Positions 1 to 64,000 of a stretch of 64,000 nt of DNA are shown here, piece by piece; position 1 is the stretch's first letter, and each line of letters starts with the position of its first letter. The stretch spans positions 353 to 64,352 of the forward strand of contig SVGW01000003.1 of NCBI GenBank assembly GCA_015056125.1, given 5' to 3'. Below the pieces are notes generated by a model. That model was not told the origin of the DNA. It made no database searches and worked only from the letters and a program-made list of their open reading frames with translations. Made by a program: the position numbers and the translations under genes. This DNA comes from Clostridiales bacterium (GTDB lineage Bacteria > Bacillota > Clostridia > Christensenellales > Aristaeellaceae).

Positions 1-1399
1 CGTCCACTGCCATGGCAGAATGCAAGGCGTCGTAGGGATAAAAAGAAATTTCCCGGGAAATGGACTGGCTTTTGATCAGGAGGCTGGCGATAGGCTCGCC
101 CTGCAGGGCATAGCCTTCCGGGAGGCTGCCGGCAGGGGACAGGGCGGAAAGGGAAGTATACCAGGTGAGGAAGGATTGGGTATCCACTTTTTTTCCGCTT
201 TCTGTGCGGAGGGCTTGCACATCATAGAGCACCTGGCCGTATTCATCGGTGGCGATTTCATTATTTTCCGTGATGCTTTCCACCAATTCCACTTCATAAG
301 AGCGGCTGCCGGAGGCGTGGGAAAAGGATATATGCGTAAGATCATTCACCAGGAAATTGACGGGATTGCGCAGGAGCAGGAAATCCAGGGTCAGCTCTTT
401 CCAAAAGCCCAGCAGGAAATTGCTGGCCCTGAATACCTGATGATCCCACAGCACATATACGCCGCTTTGGCCGGTTTCGCTGCCGATGAGCAGAGTGTAG
501 ATTTTGGATGGAACTTCCACAGTAACGGTTTCGCCCGTGCTGTTTTCTCCGGTAATCAGGGTGGGGGCCTGGGTGAGGGCAATGGTCAGGGCAGGATCGG
601 CCAAGCCGTAATCAGCAAGATTCAAATCCTCTTTTCGTCCCAGGCAGGCCTCAAAGGCCATAAATTCGATGCTGGAAAGCAGGCTATTGGTTTTCCCGGT
701 ATCCAGAGGGTAGGAAAAGGGTATATCCAGCAGCCAGCCACTGCTTGTGTAATGCAGACCAAGGGTCGTATCTCCGGAAAGGTCAATCCGGTTCAGCAGG
801 GAAGCATCCAATTCCGGCTGTTCAAAGGCGCGCAGATAGGCGGCGTCCTGGAAAAAGGGCTCGCAGAACGCGGCCAGCACCATATAAACGGTAGAATCGC
901 CTGATAGCATGCAGTAATATTGGGGTTCCTCCGTGGGCGCTTCGCTGCCGATATAGAGGGCTTTTTGTTCGCCGTCTGCATAGGTGATGGTGATTTGTGC
1001 CTTCGCAGGGGATAAGCCAAAGTGAGATAAATCGGCGATTTCGTTATCCGTATTCAGAATAGCGTCTTCTGCTTCCAGATGGGATAAGGCCTTGAGCATT
1101 TCCTCCACCACGTCGCTGCGAAGAGGGGTATCCTCCTGGCCAAGAAGGGTGAAATTTCCGTCTGTCCCCCGGATCAGGGGATAATTGATACCGTCAGGGG
1201 ATGAAATGGCCAATGCGGTGATTTCATCCCTGGCCGCATCCAGCAGGATAATATCGGGCAGCAGCGTGGGCTCGGGCAGTACCGGGCGGCTAAAGAAATA
1301 GGCCCCTGCGCCTCCTAAAGCGGCCAGCAGCAGGAGAAGGGAAAACAAGACGCCTTTCCCCAGGCCTTTTTTCGCTTTTTTCTTGCTTACTTTTTCCAT
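1..1399 (-). CDS. DUF4340-like membrane-anchored protein; the C-terminal part runs off the left edge
   Basis: I translated the minus strand from the ATG at 1397-1399 (MEKVSKKKAKKGLGKGVLFSLLLLLAALGGAGAYFF...), giving a basic N-terminus plus one TM helix. I checked every in-frame codon down to position 2 and found no stop, which explains its absence from the ORF track. The start lies 2 nt after the stop of the GldG-like gene. A DUF4340 gene downstream of ABC-2/GldG is a common arrangement. Confidence 0.6.
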   Translation of the reverse strand, partial: MEKVSKKKAKKGLGKGVLFSLLLLLAALGGAGAYFFSRPVLPEPTLLPDIILLDAARDEITALAISSPDGINYPLIRGTDGNFTLLGQEDTPLRSDVVEEMLKALSHLEAEDAILNTDNEIADLSHFGLSPAKAQITITYADGEQKALYIGSEAPTEEPQYYCMLSGDSTVYMVLAAFCEPFFQDAAYLRAFEQPELDASLLNRIDLSGDTTLGLHYTSSGWLLDIPFSYPLDTGKTNSLLSSIEFMAFEACLGRKEDLNLADYGLADPALTIALTQAPTLITGENSTGETVTVEVPSKIYTLLIGSETGQSGVYVLWDHQVFRASNFLLGFWKELTLDFLLLRNPVNFLVNDLTHISFSHASGSRSYEVELVESITENNEIATDEYGQVLYDVQALRTESGKKVDTQSFLTWYTSLSALSPAGSLPEGYALQGEPIASLLIKSQSISREISFYPYDALHSAMAVD

Positions 1400-1400
1400 A

Positions 1401-2876
1401 TCACAAATTTCTTCTGGGCCCAAGCACCAGCACGGCTCCCAAGGCCACCAGCAGGGGAAGGGCCACGATTACAATATAGGCAGGGGCCAGATTGCCCAGG
1501 GTAAGGCTTTCCCGCAGCGCATTTTTAGGCAGAATATCCAGGTTCACCGGGTCTTTCCCCTGGAGAGAACGGATTATTTGCAAAAGGAAGGGTACGGATG
1601 CGGTGTTATTTTGCACCCAGTAATCTTCAAACACCGTCATATTTCCAATGGCAAAAGCCTTGGAAACGGTGCCATCTTCAAACATTTTTTCGGCCCACAG
1701 TGCCAGGGGGAATACCCCTTCCAAATCCCCCTCCTGCTTTTCGGAAAGGCTTACGCCATCCATATAATTGCGGATATAGGCCTGGCCGGTGAGCAGCACG
1801 GGATAGAGGGAAAGATCGGATGAAATTTCATTAGGCACCTGGAACGCCCGGGCGCCGCCAAGGAGCAAAATATCCTGGCCGGATTGAATCAGGGGCAGGG
1901 TGGGGGTGGTTTCCTGCATGTAGGGCATCAGATAGATGGGAGAATCGGAATAATAGCTGGCGCTGTCGCTTTCTTTGGCAATGACCAGGCCTTGATGGCC
2001 TTGGATACCGTACATACGCAGAAGCGCATTATAGTTTTCCAGGGTCAGGGGATCGGAATATTGGGATACAAAGAAGAAATCTCCGCCCGCCTGGGCAAAT
2101 TGGAGCAGAGTATCCAATTCACTGTCGCTCAGATCATACTGGGGAGAAAGCACCAGCAGGGGGCTTTGCGGATTCAGAGCATCGGCGGATTGAAGATTCA
2201 CCCGCTTTACCATATAATTGGCCGATGCCAGCACGCTTTCAGTGTTGGCGGTGTCTGCTTCGTTGAGCTCCCCGTGGCCGGAAAGGATTTGCAGAGTGGG
2301 CAATTCATCCTGGGATACGTAAAGGATGGCCTCCGTGATGCTTTTTTCATAGGTGTAGCCCGCTTCGTCAAAATAGCCTGTTTCGGTGTTATAAGAGTAG
2401 GTGTAGTAATCATCCTCATCCAGCACCCGGGCACGGCCCATTTCAGGGCAGGAAACGATCAGGCAATCAGAGGAAACCGCATTTTCGCCCAACGCATCGG
2501 AAAATTGGGTGAGGAGCACCGGGTTTTTTACGATGCTTTCCTTGGACACGGTAACAAATGAAGAGGAAGCGGCATAGCGATTAAGCAGAGCGGTGAGGGT
2601 AACATTTTCACCGGTATCCTCGGGAATGATGGCATAGATGTGCACATTTTTGTTAAGCTGATTCAGCACTGCGTTGGTGATTTCTCCCTGGGTGGTGGCG
2701 CCGTTAAAGGAGCAATCCAGCCGAAGGGCAAAGCGGCTTTCCAATTGATCGGCCAGAACGGAAAACAGCAGCACGCAAATAACCGTGGCTACGGTGATCA
2801 GCACGGAAAAGCCGCCGCAGCGGAATTTTTTATTGTTTTTAAGGGCATATAAGCCCTGCTTCCAGCGTTTCATCAT
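1401..2876 (-). CDS. GldG-like auxiliary component of an ABC-2 transporter (ABC_transp_aux-like)
   Basis: The ORF is 491 aa. N- and C-terminal TM helices flank a large extracytoplasmic domain, and the gene is tightly packed after the ABC-2 permease and ATPase. Confidence 0.7.
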   Translation of the reverse strand: MMKRWKQGLYALKNNKKFRCGGFSVLITVATVICVLLFSVLADQLESRFALRLDCSFNGATTQGEITNAVLNQLNKNVHIYAIIPEDTGENVTLTALLNRYAASSSFVTVSKESIVKNPVLLTQFSDALGENAVSSDCLIVSCPEMGRARVLDEDDYYTYSYNTETGYFDEAGYTYEKSITEAILYVSQDELPTLQILSGHGELNEADTANTESVLASANYMVKRVNLQSADALNPQSPLLVLSPQYDLSDSELDTLLQFAQAGGDFFFVSQYSDPLTLENYNALLRMYGIQGHQGLVIAKESDSASYYSDSPIYLMPYMQETTPTLPLIQSGQDILLLGGARAFQVPNEISSDLSLYPVLLTGQAYIRNYMDGVSLSEKQEGDLEGVFPLALWAEKMFEDGTVSKAFAIGNMTVFEDYWVQNNTASVPFLLQIIRSLQGKDPVNLDILPKNALRESLTLGNLAPAYIVIVALPLLVALGAVLVLGPRRNL

Positions 2877-2880
2877 GGCG

Positions 2881-3591
2881 TCAGGCCTCGCTCCAGCGCC
2901 GGGCGTCCAGCACCCGCACGCTTAAAAACAGCATAATGAAAATAAACAGCAAATTAAACAGCACATTGGAAAAGCTCAGCTGCCCTTGGGCGAAGGGAAC
3001 GAAGCGCTGATAGAGACTGAAAAATTCCAGGGCGCTGCTGAAAAATTCCACAGACACGGCGGCAGCTACCACGTCGGAGAGCCATACCGAAAGATTCACG
3101 CCAATGCCCAGCACCACGGCGGTCATCTGATTTTGCGCAAAGCAGGAAATGAATAAATCCAGCGCCAGGAAGGAGCAGCCCTGTAAAATCAGCCCCAGAT
3201 ATCCAACCATCGTTTCTTCAAGATACAGCGTGCCAAAGATGGCCACGATGAGCGGATAAATCAGGGAAGCACCCACCGTGCACAAAAGCACCGTGCAGGC
3301 GGCAAAATATTTTCCTGCTATCAGCGCGCTTAAAGAGCAGGGAGAGGAAAAAAGCAATTGATCAGTGCGCTGCCGTTTTTCTCCTGCAATGAGGCGCATG
3401 GTAAGCAAGGGGGAGAGCAGCATCCATAGATAGCTCAGCTGGGCAACCAGCGTGAGCAAATTGCCGGAACGGGTTTCCAGATTGCCGATACCAAAGAAGA
3501 TGCTGGCCAAGGTAAGAAACACGCCCATGAATACATAGGCAGCGGGGGTATAGAAAAAGCTTTGTATTTCCCGCCGATAAATGGCGCGCAT
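2881..3591 (-). CDS. ABC-2 type transporter permease
   Basis: The ORF is 236 aa and polytopic (about 6 TM). It lies 19 nt downstream of the ATPase gene and 4 nt upstream of the GldG-like gene. Confidence 0.75.
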   Translation of the reverse strand: MRAIYRREIQSFFYTPAAYVFMGVFLTLASIFFGIGNLETRSGNLLTLVAQLSYLWMLLSPLLTMRLIAGEKRQRTDQLLFSSPCSLSALIAGKYFAACTVLLCTVGASLIYPLIVAIFGTLYLEETMVGYLGLILQGCSFLALDLFISCFAQNQMTAVVLGIGVNLSVWLSDVVAAAVSVEFFSSALEFFSLYQRFVPFAQGQLSFSNVLFNLLFIFIMLFLSVRVLDARRWSEA

Positions 3592-3610
3592 AAAAGAATC
3601 TCCTTTCCAA

Positions 3611-4537
3611 TCAGGGCGTGCCGGTGGCCCGAAGGAAAATTTCCTCCAGGCTGTCCTCCAGGGGAGAGAGGCGAAGCAGGGGATACTGCAGCCCCGAAAG
3701 CAGGGTGAATAGCTCTCTTTCCGCCGGGGCGTTTCCGTTCACTGTCAATACCACCTGAGTAAGCCCGGGTTCGCCTCCCCGCTCCACTTCCACCCGGCTC
3801 ACGCTTTTTAAAGTGCGAAGCGCGGGAAGCAGCGGCCCTTCTCCGCAGGCGATCACTGCCCGAAGCTTCCTTTCTCCTTCATGCAGGGCGTTCATGGCGC
3901 TGTCGCAGATGATTTTTCCGTGGTGCAAAATGATGATCCTGTCGCACAGGGATTGCACCTCGCTGAGAATATGGGAGGAAAAGAGCACGGTGTGTTCCCC
4001 GGCCAGGGATTTTACCAGAGCACGGATTTCGCTGGTTTGCCGGGGATCCAGCCCTACGGTAGGCTCATCCAGGATGATCACCTCGGGGCTGCCGCACAGG
4101 GCCTGGGCAAAGCCCACCCGCTGGCGATAGCCCTTGGAGAGATTGCCGATTTTTCGGGGGAGCACATCCAATATGCCGGTGCGAGCAGCGATTTTTTCAA
4201 TATGGGGGCCAATGGCGCCCTTTTCCACTTCCTTCAATTCGCAGGTGAATTGGAGATAGGATCGCACGGTCATTTCATCATACAAAGGCGCTTGCTCCGG
4301 CAGATAGCCGATGAGCCGCTTGGCTTCCCGGGGATTCATCATCACATCAAAGCCGCCAATGGATACGGAGCCGGAGGAAGGGGCAAGGCAGCCGGTTAAA
4401 ATATTCATGGCGGTGGATTTGCCGGCACCATTTTGCCCAAGAAGCCCCAAAACCTGCCCTTGGGGCACGGTGAAACTGATATCGCTCAGCGCCTGATGGG
4501 CACCGTAACGCTTGGAAACCTGATCAAAGCAGATCAT
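3611..4537 (-). CDS. ABC transporter ATP-binding protein
   Basis: It carries Walker A GQNGAGKST, signature LSKGYRQR and Walker B IILDEPT. I moved the start from 4630 to the ATG at 4535-4537 (MICFDQVSKRYG), which is preceded by GGAAAGGAG. The longer ORF would read into the repeat array. Confidence 0.9.
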   Translation of the reverse strand: MICFDQVSKRYGAHQALSDISFTVPQGQVLGLLGQNGAGKSTAMNILTGCLAPSSGSVSIGGFDVMMNPREAKRLIGYLPEQAPLYDEMTVRSYLQFTCELKEVEKGAIGPHIEKIAARTGILDVLPRKIGNLSKGYRQRVGFAQALCGSPEVIILDEPTVGLDPRQTSEIRALVKSLAGEHTVLFSSHILSEVQSLCDRIIILHHGKIICDSAMNALHEGERKLRAVIACGEGPLLPALRTLKSVSRVEVERGGEPGLTQVVLTVNGNAPAERELFTLLSGLQYPLLRLSPLEDSLEEIFLRATGTP

Positions 4538-4576
4538 GGCGCTGCTCCTTTCCGGTGGACTTGTCTTTTCAGAAAC

Positions 4577-4586
4577 TATTATACCA
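4577..4586 (-). promoter_or_regulatory. Candidate extended -10 (TGGTATAAT) for the ABC-2 operon
   Basis: The minus-strand reading of TATTATACCA is TGGTATAATA, about 40 nt upstream of the ATPase ATG (4537). I saw no convincing -35. Confidence 0.4.
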
Positions 4587-4825
4587 TCATGCTCGCCGCC
4601 TACCCCTTCGGGAGTCGGCGAGACGGCCAACCGCCCTTTGGGCCGGTTGCCTCATTATTATACCATGATTATCGCCGTGCGCCCATTCGGGGCCCGGCGA
4701 TCCGCGCAATTGCTTCGCAATTCGCTAATCAATATTATACCATAATGCTCGCCGCCTACCCCTTCGGGAGTCGGCGAGACGGCCAACCGCCCTTCGGGCC
4801 GGTTGCCTCATCATTATATCATACC
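4577..4825. repeat. Three-unit tandem array (units 4577-4655, 4656-4732, 4733-4811, plus a degenerate boundary to 4825); TATTATACCA decamers alternate with GC-rich double hairpins
   Basis: Units 1 and 3 are 77/79 identical. Unit 2 has the same architecture but a different sequence. Hairpin loops on the plus strand are cUUCGg/cUUUGg. The minus-strand reading of each decamer is TGGTATAATA, an extended -10. Confidence 0.85.
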
Positions 4826-4985
4826 TTACATGCATTTGCATGAACAATTTGTAAAGCTATGGCGAAAAGGGGGCCTCTTTACGGAAAGGGGAGGAATGTG
4901 CTATAATAAAACAAGCATGCTTCTTCGGAAAAAAAGCGGGGGCGCCTCCATTGCCCCGGCGGCATGCCATAAGAGGGAAAGAAAT

Positions 4986-5471
4986 ATGATGTATCGCAGT
5001 TCTCAGAAGGTTCATTTCAATGCAGCGGATACGCGGCTTCAGCGTCGGGTGCTGCTGATTACCTGCGCGGTGCTTTTAATTGCCGCCATTGTGCTGGGCG
5101 TTTTAGCGGCCTCAAGCGGCGCTTATCGCAGCCGGGCCGAAATTCAGTTCAGCCAGCGGATGCAGGGTGCAGTTTCTTCTGCGATTGAAGAAGTAAACCG
5201 CATGGCCGGGATGGTCACGTCCAATACCACGGCCAGGCTGGCCAAAGTGCGCCAGTATGTATACTATATGGAGCAGCTCAATGCAGTAAGCATGGCTCTG
5301 GCAGGGGGCGAAATGGGCCGCCTGGCTCCGGATGATGCTTTTACCGCGCTTTATAATGATCTGGATACCTTTGAATCCATTGCCCAACAGGCGACTACCT
5401 CCACCCTGGACGCCCGCACCCAACTGCTGAATCACCTAACGCTTCTTCAGGGCATTCTTGTGGGGCAGTAA
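4986..5471 (+). CDS. Hypothetical membrane-anchored protein (161 aa)
   Basis: Start MMYRSSQKV follows AGAGGGAAAG. There is one TM helix (VLLITCAVLLIAAIVLGVLAA), and a TGCTATAAT-type -10 lies near 4897-4905. I recognise no family. Confidence 0.55.
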   Translation: MMYRSSQKVHFNAADTRLQRRVLLITCAVLLIAAIVLGVLAASSGAYRSRAEIQFSQRMQGAVSSAIEEVNRMAGMVTSNTTARLAKVRQYVYYMEQLNAVSMALAGGEMGRLAPDDAFTALYNDLDTFESIAQQATTSTLDARTQLLNHLTLLQGILVGQ

Positions 5472-5913
5472 AAAGGGAAAAGAGCCATTGGAGCCAGGGC
5501 CAGGACAGATGAATTTCATCTGCCGGCAGCGAATTTGCTTCGGGCATGCCGGCCCAAAGATAAGCATCCTGATATAAAATTCCCCACCAATTGTGGCCGC
5601 CTCCTTCGCCAACGGTGATATACACGGTTGGCGCGGGGGGTATTTTTTCGTTAGGAGACCAGATACGAAGCTGCATTTTGCAATCTGTAAAGGCCTGGGC
5701 GGCTGAAAGAATCCGGGGAAGAGCGAATGGTAAATCATCCGCTCGCTCAGGAAAAAGGGGCAGCAGCCGATCTCGAAGGCTGATTTTTTCTGCCTGGGCA
5801 TAAGCAGAATCATCCCGGGCGATGATGCGGAGATACCAAATGCTTTCCTGGGCCCGGGAAGAAAGAGGGGCGGCCAATAAACATACACACAGGATAAAAC
5901 AAAAAAAGCGCAT
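5395..5913 (-). CDS. spoIIR: SpoIIR-like (stage II sporulation protein R family) secreted protein
   Basis: The start MRFFCFILCVCLLAAPLSS (signal-like) follows GAAAGGAAGG. LRIIARDDSAYAQAEKISLRDRLL and GEGGGHNWWGILY resemble the SpoIIR hallmarks (R.H.IANSD...; G.G.NWWCVLFP). The tail WLQWLFSLF resembles the SpoIIR C-terminus. Confidence 0.55.
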   Translation of the reverse strand: MRFFCFILCVCLLAAPLSSRAQESIWYLRIIARDDSAYAQAEKISLRDRLLPLFPERADDLPFALPRILSAAQAFTDCKMQLRIWSPNEKIPPAPTVYITVGEGGGHNWWGILYQDAYLWAGMPEANSLPADEIHLSWPWLQWLFSLFTAPQECPEEALGDSAVGCGRPGWR

Positions 5914-5963
5914 ATCATCCTTCCTTTCGGAAGTAGCATGCGCTTTTTTGATGGGTTTATACG

Positions 5964-6959
5964 TTAATCTTCTTGGAGCATGCACAGGCGCACCGCGCCG
6001 GGAATTTCAAGGGATGCGCCCATCTGGCCATCCATATCCATGATGGCCACGCCTCCCGCATTTTGCTGTGCCAGCAGGATGCCGCCCTCATGAAGCTGGA
6101 AATCTCGTGGGAATTTACCGGGGGTCATCAATTCTTTTTCAAAAGCAAGCAGGCCATCGGGAAGAATCTGATAAACGGCGATGCTGTCGTATCCCCGATT
6201 GGATACATACAGGCGTTTTTCATCTCGGTAAAGAGCGGCGGCGGTATTTTCCCCATCGCATCCGCCGGGTACGGTGGATAGCCGCTGGCGGCACTGCCAT
6301 TCATCCCCGATGCAATCATATACCATGATCCAGCCATCCATTTCGCCCACCAGGTAAAAGCGGTTGGGGCCGTCAAAGAGAAGATGGCGGGGGCCCACGC
6401 CTGGATGGGCGGGGATCGTTTTAGAAAGGGCGATGGCGCCATCTTCTTTACGCGCATATACCACCACCTGATCCGTGCCCAGGTTGCATACGAATAATTC
6501 CGGATAGCCCGGACGGAACACGCACTGATGGGCATGGGAACAATTCTGGCGTATCTTATTGGGACCGGTAGGCGCATCATGGGGCAATCCCTGCATCACA
6601 GGGCCAATCACGCCATTTTTAACGGGAAATACGGATACCACCCCATCGCCGTAGCTGGCGGCGTAGAGATGGCTTTCCTCCTCATCCACCATCACATGGC
6701 AGCAGGAAGCGCCGAGTGAGGGCTGATAGGAAAGAAGAGTAAGCGCTTCTTTTGTCCATTGAAAGCTGGCCACTGCGCCCTTACCATCCTTCATGCAGCT
6801 TGTGTAGAGAATGGAGGGATCGTGGGGAGATTGCATCACCCAGGTGGGATCGGTGACAGCGGAGGAAGCGCATAGCAATTGAAGCTTTCCATCCTTTGCT
6901 TCCAGAATGCCCACCCCAGGGCCGCCCATACGGGTATAGGAACCAAGGGCATACAGCAT
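5964..6959 (-). CDS. Lactonase-family 7-bladed beta-propeller protein (6-phosphogluconolactonase-like)
   Basis: The ORF is 331 aa, with repeated blade-like segments and motifs typical of the YbhE/Pgl-type lactonase family (PRH..F.P.G...YV..E....I.V). Confidence 0.65.
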   Translation of the reverse strand: MLYALGSYTRMGGPGVGILEAKDGKLQLLCASSAVTDPTWVMQSPHDPSILYTSCMKDGKGAVASFQWTKEALTLLSYQPSLGASCCHVMVDEEESHLYAASYGDGVVSVFPVKNGVIGPVMQGLPHDAPTGPNKIRQNCSHAHQCVFRPGYPELFVCNLGTDQVVVYARKEDGAIALSKTIPAHPGVGPRHLLFDGPNRFYLVGEMDGWIMVYDCIGDEWQCRQRLSTVPGGCDGENTAAALYRDEKRLYVSNRGYDSIAVYQILPDGLLAFEKELMTPGKFPRDFQLHEGGILLAQQNAGGVAIMDMDGQMGASLEIPGAVRLCMLQED

Positions 6960-6979
6960 GGCGATTTGCTCCTTTATCT

Positions 6980-8170
6980 TTAGATTACGCGCAGGAATTT
7001 TTTATTCAGCTTACCCTCCCGGCCAAGGGCAATGAGCCGCTCATACCGCTCTACCACCGTTTCCATAATCGTTTCCCAAGGGACGGGGATGGTTTCCCGG
7101 GCTTTTTGACCGATCTGGGCGCAGCGTGCAGGATCATCCAGCGCTTCCTTAAAAATCTGGCACAGATTTTCTGCATCATTTTCGCACAAAAAGCCATTCA
7201 CGCCGTGCTCAATAATTTCGGCGGCGCAGCTGCCCCGCACCATCACTGCGGGCGTGCCCATCACAGCCGATTCCCGCACCACCATGGGCGCATTGTCATA
7301 GAGGGAGGGGAAAGCAAAAAGGGTAGCTCGGCTGTAGAGGCCGTCCAGCAGCCTGTGATCGGTGATGTGTCCTGCCAAATGGGAGCAGGAAACAATATCC
7401 AAATCATAAATCTTTTGCTCAATTTCTTTCAGATCGGGTCCCTGGCCTGCCAGGATCAGGTGGAAGCGGATGCCTTGCCTGCGAAGCAACGCGCAGGCTT
7501 CCAGAACGGTAGCAATATTCTTTTTCCAGTTCATTTGCCCCACAAACAGAATCAGGGGATCATGGCCCAGGCCCCAGCGGCGATCCACTTCGCTAACGGC
7601 GCTGCTTTCTGCCGTGCGCATGGTCACGCCGTTTGGCATCACATGAATTTTGCCCTGATAACCGTATTCATGGAGCACATCCGCTGTGGCCTGGCCGACA
7701 GCCCACACCTCATCGCAGCGTTCATAATAATCCACCACGAATTTTACGCCCATCTTAGCCAGCTTTTCAGACTTGGTGAGCTTTAAAAAATCATCATAAT
7801 ATTTGGAATGAAAAGTGGCCACCAAAGGAATATCGCGCTGGGCGGCCAGGCGTAGCGCTTCGGAGCCGCAGGTAAAGGGGCTGTGGGCGTGCACAATATC
7901 CAAAGGAATCATTCGCATCCTGCTGCGGTAATGAGGATCCCAGGGGGCTTCACCGGCCTTATACTGGCGCATGGCTCCGGGAATGGTAACCGCCTGAAAA
8001 TCCACCAATTCAAAGGGATATCCTCCCCGATGGCCGGTATCGTTCATGGGGCAGATTACGGAAACCTGATGGCCCATGCGGCTGAGGGTTTCGGAATAGG
8101 CCAGGGCAACCCGGCCCACGCCATCCACCACAGGAAGAAATGTATCGGTAAATTGACCGATTCGAAGCAT
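6980..8170 (-). CDS. Glycosyltransferase family 4 (GT-B fold)
   Basis: The start MLRIGQFTDTFLPVVDGVGRV follows GGAGGTG. The N-terminus is typical of GT4, and the C-terminal half has a FPSLYDNAPMVVRESAVMGTP (EX7E-like) region. Confidence 0.8.
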   Translation of the reverse strand: MLRIGQFTDTFLPVVDGVGRVALAYSETLSRMGHQVSVICPMNDTGHRGGYPFELVDFQAVTIPGAMRQYKAGEAPWDPHYRSRMRMIPLDIVHAHSPFTCGSEALRLAAQRDIPLVATFHSKYYDDFLKLTKSEKLAKMGVKFVVDYYERCDEVWAVGQATADVLHEYGYQGKIHVMPNGVTMRTAESSAVSEVDRRWGLGHDPLILFVGQMNWKKNIATVLEACALLRRQGIRFHLILAGQGPDLKEIEQKIYDLDIVSCSHLAGHITDHRLLDGLYSRATLFAFPSLYDNAPMVVRESAVMGTPAVMVRGSCAAEIIEHGVNGFLCENDAENLCQIFKEALDDPARCAQIGQKARETIPVPWETIMETVVERYERLIALGREGKLNKKFLRVI

Positions 8171-8219
8171 CTTTTCACCTCCATCGAAATGTTTGGCAAT
8201 TGAAATAAGCAATGGGCAA

Positions 8220-8426
8220 TTATTCCTGATCACGTTGCGCTTTCATGCGCTCCTCTATGGTTTGAGGGGCGGCAGCACGCTTCATGGAAAGCACCTGTTC
8301 TTTGGTAAGGGCGGTGCCGGTACCCTGGCAGGCATAGCACCGGGCCAGGCAATCGGGGCATACGCAGGCATTATCCCGTTCGGAATGGATCATAAAAGCA
8401 TCGCAGTTGGGGCAGCTGCAGCGCAT
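8220..8426 (-). CDS. Small Cys-rich zinc-ribbon-like protein (68 aa)
   Basis: The protein begins MRCSCPNCDAF...CVCPDCLARCYACQG, giving two CxCPxC motifs plus CxxC, followed by a basic helical tail. It lies 49 nt upstream of the GT4 gene on the same strand. Confidence 0.5.
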   Translation of the reverse strand: MRCSCPNCDAFMIHSERDNACVCPDCLARCYACQGTGTALTKEQVLSMKRAAAPQTIEERMKAQRDQE

Positions 8427-8580
8427 GAAAATACACCTCTTTTTTTCTCACATCAGCATCAGTATATCACGATTTGGCAAAACTGTAAATATTCCGCATC
8501 CTTCAGCGGAATCATTTGCCTTTTTGTTCGGATTGAATTATAATGGGAAAGAAGAATTGAGACCGATCGGAGGCAGCCAA

Positions 8581-10620
8581 ATGCTGGCAATTGCGTATTT
8601 TTTATTATATGAGGTGTGCGGCTTGGCCATTATTGGCCTGCTAAGGCCCCAAATTCGCCCGATCCCCAGGGCATGGCTGGGGCTGTGCCTGGGTCTGGTG
8701 CTGATGATGTGGCTGCCCGCTCTGTGCGCCTTGATCTGGGATTTTACGCTGGCGGCGCATCTTTGGGCCATGGTGCCTTTGTTTCTGCTGGTTGGGGGCG
8801 CTTATCTGGGCAGGGACAGGCGATCTCCCATGCCATTTGGGGATGAAGATAAAAAACAGCTTCGGCTGCTGCTTTTTACGGCGCTGCCCCTGACGCTTGT
8901 GGGCGCCTATCTTCAGTGGACCCATAATATCATGCCCGCTTCGGATGGATCCTTGCACGTGGGGCAGAGCACCTACGGCGATCTTCCCTTGCATCTTTCC
9001 ATTATTACCAGCCTGCGTAATGCCTCCTTTCCGGCGGATTACAGCATTTTCCCCGGGGAATTGCTCTCTTATCCCTTTCTCACCGATTCCCTGTCCACCA
9101 CCCTGATGCTCTTTGGCTTTTCCCTTCGGGCATCGGTGGTGTTTCCGGGGATTTGGATGATGGCTCTCACCTTTTCCGGCTATATGCTCCTTTCCATCCG
9201 CGTGGCTGATACGAAAAAGGGCGCGGTGCTGGCCACGCTGTTTTTCTTTATCAATGGCGGCCTGGGATTCTTTTATCTGTTTGATATGCAGGGCGCGGTG
9301 CTGGGCAGCAGCGGCGAAAATGAATTGCAGAGCGTGGCGGGGCTTTGGAACCGGATCGAGGCCGTGCTTCACGGCTGGTATCAAACCCCTGCCAACCATG
9401 CGGAATTCACCACCTACAATCTGCGATGGAGCAATGTGATTGTGGATATGATGGTGCCTCAACGCACTACCTTGGGCGGCTGGACCCAGCTTTTGCCCTG
9501 CCTGTATCTATTATATGATGGCATACGCCCGGAAAATGCTCAGAAAGCGGGCATTTCTATGGCAATTACTCAGGATGGCCCCACGGCGGTATATGTGAAG
9601 CGGAGGATGGATGGGCGGCAAGCGATTTTGCTGGGCATCTGGGCCGGCATGCTGCCCATGATCAACACCCATTGCTTCCTGGCATTGGGCCTTTTGAGCA
9701 TGGGCTGGATGGCGTATGATTTGATCCAAAGCCGGGGCCAGCGCATGCGGGCGCTGCTTTTCTGGGGATGCTACGGCCTCTTGGCCGTGGCGGCAGCACT
9801 TCCCCAATTGTTTACGTGGACCTTCCGCCAATCCGTTGGCAATGAGCAATTCCTCAATTTCCAGTTCAATTGGGTAAACGGCGACCAGGGCATGCTGGAC
9901 GGATATTTCTGGTTCTATCTGAAAAATATCGGCATTCCCTTCCTGCTGATTTTACTGGCGCTGCTGGAAAAGAATGAAAAGCGCCGTTTCCTGGCATCCG
10001 GCGCCTTTGTGATCTACCTGGCGGCGGAATTGATTCAGTTCCAGCCCAATGTATACGATAATAATAAATTGCTGTATGTGTGGTACATGATCTGCGCTGT
10101 CATTGCGGCGGATTATGGCTTGGAATTGTTGGGAAAACTCAAGGGCATGCGGGCCAAGCCTGTTTTGGCCGCTCTTTGCGCTTTCGCCTGCTTCTTTACG
10201 GGCGCTCTGGCCATTGCCCGGGAATGCAAAAGCGGGTACCAGATGTTTTCCCGCCAGGAGGTTGAGGCGGCAGAATTTGTGGAAGAGCATACGGAGAAGG
10301 ACGCCACCTTCGTCACCTGGACTCAGCACATCAATTTTGTGAGCAGCCTGGCAGGGCGCAAAATCATTTGCGGCCCGGATACCTGGCTTTATTACCACGG
10401 GTTTTCCACCTGGGAGCGCCAGGTAGCCATCCGGGATTTCTATGCCGATCCCATGGGAAATCTGGATTTATTGGAGGAATATGGGGCGGATTATATTCTG
10501 GTGAGCGGCAATGAGCGCTACAACCTTACCATTGATACCCACGCCTTTGAGAATTATTTTGAAAAGGTGTACGAAAGCGAATACGGCGAAATTATAATTT
10601 ATGCCCATCCGGGGGAATAA
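8581..10620 (+). CDS. Large polytopic membrane protein, GT-C-like glycosyltransferase candidate (679 aa)
   Basis: The start MLAIAYFLLYEV follows GGAGGCAGCCAA. There are about 12 predicted TM segments plus a C-terminal soluble domain. The architecture resembles ArnT/PMT-type GT-C enzymes, but the family was not verified. Confidence 0.5.
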   Translation: MLAIAYFLLYEVCGLAIIGLLRPQIRPIPRAWLGLCLGLVLMMWLPALCALIWDFTLAAHLWAMVPLFLLVGGAYLGRDRRSPMPFGDEDKKQLRLLLFTALPLTLVGAYLQWTHNIMPASDGSLHVGQSTYGDLPLHLSIITSLRNASFPADYSIFPGELLSYPFLTDSLSTTLMLFGFSLRASVVFPGIWMMALTFSGYMLLSIRVADTKKGAVLATLFFFINGGLGFFYLFDMQGAVLGSSGENELQSVAGLWNRIEAVLHGWYQTPANHAEFTTYNLRWSNVIVDMMVPQRTTLGGWTQLLPCLYLLYDGIRPENAQKAGISMAITQDGPTAVYVKRRMDGRQAILLGIWAGMLPMINTHCFLALGLLSMGWMAYDLIQSRGQRMRALLFWGCYGLLAVAAALPQLFTWTFRQSVGNEQFLNFQFNWVNGDQGMLDGYFWFYLKNIGIPFLLILLALLEKNEKRRFLASGAFVIYLAAELIQFQPNVYDNNKLLYVWYMICAVIAADYGLELLGKLKGMRAKPVLAALCAFACFFTGALAIARECKSGYQMFSRQEVEAAEFVEEHTEKDATFVTWTQHINFVSSLAGRKIICGPDTWLYYHGFSTWERQVAIRDFYADPMGNLDLLEEYGADYILVSGNERYNLTIDTHAFENYFEKVYESEYGEIIIYAHPGE

Positions 10621-10626
10621 AATACC

Positions 10627-10881
10627 ATGGTAAAGCGTTTCCTTTTATATTCCCTGGCCCATAACCGGCCGGTGAAGGTATTGCTGGCGGACACCATGAA
10701 GTATAAAAATATTACGGTGATCACGCTGGATGAAAAGCAGGTGGGATTTTTGGCAGCGGGGCGAAAAAAGCCTCAGCGAATGCCTCTGGACCAGATTTTA
10801 TCCGCTTCCTATGCCCGGGGGGATGATGGGGATACACTCAAATACGCTGCTTTGGAGGGAAAAAATGAAAGCTTTGATTGA
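10627..10881 (+). CDS. Hypothetical protein (84 aa)
   Basis: The ORF starts 6 nt after the previous stop and overlaps the GtrA-like start by 17 nt. I recognise no motif. Confidence 0.45.
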   Translation: MVKRFLLYSLAHNRPVKVLLADTMKYKNITVITLDEKQVGFLAAGRKKPQRMPLDQILSASYARGDDGDTLKYAALEGKNESFD

Positions 10882-11344
10882 AAAAATAAAGGGTCTTTTA
10901 TCCCAGAAGGAAAAAATGCGGGAGCTGATCCTGTATGTGTTCTTTGGCGTGATGACCACGGCGGTAAACTGGGTGGTATATCTGATGATCACCGGTGTGC
11001 TGGGGCTTTCGTCCCATCCGGAAGGGAGCGCCTCTTATCTTTTGATTTCCAATATCGGCCAGGTAACAGCATGGATTATATCCGTTCTTTTTGCCTACGC
11101 CACCAATAAAAAATTTGTGTTTCAAAGCGAAACGGGGGTGCATACCGGCGCACTCCGTGAATTTTGGCTTTTTGTATCGGCCCGAATTGCTTCTCTTTTG
11201 ATCTTTGATTTGCTTTTGTTCAACGGCCTTTTGCTGCTGGGCCTGAATGATAAATGGGACAAGCTGCTGATGAACGGTCTGGTGGTTATTTTCAATTATG
11301 TGGCCAGCCGGTTTGTGGTATTTAGAAAGGGGGAGAAGAAATGA
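10865..11344 (+). CDS. GtrA-family membrane protein (polyprenol-linked sugar flippase-like)
   Basis: The start MKALIEKIKG follows GGAGGGA. It has four TM segments, the YVFFGVMTTAVNWVVY N-terminal motif and the NYVASRFVVF C-terminal motif typical of GtrA. Confidence 0.75.
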   Translation: MKALIEKIKGLLSQKEKMRELILYVFFGVMTTAVNWVVYLMITGVLGLSSHPEGSASYLLISNIGQVTAWIISVLFAYATNKKFVFQSETGVHTGALREFWLFVSARIASLLIFDLLLFNGLLLLGLNDKWDKLLMNGLVVIFNYVASRFVVFRKGEKK

Positions 11345-12891
11345 AAAGATACAATGGAGTGTTGGCGCTGGTTTTGTGCCTCCTGCTGGCAATGTCCGCC
11401 CAGGCAGAGATCAAGGAGGGCTCCAATGCATCCCGGCTGCTGGTGGTGGAAGAGGGCGTAGAGGTGTTTCTTTCCAAGGTGAAGGAATGGACGATGGTGA
11501 CTCCTGAAACGATGGAGGAAAACATGGCCCTGCTCACTGCCCTGGGGGACAGTGAGGAAGCTGTGCGCTATCGCTTTGCCAATGGCAATATTGTATTTGA
11601 GGCCTACCACAAGGGCCTGCCGGACGGACGGGTGAGATTGCAGATATTTGAAGATGAATTTACCCGCAGCGTATGGCATCTGGATGATTTGACCAAGAAG
11701 CAGTATATCGCTGTGGCCGAGGAATTGGAGGATGGCATGTTTCAGGGCTATATCCAGATGCTGAATCTGGATTATAATGCATCCACCGCCAAAGGACGCG
11801 TTATCAAGGGCGCCTTGATCGCCTATCCGCCCTTTGCTTATGAATCGGGCCGTTTTTCCCTGTCATTTTTTAATGGAAAGGCTTACCTGGCTTCCTATAC
11901 CCAAACCACGGAGGCCACGCTGAAAAAGCATTTGAAGCAGGATAATACCTATGCCCGGATGCAGGATTGGACGCCGGTGGAAGCGAGCATGAAGCTGACG
12001 GGGGAGAGGCTGCCTTCCGTGGCGGATCTGCGCACGGATTACAGCCGCCTGATTTTAAACGCCCATTCCGGCCCCTTCACCTTCACCGGCATTTCTGAAA
12101 AGGATGCCCAGGTGACCTTAAAAAACAGTGACCAGGAATGGAAAGCTGCCGTTGATAAAGAGGGCAATTATTCCGCGGAAATCATGCTGGCAGCCGGAGA
12201 AAATGAAATTATGGCGGTGGCCAACAAGGCTAAATTAGGGGAAAATACCCTTTCCCGTATCATTTCTGTGGATGATGCCATGGCGGCGCTGGAACTGAAC
12301 GAGTATCCCTACGATTTTGTGATCCGGGATGAGATTCGGTTGGCCGGTAAGGCTTCTTCCGGGGCCAAGGTAACGGTGAAAGTGGATGGTGGGGAACCGG
12401 CCAGCGTTTCTGTGGAGGCGGACGGCTCCTTTGCCTATGAACTGGAGGCCGAAGACTGGGTGGAGCACACCGTTGAAATCACGGCCAGCGAGGATGGAAA
12501 GGAGGATTGCACAGCCAAATTCTCCTTTACGCCGGAATATGAGGATGCAGCAAAGGGAATCAAGGCCTACGGAAAAACCCTGACGGAGGGCGTAAGCGGA
12601 AAAGCCATTTCCAATGATCCCAGCGCCCATGTGGGCAGCCGGGTCAAGCTGGAAGTGTATACCAAAGAGGTGGAGCGTACCGATGGGCGGCTGATTCTCA
12701 AAGGGAATATCAACAAGGATGAGGATATGCCCGTGATCTTGGTGTGCGACAGCTATTTGGAAGATATGATCCTGCAAAAAATGATCCTTACCGTGTATGG
12801 CGAAGTGATTGAGCCTTCTCTTACCGAAACGCCCATTCCCCGTATTCACGTGGAATATATTCAGTATCTGAAGCTGGTGTATAAGCGATAA
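11341..12891 (+). CDS. Secreted hypothetical protein (516 aa)
   Basis: It has a signal peptide (MKRYNGVLALVLCLLLAMSAQA), a 4-nt ATGA overlap with the GtrA stop, and a beta-rich C-terminal half that may be Ig-like. Confidence 0.65.
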   Translation: MKRYNGVLALVLCLLLAMSAQAEIKEGSNASRLLVVEEGVEVFLSKVKEWTMVTPETMEENMALLTALGDSEEAVRYRFANGNIVFEAYHKGLPDGRVRLQIFEDEFTRSVWHLDDLTKKQYIAVAEELEDGMFQGYIQMLNLDYNASTAKGRVIKGALIAYPPFAYESGRFSLSFFNGKAYLASYTQTTEATLKKHLKQDNTYARMQDWTPVEASMKLTGERLPSVADLRTDYSRLILNAHSGPFTFTGISEKDAQVTLKNSDQEWKAAVDKEGNYSAEIMLAAGENEIMAVANKAKLGENTLSRIISVDDAMAALELNEYPYDFVIRDEIRLAGKASSGAKVTVKVDGGEPASVSVEADGSFAYELEAEDWVEHTVEITASEDGKEDCTAKFSFTPEYEDAAKGIKAYGKTLTEGVSGKAISNDPSAHVGSRVKLEVYTKEVERTDGRLILKGNINKDEDMPVILVCDSYLEDMILQKMILTVYGEVIEPSLTETPIPRIHVEYIQYLKLVYKR

Positions 12892-12995
12892 TACGGCGGG
12901 AAAGCGAAAGTGGGATAATTCCTGCCCGGGGGCTGGTCAAAACGACAGAATTCGTGTATAATAAATCGGATTGCATTCTAAGGAGGATGAAAGAT

Positions 12996-13961
12996 ATGCC
13001 ATTGGTTAATTCTAAGGAAATGTTCAAAAAGGCTTACGAAGGCGGCTATGCCATCGGCGCGTTCAACGTGAATAACATGGAAATCGTGCAGGGCATCACC
13101 GAGGCTGCCAAGATGGAAAATGCTCCCGTGATCCTGCAGGTGAGCAAGGGCGCTCGCGCCTATGCCAACCACACCTATCTGGTGAAGCTGGTGGAAGCGG
13201 CCATTAAGGAAACCGATCTGCCCATCGTGCTTCATCTGGACCATGGCCCTGATTTTGAAACCTGCAAGGCCTGCATTGACGGCGGCTTCTCTTCCGTAAT
13301 GATCGATGGCAGCCATCTTTCTTTCGAAGAAAATATTGCCCTGACCAAGAAGGTTGTGGATTATGCTCATGACCGCGGCGTTACCGTAGAAGGCGAACTG
13401 GGCCGTTTGGCCGGCGTGGAAGACGACGTGAAGGTGTCTGCTGAGGACAGCTCCTACACCCGTCCCGAAGAAGTGGAAGAATTCGCCACCCGCACTGGTT
13501 GCGATTCTCTGGCCATCGCCATCGGCACCAGCCACGGCGCTTATAAGTTCACCGCCGCTCAGTGCACCCGCAATGCCGAGGGCATCCTGGTGCCCCCGCC
13601 CCTGCGCTTTGACATCCTGGAAGAAGTATCCAAGCGCCTGCCCGGCTTCCCCATCGTGCTCCACGGTGCTTCCTCCGTGCCCCAGAATTTTGTGAAGATC
13701 ATCAACGAAAACGGCGGCCAGCTGCCTGACGCCGTGGGCATTCCCGAAGAACAGCTGCGCAAGGCTGCCTCCATGGCCGTTTGCAAGATCAATATCGATA
13801 GCGACCTGCGCCTGGCCTTCACCGCCATGCTGCGCAAGCATTTCAATGATCATCCCGATCATTTCGATCCCCGTCAGTACCTCACCGACGCCCGCGCTTC
13901 TTTGAAGGAAATGGTGCGGCATAAGCTGGTGAACGTGCTGGGCTGCAACGGCAAGGCCTAA
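12996..13961 (+). CDS. fba: Class II fructose-1,6-bisphosphate aldolase
   Basis: The start MPLVNSKEMFKKAYEGGYAIGAFNVNNMEIVQG follows AAGGAGG. The LHLDHG and GTSHGAYK motifs are present. Confidence 0.92.
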   Translation: MPLVNSKEMFKKAYEGGYAIGAFNVNNMEIVQGITEAAKMENAPVILQVSKGARAYANHTYLVKLVEAAIKETDLPIVLHLDHGPDFETCKACIDGGFSSVMIDGSHLSFEENIALTKKVVDYAHDRGVTVEGELGRLAGVEDDVKVSAEDSSYTRPEEVEEFATRTGCDSLAIAIGTSHGAYKFTAAQCTRNAEGILVPPPLRFDILEEVSKRLPGFPIVLHGASSVPQNFVKIINENGGQLPDAVGIPEEQLRKAASMAVCKINIDSDLRLAFTAMLRKHFNDHPDHFDPRQYLTDARASLKEMVRHKLVNVLGCNGKA

Positions 13962-13975
13962 TTAGCAAATGAAAA

Positions 13976-14000
13976 AAGTCCGCTTCGGCGGACTTTTTTG
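13976..14000. terminator. Bidirectional intrinsic terminator between fba and the radical SAM gene
   Basis: The hairpin is AAGTCCGC-TTCG-GCGGACTT, flanked by an A-run upstream and a T6 run downstream. Confidence 0.8.
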
Positions 14001-14003
14001 TGT

Positions 14004-15002
14004 TTAAAAATGGATGCTGAAATGATGGCTTTCATCATGCATGTCATATATGTCCGGATGATCCCGAAGATACATTTGCTGCCAGAGCAGGTGCAGATCG
14101 CGCATGCGGAACAGCTGCTGATTTTCAGGATTGCCATAGCGCCCGGCCAGCTCGGGCAGAGGCAGATTCTGGGCAAGGAAGTGATCATCCATGCCTTCCA
14201 GAAAAGAAATGATCTGCGCAAGGCTCATTTTTTCCAACGCATCGATATTTTGCGGTGTGGGGCAGAGGGTGAGGATGCGTTTTTGCGGAATTTCCCATTC
14301 CCCATTTTCCAGCCATTCCTGCTCCGTGAAATGGGGCAGGCGGGAAAAGTGCGCCTTTGCCCGGCTGCTTAACCTGTTAAAATCCACTTGCGTGATGCGA
14401 TCATCTCGGTAATTCCATCCCCGGCCTTTGGTGTGGGGAAGAAAAATGCGGATCTCTTTGGGGGAATAGGGAGATAACTGAGAAAGCAAATCATCCATTT
14501 GCTCCCGATTGGTTTGATAGAGGGCAATGCTGATCTGCACGAATAACCCAGCTGCCCGGGCGGCCATCAAAATGCGGAAAAGAAAATCATAATCCCCCGG
14601 TCTGCCGGCGAAGGCGTCATGGAAGTGCTTTGTTCCATAGAAGGTGAGATCAATCGTTTGAATCCCTGCTGCCTTTACTTGCCCCACCAATGCCTCCGTT
14701 TCCTGCTCATTACGGATGCGCAGGCCATTGAATTGCAGGAAATCTTTGGATGGCATTCTCATTTCCTGGCAGGAACGGATATAATCCCAAAGATCGGGAG
14801 TATCCATGCAGTAACCAATATAATATGTAAAGGATAAATCCGGGCGCAGGGCCTTGATTTCTTTTTGCAGGCGCAGTGCCAATTCTTTTCCCCTGGTATA
14901 ATCAATGCCGCTGGCCTTTCGGCAGGAGGAAAGCAGGCAATAACTGCAATGGGCCCTGCAGGGCACGCATAAATTTTCCAGGCCGATACCGACGGTTTTC
15001 AT
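14004..15002 (-). CDS. Radical SAM domain protein (orphan)
   Basis: A CX3CX2C motif (CRAHCSYC) sits at residues 15-22 of the 332-aa ORF. The RBS AAGGAGG is 4 nt before the ATG. Confidence 0.75.
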   Translation of the reverse strand: MKTVGIGLENLCVPCRAHCSYCLLSSCRKASGIDYTRGKELALRLQKEIKALRPDLSFTYYIGYCMDTPDLWDYIRSCQEMRMPSKDFLQFNGLRIRNEQETEALVGQVKAAGIQTIDLTFYGTKHFHDAFAGRPGDYDFLFRILMAARAAGLFVQISIALYQTNREQMDDLLSQLSPYSPKEIRIFLPHTKGRGWNYRDDRITQVDFNRLSSRAKAHFSRLPHFTEQEWLENGEWEIPQKRILTLCPTPQNIDALEKMSLAQIISFLEGMDDHFLAQNLPLPELAGRYGNPENQQLFRMRDLHLLWQQMYLRDHPDIYDMHDESHHFSIHF

Positions 15003-15017
15003 ACGTCCTCCTTCTTG

Positions 15018-15056
15018 AAAAAAGGGCCGGCGCAGTTTTCAGGATGCACCGGCCTT
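15018..15056 (-). terminator. Intrinsic terminator after malQ
   Basis: On the minus strand the hairpin is GGCCGGTGCA...TGCGCCGGCC followed by CTTTTTT. It ends about 10 nt before the radical SAM RBS. Confidence 0.75.
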
Positions 15057-15061
15057 TGAAA

Positions 15062-16522
15062 TTATTTGTTTTTACCGCGCTGATGGAATTGATTGAGCGC
15101 CTTCATTTCCTTTTTCAGCGCATCGGAGGGGGGAGAAGCCATGCGCCAGCCCCAATTATGGCCCACGGTGCCAGGGGTGTTCATCCGACCTTCGCTGCCC
15201 AGGCGCAGGAAATCCTGCATGGGGATGATCGCCCTTTCGGCAGGGGACGAAAGCACCTCTTCAATAAAGCACAGGGCGATATCGTCTTCTTCTGTGAATT
15301 CCAGGGTTTCCATGGCAAATTCTTTCACGCGGTCGCTGGCCTTTTCCCACCAGCCAAGCACGGTATCGTTATCATGGGTACCGGTATAGGCAACGTAATT
15401 TTCGGTGTAATTATCGGGGAAGTGGGGGTTGGTTTCATCGCCGTCAAAGCCGAAGGTGAGCACCTTCATGCCGGGATAGCCGCAGAAGCGCAAAAGCTTT
15501 TTCACCCGGTCGTTCACTTCGCCCAGGTCCTCGGCGATAATGCGCACGCCCTTCACTTCCTCCTGCACCACTTTAAAGAAGCTTTCTCCCGGGCTCTTGA
15601 TCCATTCTCCGCCCTTGGCGTTTTTTGCTCCGGCGGGAATGGAATAGTAATTGGCAAAGCCGATAAAGTGGTCCACCCGCAATAGGTCAAAAAGATTGCC
15701 CATGGCATTGAGTCGGTCGATCCACCAGGAATATTTTCTTCTGCTCAGGGTGGCCCAATTATAGAGGGGATTGCCCCAAAGCTGGCCGTCCTCAGAAAAA
15801 TAATCCGGAGGCACGCCGGCCACCTTGATGGGGCGGCAATCCTTGTCAAACTGGAAGATATCCGGATTGGTCCAGGCATCGGCGGAATCCTCGGCCACAT
15901 AGATGGGCATATCCCCAAAAAGCTGAATGCCCTTCTTGTTGGCATATTTTTTCAATGCATTCCATTGCTTGTAGAACAGATGCTGCACGAAAATATGATA
16001 GTGAATTTCTTCATTTAATTTCTCCCGCCATTTTGCCATCACGCCTTTTTTGCGCACACGAATCTCCTGGGGCCATTCCATCCAGGAGGCGCCGCCAAAG
16101 TGACCTTTCAGGGCCATAAATAAGCCGTAATCCTCGGCCCAGGGATGCTGCTTGATAAACTTTTCCATATCTTTTGAATCGGCATTGGCAAATGCCTGGC
16201 GAAGCAGCCCTTCCTTCTGGGCCCGCACCGCATCAAAATCCACGTGATCGCTGTCGGGAAGGGGAAGAAAAGCGCCATCCGGGAGCAGCCCCTCCTTTTC
16301 CAGCAGTTTCATATCAATCAAAAGAGGGTTTCCGGCAAAGGTGGATGCGCTCTGGTAGGGGGATTCGCCATAGCCTGTGGGGCCCACGGGGAGCACCTGC
16401 CAGATGGTCATCCCGGCCTGATGGAGAAAATCCGCAAAGTCGTAAGCCGCCTGGCCCAGGGTGCCGATGCCGCCGGGCTCGGGCAGAGAGGTGATATGCA
16501 GCAGAACGCCGCTTTCGCGCAT
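15062..16522 (-). CDS. malQ: 4-alpha-glucanotransferase (amylomaltase)
   Basis: The start MRESGVLLHITSLPEPGGIGTLG follows AAAGGAGG. The length and motifs fit GH77 (RVDHFIGF, GTHDNDT). Confidence 0.9.
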   Translation of the reverse strand: MRESGVLLHITSLPEPGGIGTLGQAAYDFADFLHQAGMTIWQVLPVGPTGYGESPYQSASTFAGNPLLIDMKLLEKEGLLPDGAFLPLPDSDHVDFDAVRAQKEGLLRQAFANADSKDMEKFIKQHPWAEDYGLFMALKGHFGGASWMEWPQEIRVRKKGVMAKWREKLNEEIHYHIFVQHLFYKQWNALKKYANKKGIQLFGDMPIYVAEDSADAWTNPDIFQFDKDCRPIKVAGVPPDYFSEDGQLWGNPLYNWATLSRRKYSWWIDRLNAMGNLFDLLRVDHFIGFANYYSIPAGAKNAKGGEWIKSPGESFFKVVQEEVKGVRIIAEDLGEVNDRVKKLLRFCGYPGMKVLTFGFDGDETNPHFPDNYTENYVAYTGTHDNDTVLGWWEKASDRVKEFAMETLEFTEEDDIALCFIEEVLSSPAERAIIPMQDFLRLGSEGRMNTPGTVGHNWGWRMASPPSDALKKEMKALNQFHQRGKNK

Positions 16523-16720
16523 AGAAAAGCGCCTCCTTTCAGGAAGTGTCTTTTTAAAATTGCATGGATCAAACCTTAAGAAGCCGGGAGGGCCCGGCAA
16601 CTAATTTGGTCAGATACGTTATTATAACACAAGGGCGTTAAGGGAGCAAGGGCGGGCTGCTTTTTCCCTGTTTTTCTTGTGGTTTTTCCATGAAAAGACG
16701 GAAATTGCGGCATTCAGGGC

Positions 16721-16750
16721 TTGACAGATAAAGCAACAATATCATATAAT
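16721..16750 (+). promoter_or_regulatory. Sigma-A-type promoter of the metNIQ leader
   Basis: TTGACA (16721-16726) is separated by 18 nt from TATAAT (16745-16750). Confidence 0.7.
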
Positions 16751-16795
16751 ATCATCTATCAAGTGGGCGTTATGCTCGGGAAAGGAGGCTCATCC

Positions 16796-16867
16796 ATGCG
16801 CCATTTTGCTATGCGAATGTTCATGCGTGTGAGCTTTCTCCCGCGCTTTTTGTGTTGCGCCGCTTGA
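16796..16867 (+). CDS. Candidate Met-rich leader peptide (23 aa, MRHFAMRMFMRVSFLPRFLCCAA)
   Basis: GGGAAAGGAGG (16778-16788) lies 7 nt before the ATG. Codons 1, 6, 8 and 10 are ATG. The ORF stops 20 nt before a strong terminator and about 110 nt before metN. Confidence 0.45.
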   Translation: MRHFAMRMFMRVSFLPRFLCCAA

Positions 16868-16886
16868 CATTCGCTTTCATCTGTTA

Positions 16887-16923
16887 AGCCCCGCTCGCAA
16901 AATGTGCGAGCCGGGCTTTTTTG
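16887..16923 (+). terminator. Intrinsic terminator/attenuator inside the metNIQ leader
   Basis: The hairpin is AGCCCCGCTCGCA-AAATG-TGCGAGCCGGGCT followed by a T6 run. Confidence 0.8.
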
Positions 16924-16979
16924 TTGGCAGGTCAGAGGGGGCCTTTGGCGCTGCCGGGTGAATCGGAAAGGATGCATGC

Positions 16980-17993
16980 ATGTTGTCACAGGAAACCCAT
17001 CCTCTCATTGAGGTGCGCGATCTGCGCAAGGTATATTCCGTGCCCGGCGGTGAAGTAATCGCTCTGGACGGGATCAATCTCACCATTGAAAAGGGCCAGA
17101 TTTTTGGCATCATCGGCATGTCCGGCGCGGGTAAGTCCACCCTGATCCGCTGCCTGAATAAGCTGGATACTCCCACTGAGGGCCAGGTGCTGATTGAAGG
17201 GAAAAATATTTTGGCCATGGGGAAAAAGGATCTGCTGGCTACCCGCCGGCGGATGGCCATGATCTTTCAGCAGTTTAATCTGCTGATGCAAAAGACGGTG
17301 GCCCGCAATGTGCGCTATCCCCTGGAAATCGCCGGGGTGCCCGCCAAGCAGGCCAATGAGCGGGTGATGGAGCTGCTCAAGATCGTGGGTCTGGAGGAAA
17401 AGGCCAATGCCTATCCCGCCCAGCTGAGTGGCGGCCAAAAGCAGCGCGTGGCGATTGCCCGGGCCCTGGCCAGCGATCCTGAAGTGCTGCTGTGCGATGA
17501 AGCCACCAGTGCTCTGGATCCCATGACCACTCAGAGCATTCTGGCCCTTCTGCAAAAGATCAATCAGGAGCTTGGCATCACCGTGGTGCTGATCACTCAC
17601 GAAATGGCCGTAATCCGCCAGATCTGCAGCAAGGTGGCCATTTTGGATGGGGGCAGGCTGGTGGAGGAGGGCAGCGTGGACGATGTATTCATGCACACCA
17701 AATCTGCCGCAGGCCGCCGCCTCTTCGGTATTCTTCCTGAGCAGGAGGAAATTCCCGCTCAGCCCGCTATCCGCATCGTATTTGACAGCACTTCGGCGGA
17801 TCAGCCCATCATCAGCAAGCTGGTGAAGGAAATTGATATCGAGGTGAATATCCTCTCTGCCGATGTGCGCCAGCTCAATGGCAAATCCTACGGCCAGATG
17901 ATGATTGCAAGGCCCGAAAACCCGGTGGAAGTAAAGCGCGTGATGGATTATCTTCGCGATGCTGGAATGACGGTAGAGGAGGTGCATAGCTGA
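16980..17993 (+). CDS. metN: Methionine ABC transporter ATP-binding protein
   Basis: It carries Walker A GMSGAGKST, LSGGQKQR and a C-terminal NIL-type domain. It is followed by metI and metQ. Confidence 0.9.
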   Translation: MLSQETHPLIEVRDLRKVYSVPGGEVIALDGINLTIEKGQIFGIIGMSGAGKSTLIRCLNKLDTPTEGQVLIEGKNILAMGKKDLLATRRRMAMIFQQFNLLMQKTVARNVRYPLEIAGVPAKQANERVMELLKIVGLEEKANAYPAQLSGGQKQRVAIARALASDPEVLLCDEATSALDPMTTQSILALLQKINQELGITVVLITHEMAVIRQICSKVAILDGGRLVEEGSVDDVFMHTKSAAGRRLFGILPEQEEIPAQPAIRIVFDSTSADQPIISKLVKEIDIEVNILSADVRQLNGKSYGQMMIARPENPVEVKRVMDYLRDAGMTVEEVHS

Positions 17994-18655
17994 TGACCTG
18001 GGAAAAGCTCTTTCCGCTGCTTTGGGAAAGCACCCTGGAAACGCTGTATATGACCTTTGCCAGCAGCCTGATCGCCTATGTGATTGGCCTTCCCTTGGGC
18101 GTGCTGCTGGTGATTACCAGAAAGGGCGCCATCATGGAAGCCCCCACCTTCAATACCATCCTGGGGGTTGTGATCAATTTCCTGCGCTCCATTCCCTTTA
18201 TCATTATGCTGGCGCTGCTGTTCCCGGTTACCCGAGCTGTGGTGGGCACGGCCATCGGTACCGATGCCATTGTGTTCCCGCTGATCATCAGTGCATTCCC
18301 CTATATTGCCCGCATGGTGGAGGGCTCTTTGGATGAAGTGGACCACGGGATCATCGAAGCCGCCCAGTCCATGGGCTCCACCAACTGGCAAATCATTTGC
18401 AAAGTGCTTTTGCCCGAAGCCGTTCCTTCTTTGATCAACGGCGCGGCCATCAGCATCACCACCATCCTGGCCTACACCGCCATGGCAAGTGCAGCCGGCG
18501 GCGGCGGCCTGGGCGCTCTGGCCATCACCAAGGGATTGAACCTGCGCAAGTTTGACGTGATGTATTCCGCAAGCCTGCTGCTGGTGGCCCTGGTGCAAAT
18601 TATCACAGTCTTTGGCGGCCGTATCACCCGCCGCCTGGACCATAAACACCGTTAA
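17993..18655 (+). CDS. metI: Methionine ABC transporter permease
   Basis: The ORF is 220 aa with 5 TM segments and an EAA-like loop (IEAAQSMGST). Its start overlaps the metN stop. Confidence 0.9.
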   Translation: MTWEKLFPLLWESTLETLYMTFASSLIAYVIGLPLGVLLVITRKGAIMEAPTFNTILGVVINFLRSIPFIIMLALLFPVTRAVVGTAIGTDAIVFPLIISAFPYIARMVEGSLDEVDHGIIEAAQSMGSTNWQIICKVLLPEAVPSLINGAAISITTILAYTAMASAAGGGGLGALAITKGLNLRKFDVMYSASLLLVALVQIITVFGGRITRRLDHKHR

Positions 18656-18673
18656 TTTGAAAGGAGAAAACCC

Positions 18674-19492
18674 ATGAAGAAGATCGTTGCTCTGGTTCTG
18701 GCCCTGGCTCTTTCCCTGTCCCTCACCTCTGCTTTCGCTGCTGAAAAACTCACCATCATCGCCACTGAAAATCCCCATGCCGAAGTGCTGGAACTGGTGA
18801 AGGATGACCTGGCCAAGCTGGGTTATGAGCTGGAACTCACCGTTGTTGCCGACTACTATGTGGAAAATCCTGCCACCGCCGCTGGCGACGTGATGGCCAA
18901 CTTCTTCCAGCATATCCCCTTCTTGGCCACCTACAATGCCGACGCCGCTGAAAAGGATCAGCTGGTGGCCGTGATCGAAACCCACTTTGAGCCCATGGCC
19001 ATCTATGCCGGCACCAAGACCGACCTGGCCAACGTGGCTAAGGGCGATAAGATTGCCGTTCCCAACGACCCCGTGAACGAAAACCGCGCTCTGCTGCTCC
19101 TCCAGGCTGCCGGCCTGATCAAGCTGCCCGAAGGCACCACTCTGGAAAGCCTGTGCACCAAGAATGATATCGTGGAAAACCCCTATGAACTGGAAATCAT
19201 CGAGCTGAACGCTGAACTGATCCCCGGCGCCCGCGCTGACGTGGCCTACGCCGTGATCAACGGCAACAACGCCACCCTGATTGACCTGATCCCCAACGTG
19301 GATGGCCTGTATGTGGAAGCTGCTGACAGCGAAGCTGCCAAGGCTTATGTGAACATCGTAGTGGTTCGCCCTGAAAACGCTGATGCTGAATGGGTAAAGG
19401 CCCTCAAGCAGGTGATGCACACTCAGAAGGTGTACGATCTGATCGTGAACGCTGGCTTTGCCCCCACCTTCGAAGTGCCCGCTGCTGAATAA
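18674..19492 (+). CDS. metQ: MetQ/NlpA-family methionine-binding protein
   Basis: It has a signal peptide, the NlpA-family motif FQHIPFL, and sits in a metNIQ context. Confidence 0.85.
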   Translation: MKKIVALVLALALSLSLTSAFAAEKLTIIATENPHAEVLELVKDDLAKLGYELELTVVADYYVENPATAAGDVMANFFQHIPFLATYNADAAEKDQLVAVIETHFEPMAIYAGTKTDLANVAKGDKIAVPNDPVNENRALLLLQAAGLIKLPEGTTLESLCTKNDIVENPYELEIIELNAELIPGARADVAYAVINGNNATLIDLIPNVDGLYVEAADSEAAKAYVNIVVVRPENADAEWVKALKQVMHTQKVYDLIVNAGFAPTFEVPAAE

Positions 19493-19506
19493 TTGAGGAA
19501 TCAAGA

Positions 19507-19537
19507 AAGTGCCTTTCTTCGGAAGGGCACTTTTTTA
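19507..19537 (+). terminator. Intrinsic terminator after metQ
   Basis: The hairpin is AAGTGCCTTTC-TTCG-GAAGGGCACTT followed by a T-run. Confidence 0.8.
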
Positions 19538-19609
19538 TATTCCAAGCTATTTTCTTTTTTCTCCAGAGCATGTATAATGGGTATATTCTCATCAGGAAGG
19601 AATTTGCGC

Positions 19610-20659
19610 ATGAAACGAATGATGGGCCTTGTGCTGCTGCTTTTGCTGGCAACGGGGAATGCTTTTGGGGAAACCCTCACGCTTTCTTTTATTGGGGATT
19701 GCTCCATTGGGGAGGTGCCTGCATCTGCCGGGAAAGAGGGTAGCTATACCGCTACGGTGGATGAAAAGGGATATGACTGGCCCTTTTCTTTGGTGCGGGA
19801 ATATTTGGATACGGATGATTTTACCTTTGCTAATAATGAAGTGATCTTTACCAGCCGAAATCGCCATGTGGATAAAAAGACCAATTTGAAAGCGCCGGCC
19901 CAATATGCCCAGGTCTATCTCCATTCCGGGGTGGATGCGGTGAACACCGCCAACAACCACGCCATGGATTTTTACCAGGAGGGCTATGAGGATACCCTGG
20001 CGGCTTTGGATAGCTATGAAATTTCCCATTTTGGCACCCTTTATCCCGGCACTCAAAGAGCTCAGGATCGATTGGGTGTTTACGAAGTGAAAGGAATCAA
20101 AATCGGTGCGGTGGGCTTTTCCTATCCTCAAGACAGCGATGTGAAAAAGATTTCGGCCCGTATTGAACAATTGCACCAGGAAGGGTGCGATTTGGTGGTC
20201 GTGAGCCTTCATTGGGGAAGAGAAGTGCAGGATACGCCCCAAAGCTGGCAATTTTCCTATGCCCGAAAGCTGATTGATGCCGGAGCGGATGTGATCTGGG
20301 GGCATCATCCCCATATTCTGCAGCAGGTGCAGTTTTATAACGGTAAGCCCATTTTCTACTCCACCGGAAATTTCACCTTTGGCTCTATGAGCGCTGTGGA
20401 TCCGGATACGGGCATTTTTCAGCTGCAGTATGAAATCGAGGAAGAGGGAATTGCGCTTAAAAACTTCACTGTGATCCCTTGCCGTACCCAGGGCAAAGGG
20501 GATTACAGGCCCTATCCGCTTACCGATCCGGAAGAAAAGAAAACCATGCTGAAAAAGCTGATTTATAAAAAGACGGTGAAAAACATGCAAAATTTGCCCG
20601 CCTCCTTTGCGGAAACGGGCAGCGTGGATTTAATGGACGGGCTTTTGCCGGAGGAGTGA
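19610..20659 (+). CDS. CapA-family (PGA_cap metallophosphatase-like) secreted protein
   Basis: The start MKRMMGLVLLLLLATGNAFG (signal peptide) follows AGGAAGGA. The motifs SFIGD, NNHAMD and SLHWGRE are typical of CapA. Confidence 0.8.
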   Translation: MKRMMGLVLLLLLATGNAFGETLTLSFIGDCSIGEVPASAGKEGSYTATVDEKGYDWPFSLVREYLDTDDFTFANNEVIFTSRNRHVDKKTNLKAPAQYAQVYLHSGVDAVNTANNHAMDFYQEGYEDTLAALDSYEISHFGTLYPGTQRAQDRLGVYEVKGIKIGAVGFSYPQDSDVKKISARIEQLHQEGCDLVVVSLHWGREVQDTPQSWQFSYARKLIDAGADVIWGHHPHILQQVQFYNGKPIFYSTGNFTFGSMSAVDPDTGIFQLQYEIEEEGIALKNFTVIPCRTQGKGDYRPYPLTDPEEKKTMLKKLIYKKTVKNMQNLPASFAETGSVDLMDGLLPEE

Positions 20660-21217
20660 TTACTCCCCGGCTTTTTTTCTGAATTGTTTCATATAATCCT
20701 TTAAGTGCTTCTGCACCACCACCCGGTAGGCAGGAGCATAGGCAGCCCGGTATGCATCGCTGTGGCTTACCGCAGGGCAGCCCTTTTCTTTATACAGAAC
20801 CAGATAATAATCCAGCTCGGCGGCATAAAAGGGCGTTTCATCCTGATCCGCCATTTTTTCAAGGCTTTGCAGCTTCTTATGGAAGGAGCGCATATCGCCC
20901 TTGGCAGACTGAGCAGCCTGGAGAAAGAGACAGTTGATATCCTCCGGGGGAATGCCCTTTTCCAGGCAGGGGCGCAAATTCAGCCGGCACAGGCCATTGC
21001 CGATGGATTCATAAAGAGGCTCCTTGGCCATGGGGGAAAGGCCGGCCATTTCCTGTTGCAGGCGCTGCAGGCTTTTCTTTTCGTCCGCAATCATATGGCC
21101 GGGGCCAAATTCATTTTGATAGATCAGCTTTACGGCGTCCTGGGGCTGCATCTTCGGATAATTTTCAAAATGGGCGGATAAAATAGCGCTCACCATGGCC
21201 ATGCTTCCCTTCATCAT
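20660..21217 (-). CDS. Hypothetical protein (185 aa)
   Basis: The composition looks coding, but I recognise no family. Its stop codon directly abuts the CapA stop (20659/20660). Confidence 0.5.
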   Translation of the reverse strand: MMKGSMAMVSAILSAHFENYPKMQPQDAVKLIYQNEFGPGHMIADEKKSLQRLQQEMAGLSPMAKEPLYESIGNGLCRLNLRPCLEKGIPPEDINCLFLQAAQSAKGDMRSFHKKLQSLEKMADQDETPFYAAELDYYLVLYKEKGCPAVSHSDAYRAAYAPAYRVVVQKHLKDYMKQFRKKAGE

Positions 21218-21403
21218 GTTATTGCAAGTATCATATCATGTTTTGGTCGTTCCATCAAGGAAAAGAAAGGAATTAGGCCATAGGTGACATGGAAGCGGGA
21301 ATATTTCTATCCATTTTGTCTATTGGCGAAGTATGGAAAATGTGATATAATAAATCGTTCCGCATCCTTTGGGTGCGGTGAAATAGATATTGGAGGAGTT
21401 TCC

Positions 21404-23830
21404 ATGCCTACCACGCAGTTTGATAAAGAATCCATCAAGAAATCCATTCAGGGAAAGCTGCAGCGCTATAACGGCCGTACCCTTGCTGACGCCACCGATC
21501 AGCAGATCTATTACGCCGTGGCTTCCACCGTGCGCGATCAGATCATGCAAAAATGGGTGGCCTATCGGGAAAAGGATAAGAGTTATCAGGGCAAGCGCCT
21601 GTATTATCTTTCCGTAGAATTTCTCACTGGCCGCAGCCTGCATTGCAATATTCTGAACCTGTGCAGCCAGGAAGTATATCAGCAGGCCTTTGAAGAATTG
21701 GGCCTGGATTGGCGCCGCGTATTTAAGGAAGAGCCCGAACCCGGCCTCGGGAACGGCGGCCTGGGCCGCCTGGCTGCCTGCTTCATGGATAGCTTGGCTT
21801 CCCTTTCTCTTCCTGCCATGGGCTGCACCATCCGCTATGAATACGGCCTGTTCCGCCAGCGCATTCTGGGCGGCCAGCAGGTGGAAGTGCCGGATAACTG
21901 GCTGGAAAACGGCAATGTGTGGGAAGTGCCCGCCATGGAAGATGTATGCGAAGTGCATTTTGGCGGCTATGTGGAAGAAACCACTGAAAACGGCCGGATG
22001 AAATTTACCCTGAAAGATTACCACACCATCGAAGCCGTGCCCTATGATATGCCCGTGGCCGGTTACGATTGTGAAACGGTAAACTCTCTGCGCATGTGGC
22101 GCGCCCGCTCTCCTAAAACGTTGGATCTGGCCACTTTCTCCAGCGGCCAGTATTCCAAGGCCATGCGGGAGCAGGAGCTGGCCTCTGTGATCAGCAAGGT
22201 GCTCTATCCCGAAGATAATCATTACGAGGGCAAGGAACTGCGCTTAAAGCAGCATTATTTCTTCACCAGCGCCACCCTCCAGTATGCCATCAAGGATTTC
22301 AAGCGCCGCTTTGGCACCAATTTCATGCTGCTGCCTGAAAAAATGACGGTGCATATCAACGATACCCATCCCGGCCTGGCGATTCCTGAACTGATGCGCA
22401 TCCTGATGGATGAAGAGGGCCTGGGCTGGGAAGAAGCTTCCTGGATCGTGCAGCATACCGTGGCTTACACCAACCATACCGTGATGAGCGAAGCGCTGGA
22501 GCGCTGGCCCGAAGCCATGATGAAGAATCTGCTGCCCCGAATCTATATGATTCTGCAGGAGATCAATCGCCGGGTATGCGCCCGTTTGGCGGATCATTTC
22601 CAGAATGGCGCCGATCCCCGCATCGCTCAAATGGCCGTAACTGCCTACGATATGGTGCATATGGCCAATCTTTGCGTGGCCATGAGCTATTCCGTCAATG
22701 GCGTGAGCCAGCTCCATGGGGATATCCTGAAAGAGGATACCTTCCATGATTACTATGAATTTACCCCCAGTAAATTTTCTGCCATCACCAACGGCATCAC
22801 CCATCGCCGCTGGCTGATGACCTGCAACCCTGGGTTGACCAAGCTGATCACCGATTCCATTGGCGATAAGTGGAAGCGGGAGCCCCAACTGCTCAAGGAG
22901 CTTTTTCCCTTCCAGAACGACGCCGCCTTCCGGGCCGAATTTGAAAAGATCAAGCGGCAGAACAAGGAAGTGTTCTCCAATCTTTTGATGCAGCGCCAGA
23001 AGATGACCGTGGATCCTGATTTCCTCTTTGACGTGCAGGCCAAGCGTCTTCACGAATACAAGCGTCAGCTGCTTAACGCCCTGCATATCATGGTGCTCTA
23101 CAACCGCATCATGGATGACCCCAACTTCACCATGACGCCCCGGGTATTCATCTTTGGCGCCAAGGCCAGCCCCGGTTACTATATCGCCAAGCAGATCATC
23201 AAATTGATCATCGCCATCAGCAAGCTCATTGATAAGAGCCCCCGGGCGAAAAAGTATCTGCGGGTGATTTTCCTGGAAAACTATGACGTATCCAGCGCTG
23301 AGGCCTTGATCCCCGCTGCCGATCTTTCTGAGCAGCTGTCTACTGCCGGCAAGGAAGCCAGCGGCACGGGCAACATGAAATTTATGATGAACGGCGCTGT
23401 GACCATGGGCACCATGGACGGCGCCAATGTGGAAATCCACGATCAGGTGGGCCCGGATAATATTTATATTTTCGGCATGCGGGCGGACACCGTCAGCGAT
23501 CTGTATCGGGAAGGCACCTACTCTCCCATGCATATCTATGAAAACAATGCGGAATTGCGCCGTGCCCTCACCCAGATCATTGATGGCACCCTCTTCCCTG
23601 ATAACCCCGCTCTGCTCCAGGATATCTACCACAATCTGCTCTTCAACGATCATTACTTTGTGTTGAAGGATTTTGGCTCCTATTCTATGGCTCAGCGCCG
23701 GGTAGACGCCGATTATCAGAACCGGGAAAAGTGGCTCAAGATGGCAATTGCCAATACTGCCTGCTCCGGTGTGTTCTCCTCCGACCGCACCATCAGCGAA
23801 TACAACGAAATGATCTGGCATCTGAAATAA
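21404..23830 (+). CDS. glgP: Glycogen/maltodextrin phosphorylase (GT35)
   Basis: The start MPTTQFDKESIKKSIQ follows GGAGGAG. The PLP-site motif EASGTGNMKFMMNGA is present, and the protein is 808 aa. Confidence 0.92.
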   Translation: MPTTQFDKESIKKSIQGKLQRYNGRTLADATDQQIYYAVASTVRDQIMQKWVAYREKDKSYQGKRLYYLSVEFLTGRSLHCNILNLCSQEVYQQAFEELGLDWRRVFKEEPEPGLGNGGLGRLAACFMDSLASLSLPAMGCTIRYEYGLFRQRILGGQQVEVPDNWLENGNVWEVPAMEDVCEVHFGGYVEETTENGRMKFTLKDYHTIEAVPYDMPVAGYDCETVNSLRMWRARSPKTLDLATFSSGQYSKAMREQELASVISKVLYPEDNHYEGKELRLKQHYFFTSATLQYAIKDFKRRFGTNFMLLPEKMTVHINDTHPGLAIPELMRILMDEEGLGWEEASWIVQHTVAYTNHTVMSEALERWPEAMMKNLLPRIYMILQEINRRVCARLADHFQNGADPRIAQMAVTAYDMVHMANLCVAMSYSVNGVSQLHGDILKEDTFHDYYEFTPSKFSAITNGITHRRWLMTCNPGLTKLITDSIGDKWKREPQLLKELFPFQNDAAFRAEFEKIKRQNKEVFSNLLMQRQKMTVDPDFLFDVQAKRLHEYKRQLLNALHIMVLYNRIMDDPNFTMTPRVFIFGAKASPGYYIAKQIIKLIIAISKLIDKSPRAKKYLRVIFLENYDVSSAEALIPAADLSEQLSTAGKEASGTGNMKFMMNGAVTMGTMDGANVEIHDQVGPDNIYIFGMRADTVSDLYREGTYSPMHIYENNAELRRALTQIIDGTLFPDNPALLQDIYHNLLFNDHYFVLKDFGSYSMAQRRVDADYQNREKWLKMAIANTACSGVFSSDRTISEYNEMIWHLK

Positions 23831-23835
23831 TCAAA

Positions 23836-23869
23836 AGGGGCTTTGTCCATATGGCAAAGCCCTCTTTTC
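23836..23869 (+). terminator. Intrinsic terminator after glgP
   Basis: The hairpin is AGGGGCTTTG...CAAAGCCCT followed by CTTTTC. Confidence 0.7.
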
Positions 23870-23995
23870 AACCGATGGTTGCAACTGCAGGTTGCAAATG
23901 GGAGGTTCAACCAACAATTTCTTGCCAAATGCGAGAAAATCCTCTATGCTAATTTTGCAAGCGGCCGCTGAGCACCACAAAAAGGAGACGTTACC

Positions 23996-25807
23996 ATGAT
24001 CGATAACACCACCGTAGGAAAAACCATCGCCGCCCTGCGGCAGCGGGCAAACCTGAGCCAGCAGGGGCTGGCCAATCTTTGCAGTGTTACCCACCAGGCC
24101 GTATCCAAATGGGAAAATGGTATGGCGCTGCCGGATATGCAGACCATGCTGTTTTTGAGCAAATATTTTGAAGTATCCATGGAGGATATTCTTACCGGTA
24201 ATTTGCCTGAAATGGGAAAGTCCCAAAGCATGCCAGTGAGCGCGTTGCATGAAATGGAAGCAGAAAGCATGAACGCTGTTGATGAAGATGCGGTATCAGC
24301 AGGCGCTGGGGAAGAGTATCGAGAGGCTATGTCTGCAGCGCATGGCAAGGAATATAGAAAGGCTATGGCGGCGGCAGAGGAAAATGAAAAAACCCCCGCA
24401 ATGGATTGGCGGGAGATTAAGAAGCTGGCTCCCTTTGCCAGTCGGGGAACCATGGAAAAGCTGATTATGGATAAGGTGGAGAAGGGCGAAGCGATGAGCT
24501 GGGAGCAAGTGTTTGATCTTTTGCCCTTCTGCAGCCGGCGGTTGGTGGATTATCTGCTGGATAAGCTGGAAAACGAGAGTATCGATTGGAAGCATGCGCA
24601 GAAAATTATGTGTTTTGCCAGCCAGGAGAAAGTGGATAAGCTATTTGAAAAATTCCTTTCGGAAATGGATTTGGAAAAGCTTGCTGCCATTGCCCCCTTT
24701 GTTTCAAAATCCTTTCTGGCAGAAGCATTGCGCAATATGAAAGAGGTGGATGCGGATCAGGTATTGGGCCGCTTTCTGCCCTTCCTGCCCAAGGAAACAG
24801 TGGATGAGATGATTTTCAAAAAGCTGGGGAAAACACCGGAAAACAAGCAAAAAAAAGCAGCTCCAAGCGAGCAAAGCATGGACTGGGGCGAATTGATAGC
24901 CATGGCGCCGGAATTGGATGAAAATCGGGTGCGCAGGAGCATGGAAAGGATTCTGGCCAGGGAAGATGTGAAAAATATGGATTGGGGCCTGCTTATGGGC
25001 TTTACTCCATACGCCGATGAAGAAATCCTCTCCCGAATGGCTGATCATTTGGTGCGCCAGGGGAAAATGGCGGATATGGATTGGGGCATGCTCATTGGCC
25101 TGACCAGCTATCTGAATGAAGAAATTCTGAGCAGGCTTACCAAGTGGATTCTAAAGGAGCGAGGCACCCAGGGGTTGGAAAGCGGCATGACCGGCGCGCT
25201 TTTGCCCTATATCAACCAGGATGCCAAGGACGCGCTCCATGACGCCCTGTTTCCGGAGGTGCCCAAGCAAAATACCGGAAAAAAAGCGAGAAAAGAGCGC
25301 CTTCTCATGCGCATTGCCCGAAAAGCCGTGGAAGAAGGCAATGAAGAATGGCTGGAGGAGCATGGTGATGAGCTGAGCCAGGAGGAATTGGAAGTGATTC
25401 TGCCCCTGGCAGCTCAAAAGCAAATGTGGGGCGCTTTGGAGGAGCTTTGGGAGCACGCGGATGACGCCACCTTGCAGTATCTGATTTATGCGGCCATTGA
25501 GCAGAAAAATTGGGAACTGCTGGAGGAACTGCAGGAGCATGCCAACGATGAAAATCTGGGCAACATTGCCAAGGCTGCCATGACCGCAAAACAGTGGGAG
25601 CTGTTGGAGGAACTGCAGGAATATTTGGATGATCCCAGCCTTTCAGCGGCTGCCAAGGCGGCGACGGATGCCAAGCAATGGGATCTGGTGGAGGAAATGC
25701 TGGACCGGCTGGACCAGGAAACCCTTCAAACCGTTCTGGATGCGGCTATGGCTGATTCCAATTGGGATATGATTGACGAAATCAAAGAATACTTGGATGA
25801 AGAGTAA
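23996..25807 (+). CDS. XRE-family HTH protein fused to two classes of tandem helical repeats (603 aa)
   Basis: The N-terminal HTH_3-like region is GKTIAALRQRANLSQQGLANLCSVTHQAVSKWENG. About 8-9 copies of an MDW..L....P(F/Y) module span aa 136-410. Five copies of an exactly 28-aa W(E/D)LLEEL module span aa 478-603. Confidence 0.8.
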   Translation: MIDNTTVGKTIAALRQRANLSQQGLANLCSVTHQAVSKWENGMALPDMQTMLFLSKYFEVSMEDILTGNLPEMGKSQSMPVSALHEMEAESMNAVDEDAVSAGAGEEYREAMSAAHGKEYRKAMAAAEENEKTPAMDWREIKKLAPFASRGTMEKLIMDKVEKGEAMSWEQVFDLLPFCSRRLVDYLLDKLENESIDWKHAQKIMCFASQEKVDKLFEKFLSEMDLEKLAAIAPFVSKSFLAEALRNMKEVDADQVLGRFLPFLPKETVDEMIFKKLGKTPENKQKKAAPSEQSMDWGELIAMAPELDENRVRRSMERILAREDVKNMDWGLLMGFTPYADEEILSRMADHLVRQGKMADMDWGMLIGLTSYLNEEILSRLTKWILKERGTQGLESGMTGALLPYINQDAKDALHDALFPEVPKQNTGKKARKERLLMRIARKAVEEGNEEWLEEHGDELSQEELEVILPLAAQKQMWGALEELWEHADDATLQYLIYAAIEQKNWELLEELQEHANDENLGNIAKAAMTAKQWELLEELQEYLDDPSLSAAAKAATDAKQWDLVEEMLDRLDQETLQTVLDAAMADSNWDMIDEIKEYLDEE

Positions 25808-25847
25808 AAAAATGCGCTCGCTCTTTTTATGGGAGCGGGCGCATTGG

Positions 25848-26588
25848 TTATTTTCTGTTTCTGTAATCCCGGGGAGAGCAGCCGTAAAGCTGGTGGAAGC
25901 ATTTGCAGAAATATTCCGGATCATAAAAGCCGGAAAGATCGGAAATTTCCCGGATGGAATAGGAGGCGCCGCCGGTGCCCAGCAATTGCCTGGCATGGGC
26001 CAGGCGGGTATGCATTAGGAAAGTGGTGGGGGTCATACCCATATCCTTGCGGAATACTCGGCGGATATGATCGGGGCAGTAATTCATCCCCTGCATAGCA
26101 TCCATGACGGAAAATTCTGGATTGGAAAAGTGCTGGATGATTTCGTTTTTGATTTGCTCTGTAATTTTATCCTTTCTCCCATCGGTGATCCAGTGCGCAA
26201 TCAGCGTGCAGGCGGCTTCGGCCAGAGAATCAACGGCATGGCGTGGCGCGGCAGGGTCATAATACAGGCCCTGGAGGAGCCGGAAAATGGTTTCAACGGT
26301 ATGATTGGCGTCATCTTCCAGCCAGCGGGGCTCGCATGGAAAAAGCTTTGCTTCATCATCAAATTTCAGATAAATATCCTGCCATTTGACGCTGGCATCC
26401 TCTGCATTCTTGACATGGGGGATATTGGGCGGGCACAGGGTGATGGAACCGGGAAAAAATCGCTTTTCCAGGCTGCCCACTTTTTCGGTTCCCTCACCGG
26501 CCACATTGAGAATAATTTCCCAGCAAGGGTGCTGGTGAAGATTGCAATGGGATATCAGCCCGGAAATATTGGTGCCAAGCAACTGCAT
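25848..26588 (-). CDS. AraC-family transcriptional regulator (cupin + HTH)
   Basis: The C-terminus is AraC-type HTH (IRRVFRKDMGMTPTTFLMHTRLAHARQLL...CGFYDPEYFCKCF-like), and the N-terminus is cupin-like. Confidence 0.85.
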   Translation of the reverse strand: MQLLGTNISGLISHCNLHQHPCWEIILNVAGEGTEKVGSLEKRFFPGSITLCPPNIPHVKNAEDASVKWQDIYLKFDDEAKLFPCEPRWLEDDANHTVETIFRLLQGLYYDPAAPRHAVDSLAEAACTLIAHWITDGRKDKITEQIKNEIIQHFSNPEFSVMDAMQGMNYCPDHIRRVFRKDMGMTPTTFLMHTRLAHARQLLGTGGASYSIREISDLSGFYDPEYFCKCFHQLYGCSPRDYRNRK

Positions 26589-26730
26589 CTTGTTTACCTC
26601 TTCTCAGGATATTCTGATTTTATTATAGAAAGAATGTCGGTTTTGTCAAGATGGATGTCGGCAGAAGAATGGCGAATTAATGGATGGATGTGGTATGATA
26701 ATAAAAAAAGATGAATCGGAGGGAGCAAAC

Positions 26731-27603
26731 ATGAAGGAATTTCCAAGGACAGAAGTGGCAGGCATCTCCCTGCCCCGTATGATCATCGGCACCAACTGGA
26801 TGCTGGGCTACAGTCACCGCACGGCTTCCGCAGATGATATGATCCGCGCCCGGTATTCTACCAAAGAAGCGGTATGCGAAACCCTGTGCGCCTATCTGAA
26901 ATATGGCATCGATGCTATGATGGCCCCTTTTGTGGATAACGAATGCCAGCCCAAGCAGGTGTTGATGGATGGCATCCACATGGCAGAGGAGAAAATGGGC
27001 AGGAAAATCATTCTGATCGATACCCCCAGCATTGATGTGAGCGATACGGAAGAGGGGAGAGCCAATGCCAGAAGGAAGATTGAGGCTGTGGCAAAGAATG
27101 GCGCCACCTTCTGCCTGATTCATCATGCGAGCGCAGAACAACTGGTATGCAAGCGCACCGCCACCATTGATCGGCTGCAGGATTACACAAAAATAATCCG
27201 CGAATATGGGATGATTCCCGGCCTTTCCGCTCATATGCCGGAATTAATCATCTATTCCGATGCTCATCCGGAATACGATGTGCAAACCTATATTCAGATC
27301 TATAACTGCATGGGCTTTTTGATGCAAGTGGAAATTGAAAACGTGCGCCGCATCATTGAAAATGCCAAGAAGCCTGTGATGACCATCAAATCCATGGCCG
27401 CTGGCCGCTGCACCCCCTATGTGGGCATTACTTTCTCCTACGCCTCTTTGCGGCCTCAGGATATGGTGACCATCGGCGCCCATACGCCTCGGGAAGTGCA
27501 TGAGGATGTGGAAATTGCCCTGGCCGCCATCGAGCGCCGCTATCCCAATATGGAAAAGCGCAATTCGCCCCAGCAAACCAAAATTCTGGGGGGGAATCAA
27601 TAA
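26731..27603 (+). CDS. Hypothetical protein (290 aa), divergent from the AraC regulator
   Basis: The start MKEFPRTEVAGISLPRMIIGTNW follows GGAGGGAGCAAAC. I recognise no family with confidence; it may be TIM-barrel-like. Confidence 0.55.
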   Translation: MKEFPRTEVAGISLPRMIIGTNWMLGYSHRTASADDMIRARYSTKEAVCETLCAYLKYGIDAMMAPFVDNECQPKQVLMDGIHMAEEKMGRKIILIDTPSIDVSDTEEGRANARRKIEAVAKNGATFCLIHHASAEQLVCKRTATIDRLQDYTKIIREYGMIPGLSAHMPELIIYSDAHPEYDVQTYIQIYNCMGFLMQVEIENVRRIIENAKKPVMTIKSMAAGRCTPYVGITFSYASLRPQDMVTIGAHTPREVHEDVEIALAAIERRYPNMEKRNSPQQTKILGGNQ

Positions 27604-27630
27604 AAAAATCGGAGCAGATTTGCTCCGGTT
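27602..27630. terminator. Bidirectional terminator-like hairpin
   Basis: The hairpin is AATCGGAGCA-GATT-TGCTCCGGTT, preceded by an A7 run that becomes a T-run on the minus strand. Confidence 0.55.
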
Positions 27631-27657
27631 CAGACCATTGACAAACCCCACAAACGC

Positions 27658-27687
27658 AAAAATGGCTGCAAGTATGCGGCCATTTTT
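27658..27687. terminator. Bidirectional terminator-like hairpin
   Basis: AAAAATGGC, a 12-nt loop, then GCCATTTTT. U-runs are available on both strands. Confidence 0.5.
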
Positions 27688-27817
27688 GCTTACTGTGTTG
27701 GCGTCGGCTGAAAAATGCAGTTACTTACGTTCATGTAAGCCCCCTTTTTTGCAGCCTCGCCGCCTTGAGTTGCAGGGTTTCTCTCAGTCTGCCAAATCAT
27801 TGACTTTGGAGAAGGGA

Positions 27818-28282
27818 TTATTCCCTGCGCTCATCATTGACCAGGTTTTTCAGCTCCTGCATAAAGGTGGGGATATCGGTAAAGGAGCGATAAACAGAGG
27901 CAAAGCGAATATAGGCTACTTCATCCAGCTTGCGCAATTCTTCCATCACCATTTCGCCAATTTTTCGGGTGGTGATTTCTTCTTGCAGGCTATTGTAGGC
28001 AACCTGCTCAATGGAGGAAACGATTTTTTCAATTTCGGCGGCAGATACGGGGCGCTTATGGCAGGCGGCAATAATGCCGCTGCGCACCTTTTTGGCATCA
28101 AAAAGCTCTCGGGAGTTATCCTTCTTGATTACGAGCAGCTGCTGTACTTCAATTTTTTCATATGTAGTGAATCGGCGGCCGCAATTGATGCATTCCCGGC
28201 GGCGACGAATAGAATTGCCGTCATCCGTGGGGCGGGAATCCACCACGCGGCTGTCGGCGCAATTGCAAAACTGACACTTCAT
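27818..28282 (-). CDS. nrdR: Transcriptional repressor NrdR
   Basis: The start MKCQFCNCADSRVVDSRP gives a zinc ribbon, followed by an ATP-cone; the protein is 154 aa. A TAGACA-17-TATAAT promoter lies upstream on the minus strand. Confidence 0.92.
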   Translation of the reverse strand: MKCQFCNCADSRVVDSRPTDDGNSIRRRRECINCGRRFTTYEKIEVQQLLVIKKDNSRELFDAKKVRSGIIAACHKRPVSAAEIEKIVSSIEQVAYNSLQEEITTRKIGEMVMEELRKLDEVAYIRFASVYRSFTDIPTFMQELKNLVNDERRE

Positions 28283-28400
28283 GGATACATCATCCTTCTC
28301 TTGCATGATCGGGTGGGTTTTATTATAACTTGTTCCACAGCATTTGTCTACTATTTTGAAGCAAATTTGTAAGAAAAATTTAACTATTTTAGGAAAGGAG

Positions 28401-28434
28401 AAAAAAAGAAAACCCCGCCGGATGGCGGGGCTTT
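28401..28434 (-). terminator. Intrinsic terminator after the zinc-ribbon gene
   Basis: On the minus strand the hairpin is AAGCCCCGCC-ATCC-GGCGGGGTTT followed by TCTTTTTTT. Confidence 0.85.
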
Positions 28435-28443
28435 GTGTCGTGC

Positions 28444-28725
28444 TTACTTGCGCTGCATCGCGGCGAAGCATTCGCTGCAGTACACGGGACGATCTTCCCG
28501 AGGCAGGAAAGGCACTTTCGTCTGGGCGCCGCAATTGGCACACACGGCATCGTGCATTTCGCGCGGGCCGTTGTTGTTCCGCGCAGCCTTGTGAGCCTGA
28601 CGGCATTCACGGCAGCGGGTGGGCTCATTCTGGAAGCCCTTTTCGGCGTAGAATTCCTGTTCACCGGCAGTGAATACGAATTCATTGCCACAGTCACGGC
28701 ATACCAGCGTCTTGTCCTGATACAT
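28444..28725 (-). CDS. Zinc-ribbon protein with two CxxC-x17-CxxC halves (93 aa)
   Basis: The start MYQDKTLVCRDCGNEFVFTAGEQEFYAEKGFQNEPTRCRECR follows AGGGGGAAC. The second half is CANCG...CSEC. The gene has its own promoter and its own terminator. Confidence 0.8.
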   Translation of the reverse strand: MYQDKTLVCRDCGNEFVFTAGEQEFYAEKGFQNEPTRCRECRQAHKAARNNNGPREMHDAVCANCGAQTKVPFLPREDRPVYCSECFAAMQRK

Positions 28726-28748
28726 TTGTTTGTTCCCCCTGATTAATA

Positions 28749-28968
28749 TGTTGGTTAGCGTCGGCTGACCTGGTCTTTGACCCCACACTCGCCGGCTGGA
28801 ACTTTGCTCTGCGCATTTGCGCCCTCACGCCATCCTCTCGCGCTTTTTGCGCGGCCGGGCTTACATCTAGACCGCACCATGCTCACCGATACTTTGATCG
28901 GCTTACGTGGACCGCTTTGCCTGCGACTGGCATCGGCTTGCAACCACAGACCCGATTTGCCAACCGCC
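28749..28968 (-). ncRNA. Unclassified structured RNA: long 5' leader of the zinc-ribbon gene or a co-transcribed ncRNA (about 220 nt)
   Basis: It lies directly downstream of a TTGCGT-17-TATAAT promoter. The 5' and 3' ends pair (GUUGG with CCAAC), and there are at least six local hairpins with A-rich loops. It has no credible ORF and no terminator before the RBS at about 28735. Confidence 0.45.
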
Positions 28969-28971
28969 GTC

Positions 28972-29000
28972 ATTATAGCCCCTTTTTGCAAGAAACGCAA
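28972..29000 (-). promoter_or_regulatory. Sigma-A-type promoter driving the structured RNA and zinc-ribbon gene
   Basis: On the minus strand, TTGCGT (28995-29000) is separated by 17 nt from TATAAT (28972-28977). Confidence 0.65.
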
Positions 29001-29074
29001 GTAGGTTTCTTGAAAAATTGCGGCTTTTCCAGAAAAAATTGTAAAATAATACTGGAATGAAGGGCGGCGGGCCA

Positions 29075-29932
29075 TTATAGCGCGGCCAGCAGCGCTTCAT
29101 AGGCGGCGCGGCAGCCGACTTGGGCGCATTCATGGGGAGAGCAGCCCTTTAGCAGCGCCATCGTAATCCCTGCGCAAAGGGCATCGCCGGCACCGGTTAG
29201 GGGAATGGCGGGCAAGGAAAGGGCGGGGGATATGCCAACGGAATTTGCATCCGCAAAGCATACGCCCTGAGCGCCCTTGGAGATAAATACATTCTTCACC
29301 CCGGCCTTCACCAGCGCCCGGGCGGCTTTTTCTGCTTCCTGCTCCCCCGTCATCATTTGGGCTTCCAGCAGATTGGGCTTGATGGCGGTGAGATAGGGGA
29401 GAATGGATGTTGCTCTGGGTGCCTTGGTGCAGCTGACAGGATCCAGAATCAGGGGCACGGCAGCGTGACGGGCGATATAGAGCAGGGTTTCGGGGGCAAG
29501 ATTGGCATCCAATACACAGGCGTTCGATTGATTGATGAAAGCCATTTTTTCTTCCATCACCTGCGGGGTAATGGCATCCACTGCCGTCATATCGCTGACG
29601 GCCAGGGCCATATCCCCCTTTTCATCATGAATGCATAAATAGGTGGGGGTGGGGGCGTTGGTTTTCAGCGAAAGGGAAAGATCGATTCCGCTTTGCAGGC
29701 AGAAAGAGGAAAGCAAGGGCTCCCGTTCATCGCTGCCAAGGGCGGTGATGAAAAATACCTCCGCGCCCATGGCCGCAAGGCGTGCGGCAATATTGCGTCC
29801 CACTCCGCCGGGCCGCAGGGTGATCTTGCCGGGATTGGAATCCTTTTCAATCAGCGGCGCGTTGGGGAATGCCAATAGATCCAGGTTCATGCCCCCGACC
29901 ACGGTGATTTTTCTGGTGCTGTTAGGCGTCAT
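29075..29932 (-). CDS. PfkB-family carbohydrate kinase, pseudouridine kinase (YeiC/PsuK)-like
   Basis: DSNPGKITLRPGGVGRNIA and LTGAGDA motifs are present. The start is taken at MTPNSTRKITVVGG (AGGAA is 11 nt upstream); an alternative start is at 29956. Confidence 0.7.
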   Translation of the reverse strand: MTPNSTRKITVVGGMNLDLLAFPNAPLIEKDSNPGKITLRPGGVGRNIAARLAAMGAEVFFITALGSDEREPLLSSFCLQSGIDLSLSLKTNAPTPTYLCIHDEKGDMALAVSDMTAVDAITPQVMEEKMAFINQSNACVLDANLAPETLLYIARHAAVPLILDPVSCTKAPRATSILPYLTAIKPNLLEAQMMTGEQEAEKAARALVKAGVKNVFISKGAQGVCFADANSVGISPALSLPAIPLTGAGDALCAGITMALLKGCSPHECAQVGCRAAYEALLAAL

Positions 29933-30134
29933 GATCCATGATTCCTGCGGCTTCATCCAGCTTTTTCAGCACTTCATCCATTTTCACCACGTCGGCGCGG
30001 ATGGAAAGATCGGCCTTTTCGTCCAAGGTTTCTTGGGCTTCATCCCGCACGTCCTCCAAATCGGCCATCAGCTCATACAGGCCTTCCAGAATTTCTTTCA
30101 TCGCCTTTCGATAGGCGTAATTTTCCTGTTTCAT
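29922..30134 (-). CDS. Small acidic coiled-coil hypothetical protein (70 aa)
   Basis: The ORF overlaps the kinase start by 11 nt and starts 20 nt after the upstream gene's stop. The composition is helical and acidic. Confidence 0.45.
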   Translation of the reverse strand: MKQENYAYRKAMKEILEGLYELMADLEDVRDEAQETLDEKADLSIRADVVKMDEVLKKLDEAAGIMDHDA

Positions 30135-30154
30135 GGATATACACTCCTTTTAGC

Positions 30155-32290
30155 TTACAGCAGCCTTTCGCCGGTTTGAGCGTCAAATACGGCAGTGGTG
30201 AGGGCGGGGAGATCGGCCATAAAAGTTTTTCCGTTTCGCAGGGTGATTTCTTGCTTACAGCCATTGCAGGTGTTGATCACGATCATGCTGGCATCGGCCA
30301 GGATGGCATCGCCGTTTTCCCCGTAGATATGGACGCCGGCTTCCTTGAGAATGGCCCGCACCCAATCCTTGGTGAAGGTGGGCAGCGCAAAATACCATGC
30401 ATTGCCCTTCCTGGCAGCGCAGCAATTTCCGCTCTTTTCATAGAAGGCCAGGGGCTGCGCTTCTTCATCCGCTACGCAGAAGCAGGGGGAGATCAGGCCG
30501 GCGGCCCGCTTGTCCAATTCGGCCTTATCTGCCGGGAGAAAACCACCCTTGGATACCATGGGGCTGTATTCTTTTTCTTTTTCCACGCGAATGCAGGTCG
30601 CCTGCTGAATATGAGCGGCATCCAGCTTTTGGCCATCGGAATATCCGGCTGCGTAGAAGTAGATAACCTGCTTATCCCCAGTGAGCGCTTTGATTTCTTC
30701 CAGCTGTTCCTTGGAAAGCTGCCAGGCATTGGCAAAAATGATGCAGCGATAGCGGCTCAGTTCCGCCTTTTTCAGATCGCATAGATAAATGCAGTCAAAG
30801 GCGGCGCCGCTGCGGGTGAGGGCATCCTGCACCTGGAATTGCTGATCTACGCAATGGGCATGGGCAAAGTGGGAAGCGGTATCATACACCACCAGCACAT
30901 CGGCAACGGGCGCATAGGGCTTTTCTTCCCGCTTTTCGGCGATACGCTGAATTTTTCCGATTTCATCCATGAGCACAGGGTGATCCCACCAGCCCTTTTT
31001 ATAAAAGATGCTGCCCTCCATGGAGCCTGCGCTGTCCAGCTTAATGACGTGGGGCACAATACGATGATCATAATACCAATAGCCCATGCCGCCCATGAGC
31101 GGAAGCAGGCAATTACGGCGCAGCATGGCGAAGGTTTCAGGATAATGAGCGGGATCGCCGCCTGGGCGGAAGGAGGTGGTGCCCACGGGGTGCTGGTCCA
31201 TTTCAGTGAGCCACAGGGCATGGTTCAAGCGCATGGATTCAAGGAGCCCTCGGGACATGGGCGCGCCTTCCGGCAGGCGGTTATTCATATAGGGGAAGGG
31301 GGCGCACAGGCAATCCACCAGCCCAGGCTCTTTGAAAATCAGATCGGGGCGCAGATGGCCTTCAATGGGGGCGGCATCTCCATTGGCAGAACCCATATAA
31401 TAACCATAGAAGGAACCGGCCAGAATGGGCCAGGGCCAGGTTTCCTTGATAATGCGGCAGAAGTGCAGGATAGCTTCCGGCGGGGTCATCTGGATGGCCA
31501 TCTGAGCGTCCATAATATTGCGGGATTTTACGGGGTCGCGGAAAATGCCTTCATCTCCGGGTTGGGCGAAATTAGGCTGGAAAGGAGCGGTTTCAAGGGT
31601 CACATCATTTCTGCCCCAGGCCTTTTGCAGGTTTTCATCCGTGCCGTAGGTTTCCTTTAAGTATTCCCGGAAGCGCTTTTCCATGCAGGGGCCGTCATCG
31701 TTGCCCCACTGATGCCATTCGCCAAATATACCGCAGGCCACCTGAATGCCCAGAAGATGCTCAGCCTCGGGGGTTTTACTCAGCTGTTCACAAAGCAGCT
31801 TAAGCATTTCGCCTGCCTCTTTGATCCATAATTTGGAGCCCAGGCATACCCGCAGCCTTCCTCGAGCCCCTCCAAAACCAGTGCCGTCATCCCGAATCAT
31901 GCGCACAGGCTCGCCGTCGTCAATGCCGGGGGCGCCATTATACCAGGCCGTTTCCTCGGGATGATCCCGCAGCCACCAATAAGGGGGATTCATATGCAGG
32001 CGAAGCAGCACCATGGAATCTGGATCGGCGTCCAGAACGCCGGCGATTTCTGCCTGAATGGGCTCCACATCAAAGGGCGTGAATTTGTGCCAGGCATAGG
32101 AAAGATTGGTATCGGCTGTTACCATCCTTACGCCCTGGGCGGCAAAATTGGCGATATTGCGCTGTGCCTGGGCCGTGTTGCTCTTGGCGGCGGGGAAATC
32201 GCTGAGACCGTAAATTACAGGGGGCAGCTGCTTTTCGTTTACCATCAGGGCAGGCCTGCCTTCTTTATACTCGATGCGGATATTTTTCAT
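30155..32290 (-). CDS. Putative glycoside hydrolase (GH42-like TIM barrel plus C-terminal domains), function uncertain
   Basis: The start MKNIRIEYKEGRPALMVNEK follows AGGAGG. At 711 aa it has no signal peptide. The layout resembles GH42/GHL-type enzymes, but the family was not verified. Confidence 0.45.
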   Translation of the reverse strand: MKNIRIEYKEGRPALMVNEKQLPPVIYGLSDFPAAKSNTAQAQRNIANFAAQGVRMVTADTNLSYAWHKFTPFDVEPIQAEIAGVLDADPDSMVLLRLHMNPPYWWLRDHPEETAWYNGAPGIDDGEPVRMIRDDGTGFGGARGRLRVCLGSKLWIKEAGEMLKLLCEQLSKTPEAEHLLGIQVACGIFGEWHQWGNDDGPCMEKRFREYLKETYGTDENLQKAWGRNDVTLETAPFQPNFAQPGDEGIFRDPVKSRNIMDAQMAIQMTPPEAILHFCRIIKETWPWPILAGSFYGYYMGSANGDAAPIEGHLRPDLIFKEPGLVDCLCAPFPYMNNRLPEGAPMSRGLLESMRLNHALWLTEMDQHPVGTTSFRPGGDPAHYPETFAMLRRNCLLPLMGGMGYWYYDHRIVPHVIKLDSAGSMEGSIFYKKGWWDHPVLMDEIGKIQRIAEKREEKPYAPVADVLVVYDTASHFAHAHCVDQQFQVQDALTRSGAAFDCIYLCDLKKAELSRYRCIIFANAWQLSKEQLEEIKALTGDKQVIYFYAAGYSDGQKLDAAHIQQATCIRVEKEKEYSPMVSKGGFLPADKAELDKRAAGLISPCFCVADEEAQPLAFYEKSGNCCAARKGNAWYFALPTFTKDWVRAILKEAGVHIYGENGDAILADASMIVINTCNGCKQEITLRNGKTFMADLPALTTAVFDAQTGERLL

Positions 32291-32405
32291 GGTGATACCT
32301 CCTATGGCGATATACAAAGTGGATAGATATATTATGGCCAATAAAGGGGCGAATGTCAATTCGTTTTCCCCAAAAAGGAACGACCGGAATCGTCCCTTTC
32401 CTATA

Positions 32406-33431
32406 TTACAGAATCAGCATGCAATCGCCGAAGGAGAAGAAACGGTATTCCTTTTCCACGGCCTCCCTATAGGATGCCAAGGCCTCATCCTTGCCCATCA
32501 GGGCGGATACCAGCATCAGCAGGGTGCTTTCAGGCAAATGAAAATTGGTCATAAGCACGTCAGTGGCTTTCAGTTTGACCCCGGGAGTGATAAAAATATT
32601 GGTCATTCCCATGCCGGGGTGCACAATGCCCTGGTCATCCGCCGCGGTTTCCAGGGTGCGCACGGAGGTGGTGCCAATGCATACAACGCGGCCGCCACTG
32701 GCCCTGGCAGCATTGATTTTTTCTGCTGCTTCCGGGGTGACTTCGTAATATTCAGAATGCATCACATGCTCGGATACGTCCTCGGCCTTTACAGGGCGGA
32801 AGGTGCCAAGGCCCACATGGAGCAAAACCGGCACGATTTCAATGCCTTTTTCCCGGATGCGCTCCATTACTTCTGGGGTGAAATGCAGCCCGGCGGTGGG
32901 GGCGGCAGCGCTGCCCTCCTGCTTGGCATAGATGGTTTGATACTGGGTGGGGTCCTCCAATTTTTCATGAATGTAGGGCGGAAGGGGCATTTCGCCCAGG
33001 CGATCCAAAAGCTCCTCAAAGATGCCTTCATAAATGAAGCGCACGATGCGGCCGCCGGCGTCGGTGGTATCCCCAATTTCGGCCCGGAGAAGCCCATCCC
33101 CAAAGGAAACGGTGACGCCCTTTTTCAGCCGCCGGCCGGGACGCACAAGCGTTTCCCAATGATCCTTATCCACCCGCTTGAGCAAAAGCACTTCTACCGG
33201 CACATGGGTATCTTCCTTTTCGCCAAGAAGCCGGGCGGGGATCACCTTGGTCTGGTTAATTACCATCACATCCCCGGGCCGGAGATAATCGGGCAGATCC
33301 CGGAAGATTTTATCTTCGTGCAGGCCGCTTTCCCTGTGAATTACCATCATCCGTGCCGCGTCCCGGGGGATCATGGGGGTTTGCGCGATGAGGCGCTCGG
33401 GAAGATCGTAGTAAAAATCTGACGTTTTCAT
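32406..33431 (-). CDS. queA: S-adenosylmethionine:tRNA ribosyltransferase-isomerase
   Basis: The start [19 protein letters not shown] follows AAGAGGA; this is the canonical QueA N-terminus, and the protein is 341 aa. Confidence 0.92.
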
Positions 33432-33576
33432 TTGCAAAATCCTCTTATATTCATCTGGGATCAATTGCTGAATAAAGATCATCCAGAAATGATCCCATTC
33501 GGTTTTCTTGGAGGGGGTGCGGGGGAACCGTTCTTTAACCTTCAAAGAACGGTTCCCCCGCCTTATTACTTCCATG

Positions 33577-34668
33577 TTACACGCCTAGGCCTTTGGCTAC
33601 GTTGACCACGAAATCCTGCACGTTGGTGACGATGGTGCGGGCGCTGAGGCTGCCCCGATCACCCAATTTATTGACAGCAAATTCGGAAATATCCACGCTG
33701 TAGAAATACACCTGGCGGATTGAGCCATCCGGCATCACCCGGAAGGAAGGCGTCATATTCCCGGTGGCGATGGCGTGGAGGGTGGTGGCCATACAAATGA
33801 CGGTGGTAGCCTTGCGGATCTGATTGCGCATGGCATCCTGGGCGGCATATACATCGGCATGCACTTCAGGCAGCGGCCCGTCATCCCGGATGGAACCGGC
33901 CAGCACGAAGGGTACCTGCTTTTTTACGCAGGCATGAATGATGCCATCCTGAATCCCTTCACCCTCAATAAAGGCAGGGATGGAGCCATAGGCGCGAACC
34001 CGATTGATGGTATCGATATGATGATAATGGCCCATGGGATAGCTTTGCTGCGTATAGATATCCTGGCCCAGGGCGGTGCGCTTGTAGGCGCCTTCTAAAT
34101 CATGGGTGGCCAGAGCATTCCCGGCCAGCACGCCGTGCACGAAGCCATTTTGAACCAATCTGGCAAAGGCAGCCCTGGAATCGGAATCAAAGGCTACGGC
34201 AGGGCCCAGCACCCATACGATGTGGCCATGCTCTTTTTCGTGGCGCAAAAGCTCGTAGAGGTGATCGTAATCCCGGGAGAAAGCCGTTTCCCGGGAACGG
34301 CCCTGGCGGAAGGAGAAGGTGTCCTTTTCCTGGACGGATGGGGAAACAAAGCCCTGGGTGTGCACAAAAATCCCTTGGCTGCCGTCCTCTTTGCGGCCAA
34401 CAAATACCAGATCGCCCGCTTTCAGATGGCGAAATTCCTTGATCTGCACCTGTGCTCCATCCCATACGGCCACGCAGTCCATCCGGCTTTCTTTGGCCAG
34501 ATGCCATTCGCCGTTTACCTTAAAGTATTCGGGGAAAATGGTGGTGGCGTGATAATTCTCAGGGGCAACGAAGTCTTTTTCTACGCGCACAAGAGAGGCG
34601 TTGGGCGCAGAAGCGAACGCAGCAATGGAAAAATCCGGATGATGGTAGGGGAGAAGCTGAAACAGCAT
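33577..34668 (-). CDS. LOR/SDH-domain (TIGR00300-like) enzyme, putative ornithine cyclodeaminase-type
   Basis: The ORF is 363 aa. [22 protein letters not shown] and [13 protein letters not shown] recall the TIGR00300 family. The functional assignment comes from memory of that family, not from a search. Confidence 0.5.
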
Positions 34669-34683
34669 ATAATTCCCTTCCTT

Positions 34684-35175
34684 TCAGGGATTTTCTTTGG
34701 AATACTGATAAGCGATCCGGGGAGAACCATCCTGCACATAGATAATGCCGCAGCGCTTGAAGCCGTGCTTTTCTACTACGTGCTGCATGGTTTTATTATC
34801 GTGGTGCGTATCGATGCGAATCTCATCCATCTGCGACAGGGCATAGGCAAAGCATTTGGTGAAAATCCCTTTGGTCTGCCCGTCGGAGGCGATTCGATGG
34901 ATGGTGCCATAGGGCTTATCATGGGGCCATTTTCCATCTTCAATATACGCATAGGTGGGATCGTCGCCCACAATAAAGGCGAATACGCCTCGGATCACGC
35001 CCTCTTCTTCGCACACAAACAGCTCGCCCTTTTCGATATCGCTTACCAAAAGGTCGTGCTTGGGATAGATATTTCCCCACTGGGATGGGTTGCCGGTGCG
35101 GGCCATATAGCCCCGGGCCACGGCATAAACCGCCTCAATGGCGGGCAGATCGCATTTTTGTGCAGGTCGGATCAC
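34684..35175 (-). CDS. GNAT-family N-acetyltransferase (163 aa)
   Basis: The GTG start at 35173-35175 (VIRPAQKCDLPAIEAVY) is 9 nt after GAGGAG. The GNAT core is HRIASDG...GIFTKCF...HDNKTMQHVVEKHGFKRCG. The longer ORF to 35253 lacks an RBS. Confidence 0.75.
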   Translation of the reverse strand: MIRPAQKCDLPAIEAVYAVARGYMARTGNPSQWGNIYPKHDLLVSDIEKGELFVCEEEGVIRGVFAFIVGDDPTYAYIEDGKWPHDKPYGTIHRIASDGQTKGIFTKCFAYALSQMDEIRIDTHHDNKTMQHVVEKHGFKRCGIIYVQDGSPRIAYQYSKENP

Positions 35176-35188
35176 GGTTAGACACTCC

Positions 35189-35500
35189 TCAAAAAGTAAT
35201 CTTTGGATAATCCTTCCATTCCGGCGGAATATCCGAATCCACGGATTGGGCAAAAGGAATGACTTTTGCTTCTTTCGTTTCTTTTTTTCTGTTCAACCAA
35301 TCAATGAAATCTGTTTCATTAAAGCGAACGATCATATATTCTTTTCCTGAAGCATCCTTTACCTTTTTCAGAAAAGGGGATTTTGGCTGTTCGATTTCAT
35401 TTCTGAAACGCCGGGCCAGCTTTTTCAGGTGCTGCGCTACTGCGTCCGGCGCCTGGCAAAGGAGCGGAAAACTGTCTGCGCTCAAGACGATATATTGCAT
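35189..35500 (-). CDS. Hypothetical protein (103 aa)
   Basis: The ORF lies between ruvB and the GNAT gene, with gaps of 12-13 nt on both sides. I recognise no family. Confidence 0.5.
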   Translation of the reverse strand: MQYIVLSADSFPLLCQAPDAVAQHLKKLARRFRNEIEQPKSPFLKKVKDASGKEYMIVRFNETDFIDWLNRKKETKEAKVIPFAQSVDSDIPPEWKDYPKITF

Positions 35501-35512
35501 GAATAGCCTTTC

Positions 35513-36568
35513 TCAATCCAGCAAACTGATCTGCTCTATGTCTCCGGAATCCTGATGAGCCGGCGCGGTGGGGGGCGTTTTGCCTAAGTGCTCGTAGGCA
35601 AGGGGGGTGCAAACGCGCCCTCTTGGGGTGCGCATGATAAAGCCAAGCTGCATGAGATAAGGCTCGTATACATCCTCGATGGTGACGGCGTCTTCTCCCG
35701 TTACAGCAGCCAGGGTATCCAGGCCCACCGGGCCGCCGCCGAATTTTTCGATCATGGCAGAAAGCACAGCCCGGTCAATGCGATCCAGGCCCAAGGCATC
35801 CACATCCTGCATATTCAGGCTATCCCGGGCCACTTCGGCGGTGATATGCCCGTCCCCGCGCACCTGGGCATAGTCCCGCACGCGCTTGAGCAATCGATTA
35901 GCAATACGGGGCGTGCCCCGGCTGCGGCGGGCAATTTCCAGAATCCCCTCGCTGTCATAGGGCATGCCAAGAATCCCGGCGGAGCGGGCCACAATCCGGG
36001 AAAGCTCTTCCGGGGTATACATTTCCAGGCGGAATACAATCCCAAAACGATCCCGCAAGGGAGCGGACAGGCGGCCAGCCCGGGTGGTAGCGCCAACCAA
36101 AGTGAACTTGGGAAGATCCAGGCGCATGGAACGGGCGGTGGGGCCCTTGCCGATCATAATATCCAGAGCGTAATCCTCCATAGCGGGATAGAGCACTTCT
36201 TCTACTGCCCGGGAAAGCCGATGGATTTCATCGATAAACAAAATATCACCGGCGTTTAAGTTGGTGAGGATGGAGGCCAGATCGCCGGGCCGCTCAATGG
36301 CCGGGCCGCTGGTGACGCGGATATTCTGGCCCATTTCGGCAGCCACAATGCAGGCCAGGGTGGTTTTGCCAAGGCCGGGCGGGCCATAGAGCAGAATATG
36401 ATCCAGGGCATCCCGGCGCTTGAGCGCAGCGTTGATATAGATGCCCAGGCTGCTTTTCACCTTTTCCTGGCCAATATATTCTCTTAAATGCCGGGGACGC
36501 AGGGAATTTTCGATATCCTGGTCTTCCTGGCGCATGCCGGTCATTACCAGCCGATCATCCTGTGGCAT
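35513..36568 (-). CDS. ruvB: Holliday junction branch migration ATPase RuvB
   Basis: It carries [15 protein letters not shown], Walker [10 protein letters not shown] and Walker B FIDEIHRL. Confidence 0.95.
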
Positions 36569-36701
36569 AAGGCGCCTCCTTTTTATGGGGAAACCGCTTT
36601 TGAGCCAAAAGCGGTTTCCTCATACCCCTTCCGAAAAGCGAATCGGGATAATTCAAATAACCGCTGATGTCAGTTGCATTCCCCGAGGTAATTATTTCTG
36701 A

Positions 36702-37304
36702 TTAGAACCCAGCCATATTTCTGAGCGCCAAGCGAACCAATTCGTTGGCCGAATCGCTCTGGCCCCGCACCTGGCCAATAGCTTTGGCAGCTTCGGCGGG
36801 CGTGTAGCCCAAAGCCTGCAGGGCGGCCAATGCTTCGGTGGCGGCGTCCTCTTGAATGGGAGTATAGGCGCCGCCGGATACGGGCACGGCGTCCAGATCG
36901 CTTTGATCCACCTTTTCTTTCAATTCCAGCGCCAATCGCTGAGCGGTTTTTTTGCCCACGCCGGGGGCACGGGAAAGGGTGGTGATATCCCCGGTAACGA
37001 TGGCCAAGGTAAGATCCCTCAGCGGCATGCTGCCCAGGATGGAAAGGGCCACCTTGGGGCCAATACCGCTGACGGAAAGAAGCCTTGCAAACATGCTTTT
37101 TTCTTCCCGGGTGGCGAAGCCGAATAATTCCATGGCATCTTCCCGCACGGAAAAATGGGTATACATTTTCATGGATTCGCCCACGGGGGGAATCTCCTGC
37201 AAGGTGGTCATGCTGCAGGAGAGGAGATAGCCCACTCCGCCCACATCGATCACCACTTCGTTCTGGCCCTTTTCTGCTACGGTGCCTTTCAGATATGCGT
37301 ACAT
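36702..37304 (-). CDS. ruvA: Holliday junction DNA helicase subunit RuvA
   Basis: The start is MYAYLKGTV, with HhH motifs LLSVSGIGPKVAL and LSRAPGVGKKTAQR. Confidence 0.93.
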   Translation of the reverse strand: MYAYLKGTVAEKGQNEVVIDVGGVGYLLSCSMTTLQEIPPVGESMKMYTHFSVREDAMELFGFATREEKSMFARLLSVSGIGPKVALSILGSMPLRDLTLAIVTGDITTLSRAPGVGKKTAQRLALELKEKVDQSDLDAVPVSGGAYTPIQEDAATEALAALQALGYTPAEAAKAIGQVRGQSDSANELVRLALRNMAGF

Positions 37305-37318
37305 GCTTTCCTCCCGGA

Positions 37319-37813
37319 TTACTTCATCAAAAACTGCTCCTTCATGCGCCCGGAGGCGGCATGGGTGAGGGTGGCGGCCACGGCATCGGCGGCGTCGTCA
37401 GGACGAATGATTTGGGGCAGGTTCAGCATCATTTTCACCATTTGCTGCACCTGCATTTTATCCGCCTTGCCATAGCCGGTCACGGCCTGCTTGATCTGCA
37501 TGGGGGTGTATTCATAAAGGGGACGGCCGTATTCCGCGCAGGCGCAAAGGGCTGCGCCCCGGGCTGCGCCCACGTTCAGCGCTGTGGTCACGTTCTTGGC
37601 AAAGAACAGCTCTTCAAATACGATTTCATCAGGGGAATAGGTGATGAGCAGCTCTTTCACGCCGGTAAAGATGCTATGCAGCCGATGGGGCATGGCCATA
37701 TCCGGCGGGGTGATAATAGCGCCGCAATCCACTAAATAATGCCTGCTTCCGTTGGTTTCCAATACGCCCCAGCCCATGGTGGCCAGGCCTGGGTCAATCC
37801 CTAAAATCCGCAT
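37319..37813 (-). CDS. ruvC: Crossover junction endodeoxyribonuclease RuvC
   Basis: The start is MRILGIDPGLATMGWGV, the protein is 164 aa, and it sits upstream of ruvA/ruvB. Confidence 0.93.
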   Translation of the reverse strand: MRILGIDPGLATMGWGVLETNGSRHYLVDCGAIITPPDMAMPHRLHSIFTGVKELLITYSPDEIVFEELFFAKNVTTALNVGAARGAALCACAEYGRPLYEYTPMQIKQAVTGYGKADKMQVQQMVKMMLNLPQIIRPDDAADAVAATLTHAASGRMKEQFLMK

Positions 37814-37970
37814 GGTTTTCCCCCTTTTATAACTTCCCTATTATAGAACGAATGTGCGCTTTTGTCAATCAAAGGAAAATGATGCCAAAAATTGATTAGA
37901 TAAGTGCAAAAATAATATTGACAAAACTGATGAAATAAATATAATATAAATCGCAAGCAAAAGGAGATGG

Positions 37971-38336
37971 ATGAATATGGAGTGGAAAGCGCTTGAAAAT
38001 GATTACCTTGCCTGGATGCAGGAAGAAAAGAAGCAGGTGGAGAAAAGAATGGAAGTCCTTCGGTTTCAGGGGTGCGGGGATGATGCCATGCTGGAAAAAA
38101 TTCGCCTGAATATTTATGATGCCTTTGAGGCAGTGATTCGGGCGGGAGAAAAGCAGAAGGCCGGGGAGGAAATTGCTTTTTGCCTGAGCCGGCTGGAAGG
38201 AATTCCGGCGATGTGGGAAGAAAAATTGAAAAAGGCCCAGCTTCATGAGAATGCCAGAGAAGTAGCTATTGAAAGCGTAAAGCTGGAAACGGCCCGGCAT
38301 CTTAGAGAAAAGTTTATTGAAGGAATGGAAGCATAA
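37971..38336 (+). CDS. Hypothetical helical protein (121 aa)
   Basis: AAGGAG lies upstream, and the alternative ATG at 37977 has better spacing. The stop TAA is followed 1 nt later by the ATG of the ArsR-like gene. Confidence 0.55.
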   Translation: MNMEWKALENDYLAWMQEEKKQVEKRMEVLRFQGCGDDAMLEKIRLNIYDAFEAVIRAGEKQKAGEEIAFCLSRLEGIPAMWEEKLKKAQLHENAREVAIESVKLETARHLREKFIEGMEA

Positions 38337-38337
38337 A

Positions 38338-38910
38338 ATGACAGAGCAGCAAGCCGTACAATTATTTAAATGCCTGGCTGACGCCACCCGGCTGCAGATC
38401 GTGAAATCCTTGAAAGAAAAGCCGTTATATGTGGAATTGCTGGCAGAGAGGCTGGAGCGCACGCCCTCCACCATTTCTTTTCATCTGAAAAAGCTGGAGG
38501 AAGCAGGGCTGGTGGAGAGCAGAAAAGAACAGTATTATGCCGTGTATGCCTTGAATGAAAGCGCTTTGAATGATCGGATCATCGATATCATCTGCGAAAA
38601 ATCTGCCCAGGAGAATGACCAGATGCAGCGGGAGGCGCTTTATCGCCAAAAAGTGCTGGATACCTTTATGGAATACGGAAAGCTGAAAAGCATCCCGGTA
38701 CAGCGAAAAAAGAAAAGGATCATCCTGGAGAAGATTGGCGAAAGCTTTGAAAAAGGAAAAATATATCCGGAACGGGAAGTGAATATCATCATTGCCGATT
38801 ATCACGATGATTTTTGCACCCTGCGGCGGGATTTGATCTCCGAAGGCATTATGGAAAGAGACGGCCGGGGATACTGGCTGACCGATGAAGAACAGGAAGA
38901 AAACAGTTGA
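38338..38910 (+). CDS. ArsR-family HTH regulator with a DUF2087-like C-terminal domain
   Basis: The ArsR wHTH region is LFKCLADATRLQIVKSLKEKPLYVELLAERLERTPSTISFHLKKLEEAGLV. The C-terminal ...YPEREVNIIIADYHDDFCTLRRDLI region is typical of DUF2087. Confidence 0.75.
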   Translation: MTEQQAVQLFKCLADATRLQIVKSLKEKPLYVELLAERLERTPSTISFHLKKLEEAGLVESRKEQYYAVYALNESALNDRIIDIICEKSAQENDQMQREALYRQKVLDTFMEYGKLKSIPVQRKKKRIILEKIGESFEKGKIYPEREVNIIIADYHDDFCTLRRDLISEGIMERDGRGYWLTDEEQEENS

Positions 38911-38989
38911 CAGATCCTTTCGGAGATGATATAACGGATTTACATGGATGAAATCGTACCAACAGAAGAACGTTTAGGAGGGAAAAATA

Positions 38990-40303
38990 ATGTTGAAAGC
39001 TGGATTTGCGCGGGTGGATGTAACGCCGCCTCTGGGCTCTGATCTGTCGGGATATTTCTATCGGAGATTGGCAACGGGCACCAAGGATCCTTTGTATGTC
39101 AATGCGGTGGCCATTGAAAATGATGAAGAAAAGATCATCCTTATCGCCATCGACTATATCGGCATCAAGCTGAACTATAATATGAAGATCCGCAAGATGA
39201 TCGAGGAGCGCACGGGCGTGCCCGTTGATCATGTGCTGCTTGCCGCCCTGCATCAGCATACCGCTCCCTGCATCGGGGATGAAGTTGATAAGTTTACGGC
39301 CCTGCGGGATCCCATTTTCCAGGATGTGCTTTTCCGCAAAATTGCCGATGCTGCCGTGATGGCCGTTGCTGATTTGCAAGAGGCCGTGATGAGCACCGCG
39401 GAAAGGGAAGTGGAGGAGCCCATCGCCTTCGTACGCCGCTATTTTACTGCGGATGGCAGCGTGCAGACCAATCCCGATACCAAGAAATACACCTTGACGA
39501 AGCGGTGCGCTGAGGCGGATAATACCATGCGCCTTATCCGCTTTACCCGGGAAAAGGCCAACGATATCGCTATTTTGAATTTCTCCACCCACCCCGACGT
39601 GGTGACGGGCATGGAATTCTCCGCCGACTGGCCCGGCTTCACCCGGAAATACTTTGAAGAAGATGTGCCCGGCGTTTCTTCCTTGTTCTTCACCGGCTGC
39701 CAGGGGGACAGCAATCATTTCGATTTCTTTAAGCCCAAGGAAGAACGCCTCAAGAATAATTGCGGTTATGACCATGCCAAGTATATGGGCCGGATCGTGG
39801 CCAATGCTGCCAAGGCGGCCTGGGGCGAAACCAAGGAATGCGCTCAGCAGGGCATTTTTGCAGAAAACACCGTGCTTTACAACAAAACCAACGTGGAAGA
39901 TGTGGATCAGTACGATCATTACAAGGCCTGGTATGATGATTACGAGGCGGGGCGCCTGGATTACAATCCTCATATTACCGAGCTTGCCTATGCCAGCCGC
40001 ATCATCCGCCTGCGCACCGCGCCTATCTTCCATCCCGTTCCCCTGACTGTGATGGGTATTGGCGGCGTGGCCTTCGTGGGCTTTGGCGGCGAAGCATTTA
40101 CGGCTTACGGCGCAGCCATGCGTGCCCTGGTTCCAGAAAAATTCGTGGTGTGCGCAGTGTGCGCCAACGGCTATGAAGGCTACTTCCCCACGGAAGAAGC
40201 ATTCGGCCAGGGCGGCTACGAAGCCAAGAGCTCCCTCTTTACCCCCACCCTGGAAAAAGAAATTGTGGCGGCAGCCGACGAAATTTTCAAGAAGCACCGC
40301 TAA
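38990..40303 (+). CDS. Neutral/alkaline ceramidase-like N-terminal domain hydrolase family protein
   Basis: The N-terminus MLKAGFARVDVTPPLGSDLSGYF is characteristic of that family. The protein is 437 aa with no signal peptide. Confidence 0.55.
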   Translation: MLKAGFARVDVTPPLGSDLSGYFYRRLATGTKDPLYVNAVAIENDEEKIILIAIDYIGIKLNYNMKIRKMIEERTGVPVDHVLLAALHQHTAPCIGDEVDKFTALRDPIFQDVLFRKIADAAVMAVADLQEAVMSTAEREVEEPIAFVRRYFTADGSVQTNPDTKKYTLTKRCAEADNTMRLIRFTREKANDIAILNFSTHPDVVTGMEFSADWPGFTRKYFEEDVPGVSSLFFTGCQGDSNHFDFFKPKEERLKNNCGYDHAKYMGRIVANAAKAAWGETKECAQQGIFAENTVLYNKTNVEDVDQYDHYKAWYDDYEAGRLDYNPHITELAYASRIIRLRTAPIFHPVPLTVMGIGGVAFVGFGGEAFTAYGAAMRALVPEKFVVCAVCANGYEGYFPTEEAFGQGGYEAKSSLFTPTLEKEIVAAADEIFKKHR

Positions 40304-40310
40304 TATAAAA

Positions 40311-40346
40311 GCTCCTGATTCCCAAGCGGAATCAGGAGCCTTTTTT
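40311..40346 (+). terminator. Intrinsic terminator
   Basis: The hairpin is GCTCCTGATTC, a 7-nt loop, then GAATCAGGAGC, followed by CTTTTTT. Confidence 0.85.
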
Positions 40347-40459
40347 ATCATCGGGGAGAAATGGCTGATAGAAAATTGATCCTCCTATAAAGGAATCAGT
40401 TTTCTTGGAGAAGGTACGGGAGGGGCTTTTTATATGAAAGCCTCTCCCGCTATTTTTCC

Positions 40460-42610
40460 TTACATCCGGCCCTTTACCATAGTAAGCGCGATGCGCTTTT
40501 TCTTTTCATCCACATCGACCACCCATACCTTGACCACATCACCCACCTTCACAACTTCGGAGGGATGCCGGATAAAGCGATCTGCCAGCCGGGAAATATG
40601 CACCAGGCCATCCTGATGCACGCCGATATCCACGAAAGCGCCAAAGTCGATGACGTTTCGCACGGTGCCGGTCAATTCCATGCCGGGCTGCAGATCCTTG
40701 ATGTCTAATACATCTGTGCGCAAAACAGGAGCAGGCAGGGAATCGCGGGGGTCACGGCCGGGCTTTTGAAGCTCGGAAAGCACATCTTTCAAGGTGGGCA
40801 GACCAATGGAAAGCTGGGCGGCCAGCTGATCCAGCCCATATTCCTGGGCCTTTTCTCCAATCCCGGGCACGCCGCCGTTTTTCACATCCTTCACATCGTA
40901 GCCAAGGAGGAAAAGGAGCTGCTTGGCAGCGTCATAGCTTTCGGGGTGCACGGCGGTGGCGTCCAGAGGATTTTTGCTGTCCATTACCCGCAAAAATCCT
41001 GCGCACTGCTCAAAGGCCTTGGGCCCCAGCTTGGGCACCTTTTTCAGCGCTGCACGGCTTGGAATGCCGTTTTCTTCCCGATAGGCCACGATATTCTTGG
41101 CCAGGGCGGGGCCAATGCCGGCCACATGAGAAAGCAATTCTGCCGAAGCGGTGGATACTTCAACCCCCACCAGGTTCACGCACTGCTCCACCACGCCGTC
41201 CAAGGCACCGGTTAATTCATTCTGCTTTAAATCATGCTGATACTGGCCCACGCCAATGGCTTTGGGATCAATCTTCACCAGCTCGGCCAGGGGATCCTGC
41301 ATGCGCCGGGCAATGGAAACGGCGCTGCGGAGGGATACATCAAACTCCGGGAATTCCTGGGCGGCCAGCTTGCTGGCGGAATAAACGGAGGCACCGGCCT
41401 CGCTGACGATCACATAGGCAACGCCGGGCATATCGGGAAGCAGGGAAGCAATGAACTGTTCGCTTTCCCGGGAGGCGGTGCCGTTGCCAATGGCAATGGC
41501 GGTGACCCCATGATCCTTTACCATGCGCCTGATGAGCTTGGCTGACTGGGCCTTCTGGAATTCTTGGCCGGGGAGGGTGAAATGCCCTACCCCCGTTTCC
41601 AATACCTTGCCGTTTTCATCGATCACGGCCAATTTGCAGCCCGTGCGGAAGCCGGGGTCCACACCCAGGGTCACTTTCCCCTTGATGGGGGGCTGCATGA
41701 GAAGCTGGTGCAGGTTATCGGAAAACACCCGGATGGCGGATTCATTGGCCCGGTCGGTGAGCTCATTGCGGATTTCCCGCTCCATGGAGGGGAAAAGAAG
41801 GCGTTCCCAGGCGTCCTCGCAGGCCAGGGCCACCTGCTCGGAAGCGGCGGAGCCCGGGCGCACAAAGGCGTTTTTCACATCACGGAGCGCATGCTCATCG
41901 GCGATTTTCAAGGTGACTTTCAAAAATTCTTCCCGCTCGCCCCGGTTTACGGCCAGAATACGGTGGGCAGCCATTTTGGCCACCGGCTCCTGATATTCAT
42001 AATACATGCGGTATACGCTGTCTTCTTCCTTGGCGGCGCGGCTTTCAATCACGCCTTCCCGAAGCAGAAGCGCACGCAGATCCTTACGAAGAGCGGCATC
42101 GTCGCTGACGGATTCGGCAATAATATCCCGGGCGCCTGAAAGGGCGCTTTCGGCGTCCGATACTTCTTTTTCTTCGCTGATGTATTTTGCGGCTTCCGCC
42201 ATGGGATCGGCCTTGGGAAGCTGCAGAAGCAGCCACAGAGCCAAAGGCTCCAGGCCCTTTTCCTTGGCGATGGTGGCCCGGGTGCGGCGCTTGGGGCGGA
42301 AGGGGCGGTAAAGATCCTCCAATTCCGCCAGGGTTTGAGCGGCGGCAAGCTTATGAGAAAGTTCATCCGTCAATACGCCCTGTTCGGTGAGGGATTTTTC
42401 AATTTCCTCCCGGCGCTTTTGCAGTCCGCGCAGGTATTCCAGACGATCGGATAATTCCCGCAGCACCTGATCATCCAATGATCCCGTGGCTTCCTTGCGG
42501 TAGCGGGCGATAAAGGGGATGGTGTTGCCTGCATCCAACAGCTCCATGACGGCTTGCACCTGCTGAGGGCGCAGGGAAAATTCCTTGGCCAGAATGGTTA
42601 CGAAATCCAT
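40460..42610 (-). CDS. tex: Tex-family RNA-binding transcription accessory protein
   Basis: The N-terminus is typical of Tex (FIARYRKE), with YqgF/HhH regions and a C-terminal S1 domain (GTVRNVIDFGAFVDIGVHQDGLVHIS). The protein is 716 aa. Confidence 0.92.
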   Translation of the reverse strand: MDFVTILAKEFSLRPQQVQAVMELLDAGNTIPFIARYRKEATGSLDDQVLRELSDRLEYLRGLQKRREEIEKSLTEQGVLTDELSHKLAAAQTLAELEDLYRPFRPKRRTRATIAKEKGLEPLALWLLLQLPKADPMAEAAKYISEEKEVSDAESALSGARDIIAESVSDDAALRKDLRALLLREGVIESRAAKEEDSVYRMYYEYQEPVAKMAAHRILAVNRGEREEFLKVTLKIADEHALRDVKNAFVRPGSAASEQVALACEDAWERLLFPSMEREIRNELTDRANESAIRVFSDNLHQLLMQPPIKGKVTLGVDPGFRTGCKLAVIDENGKVLETGVGHFTLPGQEFQKAQSAKLIRRMVKDHGVTAIAIGNGTASRESEQFIASLLPDMPGVAYVIVSEAGASVYSASKLAAQEFPEFDVSLRSAVSIARRMQDPLAELVKIDPKAIGVGQYQHDLKQNELTGALDGVVEQCVNLVGVEVSTASAELLSHVAGIGPALAKNIVAYREENGIPSRAALKKVPKLGPKAFEQCAGFLRVMDSKNPLDATAVHPESYDAAKQLLFLLGYDVKDVKNGGVPGIGEKAQEYGLDQLAAQLSIGLPTLKDVLSELQKPGRDPRDSLPAPVLRTDVLDIKDLQPGMELTGTVRNVIDFGAFVDIGVHQDGLVHISRLADRFIRHPSEVVKVGDVVKVWVVDVDEKKKRIALTMVKGRM

Positions 42611-42627
42611 TTAGAATCAACCTCCGT

Positions 42628-43962
42628 TTAAGTGAGTTTTCTGATTTTACAGGCATAGGTGGCAAAAAGCAAGATGGCTGCGCCGATCCAGGCGGAAACC
42701 TCTGCAATATACAAGCCCAGCTGCCCCAAGATGCCGGGAAGCAGCAGGGCGCAGCCCACCCGCATGATAAGCTCTACAATACCGGAGATCATGGGGGTGA
42801 GGGTATCGCCCATGCCCTGAAGGGCGGAGCGGTATACATAGAGAAGATACAGCGCGATGAGGCTGGACAGCATGACGTTCAGATATAATTGCGCCACATC
42901 CAATACCTGATCAAACTGAGCGGCGCTGCTATCTACAAACAGCGAGAGCACAGGACGGCCGATGATAAACAATACCAGAGAAATCACCAGCGCAGTAGCT
43001 ACGGAAATTATCGCGCCAATATTCACGCCTTTTTTTATACGCTGCATTTTTCCTGCGCCAAAGTTTTGCCCGGCATAGGTGGCGATGGAAGCGCCAAAGG
43101 AGGTGGCAGCCATTTCCAGCAGGCCGTAGAGCTTGTTGGTGGCGGTGTACCCGGCGATAAAGATTTCGCCAAAGCTGTTCACCACCCGGGAAACGACCAT
43201 ACCGCCCACGCCGATGATGCCATTTTGCAGGGCAGCAGGGGTGCCAAGCTCAATCAGGCGGCGGGCAGTTTTCCTTTCGGGGCGAAGATCCTTTTTCCCA
43301 AAGCGAATGATGGGCATTTTTTTGATGATTTTCAGGCAATACAGCGCTGAAATGCCCTGAGCCATCACGGTTGCAATGGCGGCGCCTGCCACGCCCCAGG
43401 GAATTACGATCACAAGGAGCGCATCCAAAGCGATATTGGAAACGGAAGCGATGATCATGGCGATGAGAGGCGTGCGTGCATCGCCCACAGCGCGCAGGAT
43501 GCATGCCTGCACGTTATAGGCCCCCAGGATAGGAAGGCCGGCAAAGAGGAGGCGAAGATACTGGGAAGCCTGGGGCCTGATATCCAAGGGCACTTGCAAA
43601 AGGGCCAGCACTGGGGCAACAAGCAATTGGCTGATGACCAGCAAAAATAAAGCGATGATCACTGTGAGAGAAACGGATTGACCCACAGCCTTACGCAATT
43701 CTTCTTTGTTTCCTGCACCGAAACATTGGGAAATATGCACAGAAAAACCCTGAGTGAAGCCCCAGATCATGCCCATGATCAGCCAATTGAACCAATCGGC
43801 AGAACCAACCGCTGCCAGGGCCTGGATGCCGGCGAACTGGCCTACAAAGGCGGCATCTATAATGGTATATAGCTGCTGGCAGATGTTTCCAGCCATAATG
43901 GGCAGGGCAAAGCGAAAAATCAGCTTTCCCGGCTTGCCTGCCGTCATATCTGTTCCTTGCAT
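42628..43962 (-). CDS. MATE-family efflux transporter
   Basis: The start MQGTDMTAGKPGKLIFRFALPIMAGNICQQLY follows GGAGGAA. The protein has 12 TM segments and is 444 aa. Confidence 0.85.
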   Translation of the reverse strand: MQGTDMTAGKPGKLIFRFALPIMAGNICQQLYTIIDAAFVGQFAGIQALAAVGSADWFNWLIMGMIWGFTQGFSVHISQCFGAGNKEELRKAVGQSVSLTVIIALFLLVISQLLVAPVLALLQVPLDIRPQASQYLRLLFAGLPILGAYNVQACILRAVGDARTPLIAMIIASVSNIALDALLVIVIPWGVAGAAIATVMAQGISALYCLKIIKKMPIIRFGKKDLRPERKTARRLIELGTPAALQNGIIGVGGMVVSRVVNSFGEIFIAGYTATNKLYGLLEMAATSFGASIATYAGQNFGAGKMQRIKKGVNIGAIISVATALVISLVLFIIGRPVLSLFVDSSAAQFDQVLDVAQLYLNVMLSSLIALYLLYVYRSALQGMGDTLTPMISGIVELIMRVGCALLLPGILGQLGLYIAEVSAWIGAAILLFATYACKIRKLT

Positions 43963-44027
43963 GATTTCCTCCAAATTTGATAACGTGCGAAAGCCATTAT
44001 ACGAAATTTTTAAAAGAAACGCAAGCA

Positions 44028-44059
44028 AATAAAAAGCGCCCGATGGGAAATCGGGCGCT
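44028..44059 (-). terminator. Intrinsic terminator after the second MATE gene
   Basis: On the minus strand the hairpin is AGCGCCCGAT-TTCCC-ATCGGGCGCT followed by TTTTATTT. Confidence 0.8.
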
Positions 44060-44075
44060 GGAACGATGAATCGTA

Positions 44076-45479
44076 TTATGATTTCTGATCCTTGATTTCG
44101 CTGGAGGAAACCAGCATTTTGTTGCCAAGCTGCGCCTTGCGGTAATAGAGAATGGAAAGCACGCTGCAAAGGAGCCATCCGGCAGGATAGCCCATGGCCA
44201 GGGGAATCAGCTCATTCACGATAAAATTGGACACCACGAACAGATAGATCTGACGGAAAACCACGAAGGAGGAAAGCATGATATACATGGGCACCTTGCT
44301 GTTGCCCGCCCCGCGCTGGGCACCTGCATAGATCTGGTTGAAACAGCAGAGCACATAGAAAGGCGTGAGCCAACGGAGCAGCTGCGTTCCGTAGTCGATC
44401 ACTTCAGGCTTATCATTGAAAAAGGCTACCAGATGCGGAGCAAACGCGATCACCAATGCGGAAATAATCAGTGTGACCACAACGGAGATGCCAATCGCAA
44501 CGCTGACGCCCTTTTTGGCCCGGTCCATTTGGCCGCGGCCCAGATTCTGTCCCACGAAGGTAGTACAGGTAAGGGAGAGGGACTGCATGGGGAGGAAGAT
44601 CAGCTGGTCGATCTTATGATAGGCCGTGTAGCCGCCCATGCAATCGGCGCCGAACTGGTTGATATAGGATTGGGCGAATACATTGGCAAATGCCGTGACG
44701 GCCATCTGAAGTGCGGCGGGGATGCCCACTTTGATGGTCTTTTTCAGCATTTCCATGTGGAAACGGATTTTGCGAATGCGCACCTTGATCCAGGAATTTG
44801 TCCGTAAAAGGGTGATAATGGTAAGTGTTGCGGAAATTCCCTGAGAAATGATGGTGGCCCATGCCACGCCTTCAACACCCATATGGAATACCAGCACAAA
44901 CACCAGATCCAATACCGTATTGGTGATGGCGGCTACCACCAGGAAGATAAAGGGACGGCGGGAATCGCCCACGGCTCTGAGGATATTGGAACCCATGTTG
45001 TATAAAACAAGGCCGGCCAATCCGGAAAAATAGATGGTAAGATACGCGGAAGAATGGGGCATCACTTCTTCCGGTGTTTTGATCAGACGGAGCATCAGGG
45101 GCACCATGGAAACGCCGATGATCGTAAATGCCACAGCCAGCACCAGGGCCAGCATCACCGCATTATGTACAGCCTGCTGCACCTTTTCCTTATTCTTTGC
45201 CCCATAATACTGGCTGATCACCACGCCGGCACCGCTGGCAAGGCCGCCAAAGGCACCGATCAGCATATTCAGAATAGGCCCTACCGTACCTACGGCTGAA
45301 AAAGCCTCATTGCTTACATAATTACCCACCACCCAGGCGTCCACCATATTATAAAGCTGCTGGAAGAGATTCCCCATCAGCAAGGGAAGGGCAAAGGTGA
45401 TCATGTGCTTGAAAATATTGCCCTCGGTCATATCCACATCCCGGGAGGAACGGCGCGGCGCTTTTAATGCTTTTTCCAA
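44076..45479 (-). CDS. MATE-family efflux transporter
   Basis: The N-terminal motif NIFKHMITFALPLLMGNLFQQLY is present. The protein is 467 aa with 12 TM segments. Confidence 0.85.
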   Translation of the reverse strand: MEKALKAPRRSSRDVDMTEGNIFKHMITFALPLLMGNLFQQLYNMVDAWVVGNYVSNEAFSAVGTVGPILNMLIGAFGGLASGAGVVISQYYGAKNKEKVQQAVHNAVMLALVLAVAFTIIGVSMVPLMLRLIKTPEEVMPHSSAYLTIYFSGLAGLVLYNMGSNILRAVGDSRRPFIFLVVAAITNTVLDLVFVLVFHMGVEGVAWATIISQGISATLTIITLLRTNSWIKVRIRKIRFHMEMLKKTIKVGIPAALQMAVTAFANVFAQSYINQFGADCMGGYTAYHKIDQLIFLPMQSLSLTCTTFVGQNLGRGQMDRAKKGVSVAIGISVVVTLIISALVIAFAPHLVAFFNDKPEVIDYGTQLLRWLTPFYVLCCFNQIYAGAQRGAGNSKVPMYIMLSSFVVFRQIYLFVVSNFIVNELIPLAMGYPAGWLLCSVLSILYYRKAQLGNKMLVSSSEIKDQKS

Positions 45480-45736
45480 AATAAATGCATCCTTTCTTTG
45501 TAAACAAAAGCAGACGGGAAGAATATATCAACATGCATAAACGCATGGTTGTCTTTTCATTATAGCACAAAAAAAGCATTGTGAATGGTTTTTTATAAAT
45601 TTTTCTAAGCTGCAAAAATACTCGCAAAAAATACTCGCACAACAGCCTTTGCCCAATTTTGATATTGACGGAAAGGGGGGAGAATGATAAACTGAGAAGG
45701 AAGATTTTTCTTGTAATAATAAGGAGGACGAAAGAC

Positions 45737-46513
45737 ATGAAATTAGGCGTATGCACTTCCCCTGAAAATATTGAAAAGGCCGCCCAGGCGGGATTTGACT
45801 ATGTGGAATTCAGCCTGTCCTTTATCGCCGGCATGGAAGAAGAAGCGTTTCAGGCCCTGGCAGCCAAGGCCCCTTCTTTCCCCATTCCCGCCCTTAAGTG
45901 CAATGGCTTTTTCCCCGGCACTGTGAAGCTCACCGGCCCCGACGTGTGCAAAAAGCAGGTGGAGGAATATTTGGAAAAGGCCCTGTCCCGGGCCAAGAAG
46001 CTGGGGATCAAGGTGCTGGTACTGGGCAGCGGCGCTGCTCGCCAGGTGCCTGAAGGATGGGATTTTGCCAAGGGATGGCAGCAGTTTATGGAATTGCTGC
46101 AGCTGGTAGGCCGGTATGCCGAAAAGTATGATATGGATGTGGCTCTGGAGCCTCTCCGCCGTAAGGAATGCAATATTCTGAATCTGGTATCCGAAGGCCT
46201 GCTGGTTTCTGCGGCTGTGGATCATCCCCGGATCAATGTGCTGGGCGATACCTTCCATATGCATTGCTGCCGCGAGCCCCTTTCCTCCCTCACCAATGCC
46301 GGCAGCCGCCTGCGCCATGTGCATGTAAGCTGCCCCAAGGCGGATGAAAGCGGCCGCGTATTCCCCGCCCGCAATGACGGCCAGGATTATGCCGCGCTGA
46401 TCAACACCCTCAAGGAAATGAATTATCAGGGGGACGTGAGCGTGGAAGCCGGCTGCACGGATTTCCTGGAAGACGGCAAGGAAGTAGTGGCCTGCCTGAA
46501 GCCCTTGATCTAA
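45737..46513 (+). CDS. Sugar phosphate isomerase/epimerase (xylose isomerase-like TIM barrel)
   Basis: The start MKLGVCTSPENIEKAAQAGFDYVEFSL follows AAGGAGG. The protein is 258 aa. Confidence 0.75.
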   Translation: MKLGVCTSPENIEKAAQAGFDYVEFSLSFIAGMEEEAFQALAAKAPSFPIPALKCNGFFPGTVKLTGPDVCKKQVEEYLEKALSRAKKLGIKVLVLGSGAARQVPEGWDFAKGWQQFMELLQLVGRYAEKYDMDVALEPLRRKECNILNLVSEGLLVSAAVDHPRINVLGDTFHMHCCREPLSSLTNAGSRLRHVHVSCPKADESGRVFPARNDGQDYAALINTLKEMNYQGDVSVEAGCTDFLEDGKEVVACLKPLI

Positions 46514-46526
46514 TGAAAACAAGCGA

Positions 46527-46561
46527 AAAGGAGAGGCGATTCAATTGCCCCTCCTTTTTTT
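46527..46561. terminator. Bidirectional intrinsic terminator
   Basis: AAAAGGAGAGGC, a loop, then GCCCCTCCTTTT. T-runs are available on both strands between convergent genes. Confidence 0.7.
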
Positions 46562-46568
46562 CATGCCC

Positions 46569-46940
46569 TCAGCGCTTATCCGGCACCACTTCAAACCAGT
46601 ATCCATCCGGATCCTCGATGAAATAAAGGCCCATCTTATGGTTTTCAAAGCAGATGCAGCCCATTTCCTCATGCTTTTTATGGGCGGCTTCATAATCATC
46701 CACATGGAAGCAGATATGGGTTTCATTTTCACCCAGTTCGTAAGGGCCCTTGTGATCCCGAAGCCAGGTGAGCTCCAGGCGGTAGTTGGTTACGTTGTCG
46801 GAGAGAAACACCAGCTTGAAGCTGCCATCGGAGGCTTCCTTGGTGCGCACGGGGGTAAGCCCCAGGGCTTCCTCGTAGAATTTCAGGCTGCGGTCCAGGT
46901 CCTGCACATTCAGATTGGTATGGTTAAAGGTAAAGGTCAT
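46569..46940 (-). CDS. VOC-family protein (glyoxalase I-like)
   Basis: MTFTFNHTNLNVQDLDRSLKFYEEALGL and the ...HICFHVDD...FIEDPDGYWFEV pattern are present. The protein is 123 aa. Confidence 0.8.
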   Translation of the reverse strand: MTFTFNHTNLNVQDLDRSLKFYEEALGLTPVRTKEASDGSFKLVFLSDNVTNYRLELTWLRDHKGPYELGENETHICFHVDDYEAAHKKHEEMGCICFENHKMGLYFIEDPDGYWFEVVPDKR

Positions 46941-47154
46941 AGAAAAATGCTCCTTTCAGGTCTGATAGATTTTCTGCCTTCATGGTATCGGAAAAAGGAT
47001 GGAATTGTCAAGGGTGAAAGAAAAGAAGCAAAAAGATATAGAAAGTTGAAAAGAAATTGTAACATTTTTTTGATTTTCTGTTGACAAATTGCTTATTTTA
47101 TTTTTTAATACACTTGGGTGCAAATGCCCAATCTGAATTGAGGAATGATAAATC

Positions 47155-48555
47155 ATGAGAAAAACGGATGTATTGATTATTGGCGCGGGCCCTGCGGGGA
47201 TTTTTACGGCGCTTGAAATGCTGCGCAAGGGCAGCCAGAAAAAGATTATGATCGTAGAAAAGGGCGCAGCCATCGAACGGCGCCATTGCCCCAAGGTGAA
47301 AACCGGCGCCTGCGTCAATTGCAAGCCCTATTGCCATATCACCACCGGCTTTTCCGGCGCCGGTGCTTTTTCCGATGGAAAATTATCCCTTTCCTATGAA
47401 GTGGGCGGCCAGCTGCCTGAACTCATCGGGGAAGACTATGCCCAGAGAATGATCGATTATACCGATAAAATCTATCTGGAATTTGGAGCGGATACTCGTG
47501 TGGAAGGCATCGGCCAGGGCGAAGAAATTAAAAAGATCCGCCTGCGTGCCATCAGGGCGGGGCTCAAGCTGGTGGATTGCCCCATTCGCCATTTAGGCAC
47601 GGAAAAGGCCCAGGATTTATATTACGCCATTGAAAGATACCTGCAGGAACGTGGCGTGGAGATTCTTTTTGGCCATAACTGCAAGAATCTTTTGCTGGAG
47701 GGCATGCGCTGCGTGGGCGTGGTGCTGGAAAATAAGGGGATCGAAGAGGAAATCCGGGCGGAGCATACCGTGGTGGCCACCGGTCGCCGAGGGGCGGATT
47801 GGCTGGAAAAGCTGTGCGAGGAGCATGGCATCGCCCATCAGCCCGGCACGGTGGATATCGGCGTGCGGGTAGAAGTGCGCAATGAAGTGATGGAAACGGT
47901 AAACCGGGTGCTGTATGAAAGCAAGCTGGTGGGCTATCCCAAGCCCTTTAAAGATAAGGTGCGCACTTTTTGCCAGAACCCCGGCGGCTTTGTGAGCCAG
48001 GAAAACTACGATAATGATTTGGCTGTGGTGAACGGGCATTCCTATAAGGACCTGAAAACAGAGAATACCAACCTGGCTATTCTCTGCTCCCATAACTTTA
48101 CCGAGCCCTTCAATCAGCCCATTGCCTATGCTCAGAAGGTGGGGGAACTGACCAATATGCTGGGCAGCGGTCGCATTATGGTGCAGCGCTTTGGAGATAT
48201 TCTGGATGGCAAGCGTACCTGGCAGAAGGAGCTGGCCCGCTCCAACGTGCGCCACACCCTGCCCGACGCCGTGGCCGGGGATATCACCGCCGCCATGCCC
48301 TACCGCGCCATGACCAATATCATTCATTTCATGCAGGCCATGGATGAGGTGGTGCCCGGCTTTGCAGGGGCGGAAACATTGCTTTATTCTCCCGAACTGA
48401 AATTCTATTCCAATCGCATTAAGATGGATCAGCAACTGAACACCAATATTCAAGGGCTTCACTGTCTGGGCGATTCCAGCGGATGGACCCGGGGGCTGAT
48501 GATGGCATCCGTGATGGGCGTAATCATGGGCCAGCAATTGGCCAAGGAAGAATAA
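47155..48555 (+). CDS. FAD-dependent oxidoreductase (COG2509-like)
   Basis: It has the dinucleotide-binding motif DVLIIGAGPAGIF. The protein is 466 aa. Confidence 0.7.
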   Translation: MRKTDVLIIGAGPAGIFTALEMLRKGSQKKIMIVEKGAAIERRHCPKVKTGACVNCKPYCHITTGFSGAGAFSDGKLSLSYEVGGQLPELIGEDYAQRMIDYTDKIYLEFGADTRVEGIGQGEEIKKIRLRAIRAGLKLVDCPIRHLGTEKAQDLYYAIERYLQERGVEILFGHNCKNLLLEGMRCVGVVLENKGIEEEIRAEHTVVATGRRGADWLEKLCEEHGIAHQPGTVDIGVRVEVRNEVMETVNRVLYESKLVGYPKPFKDKVRTFCQNPGGFVSQENYDNDLAVVNGHSYKDLKTENTNLAILCSHNFTEPFNQPIAYAQKVGELTNMLGSGRIMVQRFGDILDGKRTWQKELARSNVRHTLPDAVAGDITAAMPYRAMTNIIHFMQAMDEVVPGFAGAETLLYSPELKFYSNRIKMDQQLNTNIQGLHCLGDSSGWTRGLMMASVMGVIMGQQLAKEE

Positions 48556-48645
48556 CGATGGAAAAAGATTCCTGAAAAAGAAGGATGCTTTTAAAACGCA
48601 GGATCGTTTATTTAGGTAGTGATACATACCGAGGTGAAAGATACG

Positions 48646-50316
48646 ATGAAACGGTGGACTGTGCTGCTGATGATGTTCCTTTTGCTGGTGGGCGTGGCAG
48701 CGGCTGAGGAAGAAAATGTGCTCAAGCTTGGCGCAGCGGGAGAACAGGTGCTGGAATTGAACACCCGATTGCGCCAGCTGAATTATACCACTGTGCGGGC
48801 GGGAGAAACCTACACCGAGGCTACGAAGGCTGCGGTATCTGCTGTGCAGGAAGCTTATCAGATGCCGGTTACCGGCGAAGCGGATGCGGCCACTCTTTCC
48901 ATCATTTACGGCACCTGCTATCGCCCGCTTGGCTATGGAGATTCCGGTGAAGACGTGAAGCTTTTGCAGGAAAAGCTCATTGAACTGGGGTATTACTGGG
49001 GCAATGTGAGCGGAAATTATCTGGAGGGCTCTGCTTCTGCTATTGAAACCTTTCAGGGAGAATGCAGCTTGGAGCAGACCGGCAAGGCGGACGTGAAAAC
49101 CCAAGAACTGCTCTTTTCCCTCACCATCCGTCCCACGCCTACGCCTACTCCTGTGCCCACCCCTTCGCCAGTGCCCACGCCTACTCCCACCCCTGGGCCC
49201 TATCAGGAATTTAAGCGCACCCTTTCCTACGGCTCCACGGGGAATGATGTGCAAAAGGTGCAGCAGCGGCTGATGGATCTTGGCTTTTTCACCTTCTATA
49301 AAACCACCACCGGCTACTATAAAAACAGCCAGAGCGCCGTGGAAGCCTTCCAGGCGCATAATGGCCTGGAAGTGACCGGCGTAGTGAATGAAGCAACGTG
49401 GCATGCCCTGTTTAACGATGTGACCACGGTGGATGCCAATGCATCCCCCAAGCCTACCTATGCCCCCACGCCTATTCCCTACAAGCTGGAAGTGGATGTG
49501 AATAACCAGGTGGTGAAGGTGTGGAAATACAGCAAGGAAACCGAGGATTACACCAATCTGGATCGGGCGTTCCTTTGCTCCACAGGCACCAAAACCTATC
49601 CCACTCCTCTTGGCACCTTTACCTTGACCGGCAAGCGATCGAAATACTGCGAATTTCCCAATTGGGGAGGCGGCCAGGGCCGCTGGTGGACTGATCTGGA
49701 CGGCACCAATGCGTTCCACAGCGTGCTCTACACCAACAGCAGCGATCCAATGACCTTGAAAACATCCACTTTCACCAATCTTGGCAAGCGGGCATCCCAT
49801 GGCTGCATCCGCCTTACGCTGGCTGACGCAAAATGGATCTATGAAAATGTGGTGCCTGGCATGCAGGTGTGGATTCATGAAGACGGCGCTTCCGATCCGG
49901 AACTGAAATATGCCATTCAGCCGGGTTCGCTCAATAAAGATACCATGCTGCCCAATCCCACTCAGGCCCCTACCAAGTATTCCTCCTATGACGGCACCCA
50001 GGTGCCTCAGACGGAGATGCGCAATCTCTACGTGGGAAGAGAAGGGGAGGACGTATACTGGCTGCAGATGAAGCTCAAGGAGCTTGGCTATTATCAGGGC
50101 ACCGTCACCGGCCAGTACCGGGAGGGAACCGAGAAGGCCGTGAAGGCCTATCAGCGGGCCAATGGGCTTTCTATCGATGGCAAGGCAGGAAGGCAGACCC
50201 TGCAGCATCTGTACAATGCTGTGATGGAGGCGAATAAGACGCCTGAGCCTACGCCGGCGCCAACGCCTACTGCATTGCCGGCGCGGCCTTCCGATTCTCC
50301 TGTGCCTGCGCCTTAA
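48646..50316 (+). CDS. L,D-transpeptidase with four peptidoglycan-binding (PG_binding_1-like) repeats
   Basis: The start MKRWTVLLMMFLLLVGVAAA (signal peptide) follows GAGGTG. The YkuD catalytic motif SHGCIRL is present, and Pro/Thr linkers separate the domains. Confidence 0.85.
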   Translation: MKRWTVLLMMFLLLVGVAAAEEENVLKLGAAGEQVLELNTRLRQLNYTTVRAGETYTEATKAAVSAVQEAYQMPVTGEADAATLSIIYGTCYRPLGYGDSGEDVKLLQEKLIELGYYWGNVSGNYLEGSASAIETFQGECSLEQTGKADVKTQELLFSLTIRPTPTPTPVPTPSPVPTPTPTPGPYQEFKRTLSYGSTGNDVQKVQQRLMDLGFFTFYKTTTGYYKNSQSAVEAFQAHNGLEVTGVVNEATWHALFNDVTTVDANASPKPTYAPTPIPYKLEVDVNNQVVKVWKYSKETEDYTNLDRAFLCSTGTKTYPTPLGTFTLTGKRSKYCEFPNWGGGQGRWWTDLDGTNAFHSVLYTNSSDPMTLKTSTFTNLGKRASHGCIRLTLADAKWIYENVVPGMQVWIHEDGASDPELKYAIQPGSLNKDTMLPNPTQAPTKYSSYDGTQVPQTEMRNLYVGREGEDVYWLQMKLKELGYYQGTVTGQYREGTEKAVKAYQRANGLSIDGKAGRQTLQHLYNAVMEANKTPEPTPAPTPTALPARPSDSPVPAP

Positions 50317-50366
50317 ATGAAAAGAATGCAAAGGGCTGATTCAGCGGATGGATCAGCCCTTTAAAT

Positions 50367-50984
50367 GTGCGCTTAAGCAAATATGAAAGAAACGGGCAAG
50401 GGGCTGCAAATGAACAGCTGCATCTGAATGGACATAAGTCGGTGAGTGAAATAGAAAAGGAATACGGAGTCAATAACGATCTGATTTCATCATGGACAAA
50501 CAAGTATCTCGAAGAGGGAGAAGACGCACTGGAACCGCACAACGGAAATCCATATGCAGCGCTGCATACGAGTAAGAAACTCAGCGAGGTCGAATGTTTG
50601 TGCATAATAGTATGCAATCAGGAAGTGGAAATAGCGAGGGTAAAAAAGGATATTGGGTGGAAGAAGTTGGTGTAAACATGAATACATTACTGGCAGAGAA
50701 AAGAATACGAAGGAATAGAAAAACTGAAAACGAAATATCCGGTAGATTTTTTGTGCCGGGTCATGGGGCTGAACCGTTCCGGTTACTGCAAGTGAAAAAA
50801 CGACAGAGAACCTTGACCCGAAGGTTGGATTAAAGAAGAATTATTTCTTGACTTCGATCCCGCCAATGCTGCTGACGTTCCTGCCTGCTTGGATACCTAC
50901 GTACGTTATTTCAATTTTGATCGCCCTGCCGCCGCCTTGGGCTATAAAAGCCCCGTCCAGTTCCGGGCTGAACGAGGCTTCTGA
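50367..50984 (+). mobile_element. Decayed IS3-family insertion sequence remnant (OrfA fragment, OrfB N- and C-terminal fragments, catalytic core deleted)
   Basis: Three fragments are recognisable: an OrfA-like HTH (KSVSEIEKEYGVNNDLISSWTNKYLEEGEDAL); an OrfB N-terminus in another frame (KYPVDFLCRVMGLNRSGYCKW); and an OrfB C-terminus (YVRYFNFDRPAAALGYKSPVQFR, stop at 50982-50984). Frames are broken, and only about 0.6 kb remains of an expected 1.2-1.4 kb. Confidence 0.7.
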
Positions 50985-51071
50985 GCTATTGCTTTTTTCT
51001 ATATCTACTTTGAGTTGACAGATTCAGGCTCAAAAGGAACTGCTCCTTTTTGATTGCGCTTTTGCTGATCC

Positions 51072-52583
51072 TCATTTGCCAAAGGCAGTATTCAGAACCT
51101 TTTCCGGGGGCAGAGAGGACTGCGTCATCAGGCTGACAATGGGAACCACCACAAGCCCGGCCAGCATGCCCGATACACCGCTGATGGCAGCCACGGAAGT
51201 GCCCAGCACCAGGGGCGGCACCAGGGCAACCAGGAAGCCGGTGATCAGCCCGGCCCAGGCGCCGATGCGGGTGGTTTTCCGCCAAAGCAGGCCATACATG
51301 AAGGGCGCCAGGAAGGAACCGGCCACCACGCCCCAGGACAGGGACATGAGCTGCATGATGGGGGTATTCTGCATGAGGAAATTGATCACCAGGGACAGCG
51401 CAACAAATACAATGCAAAGGAGGCGCATGGTAAAGGTGGCCTGCTTTTCAGTGCGCTTGGGGAGGAGGGAGCCAAGCAGATCCACGGAGATGACGGAGGC
51501 GGAGGCCAGCACCAAAGCGGTAAGGGTGGAAATGCTGGCGGAGAGAAGCAATACAATGAACAACCCCTGGAGCGCATCGGGAATTCCCACCACTGTTTGA
51601 TCGGTGAGCATGGTGGGCATGATCATATCCTTCACCATGGCGCCTGCATCCACCGCTGCGGCTGCGGTACCGTAGGTGGCATCGGGAATCTGGGAGAGCA
51701 CTACCCGGCTAAAGCCGCCGGCAAAGTAGATGCCGCCTGCAATAATCAGGGCGAAGGTGGTGGAGATCACGGTGGCACGCTTAACGGATTTGATATCCTT
51801 GATGGCAAAGAACTTATGCAGCATCTGGGGCAGGCCCAGCACGCCCAGAGAGGTGAGGAGCACATTGGAAAGCAAGGGCGTGGCATTTTCTTTGGTAATG
51901 GCCATGGAGCCGTAGGTGCCGCCTTCCAGCTTGCCCAATTCCTCCAGGCCTTTTTGCAGGCCGCCAGCGCCATTGATGATGTAGGCAATGATTAATACAA
52001 CGCCAACGATCATGATGATGCCCTGAATGAAATCGGTGATGGCGGTGGCCTTATATCCGCCGGCAAAGAGATAGAGGGAAGCCAGGAGTGCAATGCCGAT
52101 CACACACCAGGTGTAATCAATGCCCAGGGCCATGCGGAACATGGTGCCAAGGCCCTTATATACAGAAGCGGAATAGGGAATGAGAAAGATGAAGATGATC
52201 ACGGAGGCGGCCAGCTTCATCCATTTGGCGTTATATCGCTTTTCAAAGAAGCCCGGTATGGTGCCTACATCTAATTTCTCACCCATACGGCGAACAGGCT
52301 TTGCCAGCAGCGCCCACGCAAGCAGGCTGCCAATCACGGCGTTGCCGATGCCGGCCCATGCCGCAGCAATACCGAATTGCCACCCCATGCTCCCGGCATA
52401 GCCCACGATGATGACAGCAGAAAAATAGCTGGCGCCATAGGAAAGGGCACTCATCCAAGGCCCCACATTGCGCCCGCCAAGCAAAAATTCATTGAGTGAT
52501 AGGGATTTTTTCGCCGTCACCAGGAGAACGGTCACGATCATGACGGCATAGAGCACCAAAACTACATACTTCAACCAAGCCAC
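51072..52583 (-). CDS. Sodium:solute symporter (SSS) family transporter
   Basis: The ORF is 503 aa with about 13 TM segments and an SSS-like N-terminus (NEFLLGGRNVGPWMSALSYGASYFSA). The GTG start has a short RBS spacing, so the start is uncertain. Confidence 0.75.
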   Translation of the reverse strand: MAWLKYVVLVLYAVMIVTVLLVTAKKSLSLNEFLLGGRNVGPWMSALSYGASYFSAVIIVGYAGSMGWQFGIAAAWAGIGNAVIGSLLAWALLAKPVRRMGEKLDVGTIPGFFEKRYNAKWMKLAASVIIFIFLIPYSASVYKGLGTMFRMALGIDYTWCVIGIALLASLYLFAGGYKATAITDFIQGIIMIVGVVLIIAYIINGAGGLQKGLEELGKLEGGTYGSMAITKENATPLLSNVLLTSLGVLGLPQMLHKFFAIKDIKSVKRATVISTTFALIIAGGIYFAGGFSRVVLSQIPDATYGTAAAAVDAGAMVKDMIMPTMLTDQTVVGIPDALQGLFIVLLLSASISTLTALVLASASVISVDLLGSLLPKRTEKQATFTMRLLCIVFVALSLVINFLMQNTPIMQLMSLSWGVVAGSFLAPFMYGLLWRKTTRIGAWAGLITGFLVALVPPLVLGTSVAAISGVSGMLAGLVVVPIVSLMTQSSLPPEKVLNTAFGK

Positions 52584-52673
52584 ATCCTTCCGTACTACAC
52601 TGCCGCTTCGTGCGGCTTCTACATAATAAGCATAGCATATTGGACAAAAATTGACCAGTATTTTTATTGTATT

Positions 52674-52698
52674 AAAAAAGCTGCCAGCGGCAGCTTTC
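52674..52698. terminator. Bidirectional intrinsic terminator
   Basis: The hairpin is AAAGCTGCC-AGC-GGCAGCTTT, with an A-run upstream that becomes a T-run for the minus-strand SGNH gene. Confidence 0.75.
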
Positions 52699-52703
52699 GC
52701 ATT

Positions 52704-53390
52704 TCATTCAATCAAATATTCTTTTACGGCGCTCATGGCGCATTCGAAAAGCTTCCGATGGCCCAGGGCATTGGGATGGATTCCATCATCGCAATAGTAA
52801 TGGCGGAACTGACGATCGCAGAGAAATTCGCTTCTGAAATCCAAAAGACGCACATTTTCTTCCCTGGCCACATCCTGCACTGCGCAGGCATATCTTTCCT
52901 GCCAGCGATACATCATTTGAGGCTCTCCAAGATAAGAGAGGATGGCGTTCTGATCCAATCCCCGGGAGACCCACTTGAAATAACGCTCGCCGTCAATGGG
53001 CAAGATAGATACCAATACAGGCTTCATGCCGCCCTTTCGTGCAAAATCCACCAGCCCCTTTAGGCTTTCCTTAAACTGAGCAATGGACGCCCGGGCAGGA
53101 TGTTCATGAGCAGGATCCTTGGCCACATCGGCCCAGCAAAGATCGCAATCATTCCCGCCAAATTCAATAATAGCGATGCCGCCGGGTACCAGATCCTCTT
53201 TCTGCATGGAAGCCAGGCATTCCGGAGCCGTGCGCCCCATCACGGCATGATTATAAATGGGAAGCTGCACTTCCTGCTCCAGTAATCGTAGGCAATGCTC
53301 CTTTAAAATAGCATAGCGCTTGCGGCTTTCGTCATACACAACGCCCTTGGCAATAGAATCTCCCCATACACAAATGGCACTTGGCTGCAT
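52704..53390 (-). CDS. SGNH/GDSL-family hydrolase
   Basis: The start MQPSAICVWGDSIAKG (GDS block) follows AGGAGG. The C-terminal DGIHPN (DxxH block) is present. Confidence 0.8.
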   Translation of the reverse strand: MQPSAICVWGDSIAKGVVYDESRKRYAILKEHCLRLLEQEVQLPIYNHAVMGRTAPECLASMQKEDLVPGGIAIIEFGGNDCDLCWADVAKDPAHEHPARASIAQFKESLKGLVDFARKGGMKPVLVSILPIDGERYFKWVSRGLDQNAILSYLGEPQMMYRWQERYACAVQDVAREENVRLLDFRSEFLCDRQFRHYYCDDGIHPNALGHRKLFECAMSAVKEYLIE

Positions 53391-53507
53391 CACATTACAC
53401 CTCCTGAGCATTTCAAAAAGAATGTATTCAAATAATACAGCATCTTTTCTTAAAAGTCAATAGATGTAATCGATAAAAACAATAAAAATAATAACAAAAA
53501 CTAGATG

Positions 53508-55439
53508 TTATGATTCTATGGATTCTTCCAGTGCTTCTTCTGCCGCTTCCCAACGGGCATAGCAATCGGCCAAATGCGCTTTCAGCCGCTGATATTCCCG
53601 GGCGGCTTCTGCTGCCTTTTCCGGCACAGCGTATATCTCCGGGGTGGCCATCAGGGCCTCCTGGGCTTCAATCGCTTCCTCCGCATCGGACACGGCTTGC
53701 TCGGCTGCTTTCACAGCTTCCTTAAGGGCTTTTTGCTGCTCCTTAGCCAGGCGCATTTTCTTTTTTTCTTTAGCGGCCTCCGTGCGGGTCATTTCCGCAA
53801 AGCGAGGATCCACATCCTGCTGAGAAGCTTCCCATTGCAGCCGCGCCTGATAATCATCAAAATTGCCCAGGTATTCCTTCACGCCGTCAGGCCCCAGCAC
53901 CAATACTTTCGTGGCAAAGCGGTTGATGAAGTAGCGGTCATGGGATACGGCGAGGATGGTGCCCTCAAAATTATCAAGAGCATCTTCCAGCACTTCGCGG
54001 CTATCCATATCCAGGTGGTTGGTGGGCTCGTCCAGGAGCAATAGATTATCCTTGTGAAGCATCAGCTTGGTCAGCGCTACCCGGCCTTTTTCGCCGCCGG
54101 ACAGGGTGCGGATGGGGGAGAAGACGTCGTCCCCCGTAAAGAGAAACAGGCCCAGCGCACCCCGCACCTGGGATTGTTCCAATCGCGGGAACGCGTCCCA
54201 TACTTCGTCCAGCACGGTTTTATCCGGATGCAGGGATTTTTGCTGCTGATCGTAGTAGCCCATATCCACATTAGCGCCCCAACGTACAAAGCCGGTATCG
54301 GGAGCAAGCTCGCCAATCAGGCAGCGGAGTAGGGTGGATTTTCCGATGCCGTTGGGCCCAAGGAGGGCGATTCGGTCGCCAGCGCGGATATTGATATTCA
54401 CATTGGAAAAGAGAATGCGATCCCCAAAGGACTTGGAAAAATCCTGGATGGAGAGCACGTCATCCCCGGTGCGGCGGTTGGCTTCAAAGCGGAACCGTAC
54501 CTGATGCTCATCCTCCGGGCGCTCCAATCGCTCGATCTTTTCCAGCCGCTTTTCCCGGCTTTCGGCGGCGCGGATGGACTTTTCCCGGTTAAAGGATTTA
54601 TACCGGGCAATGATGGCCTCCTCCCGGGCAATGAGCTTTTGCTGCTGCTCCCAGGCGCGCATGCGAATTTCAAAGCGCTCGGTACGCTGGGGCATATAGC
54701 GGGAATAATTGCCTTCATACTGCTCGGCAACGCCAAGAAGCAATTCGGTGATATGGGTGCATACGTGATCCAGAAAATAACGGTCGTGGGAAACTACAAT
54801 CAGAGCGCCGCTGTATTCGGAAAGATATTTTTCAAGCCAATCCAGCGCAGCAAGATCCAGGTGGTTGGTGGGCTCGTCCAACAAGAGCAGATCGGGCTTT
54901 TGCAAAAGGAGCTTGGCCAGGCATAGCCGGGTCAGCTCCCCGCCGGAAAGGAGGTGGGCAGGCTGATCAAACTGCTCCTTTTGAAAGCCCAGGCCGCTGA
55001 GCACGCCATGGATCAAAGAGCGCCAGGCATAGCCGTCTGCTTTTTCAAAGGCATCGCTTAGGCGGGCGTAGGAATCGCCCAGGCGGATCAATTCCTTTTC
55101 ATCGCTCACCTCTGCCATCCGGGCTTCCAGGGCGCGCATTTTTTCTTCCATAGCAAATACAGGCTCGTAAACCGACTGAAGCTCCTCAAATACAGTGGCC
55201 CCTTCCCGGGCGATATACTGCTGCTCCATATAGCCGATTTTCATGCCCTTGGCAAGGGAAACAGAGCCGCCGTCCGCCTGCTCTTTTCCGGCCAGAATTT
55301 TAAGCAGGGTGGATTTTCCGCAGCCGTTTACCCCCACCAGGCCCATGCGCTGATGGTCCTGGAGCACCATATTCACATCTTTTAAAACCACATTGCCCCC
55401 AAAGGCCTTGTGGAGATTCTGGATCGTTAAAATAATCAT
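53508..55439 (-). CDS. ABC-F family ATPase (two fused ABC cassettes, no TM domain)
   Basis: It has two Walker A motifs (GVNGCGKST, GPNGIGKST), two LSGGE signatures and a C-terminal coiled coil. The start is taken at ATG MIILTIQNLHKAFG; an alternative GTG start is at 55451. Confidence 0.88.
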   Translation of the reverse strand: MIILTIQNLHKAFGGNVVLKDVNMVLQDHQRMGLVGVNGCGKSTLLKILAGKEQADGGSVSLAKGMKIGYMEQQYIAREGATVFEELQSVYEPVFAMEEKMRALEARMAEVSDEKELIRLGDSYARLSDAFEKADGYAWRSLIHGVLSGLGFQKEQFDQPAHLLSGGELTRLCLAKLLLQKPDLLLLDEPTNHLDLAALDWLEKYLSEYSGALIVVSHDRYFLDHVCTHITELLLGVAEQYEGNYSRYMPQRTERFEIRMRAWEQQQKLIAREEAIIARYKSFNREKSIRAAESREKRLEKIERLERPEDEHQVRFRFEANRRTGDDVLSIQDFSKSFGDRILFSNVNINIRAGDRIALLGPNGIGKSTLLRCLIGELAPDTGFVRWGANVDMGYYDQQQKSLHPDKTVLDEVWDAFPRLEQSQVRGALGLFLFTGDDVFSPIRTLSGGEKGRVALTKLMLHKDNLLLLDEPTNHLDMDSREVLEDALDNFEGTILAVSHDRYFINRFATKVLVLGPDGVKEYLGNFDDYQARLQWEASQQDVDPRFAEMTRTEAAKEKKKMRLAKEQQKALKEAVKAAEQAVSDAEEAIEAQEALMATPEIYAVPEKAAEAAREYQRLKAHLADCYARWEAAEEALEESIES

Positions 55440-55475
55440 GCCGTTTTCCACGCTTTCCCATGATCTATTCTTAAG

Positions 55476-55515
55476 AAACGAAAAGAAGGGGCTGACTTAT
55501 TCACCGTCAGCCCCT
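55476..55515 (-). terminator. Intrinsic terminator after secG
   Basis: On the minus strand the hairpin is AGGGGCTGAC, a loop, then GTCAGCCCCT, followed by TCTTTTCGTTT. Confidence 0.8.
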
Positions 55516-55543
55516 GCAAAGCACCGGAAAATCTGTTGCCTTC

Positions 55544-55780
55544 TCAGGCCACAAAGAGCATAACCAGTGCCAGCACAACGAACACACCGGCAGAAAGCTT
55601 GGTGGCCATGGCCATCTTGCCTTCCAAGGTAGCGTTCTTGTTCTTGCCGAAGAAAGTTTCGCTGCCGCCGGTCAGGGCGCCCATGCCATCGGATTCGCTG
55701 GACTGGAGCAGAACCGTGACGATCATGATGAGAGCAGCAATAACCATCAGCACATTGAGAATTACTTCGATAGCGGTCAT
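55544..55780 (-). CDS. secG: Preprotein translocase subunit SecG
   Basis: The protein is 78 aa with two TM helices and the central motif LLQSSESDGMGALTGG typical of SecG. Confidence 0.85.
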   Translation of the reverse strand: MTAIEVILNVLMVIAALIMIVTVLLQSSESDGMGALTGGSETFFGKNKNATLEGKMAMATKLSAGVFVVLALVMLFVA

Positions 55781-55899
55781 GAGAATCGTACCTCCTTGAA
55801 ATCAACGCGAACATTATTTTACCATAGGAAATTACAAATTACAAGCATGCACGGAAAAAAATATGTAAATCAGGGGCTTTTTTTCCATAAAATTTGGGA

Positions 55900-57297
55900 T
55901 TAAGCGGATTCGGAAGTGCTTTGCTCCCGGCGAATGCCTGTTTTATCCTTGCGCCAGCGACCGGAAAGGACAAACCAGATGCCCAAACTCACGCCGCAAA
56001 GGGAAGCTGCAGGGCCGGCCATGCCAACGCCCACCAGTCCCCAGTTGAGCACGGAGCCAAAGATCAGCGCAACGGGAATACGAAGGAGCAGAGAAGACAG
56101 GGCGCTGGAAAGGAGGGTGAAGGTAGTGTAGCCTGCGCCCAGGATCAAGCCGTTGCAGCAGAACTGGATGGGCACCAGGAGATATTCAAAGCTAAAGGAA
56201 CGCATATATTCCACGCCCTTGGCAATGGTTTCCGGGTTCTGATCAAAGAGGGAAATGATCTGGCCGGGGAAGATTTGCACGGTTACAAACACCGCGATGC
56301 CCAGGGTCATGGCAATCACAAGGCCCACAGCCATGGATTTTTTCGCCCGATCATGAAGGCCGGCGCCGATATTTTGGGCGGCGAAGGCGCTGATGGAGGA
56401 GGACATGGCAACCGCAGGCAAAATGGCAAAGGAATTGAACTTGCCCACCACGCCCACAGCGGCAGAGGCAATATAGCCGCCGATGCTGTTGACCAGGGTG
56501 GTCATGACCAGGAAGGAGATATTCACGATGATGCTCTGCACAGAGGAAGGAATACCCAATTTAATCATCATGGCCATCTTTTCTCTGTGGATTTTAAAGG
56601 AGCGAAGCTTGAAATCGAAAATGAAGCGGGAACGGGCCAGATAAAATACGGCTATGATAAAGCTGATGGCCTGGGCAGCTACGGTGGCCCAGGCAGCGCC
56701 GGCAGCGCCCATGCCAATGCCCTTTACCAGCCACATATCCAGTACGATATTGACAACGCAGGCGATGGTGACAAAATACAGGGGACGAATGGAATCCCCA
56801 AGGCCCCGTTGGATGGAACTGACGGCGTTATAACCAAAGATAAAGAGGGTGCCGGAGAGGCAGATATTCAAATAGCTCTGGGCATGCTTAAAGGATTCCT
56901 GAGGGCAGTTGAGCAATCGAAGAAGGGGAGCGGAAAGGGCGATCATGATCACGGTCAAGGCAGCGCCGGCAATCAGCAGCATGGTAAACATGGTTCCCAC
57001 CGTTTCGGAGGCCTCTTTTTGCTTTCTCGCGCCCACGTACTGCCCCACCAGCACCGTGCCGGCCACGGTAAGGCCGCTGATCATCATGGCCACCAGATGG
57101 GTGATTTGGCTGCCGATATTCACGCCGGACAAAATGGCCGTACGAACCGCGGCGTCACTGTGGGAAAAATTGCCCACCACCAGCATATCCACCGCGCCGT
57201 AAAGGGCCTGGAGAATATTGGACAAAAGGAAGGGCATGGCGAATGTGATCAGCCCCTTGGCGATGGGGCCCTGGGTAAAATCTCTGTTTTTGCTCAT
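55900..57297 (-). CDS. MATE-family efflux transporter
   Basis: The start MSKNRDFTQGPIAKGLITFAMPFLLSNILQALY follows AAGAGGA with a 7-nt spacing. The track's start at 57315 is a TTG. Confidence 0.85.
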   Translation of the reverse strand: MSKNRDFTQGPIAKGLITFAMPFLLSNILQALYGAVDMLVVGNFSHSDAAVRTAILSGVNIGSQITHLVAMMISGLTVAGTVLVGQYVGARKQKEASETVGTMFTMLLIAGAALTVIMIALSAPLLRLLNCPQESFKHAQSYLNICLSGTLFIFGYNAVSSIQRGLGDSIRPLYFVTIACVVNIVLDMWLVKGIGMGAAGAAWATVAAQAISFIIAVFYLARSRFIFDFKLRSFKIHREKMAMMIKLGIPSSVQSIIVNISFLVMTTLVNSIGGYIASAAVGVVGKFNSFAILPAVAMSSSISAFAAQNIGAGLHDRAKKSMAVGLVIAMTLGIAVFVTVQIFPGQIISLFDQNPETIAKGVEYMRSFSFEYLLVPIQFCCNGLILGAGYTTFTLLSSALSSLLLRIPVALIFGSVLNWGLVGVGMAGPAASLCGVSLGIWFVLSGRWRKDKTGIRREQSTSESA

Positions 57298-57651
57298 AGG
57301 GAGATCCTCTTTCAAATATGATATATAGGGAATGAATCTATATAGTAACCTGAAACGCGAAAAAAGACAATGAATTTTTTGTTAAATTTAGTTGGAGGGG
57401 GAACGTTTGCTTCCTCGAGGCGCAGCGTGTACGGCCACGGGAGCATGCCTGTATAAAGGCCAGAATTTACATGGCGGGGAAAATTCGTCCCATATAAAGC
57501 ATGATTATACAGAAAAAACAGCATTTTTCTTTCTGTTTCGGGCTCTTTTTTTAAAAAATATACGTGCATTTCAACACAAAATGTGTTATTATAGATGCTG
57601 GTAATATCGAGTTTGTCTCGATTTGAATATTAAAGGAGGTCTTATACTGTC

Positions 57652-58128
57652 ATGCCGGACATGAAAGACAAGTACGAACAGCTCCAACAGGTCATTGAAG
57701 AGCTCAAGGATCAGCCTGGCGCGCTGATGCCTGTGCTGCAGAAGGCCCAGGGTATCTTCGGCTGCGTCCCCATGGATGTGCAGAAGATCGTCGCTGAGGG
57801 CCTTGGCGTTACGCTGAGCGAAGTTTACGGCGTTGCCACCTTCTATGCTCAGTTCACCCTGGAGCCCAGCGGCAAGTACGTGATCAGCGTGTGCCTGGGC
57901 ACTGCCTGCTATGTAAAGGGCGCCCAGAAGGTGCTGGACAAGATCAGCGAAGTGCTGGAAACCCCCATTGGCAAGACCACGAAGGATGGCCTCTTCACCA
58001 TCAACCCCACCCGCTGCCTGGGTGCCTGCGGTCTGGCTCCTGTTATGACTGTGAACGATGAAGTTTACGGTCGTCTGACTCCCGATGATATCCCTGGCAT
58101 CATTGCCAAGTATCGGGAACTGGGCTAA
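57652..58128 (+). CDS. hydC: NuoE-like [2Fe-2S] subunit of a multimeric [FeFe]-hydrogenase (HydC/HndA-like)
   Basis: It has a thioredoxin-like [2Fe-2S] pattern (VCLGTACYVKG ... RCLGACGLAPV). This is the first gene of the operon. Confidence 0.85.
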   Translation: MPDMKDKYEQLQQVIEELKDQPGALMPVLQKAQGIFGCVPMDVQKIVAEGLGVTLSEVYGVATFYAQFTLEPSGKYVISVCLGTACYVKGAQKVLDKISEVLETPIGKTTKDGLFTINPTRCLGACGLAPVMTVNDEVYGRLTPDDIPGIIAKYRELG

Positions 58129-58131
58129 GCC

Positions 58132-58686
58132 ATGCGTGATCTATCCCTGCATATTCTGGATCTGGCGCAAAACAGCGTAAGAGCGGAAGCAAAGCTGGTT
58201 TCTCTCTCCGTGCTGCTGGATGAAAAGGGCATGCTTTCCATCATTATTGAAGATGACGGAAGCGGCATGAGCGAGGAATTGCTCAGCCGGGTGCAAAGCC
58301 CCTTTGCCACCACCAGAACCACCAGGAAGGTGGGCCTTGGCATTCCTATGATGGCGGAAAACTGCCGCCTGGCCGGGGGAAACCTTTCTCTTGAAAGCAC
58401 CCTTGGCAAAGGCACAAAGTTGACTGCCACCATGGATACGAAATCCATTGATTGCCTGCCTCTTGGGGATCTTGCCGGCACGGTGACCACGCTGGTATCG
58501 GCCAATCCCGAAAAGCCTGATTTTTTACTGCATTGCCAATCTCCCCGGGGAGAGATGCAGTTTGACACCCGGGAAATCAGAGCGGCATTGCAGGGCGTAT
58601 CTCTTGGCGAACCCGAAATCGCTGCATGGATGATGGAATCTTTGCAGGAAGAAATTCAACCAATCTTTGGAGGTGTCACCTTATGA
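58132..58686 (+). CDS. Stand-alone GHKL (histidine-kinase-like) ATPase domain protein
   Basis: It has an N-box-like LDLAQNSVRA, a G1-like EDDGSGM and a G2-like GLGIPMMAE...GKGT. There is no DHp/His phosphotransfer domain and no TM segment. The gene is embedded between hydrogenase subunit genes. Confidence 0.7.
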   Translation: MRDLSLHILDLAQNSVRAEAKLVSLSVLLDEKGMLSIIIEDDGSGMSEELLSRVQSPFATTRTTRKVGLGIPMMAENCRLAGGNLSLESTLGKGTKLTATMDTKSIDCLPLGDLAGTVTTLVSANPEKPDFLLHCQSPRGEMQFDTREIRAALQGVSLGEPEIAAWMMESLQEEIQPIFGGVTL

Positions 58687-59060
58687 AATCTCTGGCTGAA
58701 TTGGAAGCCATCCGTCAGAAGACCCTCAGCCGCATCAACCTGCGCAAGGAAGACGAAAGCGAAGCGATCCGCGTAGTGGTTGGTATGGCTACCTGCGGCA
58801 TCGCCGCCGGCGCCCGCCCCGTGATGCTGGCCTTCATGGACGAAATCAGCAAGCGCAACCTGAGCCATGCCACCGTATCCCAGACCGGCTGCATCGGCAT
58901 GTGCCGCCTGGAGCCCATGGTGGACGTTTATCTGCCTGGCAAGGAAAAGGTTACCTACGTGCATATGACCCCTGAAAAGGTGGGCCGTGTTGTTGCCGAG
59001 CATATCGTCAATGGCCGTGTGGTGGAAGAATACACCATCGGCGCCACTGAGGATAAATAA
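58683..59060 (+). CDS. Small thioredoxin-like [2Fe-2S] ferredoxin subunit (HndB-like)
   Basis: The start MKSLAELEAIRQK follows GGAGGTG and overlaps the previous stop. The Cys pattern is MATCGIAAG ... GCIGMCRLEP. Confidence 0.75.
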   Translation: MKSLAELEAIRQKTLSRINLRKEDESEAIRVVVGMATCGIAAGARPVMLAFMDEISKRNLSHATVSQTGCIGMCRLEPMVDVYLPGKEKVTYVHMTPEKVGRVVAEHIVNGRVVEEYTIGATEDK

Positions 59061-59087
59061 GCATACCGCTATTAGGAGGAATTGCCC

Positions 59088-60884
59088 ATGGATATCTATC
59101 GCGCACATGTGCTCTGCTGCGGCGGTACCGGCTGTACCTCTTCCGGTTCTGCGCAGATTATCGAGCGCTTTGAAGAAAAACTGAAGGAAAACGGCCTTGA
59201 AAAGGAAGTCAAGGTTATCCGCACTGGCTGCTTTGGTCTTTGCGAAGCCGGCCCTGTTGTTATCGTGTATCCCGAAGGCACGTTCTATTCCCGCGTAAAG
59301 CCCGAAGACGTGGATGAAATCGTGACTGAGCACCTGCTCAAGGGCCGCAAGGTTCAGCATCTGGTGTATTCCGATCATGCCACCCACGAACAGAACGCCA
59401 ACAAGAGCCTCAACGACATCAATTTCTATAAGCATCAGCATCGTCTCGCCCTGCGTAACTGCGGCGTGATCGATCCTGAAAACATTGATGAATACCTGGC
59501 TTTCGATGGTTACAAGGCCCTGGAAAAGGCCCTGACCAAGATGACCCGGGAAGAAGTAATCGATGAAATCCTCAAGTCCGGCCTGCGCGGTCGTGGCGGC
59601 GGCGGTTTCCCCACCGGCCTTAAGTGGAAGTTCACCTACAATTCCCAGGCCGATCAGAAGTATGTGGCCTGCAACGCTGACGAGGGCGACCCCGGCGCGT
59701 TCATGGACCGCTCCATCCTGGAAGGCGACCCCCATGCCGTGATCGAAGCCATGGCCATCGCCGGCTATGCCATCGGCGCTTCCGAGGGCTATGTGTATGT
59801 TCGTGCTGAATATCCCATCGCCGTAAAGCGTCTGCAGATCGCTATCGACCAGGCCAAGGAATATGGATTGCTGGGCGAAAATATCTTTGGCACCGGCTTC
59901 AAGTTCAACATGTTCATCCGTCTGGGCGCCGGCGCCTTCGTGTGCGGCGAAGAAACCGCTCTGATGCGCTCTATCGAGGGCAAGCGCGGTGAGCCCACTC
60001 CCCGTCCTCCCTTCCCCGCCGTGAAGGGCCTCTTTGCCAAGCCCACCATGCTCAACAACGTGGAAACCTATGCCAACGTGCCCCAGATCATCCTGAAAGG
60101 CGCCGATTGGTTTGCTTCCATGGGCACCGAAAAGAGCAAGGGCACCAAGGTATTCGCTCTGGGCGGCAAGATCAACAATACCGGTCTGGTAGAAGTTGAA
60201 ATGGGCACCCCCCTCCGTTCCATCATTTATGATATCGGCGGCGGCATTCCCAACGGCAAGAAGTTCAAGGCTGTGCAGACCGGCGGTCCTTCCGGCGGCT
60301 GTCTCCCCGCTGAACTGCTGGATACCCCCGTGGACTATGACAACCTGATCGCTGCTGGCTCCATGATGGGCTCCGGCGGTATGATCGTTATGGACGAAGA
60401 CAACTGCATGGTTGACATCGCCCGCTTCTTCCTGGATTTCACCGTGGACGAGAGCTGCGGTAAGTGCGCGCCCTGCCGTATCGGCACCCGGCGCATGCTG
60501 GAAATCCTGGAGCGCATCGTGGAAGGCAAGGGTGAAGAAGGCGACATCGAAAAGCTGGAAAACCTGGCCCACACCATCAAGGCTACCGCTCTGTGCGGCC
60601 TGGGCCAGACTGCTCCCAACCCCGTGCTGTCCACCCTTAAGTTCTTCCGTCATGAATATGAAGCCCATATCCGTGACAAGAAGTGCCCCGCGCATCACTG
60701 CCAGAAGCTGCTCCAGTATGTGATCACTGATAAGTGCCGTGGCTGCACCGCCTGCGCTCGCATCTGCCCCGCTGGCGCCATCTCCGGCAATGTGAAGGAA
60801 ATGCATACTATCGATACCGCCAAGTGCCTCAAGTGCGGCGCCTGCATTGAGAAGTGCCGCTTTGGCGCGATCATCAAAGTCTGA
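59088..60884 (+). CDS. hydB: NuoF-like NAD(P)H-binding flavoprotein subunit (HydB/HndC-like)
   Basis: It has an N-terminal [2Fe-2S] region (CCGGTGC...GCFGLCEAGP), FMN/NADH-binding GRGGGGFPTGLKW, ESCGKCAPCR, and two C-terminal 4Fe-4S ferredoxin motifs. Confidence 0.9.
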   Translation: MDIYRAHVLCCGGTGCTSSGSAQIIERFEEKLKENGLEKEVKVIRTGCFGLCEAGPVVIVYPEGTFYSRVKPEDVDEIVTEHLLKGRKVQHLVYSDHATHEQNANKSLNDINFYKHQHRLALRNCGVIDPENIDEYLAFDGYKALEKALTKMTREEVIDEILKSGLRGRGGGGFPTGLKWKFTYNSQADQKYVACNADEGDPGAFMDRSILEGDPHAVIEAMAIAGYAIGASEGYVYVRAEYPIAVKRLQIAIDQAKEYGLLGENIFGTGFKFNMFIRLGAGAFVCGEETALMRSIEGKRGEPTPRPPFPAVKGLFAKPTMLNNVETYANVPQIILKGADWFASMGTEKSKGTKVFALGGKINNTGLVEVEMGTPLRSIIYDIGGGIPNGKKFKAVQTGGPSGGCLPAELLDTPVDYDNLIAAGSMMGSGGMIVMDEDNCMVDIARFFLDFTVDESCGKCAPCRIGTRRMLEILERIVEGKGEEGDIEKLENLAHTIKATALCGLGQTAPNPVLSTLKFFRHEYEAHIRDKKCPAHHCQKLLQYVITDKCRGCTACARICPAGAISGNVKEMHTIDTAKCLKCGACIEKCRFGAIIKV

Positions 60885-60907
60885 TTCGTGCAAGGAGGAA
60901 AAATTAC

Positions 60908-62656
60908 ATGGAAAACTTCATCACCCTTACGATTGACGGCGTAAAGGTTGAGGTGCCTGCCGGCACGACCGTTTTGGAGGCCGCGAAGAAGGCTGGTATC
61001 AACATCCCCACGCTGTGCTATCTGAAAGACGTTAATGCTATCGGTGCCTGCCGTATGTGCGTGGTAGAAGCCGGCGGCCGTGCTCTGCAGGCTGCCTGCG
61101 TGCTGCCCGCCACCGAAGGCATGGTCGTCAAGACCAATACCCCCGCCATCCGCGAACATCGCAAGACCCTGCTTGAACTGGTTCTTTCCAACCACGACAA
61201 GAAGTGCCTTACCTGCACCCGCAGCCAGAACTGCGAACTGCAGAAGCTGTGCCGCGATCTGGGCGTGGAAAACGGCGATCGCTTTGCCGGTGCGCAGAAT
61301 GAATATGCCATCGACGATGCCTCTCCCTCCATCGTCCGCGACAACAACAAGTGCATCCTGTGCCGCCGCTGCGTGGCCACCTGCGCGAAGATCCAGAACG
61401 TGGGCGTGATCGGCGCCGTGAACCGCGGCTTCACCACCTCCATCGAATCTCCCTGGAACCTCAAGCTCAACGACATGGCCTGCATCAACTGCGGCCAGTG
61501 CATCACCGCCTGCCCCGTGGGCGCCCTGTATGAAAAGGACGAAACCAAGCAGGTGTGGGATCTGATCGCTGATCCTGCCAAGCATGTGGTGGTTCAGCCC
61601 GCTCCCGCTGTGCGCGCTGCTCTGGGCGAAGAATTTGGCATGCCTATCGGCACCTGCGTCACCGGTAAGATGGCTGCTGCTCTGCGCCGTCTGGGCTTTG
61701 ACAAGGTGTTTGACACCGATTTCGCTGCTGACCTGACCATCATGGAAGAAGGCACCGAGCTGATCAATCGCGTTCAGAACGGCGGCGTGCTGCCTATGAT
61801 CACCAGCTGCTCTCCCGGCTGGATCAAGTTCTGCGAAACCTACTATCCCGAATTCATTCCCAACCTGTCCAGCTGCAAATCTCCTCATGAGATGATGGGT
61901 GCCGTGGTGAAGAGCTACTATGCCCAGAAAGCCGGCATCGATCCCAAGGATATTGCGGTTGTATCCGTGATGCCCTGCACCGCCAAGAAGTTTGAAGCGG
62001 ATCGCGAAGAACTCTCTGGCACCGGTTACCCCGATGTGGACGCCGTTATCACCACCCGTGAGCTGGCCCACATGATCAAGGAAGCCGGTATCGACTTTGT
62101 GAACCTGCCTGATGAAGACTTTGACGATCTGCTGGGCGAATCCACCGGCGCTGGCGTTATCTTTGGCGCCACCGGCGGCGTAATGGAAGCTGCTCTGCGC
62201 ACCGCCTATGCTTTGATCACCGGCAAGGAACTGGAAAATGTGGACTTCAACGCTGTGCGCGGCGTGGAAGGCATCAAGGAAGCCACCGTGAAGGTGGGCG
62301 ACCTGGATGTGAGCGTGGCTGTGGCCCATGGCACCGGCAACGCTTCCAAGCTGCTGGATATGATCAAGTCCGGCGAAAAGAACTACACCTTCATCGAAGT
62401 GATGGGCTGCCCCGGCGGCTGCGTCACGGGCGGCGGCCAGCCCATCGTGTCCGCTCAGGACAAGCTGACCTGCGATCCCAAGGTGCTCCGCGCCAAGGCT
62501 CTGTATGGCGAAGACGCCGGCAAGGCCAAGCGCAAGAGCCACGAGAACGTGGAAGTTCAGAAGCTGTATGAAGAATTCCTGGGCAAGCCCAATAGCCATA
62601 AGGCTCATGAGCTGCTCCACACCCACTACGTAAAGCGGGAAAAGTACAGCAAGTAA
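60908..62656 (+). CDS. hydA: [FeFe]-hydrogenase catalytic subunit (group A, NuoG-like N-terminus)
   Basis: H-cluster motifs TSCSPGW, MPCTAKKFE and EVMGCPGGCVTGGGQP are present, with N-terminal 2Fe-2S and 4Fe-4S clusters. The start MENFITLTIDGVKV follows AAGGAGG. Confidence 0.93.
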   Translation: MENFITLTIDGVKVEVPAGTTVLEAAKKAGINIPTLCYLKDVNAIGACRMCVVEAGGRALQAACVLPATEGMVVKTNTPAIREHRKTLLELVLSNHDKKCLTCTRSQNCELQKLCRDLGVENGDRFAGAQNEYAIDDASPSIVRDNNKCILCRRCVATCAKIQNVGVIGAVNRGFTTSIESPWNLKLNDMACINCGQCITACPVGALYEKDETKQVWDLIADPAKHVVVQPAPAVRAALGEEFGMPIGTCVTGKMAAALRRLGFDKVFDTDFAADLTIMEEGTELINRVQNGGVLPMITSCSPGWIKFCETYYPEFIPNLSSCKSPHEMMGAVVKSYYAQKAGIDPKDIAVVSVMPCTAKKFEADREELSGTGYPDVDAVITTRELAHMIKEAGIDFVNLPDEDFDDLLGESTGAGVIFGATGGVMEAALRTAYALITGKELENVDFNAVRGVEGIKEATVKVGDLDVSVAVAHGTGNASKLLDMIKSGEKNYTFIEVMGCPGGCVTGGGQPIVSAQDKLTCDPKVLRAKALYGEDAGKAKRKSHENVEVQKLYEEFLGKPNSHKAHELLHTHYVKREKYSK

Positions 62657-62667
62657 TTGTCAAATCA

Positions 62668-62703
62668 AAAGAGGACGGATGAGCAATCATCCGTCCTCTT
62701 TTA
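62668..62703 (+). terminator. Intrinsic terminator after hydA
   Basis: The hairpin is GAGGACGGATGA-GCAA-TCATCCGTCCTC followed by TTTT. Confidence 0.85.
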
Positions 62704-62714
62704 TGAGTGAAGGG

Positions 62715-64000
62715 TCAAGTTGGGGCTATCGTCCACTCAATTTCCGCTGGCACTGAAATTTGAGGTGCTTTTTCCCGATGAAGAATGCAATGAATCATGC
62801 CATATGGGGTTGGAATTTTCACATCTGCATATTCTAAACCATACAGGCATGGAGAAAGCGATATCTTCTTATATCCAGATTCTAGCATCTGAAGGCCAGT
62901 GAGCATTAATGGAAGATGATATGCCGGCGTTCCTCCCCACGCGTGGCTGTGATCAAAGGAATAGCCCTCTTCCGGTTTAATCCAGCCCTCTTGCAACCCT
63001 TTATCGCATTCTTTTACCATAGGAATCCATTTGCGAAGCAGCTGCATACCGTACTGTGGAAATAGGCCTGCTTTGATTACACCTTCCAGCATGAAATGCA
63101 TAAAATAGGGCTGAACAGGAGGCAGATCGTTTTCATCATCAATGGATATACGCGTCAGTCGCAGTACATCCTCAGACGGGCAAAGATCGTATAAGGCTGC
63201 AAGAAGATTGCCATAGCGGGAATAATGGCGCAGAGGAGGATTGGCAGGCTGCCAGCGTCCTTCTATGCCAGGAGAAGCAAGGCCATCCAGATAGAGGGCC
63301 TTTTCCTGATCGTAAAAGCAGGCGTGAAATGCTGCTTTCAGTTCCTGGGCATGACGCAGCCATATGCTCTTGTTTTGTTCCCAGCCGGAAAGTTTGGCTT
63401 TTTTGGCAATATCGCATAATTGCACGGCGGTACACAACGCCTTATAGTAAAAGGCGTTAAGCACGGTTTGCCCAAGGCATTTGGGGGGATGGTGCATGGA
63501 ATAACCTTCGATTACAGTCCAATCCACAAACATATAATCAGGCGCGTATTCCAGTATGAAGTTTTCTCCAAGATAAGTGTGAAAAAGCGCAAAGAGCTTT
63601 TCAAGGGCTTCTTTGCAGTATGAAAGCAGAGAAACATCGCCGGTAAACTGGTATATCTTCTCCAGCATCTGCACCCAAATCAGGCTGTATGTCGTATGGA
63701 ACATACGACCGTTATTATACACAAGAAAGTCTGCTGTGCGCTTCACATCCAATGCGGCCAGACGCATATCACCAAAGGTCATGGCAGTCATCAGGGCCTC
63801 GATGTGATAATCTCCTGTGCAGGCCAGCCATTCTTGGTGTCTGGGGCTATCCAGATGCAGGGACTGGCGGCAAATTTTCAGCGTCCATTTACACACATCA
63901 TATACTTTATTTAGTTCCGGGTCGCTGGTATGACATACGCCTTCCTGATGCATAGGATAATGTGAAAACAGTAAATAAGGGGATAGAACTGCACCTGAAA
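62715..64000 (-). CDS. GH78-like (alpha-L-rhamnosidase six-hairpin catalytic domain) protein; the N-terminal part lies beyond the right edge
   Basis: The reading frame stays open upstream of the track's Met at 63953 to the window end (...SGAVLSPYLLFSHYPMHQEG...). The C-terminal region resembles the (alpha/alpha)6 domain of GH78 enzymes, but the family was not verified. Confidence 0.55.
   Translation of the reverse strand, partial: SGAVLSPYLLFSHYPMHQEGVCHTSDPELNKVYDVCKWTLKICRQSLHLDSPRHQEWLACTGDYHIEALMTAMTFGDMRLAALDVKRTADFLVYNNGRMFHTTYSLIWVQMLEKIYQFTGDVSLLSYCKEALEKLFALFHTYLGENFILEYAPDYMFVDWTVIEGYSMHHPPKCLGQTVLNAFYYKALCTAVQLCDIAKKAKLSGWEQNKSIWLRHAQELKAAFHACFYDQEKALYLDGLASPGIEGRWQPANPPLRHYSRYGNLLAALYDLCPSEDVLRLTRISIDDENDLPPVQPYFMHFMLEGVIKAGLFPQYGMQLLRKWIPMVKECDKGLQEGWIKPEEGYSFDHSHAWGGTPAYHLPLMLTGLQMLESGYKKISLSPCLYGLEYADVKIPTPYGMIHCILHREKAPQISVPAEIEWTIAPT

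Follow-up and report, generated by a model that had tools for sequence, protein, structure and literature searches.

A predicted methionine leader-peptide attenuator upstream of the metNIQ transporter operon in Clostridia

Known attenuators and the metNIQ leader

Genes for methionine uptake and synthesis in Firmicutes are described as being controlled by S-box RNAs, T-box RNAs or protein regulators. Such SAM-I and Met T-box leaders lie upstream of metN and act through a choice between terminator and antiterminator, with SAM or uncharged tRNA sensed by the RNA itself, without translation. A different solution is used by the classical leader-peptide attenuators of E. coli and Salmonella (trpL, hisL, leuL, thrL, pheL and ilvL). 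In these systems a short translated ORF contains clustered codons that specify the cognate amino acid, three pairings (1:2, 2:3 and 3:4) exclude one another, a ribosome terminating at the stop codon covers region 2, and an intrinsic terminator precedes the structural genes. The antiterminator is weaker than the terminator, which implies kinetic control.

Beyond Proteobacteria and Actinobacteria, leader peptides for amino acids are regarded as rare (PMC2965389). A rare Firmicutes example of a leader-peptide attenuator in place of a T-box comes from bacilli, where His leader peptides precede hisS paralogues (Naville & Gautheret 2010, PMC2965389). For methionine, our full-text literature search found no leader-peptide attenuator in Firmicutes, and the sole methionine precedent found was the predicted metL of Streptomyces (PMC8079986). 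In S. lividans TK24, metL precedes metNIQ and was called a methionine-dependent attenuator on the basis of RNA-seq (Front Microbiol 2021, PMC8079986). Its ORF (compared here by its published peptide, MSTTSDRTPATEATTTPGARCMCRRMCAF) is Met/Cys-rich near the 3' end; a typical Rho-independent terminator is absent, and the termination mode is unclear according to the authors (PMC8079986). In mycobacteria, relief of attenuation was shown experimentally for short polycysteine ORFs (Canestrari et al., bioRxiv 10.1101/834739). These ORFs are leaderless, contain runs of at least 3 consecutive Cys codons and exert translational control through exposure of a downstream ribosome-binding site, with no intrinsic terminator.

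Here, we analyzed a leader upstream of metNIQ in a 64-kb stretch of DNA from a Clostridiales bacterium (hereafter, the window; all features are on the forward strand). The leader is most likely a real leader-peptide attenuator of the known trp-style kind, for an amino acid and a bacterial group hardly described for such regulation, and its mechanism can be modeled as set out below. In silico evidence makes it likely that this is a ribosome-mediated attenuator which senses charged elongator Met-tRNA and controls the metNIQ importer. It has the same architecture and predicted logic as the classical attenuators, including the elements listed above, of which the 2:3 antiterminator is putative, provided that its ORF is translated as we propose. 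However, it differs from them in that the regulatory amino acid is Met, which is also the initiator, with Cys codons alongside; in that the target is an importer and not a biosynthetic operon; and in that the hosts are Clostridia, where T-boxes and S-boxes are normally used. In addition, the regulatory codons are located at the apex of a hairpin that sequesters the leader's own Shine-Dalgarno (SD) sequence, and the basal part of region 1 is not covered by the stalled ribosome.

The other described systems are also only partly similar. The bacilli hisS leaders concern another amino acid, target gene and lineage. S. lividans metL has the same target operon, but it belongs to Actinobacteria, is leaderless and, unlike the Clostridia leaders, is a single-genome prediction without a comparative or structural model. 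A ribosome pause at sulfur-amino-acid codons relieves an attenuating fold in the mycobacterial polycysteine ORFs, as we propose for the window, but the window leader is not of the polycysteine class: it is SD-led, its family has Cys codons scattered or absent, and control would be exerted at a terminator. SAM-I and T-box leaders share the position and output of the window leader, whereas the latter would depend on translation.

A search of positions 16000-17500 with cmscan at E<=10 returned only noise, and no SAM, SAH, T-box or other credible Rfam match was detected. Specifically, the window leader matched neither SAM-I/S-box (RF00162) nor other SAM/SAH riboswitch models, T-box (RF00230) was not found in the leader region at this threshold, and Rfam leader-peptide families (Trp, His, Leu, Thr, Phe and similar) were absent among the E<=10 matches; thus, the leader has no sequence or covariance-model likeness to any Rfam leader family. 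At the Rfam gathering score, the whole window yielded only raiA. Similarly, Rfam searches of 17 related loci detected no known family at any Met-ORF locus. The same searches did recover a T-box (100.9 bits) directly upstream of metN in E. faecalis and a SAM-I riboswitch (77.9 bits) upstream of metN in Pontibacillus. A previous sequence-only reading of this locus had noted that S-box and T-box hallmarks were missing and had suggested a trp/his-style attenuator keyed to Met codons; the first point agrees with these searches, and the second is favored by Rfam, conservation and masked folding alike.

Organization and conservation of the leader

The sigma-70 promoter (16721-16750) consists of a -35 box (TTGACA, 16721-16726) and a -10 box (TATAAT, 16745-16750) separated by an 18-nt spacer, and it matches the consensus at 12/12 positions. 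TTGACA and a -10 box of the form (TG)nTAnnAT occur at equal distance in all 47 aligned relatives. The transcript is predicted to start at about 16757, approximately 7 nt past the -10 box, and a 5' UTR of ~40 nt, SD included, precedes the leader ORF. The SD sequence (GGGAAAGGAGG, 16778-16788) is located 7 nt upstream of the ATG at 16796; in 47/47 sequences the AGG core does not vary and the spacing to the start codon is fixed. The leader ORF (16796-16867) has 23 codons plus a stop codon (16865-16867) and encodes MRHFAMRMFMRVSFLPRFLCCAA. Met is present at codons 1, 6, 8 and 10, i.e., there are only three internal Met codons, and these form a cluster (16811-16825) at the apex of the leader hairpin which is the proposed site of ribosome stalling. 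Cys is found in the window ORF only at codons 20-21 (not 19-20, as previously stated), within region 2. An intrinsic terminator (16886-16923; -22.9 kcal/mol) follows, in which the stem is formed by 16886-16899 with 16905-16918 and the U tract extends to 16923. It is located ~56 nt upstream of the start of the operon metN-metI-metQ (16980-19492), which was identified with NCBIfam profiles: metN (16980-17993; MetN, 2e-105), metI (17993-18655; MetI, 3.5e-62) and metQ (18674-19492; MetQ, 3.7e-47). The promoter, SD, ORF with its four Met codons and terminator are all located where the sequence-only reading had placed them.

Three ATG codons within five were observed in 20 of the 127,966 six-frame 5-codon windows of the 64-kb sequence, and the chance of such a Met cluster is ~3e-3 for an ORF of this size. 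This value is close to the previous rough estimate of ~1e-3 and is modest when taken alone. The strong evidence for the leader is comparative.

The leader is common to ~50 related Clostridia genomes and ~35 metagenome contigs, and metN is always downstream. Closest to the window are uncultured Clostridia MAGs, with 87% identity in MetN, and 'Candidatus Limiplasma'. Among the ~50 Clostridia/'Candidatus Limiplasma' MetN loci whose upstream region is complete, nearly all had the promoter, SD, ORF and terminator, and a homologous leader ORF was detected in all relatives with such a region. These ORFs are Met-rich and contain 17-26 codons. Within a core set of 39 genomes, Met codons 7, 11 and 12 are present in 39/39 and codon 9 in 34/39, and the closest relatives of the window (L002-L006 and L008) keep the motif MRMFM. 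Of the three indel events found within the ORF, two have a length of 3 nt. Conservation of the Met-codon ORF and of the terminator behind it, which the sequence-only reading had put forward as a check, was thus seen.

Conservation of the leader is not confined to its coding function. Region 2 (TTTGTGYTGCGYCGCTTRA) is nearly invariant in the 47 genomes, in which MetN is only 69-87% identical to that of the window, and its nucleotides are kept even in L002-L005 and L008, where the ORF stops short of region 2 as the result of a 1-nt insertion. It occurs at a single site in the window (no second copy was found with up to 3 mismatches). A pattern scan of metagenomes gave 120 matches to region 2, of which ~85 were chance matches removed by genomic context. 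The ~35 genuine matches all had the same ORF, and MetN was found in every one with enough downstream DNA. No match was detected upstream of any gene except metN, and nothing therefore points to a regulon of this sequence family beyond metNIQ.

RNA pairings and ribosome-state folds

In the minimum free energy (MFE) fold of the window leader, the whole ORF folds into a long hairpin (16759-16867) in which its own SD is sequestered. The basal helix is formed by 16759-16769, the base of region 1, and 16856-16867, which includes the leader stop codon; above it, a strand within the ORF (16829-16843) pairs with the SD region (16777-16793). This fold contains the competing SD:anti-SD pairing that had been noticed from the sequence, with 16784-16793 opposite 16829-16838. 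The z-score of the whole-leader fold was -3.3. The long 1:2 hairpin was the MFE structure in 12/12 leaders folded, and in the family alignment 78% of cells were paired, compared with 31-54% in slid registers. In the basal helix, AUCAAG/CUUGAU is kept in the family, and the alignment column pair 16/133 (CG 33, UA 6, UG 3) tracks TGA/TAA stop codons. Pairing of the GGAGUCGC/GCGAUUUC type is kept in helix 3 (SD/anti-SD), with 83.8% of cells paired.

The predicted antiterminator, which was not located in the sequence-only reading, would be formed by region 2 (16845-16869) and region 3 (16882-16905), with 20 bp and -19.6 kcal/mol in the window. Region 2 is the 3' end of the ORF, has the leader stop codon inside it and pairs alternatively with the 5' UTR in the leader hairpin; region 3 overlaps the 5' arm and loop of the terminator. 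This register gives 10-14 pairs in 47/47 relatives and 90% of cells paired, versus 30-63% in slid registers. The mean energy in the 47 sequences was -17.3 kcal/mol for the antiterminator and -22.2 kcal/mol for the terminator. The trp attenuator has a similar ratio of the two energies. Pairing of 16828-16834 with 16893-16899, proposed previously, is not a conserved antiterminator; it was absent from all stalled-state folds of the window and would be covered by a ribosome stalled at the Met codons.

The terminator was well supported in the family, with 92.9% of cells paired and covariation above all 500 shuffles. Covariation tests of the long hairpin and antiterminator were weak or uninformative; the alignment gave no covariation support for the antiterminator because both of its strands are conserved. 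In shuffle controls of region 2, the energy was clearly better than expected only in the window (z = -4.0; relatives, +0.4 to -2.5), and we therefore relied on the conserved register and not on energy. With the full alignment, the sole structures detected by RNAalifold were the terminator and a small hairpin within the ORF, and the antiterminator was seen only when columns downstream of the stall site were used and the terminator 3' arm was left out.

To represent ribosome states, the nascent RNA was folded with the ribosome footprint masked, as the sequence-only reading had recommended, and the expected switch was obtained. With a ribosome stalled at Met6, Met8 or Met10, the MFE fold of the window contained the antiterminator, whereas with the ribosome at the stop codon, or with no ribosome, it contained the terminator. 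In the family, the MFE fold contained the antiterminator in 27/47 sequences when a single stalled ribosome was masked, and in 41/47 when a second ribosome was queued behind it. Stalling at the apex leaves the basal helix (5' UTR with region 2) physically uncovered by the ribosome; this helix could re-form and favor termination, and it wins in 12/47 single-ribosome folds. For full-length RNA at equilibrium, the terminator was always preferred, and thus the switch has to be kinetic.

From the computed parts, conservation, complementarities and fold energies, we infer translation of the ORF, stalling and a response to methionine, which may proceed as follows. In the absence of a ribosome, one long hairpin (16759-16867) would join the 5' UTR, SD and start codon to the ORF 3' half, with the Met codons apical; the terminator (16886-16923) would then form behind this untranslated hairpin and transcription would end. 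When Met-tRNA is plentiful, the ribosome would reach the stop codon (16865-16867) and cover region 2 (16845-16869), and therefore the terminator would again form. When Met-tRNA is scarce, stalling at codons 6-10 would open the hairpin and free region 2, which could pair with the terminator 5' arm (16882-16905) while the 3' arm has yet to be transcribed, and RNA polymerase would read through into metNIQ. It should be noted, however, that Met starvation also means less fMet-tRNA and therefore less initiation at the leader, which would favor termination and counts against the model. The leader most likely serves gut Clostridia, if the model is correct, to turn on a methionine importer when charged Met-tRNA is low. 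This suggests that import of sulfur amino acids in these organisms is coupled to the charging of tRNA and not to SAM, and it offers a tractable system for attenuation in which the sensed amino acid also serves initiation.

Cys codons, unrelated leaders and alternative explanations

Met-codon leaders are not limited to this sequence family, in which all parts are conserved in ~50 genomes. Other Clostridia have sequence-unrelated leaders (MRNRLAAMMMRMSMCEMYMLMCA, MTAKTAMMMRMGMCMSMCSAFLCA and MSRTTMMMEMGMMGMCMCAASYID) before metN or metQ which are even richer in Met; the unrelated leaders L043, L048, L054 and L055 have 8-10 Met, including the start, in 21-24 codons. Analogues (MYRRDAMMMCMYSMPRQPVLASLCAFSGV; 5-6 Met of 29-32 codons) also precede met transporter operons in Subdoligranulum and Gemmiger, which are abundant in the human gut, including the cultured Subdoligranulum sp. 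DSM 109015. The unrelated leaders share only a Met/Cys-rich ORF and a terminator. There is no Rfam model for these leaders and the ORFs are too short for gene calling, which explains the gap in annotation.

The composition of these peptides raises a possibility that both Met and Cys codons are regulatory and that the leaders sense sulfur amino acids in general, with Cys stalls just past the Met cluster also freeing region 2. This would add a response to Cys-tRNA charging to the transporter and would extend, rather than exclude, the Met-tRNA model. Cys is found at codons 5, 13, 15, 20, 23 and 24 in the core family (39 genomes), and synonymous TGC/TGT changes retain it at codons 13, 15 and 20; it replaces Met codon 9 in L056 and L057. 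Alternating patterns (MCMSMC, MCMC, MMMCMC) recur in the sequence-unrelated leaders, the S. lividans metL peptide ends with CMCRRMCAF (PMC8079986), and mycobacteria do possess Cys-codon attenuators (10.1101/834739). However, L002, L003 and L008 have no in-frame Cys codon, UGC/UGU may be retained for pairing, as GUGCGCGUGCG forms helices, and AUGUGC repeats are self-complementary. In the window, a stall at codons 20-21 would itself mask the antiterminator, and these Cys codons, inside a strand conserved at the RNA level, are probably not regulatory codons. We therefore regard general sulfur amino-acid sensing as a tentative extension which is rather unlikely on present evidence.

A broader and equally speculative idea is that the Met/Cys leaders of 'Limiplasma'-like and other uncultured Clostridia, those of Subdoligranulum/Gemmiger and Streptomyces metL belong to one ancient, unannotated class in which one translating ribosome might report on tRNA charging with both Met and Cys, with Met and Met-adjacent Cys stalls inducing and distal Cys stalls non-inducing. 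If true, one class would replace the S-box/T-box paradigm in large parts of gut Clostridia and would illustrate how the initiator amino acid can itself serve the cell as a signal for attenuation.

The long conserved hairpin, the highly conserved nucleotides, the low z-score of the whole-leader fold and the retention of region 2 where it is untranslated (L002-L005 and L008) might also be expected of a novel metabolite- or protein-binding RNA, such as a new riboswitch for SAM or Met, in which the ORF is incidental or a folding aid. We consider this very unlikely. The top conserved unpaired elements are the SD, the start codon at fixed spacing and in-frame AUGs; the family alignment contains neither a multi-helix junction nor a conserved internal-loop pocket, and no Rfam match was obtained. 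In addition, an aptamer cannot account for unrelated leaders that share only a Met/Cys ORF and a terminator.

Some arrest peptides respond to small molecules, and the N-terminal half of the peptide (MTNLCAMRMNMMCAC) is well conserved in the core family. If the leader acted like TnaC or ErmCL, its signal would be free methionine, SAM or general stress on translation instead of the codon-level supply of Met-tRNA. However, it is Met/Cys composition and not peptide sequence that is kept between leader families, the window peptide is unlike the core peptide at most non-Met positions, and the logic of inducing an importer suits starvation sensing, so that an arrest peptide seems highly improbable here.

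Finally, Met/Cys-rich motifs can bind soft metals, and three ATG codons within five are found ~14 times by chance in the 64-kb window, yet a functional (e.g., metal-binding) micropeptide co-transcribed with metNIQ, or a chance ORF before a leaky terminator, is the least credible explanation, as the peptide is cut to 17 residues in L002-L005 and L008 and has no Cys in L002, L003 and L008, conservation tracks RNA pairing and not the peptide, ORFs outside the leaders that follow an SD and contain four or more Met, as counted over 370 kb of flanks, are mostly on the strand opposite to the metN operon, and at ~90 loci the ORF is always located between promoter and terminator upstream of met transporter genes.

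The leader upstream of metNIQ and its distribution

The 457-nt intergenic region between malQ (15062-16522, minus strand) and the divergent metN contains a sigma-70 promoter that matches the consensus perfectly (12/12; -35 TTGACA 16721-16726, 18-nt spacer, -10 TATAAT 16745-16750). It is followed by an SD (GGGAAAGGAGG, 16778-16788) located 7 nt 5' of the start codon of a putative 23-codon leader ORF (MRHFAMRMFMRVSFLPRFLCCAA; ATG 16796 to TGA 16865-16867), and by an intrinsic terminator (stem 16886-16899/16905-16918, U tract to 16923, -22.9 kcal/mol). metN starts at 16980, and metI and metQ follow (NCBIfam E = 2e-105, 3.5e-62 and 3.7e-47, respectively). These coordinates agree with the sequence-only reading, except that the two Cys codons, which it placed at 19-20, are codons 20-21. 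A CapA-like gene (PGA_cap, 19493-20659, plus strand; Pfam 2.2e-61), whose first base directly follows the stop codon of metQ, may be on the metNIQ transcript and hence under the same putative attenuator.

The earlier chance estimate for the Met cluster held up (~3e-3 for the leader ORF); alone, the cluster is only mildly unusual, because three ATG in five codons occur in 20 of the 127,966 six-frame five-codon windows of these 64 kb. With MetN as a query over 185,579 species genomes, we recovered ~58 loci from uncultured Clostridia and 'Candidatus Limiplasma', in which MetN is 69-87% identical to that of the window. Nearly every locus with a complete upstream region had TTGACA with an extended -10 box, an SD, an ORF of 17-26 codons and a terminator. 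For the core set (39 genomes), the consensus peptide was (V/M)TNLCAMRMNMMCACDFSPCYLCCVA, with Met codons 7, 11 and 12 in 39/39 and Met at codon 9 in 34/39; a sister subgroup formed by the window, L001-L006 and L008 (MKKTTMRMFMCAG...) kept M-R-M-F/S-M. In an alignment of 47 leaders (A1), two of three indel events within the ORF were 3 nt long, and the start codon (column 53) was GTG rather than ATG in 35/39 core-family ORFs and ATG in the window and its closest relatives. A metagenome scan with the conserved 18-mer at the ORF 3' end yielded ~35 genuine copies mixed with chance matches; the same ORF was present in all, and MetN followed every genuine copy having enough downstream DNA.

In other Clostridia, Met/Cys-rich ORFs followed by a terminator were found whose nucleotide sequence is unrelated to the window family. 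Their peptides are MRNRLAAMMMRMSMCEMYMLMCA (metN locus L043), MTAKTAMMMRMGMCMSMCSAFLCA (L048), MSRTTMMMEMGMMGMCMCAASYID (L054/L055) and, in metQ-metN-metI leaders of Subdoligranulum/Gemmiger including the cultured Subdoligranulum sp. DSM 109015, MYRRDAMMMCMYSMPRQPVLASLCAFSGV and MTCIERRDGMMMCMCSWLRQPAHVSPCLHFAA. Non-leader SD-preceded short ORFs with at least four internal Met, sought in 370 kb of flanks, lay mostly on the strand opposite to the oriented metN operon. That in-frame AUG clusters recur in unrelated sequences, in the same place before the same operon, is the strongest evidence that selection probably acts on codons rather than on an RNA aptamer.

Several further features were observed at these loci. 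In Subdoligranulum/Gemmiger (L202-L206, ~1340-1500), the stretch from the terminator to metQ holds another conserved short ORF, MKT(G/S)P.C.QPG.RM..., preceded by a strong SD of its own, and a divergent Rrf2-family regulator gene is located upstream of the leader. The metN leader ORF of L045 (~2870-3000; MKRCGKRMSGWMRHAPVCESRAG), which precedes a terminator, has just two internal Met codons, and may be a degenerate member of the Met-leader class or something else. A ~250-nt leader with neither an Rfam match nor a Met-rich ORF is conserved between two Oscillospiraceae metN loci (L053 and L062, both 2760-3000). This leader could regulate the operon as a separate, still undescribed element, although its conservation says little because the two genomes are close relatives.

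Predicted leader RNA pairing and modelled ribosome positions

The leader matched no known RNA family: when 16000-17500 was searched by cmscan with the complete set of 4,227 Rfam families (E<=10), nothing but noise was obtained. At loci fetched via MetN, the same search placed a T-box (100.9 bits) directly before metN of Enterococcus faecalis and a SAM-I riboswitch (77.9 bits) upstream of that of Pontibacillus, and thus works in the metN context. The Subdoligranulum/Gemmiger leaders had no Rfam match either. In the whole window, the sole family at the gathering score was raiA RNA, located elsewhere (RF03072; 28758-28960, minus strand; 176 bits, well above that score).

The A1 alignment and single-sequence folds suggest a four-region design. 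The whole ORF is predicted to lie in one long imperfect hairpin (regions 1:2; 16759-16867, -46.6 kcal/mol), in which the base is formed by the 5' UTR (AUCAAG...) and the stop-codon region (...CUUGAU), the SD pairs with an anti-SD within the ORF (16784-16793 with 16829-16838), and the Met codons form the apex. This hairpin was the MFE structure in 12/12 leaders folded, with 78% of alignment cells paired versus 31-54% in shifted registers, and the 5' UTR base opposite the middle base of the stop codon tracked the TGA/TAA choice (CG 33, UA 6, UG 3). The terminator (regions 3:4) showed covariation above all 500 shuffles.

A candidate antiterminator (regions 2:3) was seen by folding only the RNA downstream of a stalled ribosome, minus the terminator 3' arm. 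The nearly invariant ORF 3' end, UUUGUGYUGCGYCGCUU(G/A)A, complements the terminator 5' arm and loop (AAGCCCGCUUCGCAAA); in the window, 16845-16869 would pair with 16882-16905 (20 bp, -19.6 kcal/mol). This register gave 10-14 pairs in 47/47 sequences, with 90% of cells paired versus 30-63% in shifted registers, and its mean energy across the family was -17.3 versus -22.2 kcal/mol for the terminator. Because both strands are conserved, covariation support was absent in the 47 leaders, and a clear energy excess over shuffled controls was seen only in the window (z = -4.0; +0.4 to -2.5 elsewhere). A natural experiment is provided by L002-L005 and L008, in which a 1-nt insertion (A1 column 115) creates a TGA and cuts the ORF to 17 codons, while TTTGTGCTGCGCCGCTTGA beyond it is unchanged. 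Region 2 is therefore kept as nucleotides, under RNA-level rather than peptide-level selection, and the two Cys codons of the window are accounted for as part of UUGUGUUGCG, conserved as RNA.

We then modelled the ribosome as an unpaired stretch (A site -15 to +12) on the window leader. The fold had the long hairpin and terminator without a ribosome, and the terminator, with region 2 covered, when the ribosome was at the stop codon. When the A site held Met codon 6, 8 or 10 and the transcript ended in the terminator loop, the antiterminator was in the MFE structure. Scarce Met-tRNA would thereby induce a Met importer, a physiologically sensible logic. At equilibrium, the full-length RNA preferred the terminator, which implies a kinetic switch, as is accepted for the trp attenuator. 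Across the family, the antiterminator was in the MFE structure in 27/47 leaders with one stalled ribosome and in 41/47 with a second queued behind it (mean gaps above the MFE of ~2 and ~1 kcal/mol, respectively). A ribosome at the apex leaves the basal 5' UTR:region-2 helix uncovered; this helix competes for region 2 and prevailed in 12/47 single-ribosome folds. A weak point of the model is that Met starvation should also lower initiation on the putative leader ORF.

The sequence-only reading had proposed an attenuator keyed to Met codons. The Rfam result, the conserved Met-rich ORF with its terminator and the stalled-ribosome folds all support it, and we consider it quite probable that the leader is a leader-peptide transcription attenuator that responds to Met-tRNA supply at its Met codons. 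We are less confident of the exact antiterminator pairing.

Relation to known leader peptides

Leader-peptide transcription attenuators are already known as a class, which the window leader would join. It would work like the trp, his, leu and thr attenuators and resembles them in architecture, but matches none of their Rfam families. Amino-acid leader peptides were described as almost unknown in Firmicutes, with His leaders in bacilli (Naville & Gautheret, PMC2965389). In Actinobacteria, Seliverstov et al. detected no RNA regulation of methionine genes but did report Cys-rich leaders (PMC1262725); mycobacterial polycysteine leaderless ORFs were shown to attenuate translation (Canestrari et al., 10.1101/834739). 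From RNA-seq, Droste et al. (PMC8079986) called a leader peptide, 'metL', before S. lividans metNIQ, with no clear terminator and no comparative analysis. In full-text searches, which covered few papers from subscription journals so that absence is not proof, no Met leader-peptide attenuator described for Firmicutes came up. The Met-leader finding is real, and is unusual in its putative specificity for Met (perhaps Met and Cys), in having an importer as target and in its unexpected host range. Evidently, such leaders are widespread in gut Clostridia and unannotated.

Cysteine codons

It is plausible that the leader senses Cys as well as Met. Core-family ORFs carry Cys at codons 5, 13, 15, 20, 23 and 24, with synonymous TGC/TGT changes; in two genomes, Cys takes the place of Met at codon 9; and strings of alternating Met and Cys recur both in the unrelated leaders and in metL of S. 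lividans. Stalling at Cys13/Cys15 would likewise free region 2, and stalling at Cys23/Cys24 would mask it. However, such dual sulfur-amino-acid sensing is not required: in-frame Cys codons of this kind are missing from the window, L002, L003 and L008, and base pairing may be what UGC/UGU serve instead.

The strings MCMSMC, MCMC, MMMCMC and CMCRRMC, together with L/M-C-A near the stop, were observed in leaders whose nucleotide sequences are unrelated (L043, L048, L052, L054, L055, L202-L206 and S. lividans metL, PMC8079986). They may stem from Cys sensing, from the self-complementarity of repeated AUGUGC or from remote shared ancestry.

Follow-up and report, generated by a model that had tools for sequence, protein, structure and literature searches.

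The locus lies in a window of 64,000 nt of Clostridiales DNA, by which we mean the whole stretch analysed here, and all of its features are read from the minus strand (−). A promoter with −35 element TTGCGT (28995-29000) and −10 element TATAAT (28972-28977) precedes a raiA-motif (ModT) RNA of ~213 nt (28753-28965), which is followed by an A/U-rich spacer of 27 nt (28726-28752), a double zinc-ribbon ORF of 93 aa (28444-28725) and an intrinsic terminator (28399-28434) that closes the raiA RNA/zinc-ribbon unit. A PfkB kinase gene lies upstream of the RNA, and nrdR lies downstream of the zinc-ribbon ORF. The coordinates that a preliminary description of this DNA had given for the promoter, ORF and terminator are correct on the sequence, as is its figure of ~240 nt for the stretch between the expected transcription start (~28965) and the ATG at 28725.

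A gathering-threshold scan with Rfam 15 returned the raiA RNA (RF03072) as the sole match across the 64-kb window, where it occurs in a single copy; the 6S family gave no Rfam match in the window. The match, at 28960-28758 (−), reaches 176.2 bits where the gathering score is 101.3 (E = 1.1 × 10−44) and spans model positions 1-209 of 209 (cmscan), a full-length hit that demonstrates family membership, and three relatives (L001, L065 and L070) score 161-178 bits against the same covariance model. The ends of the RNA were extended from this match via the pairing of P1a. We conclude with high confidence that 28965-28753 (−) is the organism's raiA-motif RNA gene, the orthologue of ModT of Clostridioides difficile, with its own promoter and with the transcript start at P1. 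The preliminary description had recognised no family and was wrong on this point; the cmscan search that it had itself proposed, with raiA among the families named, finds RF03072 well over threshold. A novel RNA family is refuted by the clean full-length match and, because a clean match to a known family was to count as annotation on the description's own terms, the RNA becomes an annotated element instead. Its remark that the segment is noticeably GC-rich holds, with 60.1% GC in the RNA, 52.9% in the whole window and 42% in the upstream spacer; GC above the local average has also been reported for ModT (PMC11706538). A 106-aa ORF at 28755-29075 (−) was rejected as coding, as this stretch is matched by an RNA family and its variation consists of compensatory changes in base pairs. 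The loci closest to the window come from metagenome-assembled genomes (MAGs) labelled Clostridia, Christensenellales or Oscillospiraceae.

The raiA-motif RNAs were first described in 2017 (PMC5737381) and, according to the literature, occur in single copy in >2500 species of Bacillota and Actinomycetota. Deletion of a raiA-motif RNA reduces sporulation and aggregation, a defect that is rescued from a plasmid (PMC10861870), and C. difficile cells deleted for ModT are late to enter stationary phase, are blocked in sporulation and have raised c-di-GMP (PMC11706538). In the latter species a 215-nt form of ModT is sufficient in trans, and read-through to a terminator located downstream yields one of 260 nt (PMC11706538); trans complementation has been reported in two clostridia (PMC10861870, PMC11706538). 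The KhpA-KhpB heterodimer binds raiA RNA with a Kd of ~2 µM (PMC12968392), and small-molecule binding has not been found (PMC10861870, PMC11706538, PMC5737381). Rfam still types RF03072 as "Cis-reg; riboswitch", an idea that the published studies have set aside. The RNA usually lies hundreds of nucleotides from the next ORF (PMC10861870, PMC5737381) in a canonical context of comFC followed by the raiA RNA, with comFC upstream of 74% and raiA/hpf downstream of 66% of raiA RNAs, an arrangement that is frequent rather than defining (PMC10861870). The same study obtained no candidate protein partner from raiA synteny (PMC10861870).

We aligned the window RNA with 39 relatives (MAFFT, 40 sequences) and projected the published architecture onto the alignment; the Rfam consensus is the 2017 nested model, and pairs were counted on the current model (Soares 2024 plus cryo-EM). 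That model consists of P1a/b/c with GU and GGU bulges, P3a and P3b bent by an AU/AAAG loop, P4, P5, a PK-L linker (PK2, PK1, then a conserved single strand), P6, and optional P7 and P8 (PMC12968392). All of its elements could be placed on the window sequence, P7 and P8 included; P2 is absent, which places the window RNA in one subtype with that of C. acetobutylicum. Across the 40 sequences, standard pairs fill 95.1% of 2144 cells versus 36-43% when the partners are slid 1-3 columns, and 25 of 54 pairs have changed on both sides. The covariation score was 0.319 versus 0.127 for shuffles and was reached by 0 of 500 shuffles. The covariation check that the preliminary description had proposed for relatives thus supports the published raiA architecture, PK1 included, and demonstrates this structure for the window RNA. 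Minimum free energy (MFE) folding of the 243-nt region, with a z-score of −0.68, did not separate it from chance by thermodynamics alone, and the MFE fold was uninformative as a structural guide, as it failed to reproduce the real pseudoknotted architecture.

The 5′ strands of P1 (28942-28965) comprise P1a (GGUUGGC at 28965-59 plus UCGG at 28955-52), the GU bulge (28951-50), P1b (CUG, 28949-47) and P1c (UGGUU, 28946-42). They are followed by P3 (28911-28937), laid out as in PMC12968392, with P3a (GCCG/CGGU), the AU/AAAG internal loop, P3b (GCC/GGC) and an apical GUCGCA (28927-22) that forms the 5′ strand of PK1. The next segment (28885-28910), supported by covariation, holds the 5′ strand of P4 (CCACG, 28910-06) and the P5 hairpin (GCCGAU at 28902-28897 with AUCGGU at 28890-85). 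Within the PK-L linker (28861-28879), PK2 (UG, 28879-78) and the 3′ strand of PK1 (UGCGGU, 28876-71) precede the single-stranded CUAGAUGUAA (28870-28861), whose columns are nearly invariant in the alignment and which corresponds to the known conserved UUAGACGUAA linker of raiA RNA between PK1 and P6 (PMC12968392). P6, likewise supported by covariation (28792-28858; CCGGC at 28858-54 with GCCGG at 28796-92), encloses P7 (28853-28839) and P8 (28835-28799). The remaining 3′ strands (28753-28787) run from P4 (UGUGG, 28787-83) through the PK2 linker GGUCAAAG (28782-75), P1c (GACCA, 28775-71), the GGU bulge within CCAGGUCAG (28773-65) and P1b (CAG, 28767-65) to P1a (CCGA at 28764-61 plus GCUAACC at 28759-53).

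Support differs among these elements. P1b and P1c are 100% paired in the 40 sequences, as are P3a and P4, with two covarying pairs in P3a; all six pairs of P5 covary, and covarying pairs are found in each of P6, P7 and P8a. PK1 (GUCGCA with UGCGGU, 6 bp) is 100% paired with three pairs changed on both sides. PK2, of 2 bp, is 94% paired and invariant, so it yields no covariation evidence. P8b and P8c are paired in 53% and 75% of cells on the MAFFT alignment, figures that are probably lowered in part by misalignment. P8 docks on PK1 via an E-loop motif in P8-bearing raiA subtypes; the window RNA belongs to a P8 subtype lacking the AGUA/GCGAA E-loop signature found in other aligned members. P1a is too variable for the MAFFT alignment, and in a duplex energy test its strands gave −16.2 kcal/mol with their own partner versus −8.8 with the partners of other genomes.

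Most of the helices read earlier from the sequence find a place in this architecture. The CCGAU/AUCGG hairpin (28885-28902) is P5 and CGCGC-AAAAA-GCGCG (28839-28853) is P7, both of which covary; the helix of GCCCGGC with GCCGGC is P6, which also covaries and closes a three-way junction; and GCGC-AAAU-GCGC (28811-28822) is the tip of P8, the weakest of the confirmed helices with 75% of cells paired on the MAFFT alignment. Two proposals stood in part. A helix closing the ends of the RNA does exist, as it covaries and passes the energy test, but the register given for it (GUUGG/CCAAC) is a few bases off, the better one being GGUUGGC (28965-28959) with GCUAACC (28759-28753) plus UCGG/CCGA. For the pair of nested hairpins, the inner one (28919-28937) corresponds to P3, while the outer one (28907-28947) is not supported, as its GUGG/CCAC pairing (28947-44 with 28910-07) never covaries and clashes with P1b/c and P4. 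The hairpin GGUC-AAA-GACC (28772-28782) is not supported either, being broken in 15-16 of the 40 relatives and showing no covariation; these bases instead make up the PK2 linker and, on the 3′ side, P1c.

The promoter was judged by comparison over 44 loci in place of a consensus scan. Our consensus promoter scan of the window did not list it, because TTGCGT agrees with TTGACA at just three of six positions. Among the relatives, the −10 hexamer is a perfect TATAAT in 43 of 44 loci, the −35 element begins with TTG in 44 of 44, and the spacer is 17 nt in 38, which bears out the minus-strand promoter TTGCGT-17 nt-TATAAT of the preliminary description and demonstrates its conservation. In 37 of the 44 loci the predicted +1, seven positions past the −10 element, falls on the base at which the pairing of P1a begins. 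For modT, a single conserved SigA promoter has been described (PMC11706538), with which this result is consistent.

Downstream of P1, the 27-nt spacer of the window carries the Shine-Dalgarno sequence AGGGGGA (28740-28734) and no terminator, and a terminator scan found no terminator-like site between P1 and the ATG in the window. In each of the 45 loci where the gap was measured, the ATG follows CAGGUCAG of P1 at 37-54 nt, and the spacers of relatives are A/U-rich, contain a GGGGG-type ribosome-binding site and are too short for a terminator plus a promoter. A U-rich tract follows P1 in 17 of 45 relatives and is absent in the window. The terminator that had been proposed for the zinc-ribbon gene is confirmed as an 11-bp stem (28434-28409, 7 G-C) followed by a T-run, and a stem-loop plus T-run lies 3′ of the stop codon in most of 12 relatives inspected. 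Pairing of the Shine-Dalgarno sequence with P8a on its 3′ side (GUUCC/GGAAC for the window RNA) was rejected, as it is not kept in the sequences of relatives.

This arrangement, with a conserved promoter at P1, no terminator before the ORF, a gap of 37-54 nt and a terminator after the ORF, fits well with a stable non-coding RNA that shares its transcript with the downstream gene, which the preliminary description had offered as a 6S-like alternative and which is the best-fitting mechanism. Long isoforms of ModT generated by read-through are documented (PMC11706538). Good but indirect evidence thus points to expression of the zinc-ribbon ORF as a read-through form of the raiA transcript, with the free RNA released by processing or partial termination. 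From the layout of these elements we infer co-transcription in the organism of the window, together with the exact transcript ends and the processing step.

The 93-aa ORF matches Pfam zf_Tbcl and zf_Tbcl_2 (PF13451, 92.2 bits against a cut-off of 24, E = 1.9 × 10−26; PF23477, 76.1 bits against a cut-off of 27, E = 1.7 × 10−21) and the NCBIfam domain TIGR04272 (76.6 bits, cut-off 36). It had been described as a 93-aa gene with two CxxC-x17-CxxC modules, of which the length and the second module are right, while the first module has x25 spacing: the layout is C9xxC12-x25-C38xxC41, then C62xxC65-x17-C83xxC86. The protein has 6449 homologues, the closest of which are 74-96% identical; among the aligned homologues, which share 74-94% identity with it, the eight cysteines are invariant or nearly so, and 30 columns in 93 residues are invariant, FTAGEQEFYAEKGFQNEP among them. 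Small proteins from archaea that carry a CxxC-x17-CxxC domain bind zinc (PMC12704099). An AF2 model (pLDDT 86, confident) comprises two β-β-α zinc modules. A phmmer search of the PDB with the protein gave just weak zinc-site matches (C2H2, LIM, Fur-type; E ≥ 0.006), Foldseek of the model against the PDB gave just weak matches (E ≥ 0.18, TM-scores ≤ 0.31), and neither search showed likeness to known RNA-binding proteins by sequence or structure. By manual count the protein is roughly charge-neutral (14 K/R versus 13 D/E).

We gathered 80 genomic loci from uncultured Clostridia by the protein of the ORF. In 44 of these the zinc-ribbon ORF is directly preceded by a raiA RNA in the same orientation, which demonstrates a conserved gene arrangement; the Christensenellaceae loci L051 and L077 are among those with the unit. 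The Rfam covariance models detected no raiA RNA within 3 kb in the other 36, two of which have too little upstream sequence. Within the RNA-bearing loci the zinc-ribbon identities range from 92% to 67% and the flanks are extensively rearranged. For a sample independent of the protein, metagenome contigs were scanned with a conserved raiA core pattern, yielding 115 confirmed raiA RNAs, 93 of them with at least 330 nt downstream. The zinc-ribbon ORF follows on the same strand in 25 of these 93 loci (27%), starting 21-47 nt past the end of the RNA match, and the remaining 73% have a raiA RNA without the gene. In the metagenomic sample the association is confined to RNAs close to the type of the window and is absent from RNAs of ~250-260 nt, which we take to be actinobacterial-type members carrying P2. 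In the literature that could be searched we found no paper that names raiA/ModT alongside a zinc ribbon. The new part is the conserved transcription unit of raiA RNA and zinc-ribbon gene; the RNA itself is a member of a known family.

The genes around the unit are far less constant. In tblastn comparisons of the window neighbours against the 80 loci, nrdR is adjacent in the window only and PfkB in the window and L001 only; because there is no shared synteny, the position next to nrdR, to which the preliminary description had drawn attention, is incidental. No flanking gene family is common to more than 9 of 45 loci. A ComF-family gene lies immediately upstream of the RNA, with RecD2 before it, in 8-9 relatives, and owing to these neighbours such loci resemble the canonical context of the RNA, except that the zinc-ribbon gene occupies the place where raiA/hpf usually lies. 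The typical synteny of comFC upstream and raiA/hpf downstream does not occur in the window: the annotated ORFs of the window contain no hpf domain, and ComF-like, RecD2, DEAD-box and SigH-like neighbour proteins gave no tblastn match in the 64 kb. The metagenomic sample appears to recover the published neighbours, namely ComF-like genes upstream and hpf-like and binding-protein genes downstream, with identities taken from example sequences rather than family searches. In 26 raiA-negative loci, Oscillospiraceae genomes included, the zinc-ribbon gene follows a sigma-70-family gene that is closest to SigH and scores below curated cut-offs, which suggests that these genomes, too, point to a transition-phase theme.

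Taken as a whole, our explanation is that the locus encodes a raiA/ModT orthologue with its own promoter that acts in trans and is read through into the zinc-ribbon ORF, and we hold it to be very probable. Transcription would begin at the housekeeping-type promoter TTGCGT-17 nt-TATAAT, with the first base of the closing helix P1 as the predicted start, and the RNA, by homology, would fold into a compact pseudoknotted core (P3a/b, P4, PK1 and PK2) from which P1 protrudes. Its role is transferred from C. acetobutylicum and C. difficile: an abundant, stable RNA acting in trans and needed for timely stationary-phase transition, sporulation and aggregation, a cellular role that we infer for the organism of the window, although the transferred phenotype may not hold literally in an uncultured Clostridia lineage. 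The KhpA-KhpB heterodimer would bind it with low-micromolar affinity, as characterised members suggest. Since no terminator follows P1, RNA polymerase would read on through the 27-nt spacer with its strong ribosome-binding site and through the 93-aa ORF, stopping at 28434-28399. The zinc-ribbon mRNA would then be the long read-through form of the raiA transcript, and either processing at the 3′ end or partial termination beyond P1 would set free the RNA of ~213 nt.

A rival reading is promoter hitch-hiking, in which RNA and protein are functionally uncoupled and merely share a strong, growth-phase-tuned promoter. The ORF, once behind so strong a promoter, may have given up the one it had, or the terminator of the RNA may have been lost, with the arrangement then kept by descent in one clade. 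Such an origin agrees with the confinement of the association to one Clostridia group, whose RNAs are the closest to that of the window, and has a precedent in 6S RNA with ygfA in E. coli; the authors of the ModT study likewise propose repeated loss of terminators downstream of the RNA (PMC11706538). However, the unit has outlasted extensive rearrangement of both flanks over zinc-ribbon identities from 92% to 67%, which speaks for selection that maintains the linkage, or co-expression at the least. We regard promoter sharing by accident of descent as a substantial possibility that nevertheless stays below an even chance.

The zinc-ribbon protein might also be the functional partner of the RNA, as a binding protein, chaperone or effector, with both encoded in one unit for joint production. 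The unit is conserved in 44 of 80 genomic and 25 of 93 metagenomic loci, the latter sampled independently of the protein, with no flanking gene common to more than 9 of 45 loci. The very strong conservation of the protein (30 invariant columns of 93), the lack of a candidate partner from synteny in the literature (PMC10861870) and the transition-phase theme of the SigH-like neighbour in raiA-negative genomes point in the same direction. Against such a pairing, the gene stands without an adjacent raiA RNA in 34-36 loci, and 73% of the sampled RNAs lack the gene; the protein has roughly no net charge and no likeness to known RNA-binding proteins, the known binders are KhpA and KhpB, and the sharing of a strong promoter explains co-transcription equally well. 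A dedicated RNA-protein pair is unlikely in our judgement. We consider it similarly doubtful that, across a large set of uncultured gut and rumen Clostridia (Christensenellales and relatives), the RNA and the zinc-ribbon protein form a dedicated single-transcript module with the protein as the missing specific partner or functional read-out; if true, such a module would provide a direct experimental handle on the biochemical function of raiA RNA.

Highly improbable, finally, is a raiA structure that serves mainly as a 5′ UTR element of the zinc-ribbon mRNA, whether as riboswitch, thermosensor or mRNA stabiliser: the RNA does lie 27 nt upstream of the start codon in the window and on the same strand without a terminator in every positive locus, Rfam does type it as Cis-reg/riboswitch, and a 5′ structure closed by P1 could shield the mRNA from 5′ decay, but no expression platform is evident, spacer sequences differ except for the ribosome-binding site, the Shine-Dalgarno/P8 pairing of the MFE fold is not conserved, complementation works in trans in two species, studies saw no binding of small molecules (PMC10861870, PMC11706538, PMC5737381), and the RNA occurs in other contexts too, often hundreds of nucleotides from the next gene. 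The riboswitch or thermosensor leader raised in the preliminary description is likewise not supported, as neither an expression platform nor a conserved alternative pairing is evident, 73% of metagenomic loci carry the RNA without the gene, and trans action is published for the family. A role confined to cis regulation is unlikely.

Considered purely as an RNA, the element adds another raiA-motif member to the annotation of a Clostridia genome, which is routine. Under the preferred reading of a trans-acting RNA with read-through into the ORF, its arrangement shows that the raiA RNA is not always a free-standing gene, and in the clade of the window the product of read-through would be an mRNA. 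Among bacterial structured RNAs that lack an established biochemical function, raiA/ModT ranks with the most widespread and abundant, and its neighbourhoods have given no unifying theme; tight promoter-sharing linkage to a small conserved zinc-binding protein, present at roughly one in four of the sampled metagenomic raiA loci, provides a concrete and testable lead.

Compared with known systems, the window RNA shares with riboswitch leaders its 5′ UTR position, its complex conserved fold and its Rfam type label. It differs from them in that raiA RNA has no evident expression platform or known ligand, complements in trans in two species and occurs in a variable genomic context. E. coli 6S RNA (ssrS), which is abundant and linked to growth phase, is co-transcribed with ygfA, and the mature RNA is released by processing. 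The likeness to it is one of analogy only, namely a structured non-coding RNA first in the transcript and then a protein gene; there is no sequence or structural relation, and raiA RNA is a pseudoknotted globular core, not an open-promoter mimic. With raiA/ModT (RF03072) itself, the window RNA has in common the full-length model match, the P1-P8 architecture without P2, PK1, PK2 and the PK-L linker, as well as a SigA-type promoter of its own, a GC content exceeding the local average, a host that probably belongs to the Bacillota and, in some relatives, a ComF-family gene upstream. It departs from the described members in ending 27 nt before a translated ORF with no terminator, where the literature stresses hundreds of nucleotides and independent transcripts, in having a double zinc ribbon as its downstream gene instead of raiA/hpf, a periplasmic binding protein or gntR, and in a P8 without the E-loop signature. 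The ModT long isoforms of C. difficile, C. perfringens and P. sordellii likewise read through past P1 to a downstream intrinsic terminator and share the 5′ end and fold. Their extension, however, is ~45 nt and non-coding, whereas that of the window would run to ~330 nt and include an ORF that is conserved and has a strong ribosome-binding site.

Next to the zinc-ribbon gene in the window lies nrdR (27818-28273, minus strand), a neighbour found in 1 of 81 loci, the window itself. A near-consensus promoter for nrdR (TAGACA, 17 nt, TATAAT; 28322-28350, minus strand; 11/12 matches) sits downstream of the zinc-ribbon terminator and, as read from the sequence, nrdR is a transcription unit separate from the zinc-ribbon gene because it has its own promoter past that terminator. 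Farther out, the locus is flanked by ORFs of 734 aa (30155-32359, minus strand) and 307 aa (26680-27603, plus strand), neither of which gave a match in Pfam or NCBIfam. On the promoter side, 4-9 kb from the raiA RNA gene, lie the housekeeping genes queA, ruvB, ruvA and ruvC (32406-37813, minus strand), and the window also holds tex (40460-42610). No comFC was found by tblastn in the entire 64-kb window, and no hpf or khpA/B domains were present among the annotated ORFs, the family search covering the window short of its outermost parts.

Among the loci fetched with the zinc-ribbon protein, 26 of those lacking the raiA RNA, the majority of that group (including L014, L015, L031, L038 and L066), carry a sigma-70-family gene directly upstream of the zinc-ribbon gene, as exemplified by L066:2145-2954 (plus strand), where the zinc-ribbon gene is next downstream. 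SigH models were the top NCBIfam matches to this gene, with scores below the curated cut-offs. Four contigs carrying a Clostridia-type zinc-ribbon gene (L007, L022, L023 and L061) are labelled Phocaeicola dorei, Alloprevotella, Bacteroidaceae and Moraniibacteriota, and the first three carry raiA RNA too. Promoter and spacer sequences are identical in L022, L023 and L025, the last labelled Anaerovoracaceae; the four contigs are probably mis-binned.

Immediately 3' of the 3' strand of helix P1, a run of 6-8 U occurs in 17 of 45 loci (including L006, L013, L021, L042 and L055); the window spacer between P1 and the zinc-ribbon ATG has no such run after P1. Where the run is present, P1 could work as a leaky terminator, and the ratio of free raiA RNA to zinc-ribbon mRNA could be set there.

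Within the RNA, close relatives of the window copy fall into two subtypes of helix P8 (columns 149-192 of A1, the alignment of the window RNA with 39 relatives). The window subtype, GGCGUGAGG...AGAGCAAAG (28799-28835, minus strand), lacks the AGUA...GCGAA E-loop signature, which L026, L027, L028, L042 and L051 retain; in cryo-EM structures of raiA RNA, P8 docks on pseudoknot PK1 through this signature (PMC12968392).

Size varies as well, with insertions of ~80 nt in the raiA RNA of L065 (2682-2964; 172 bits against RF03072) and ~140 nt in that of L070 (2627-2961; 161 bits). We take both insertions to lie in the P6/P7 region, where the P7 arms may be extended, as they are in the actinobacterial raiA RNA subtype.
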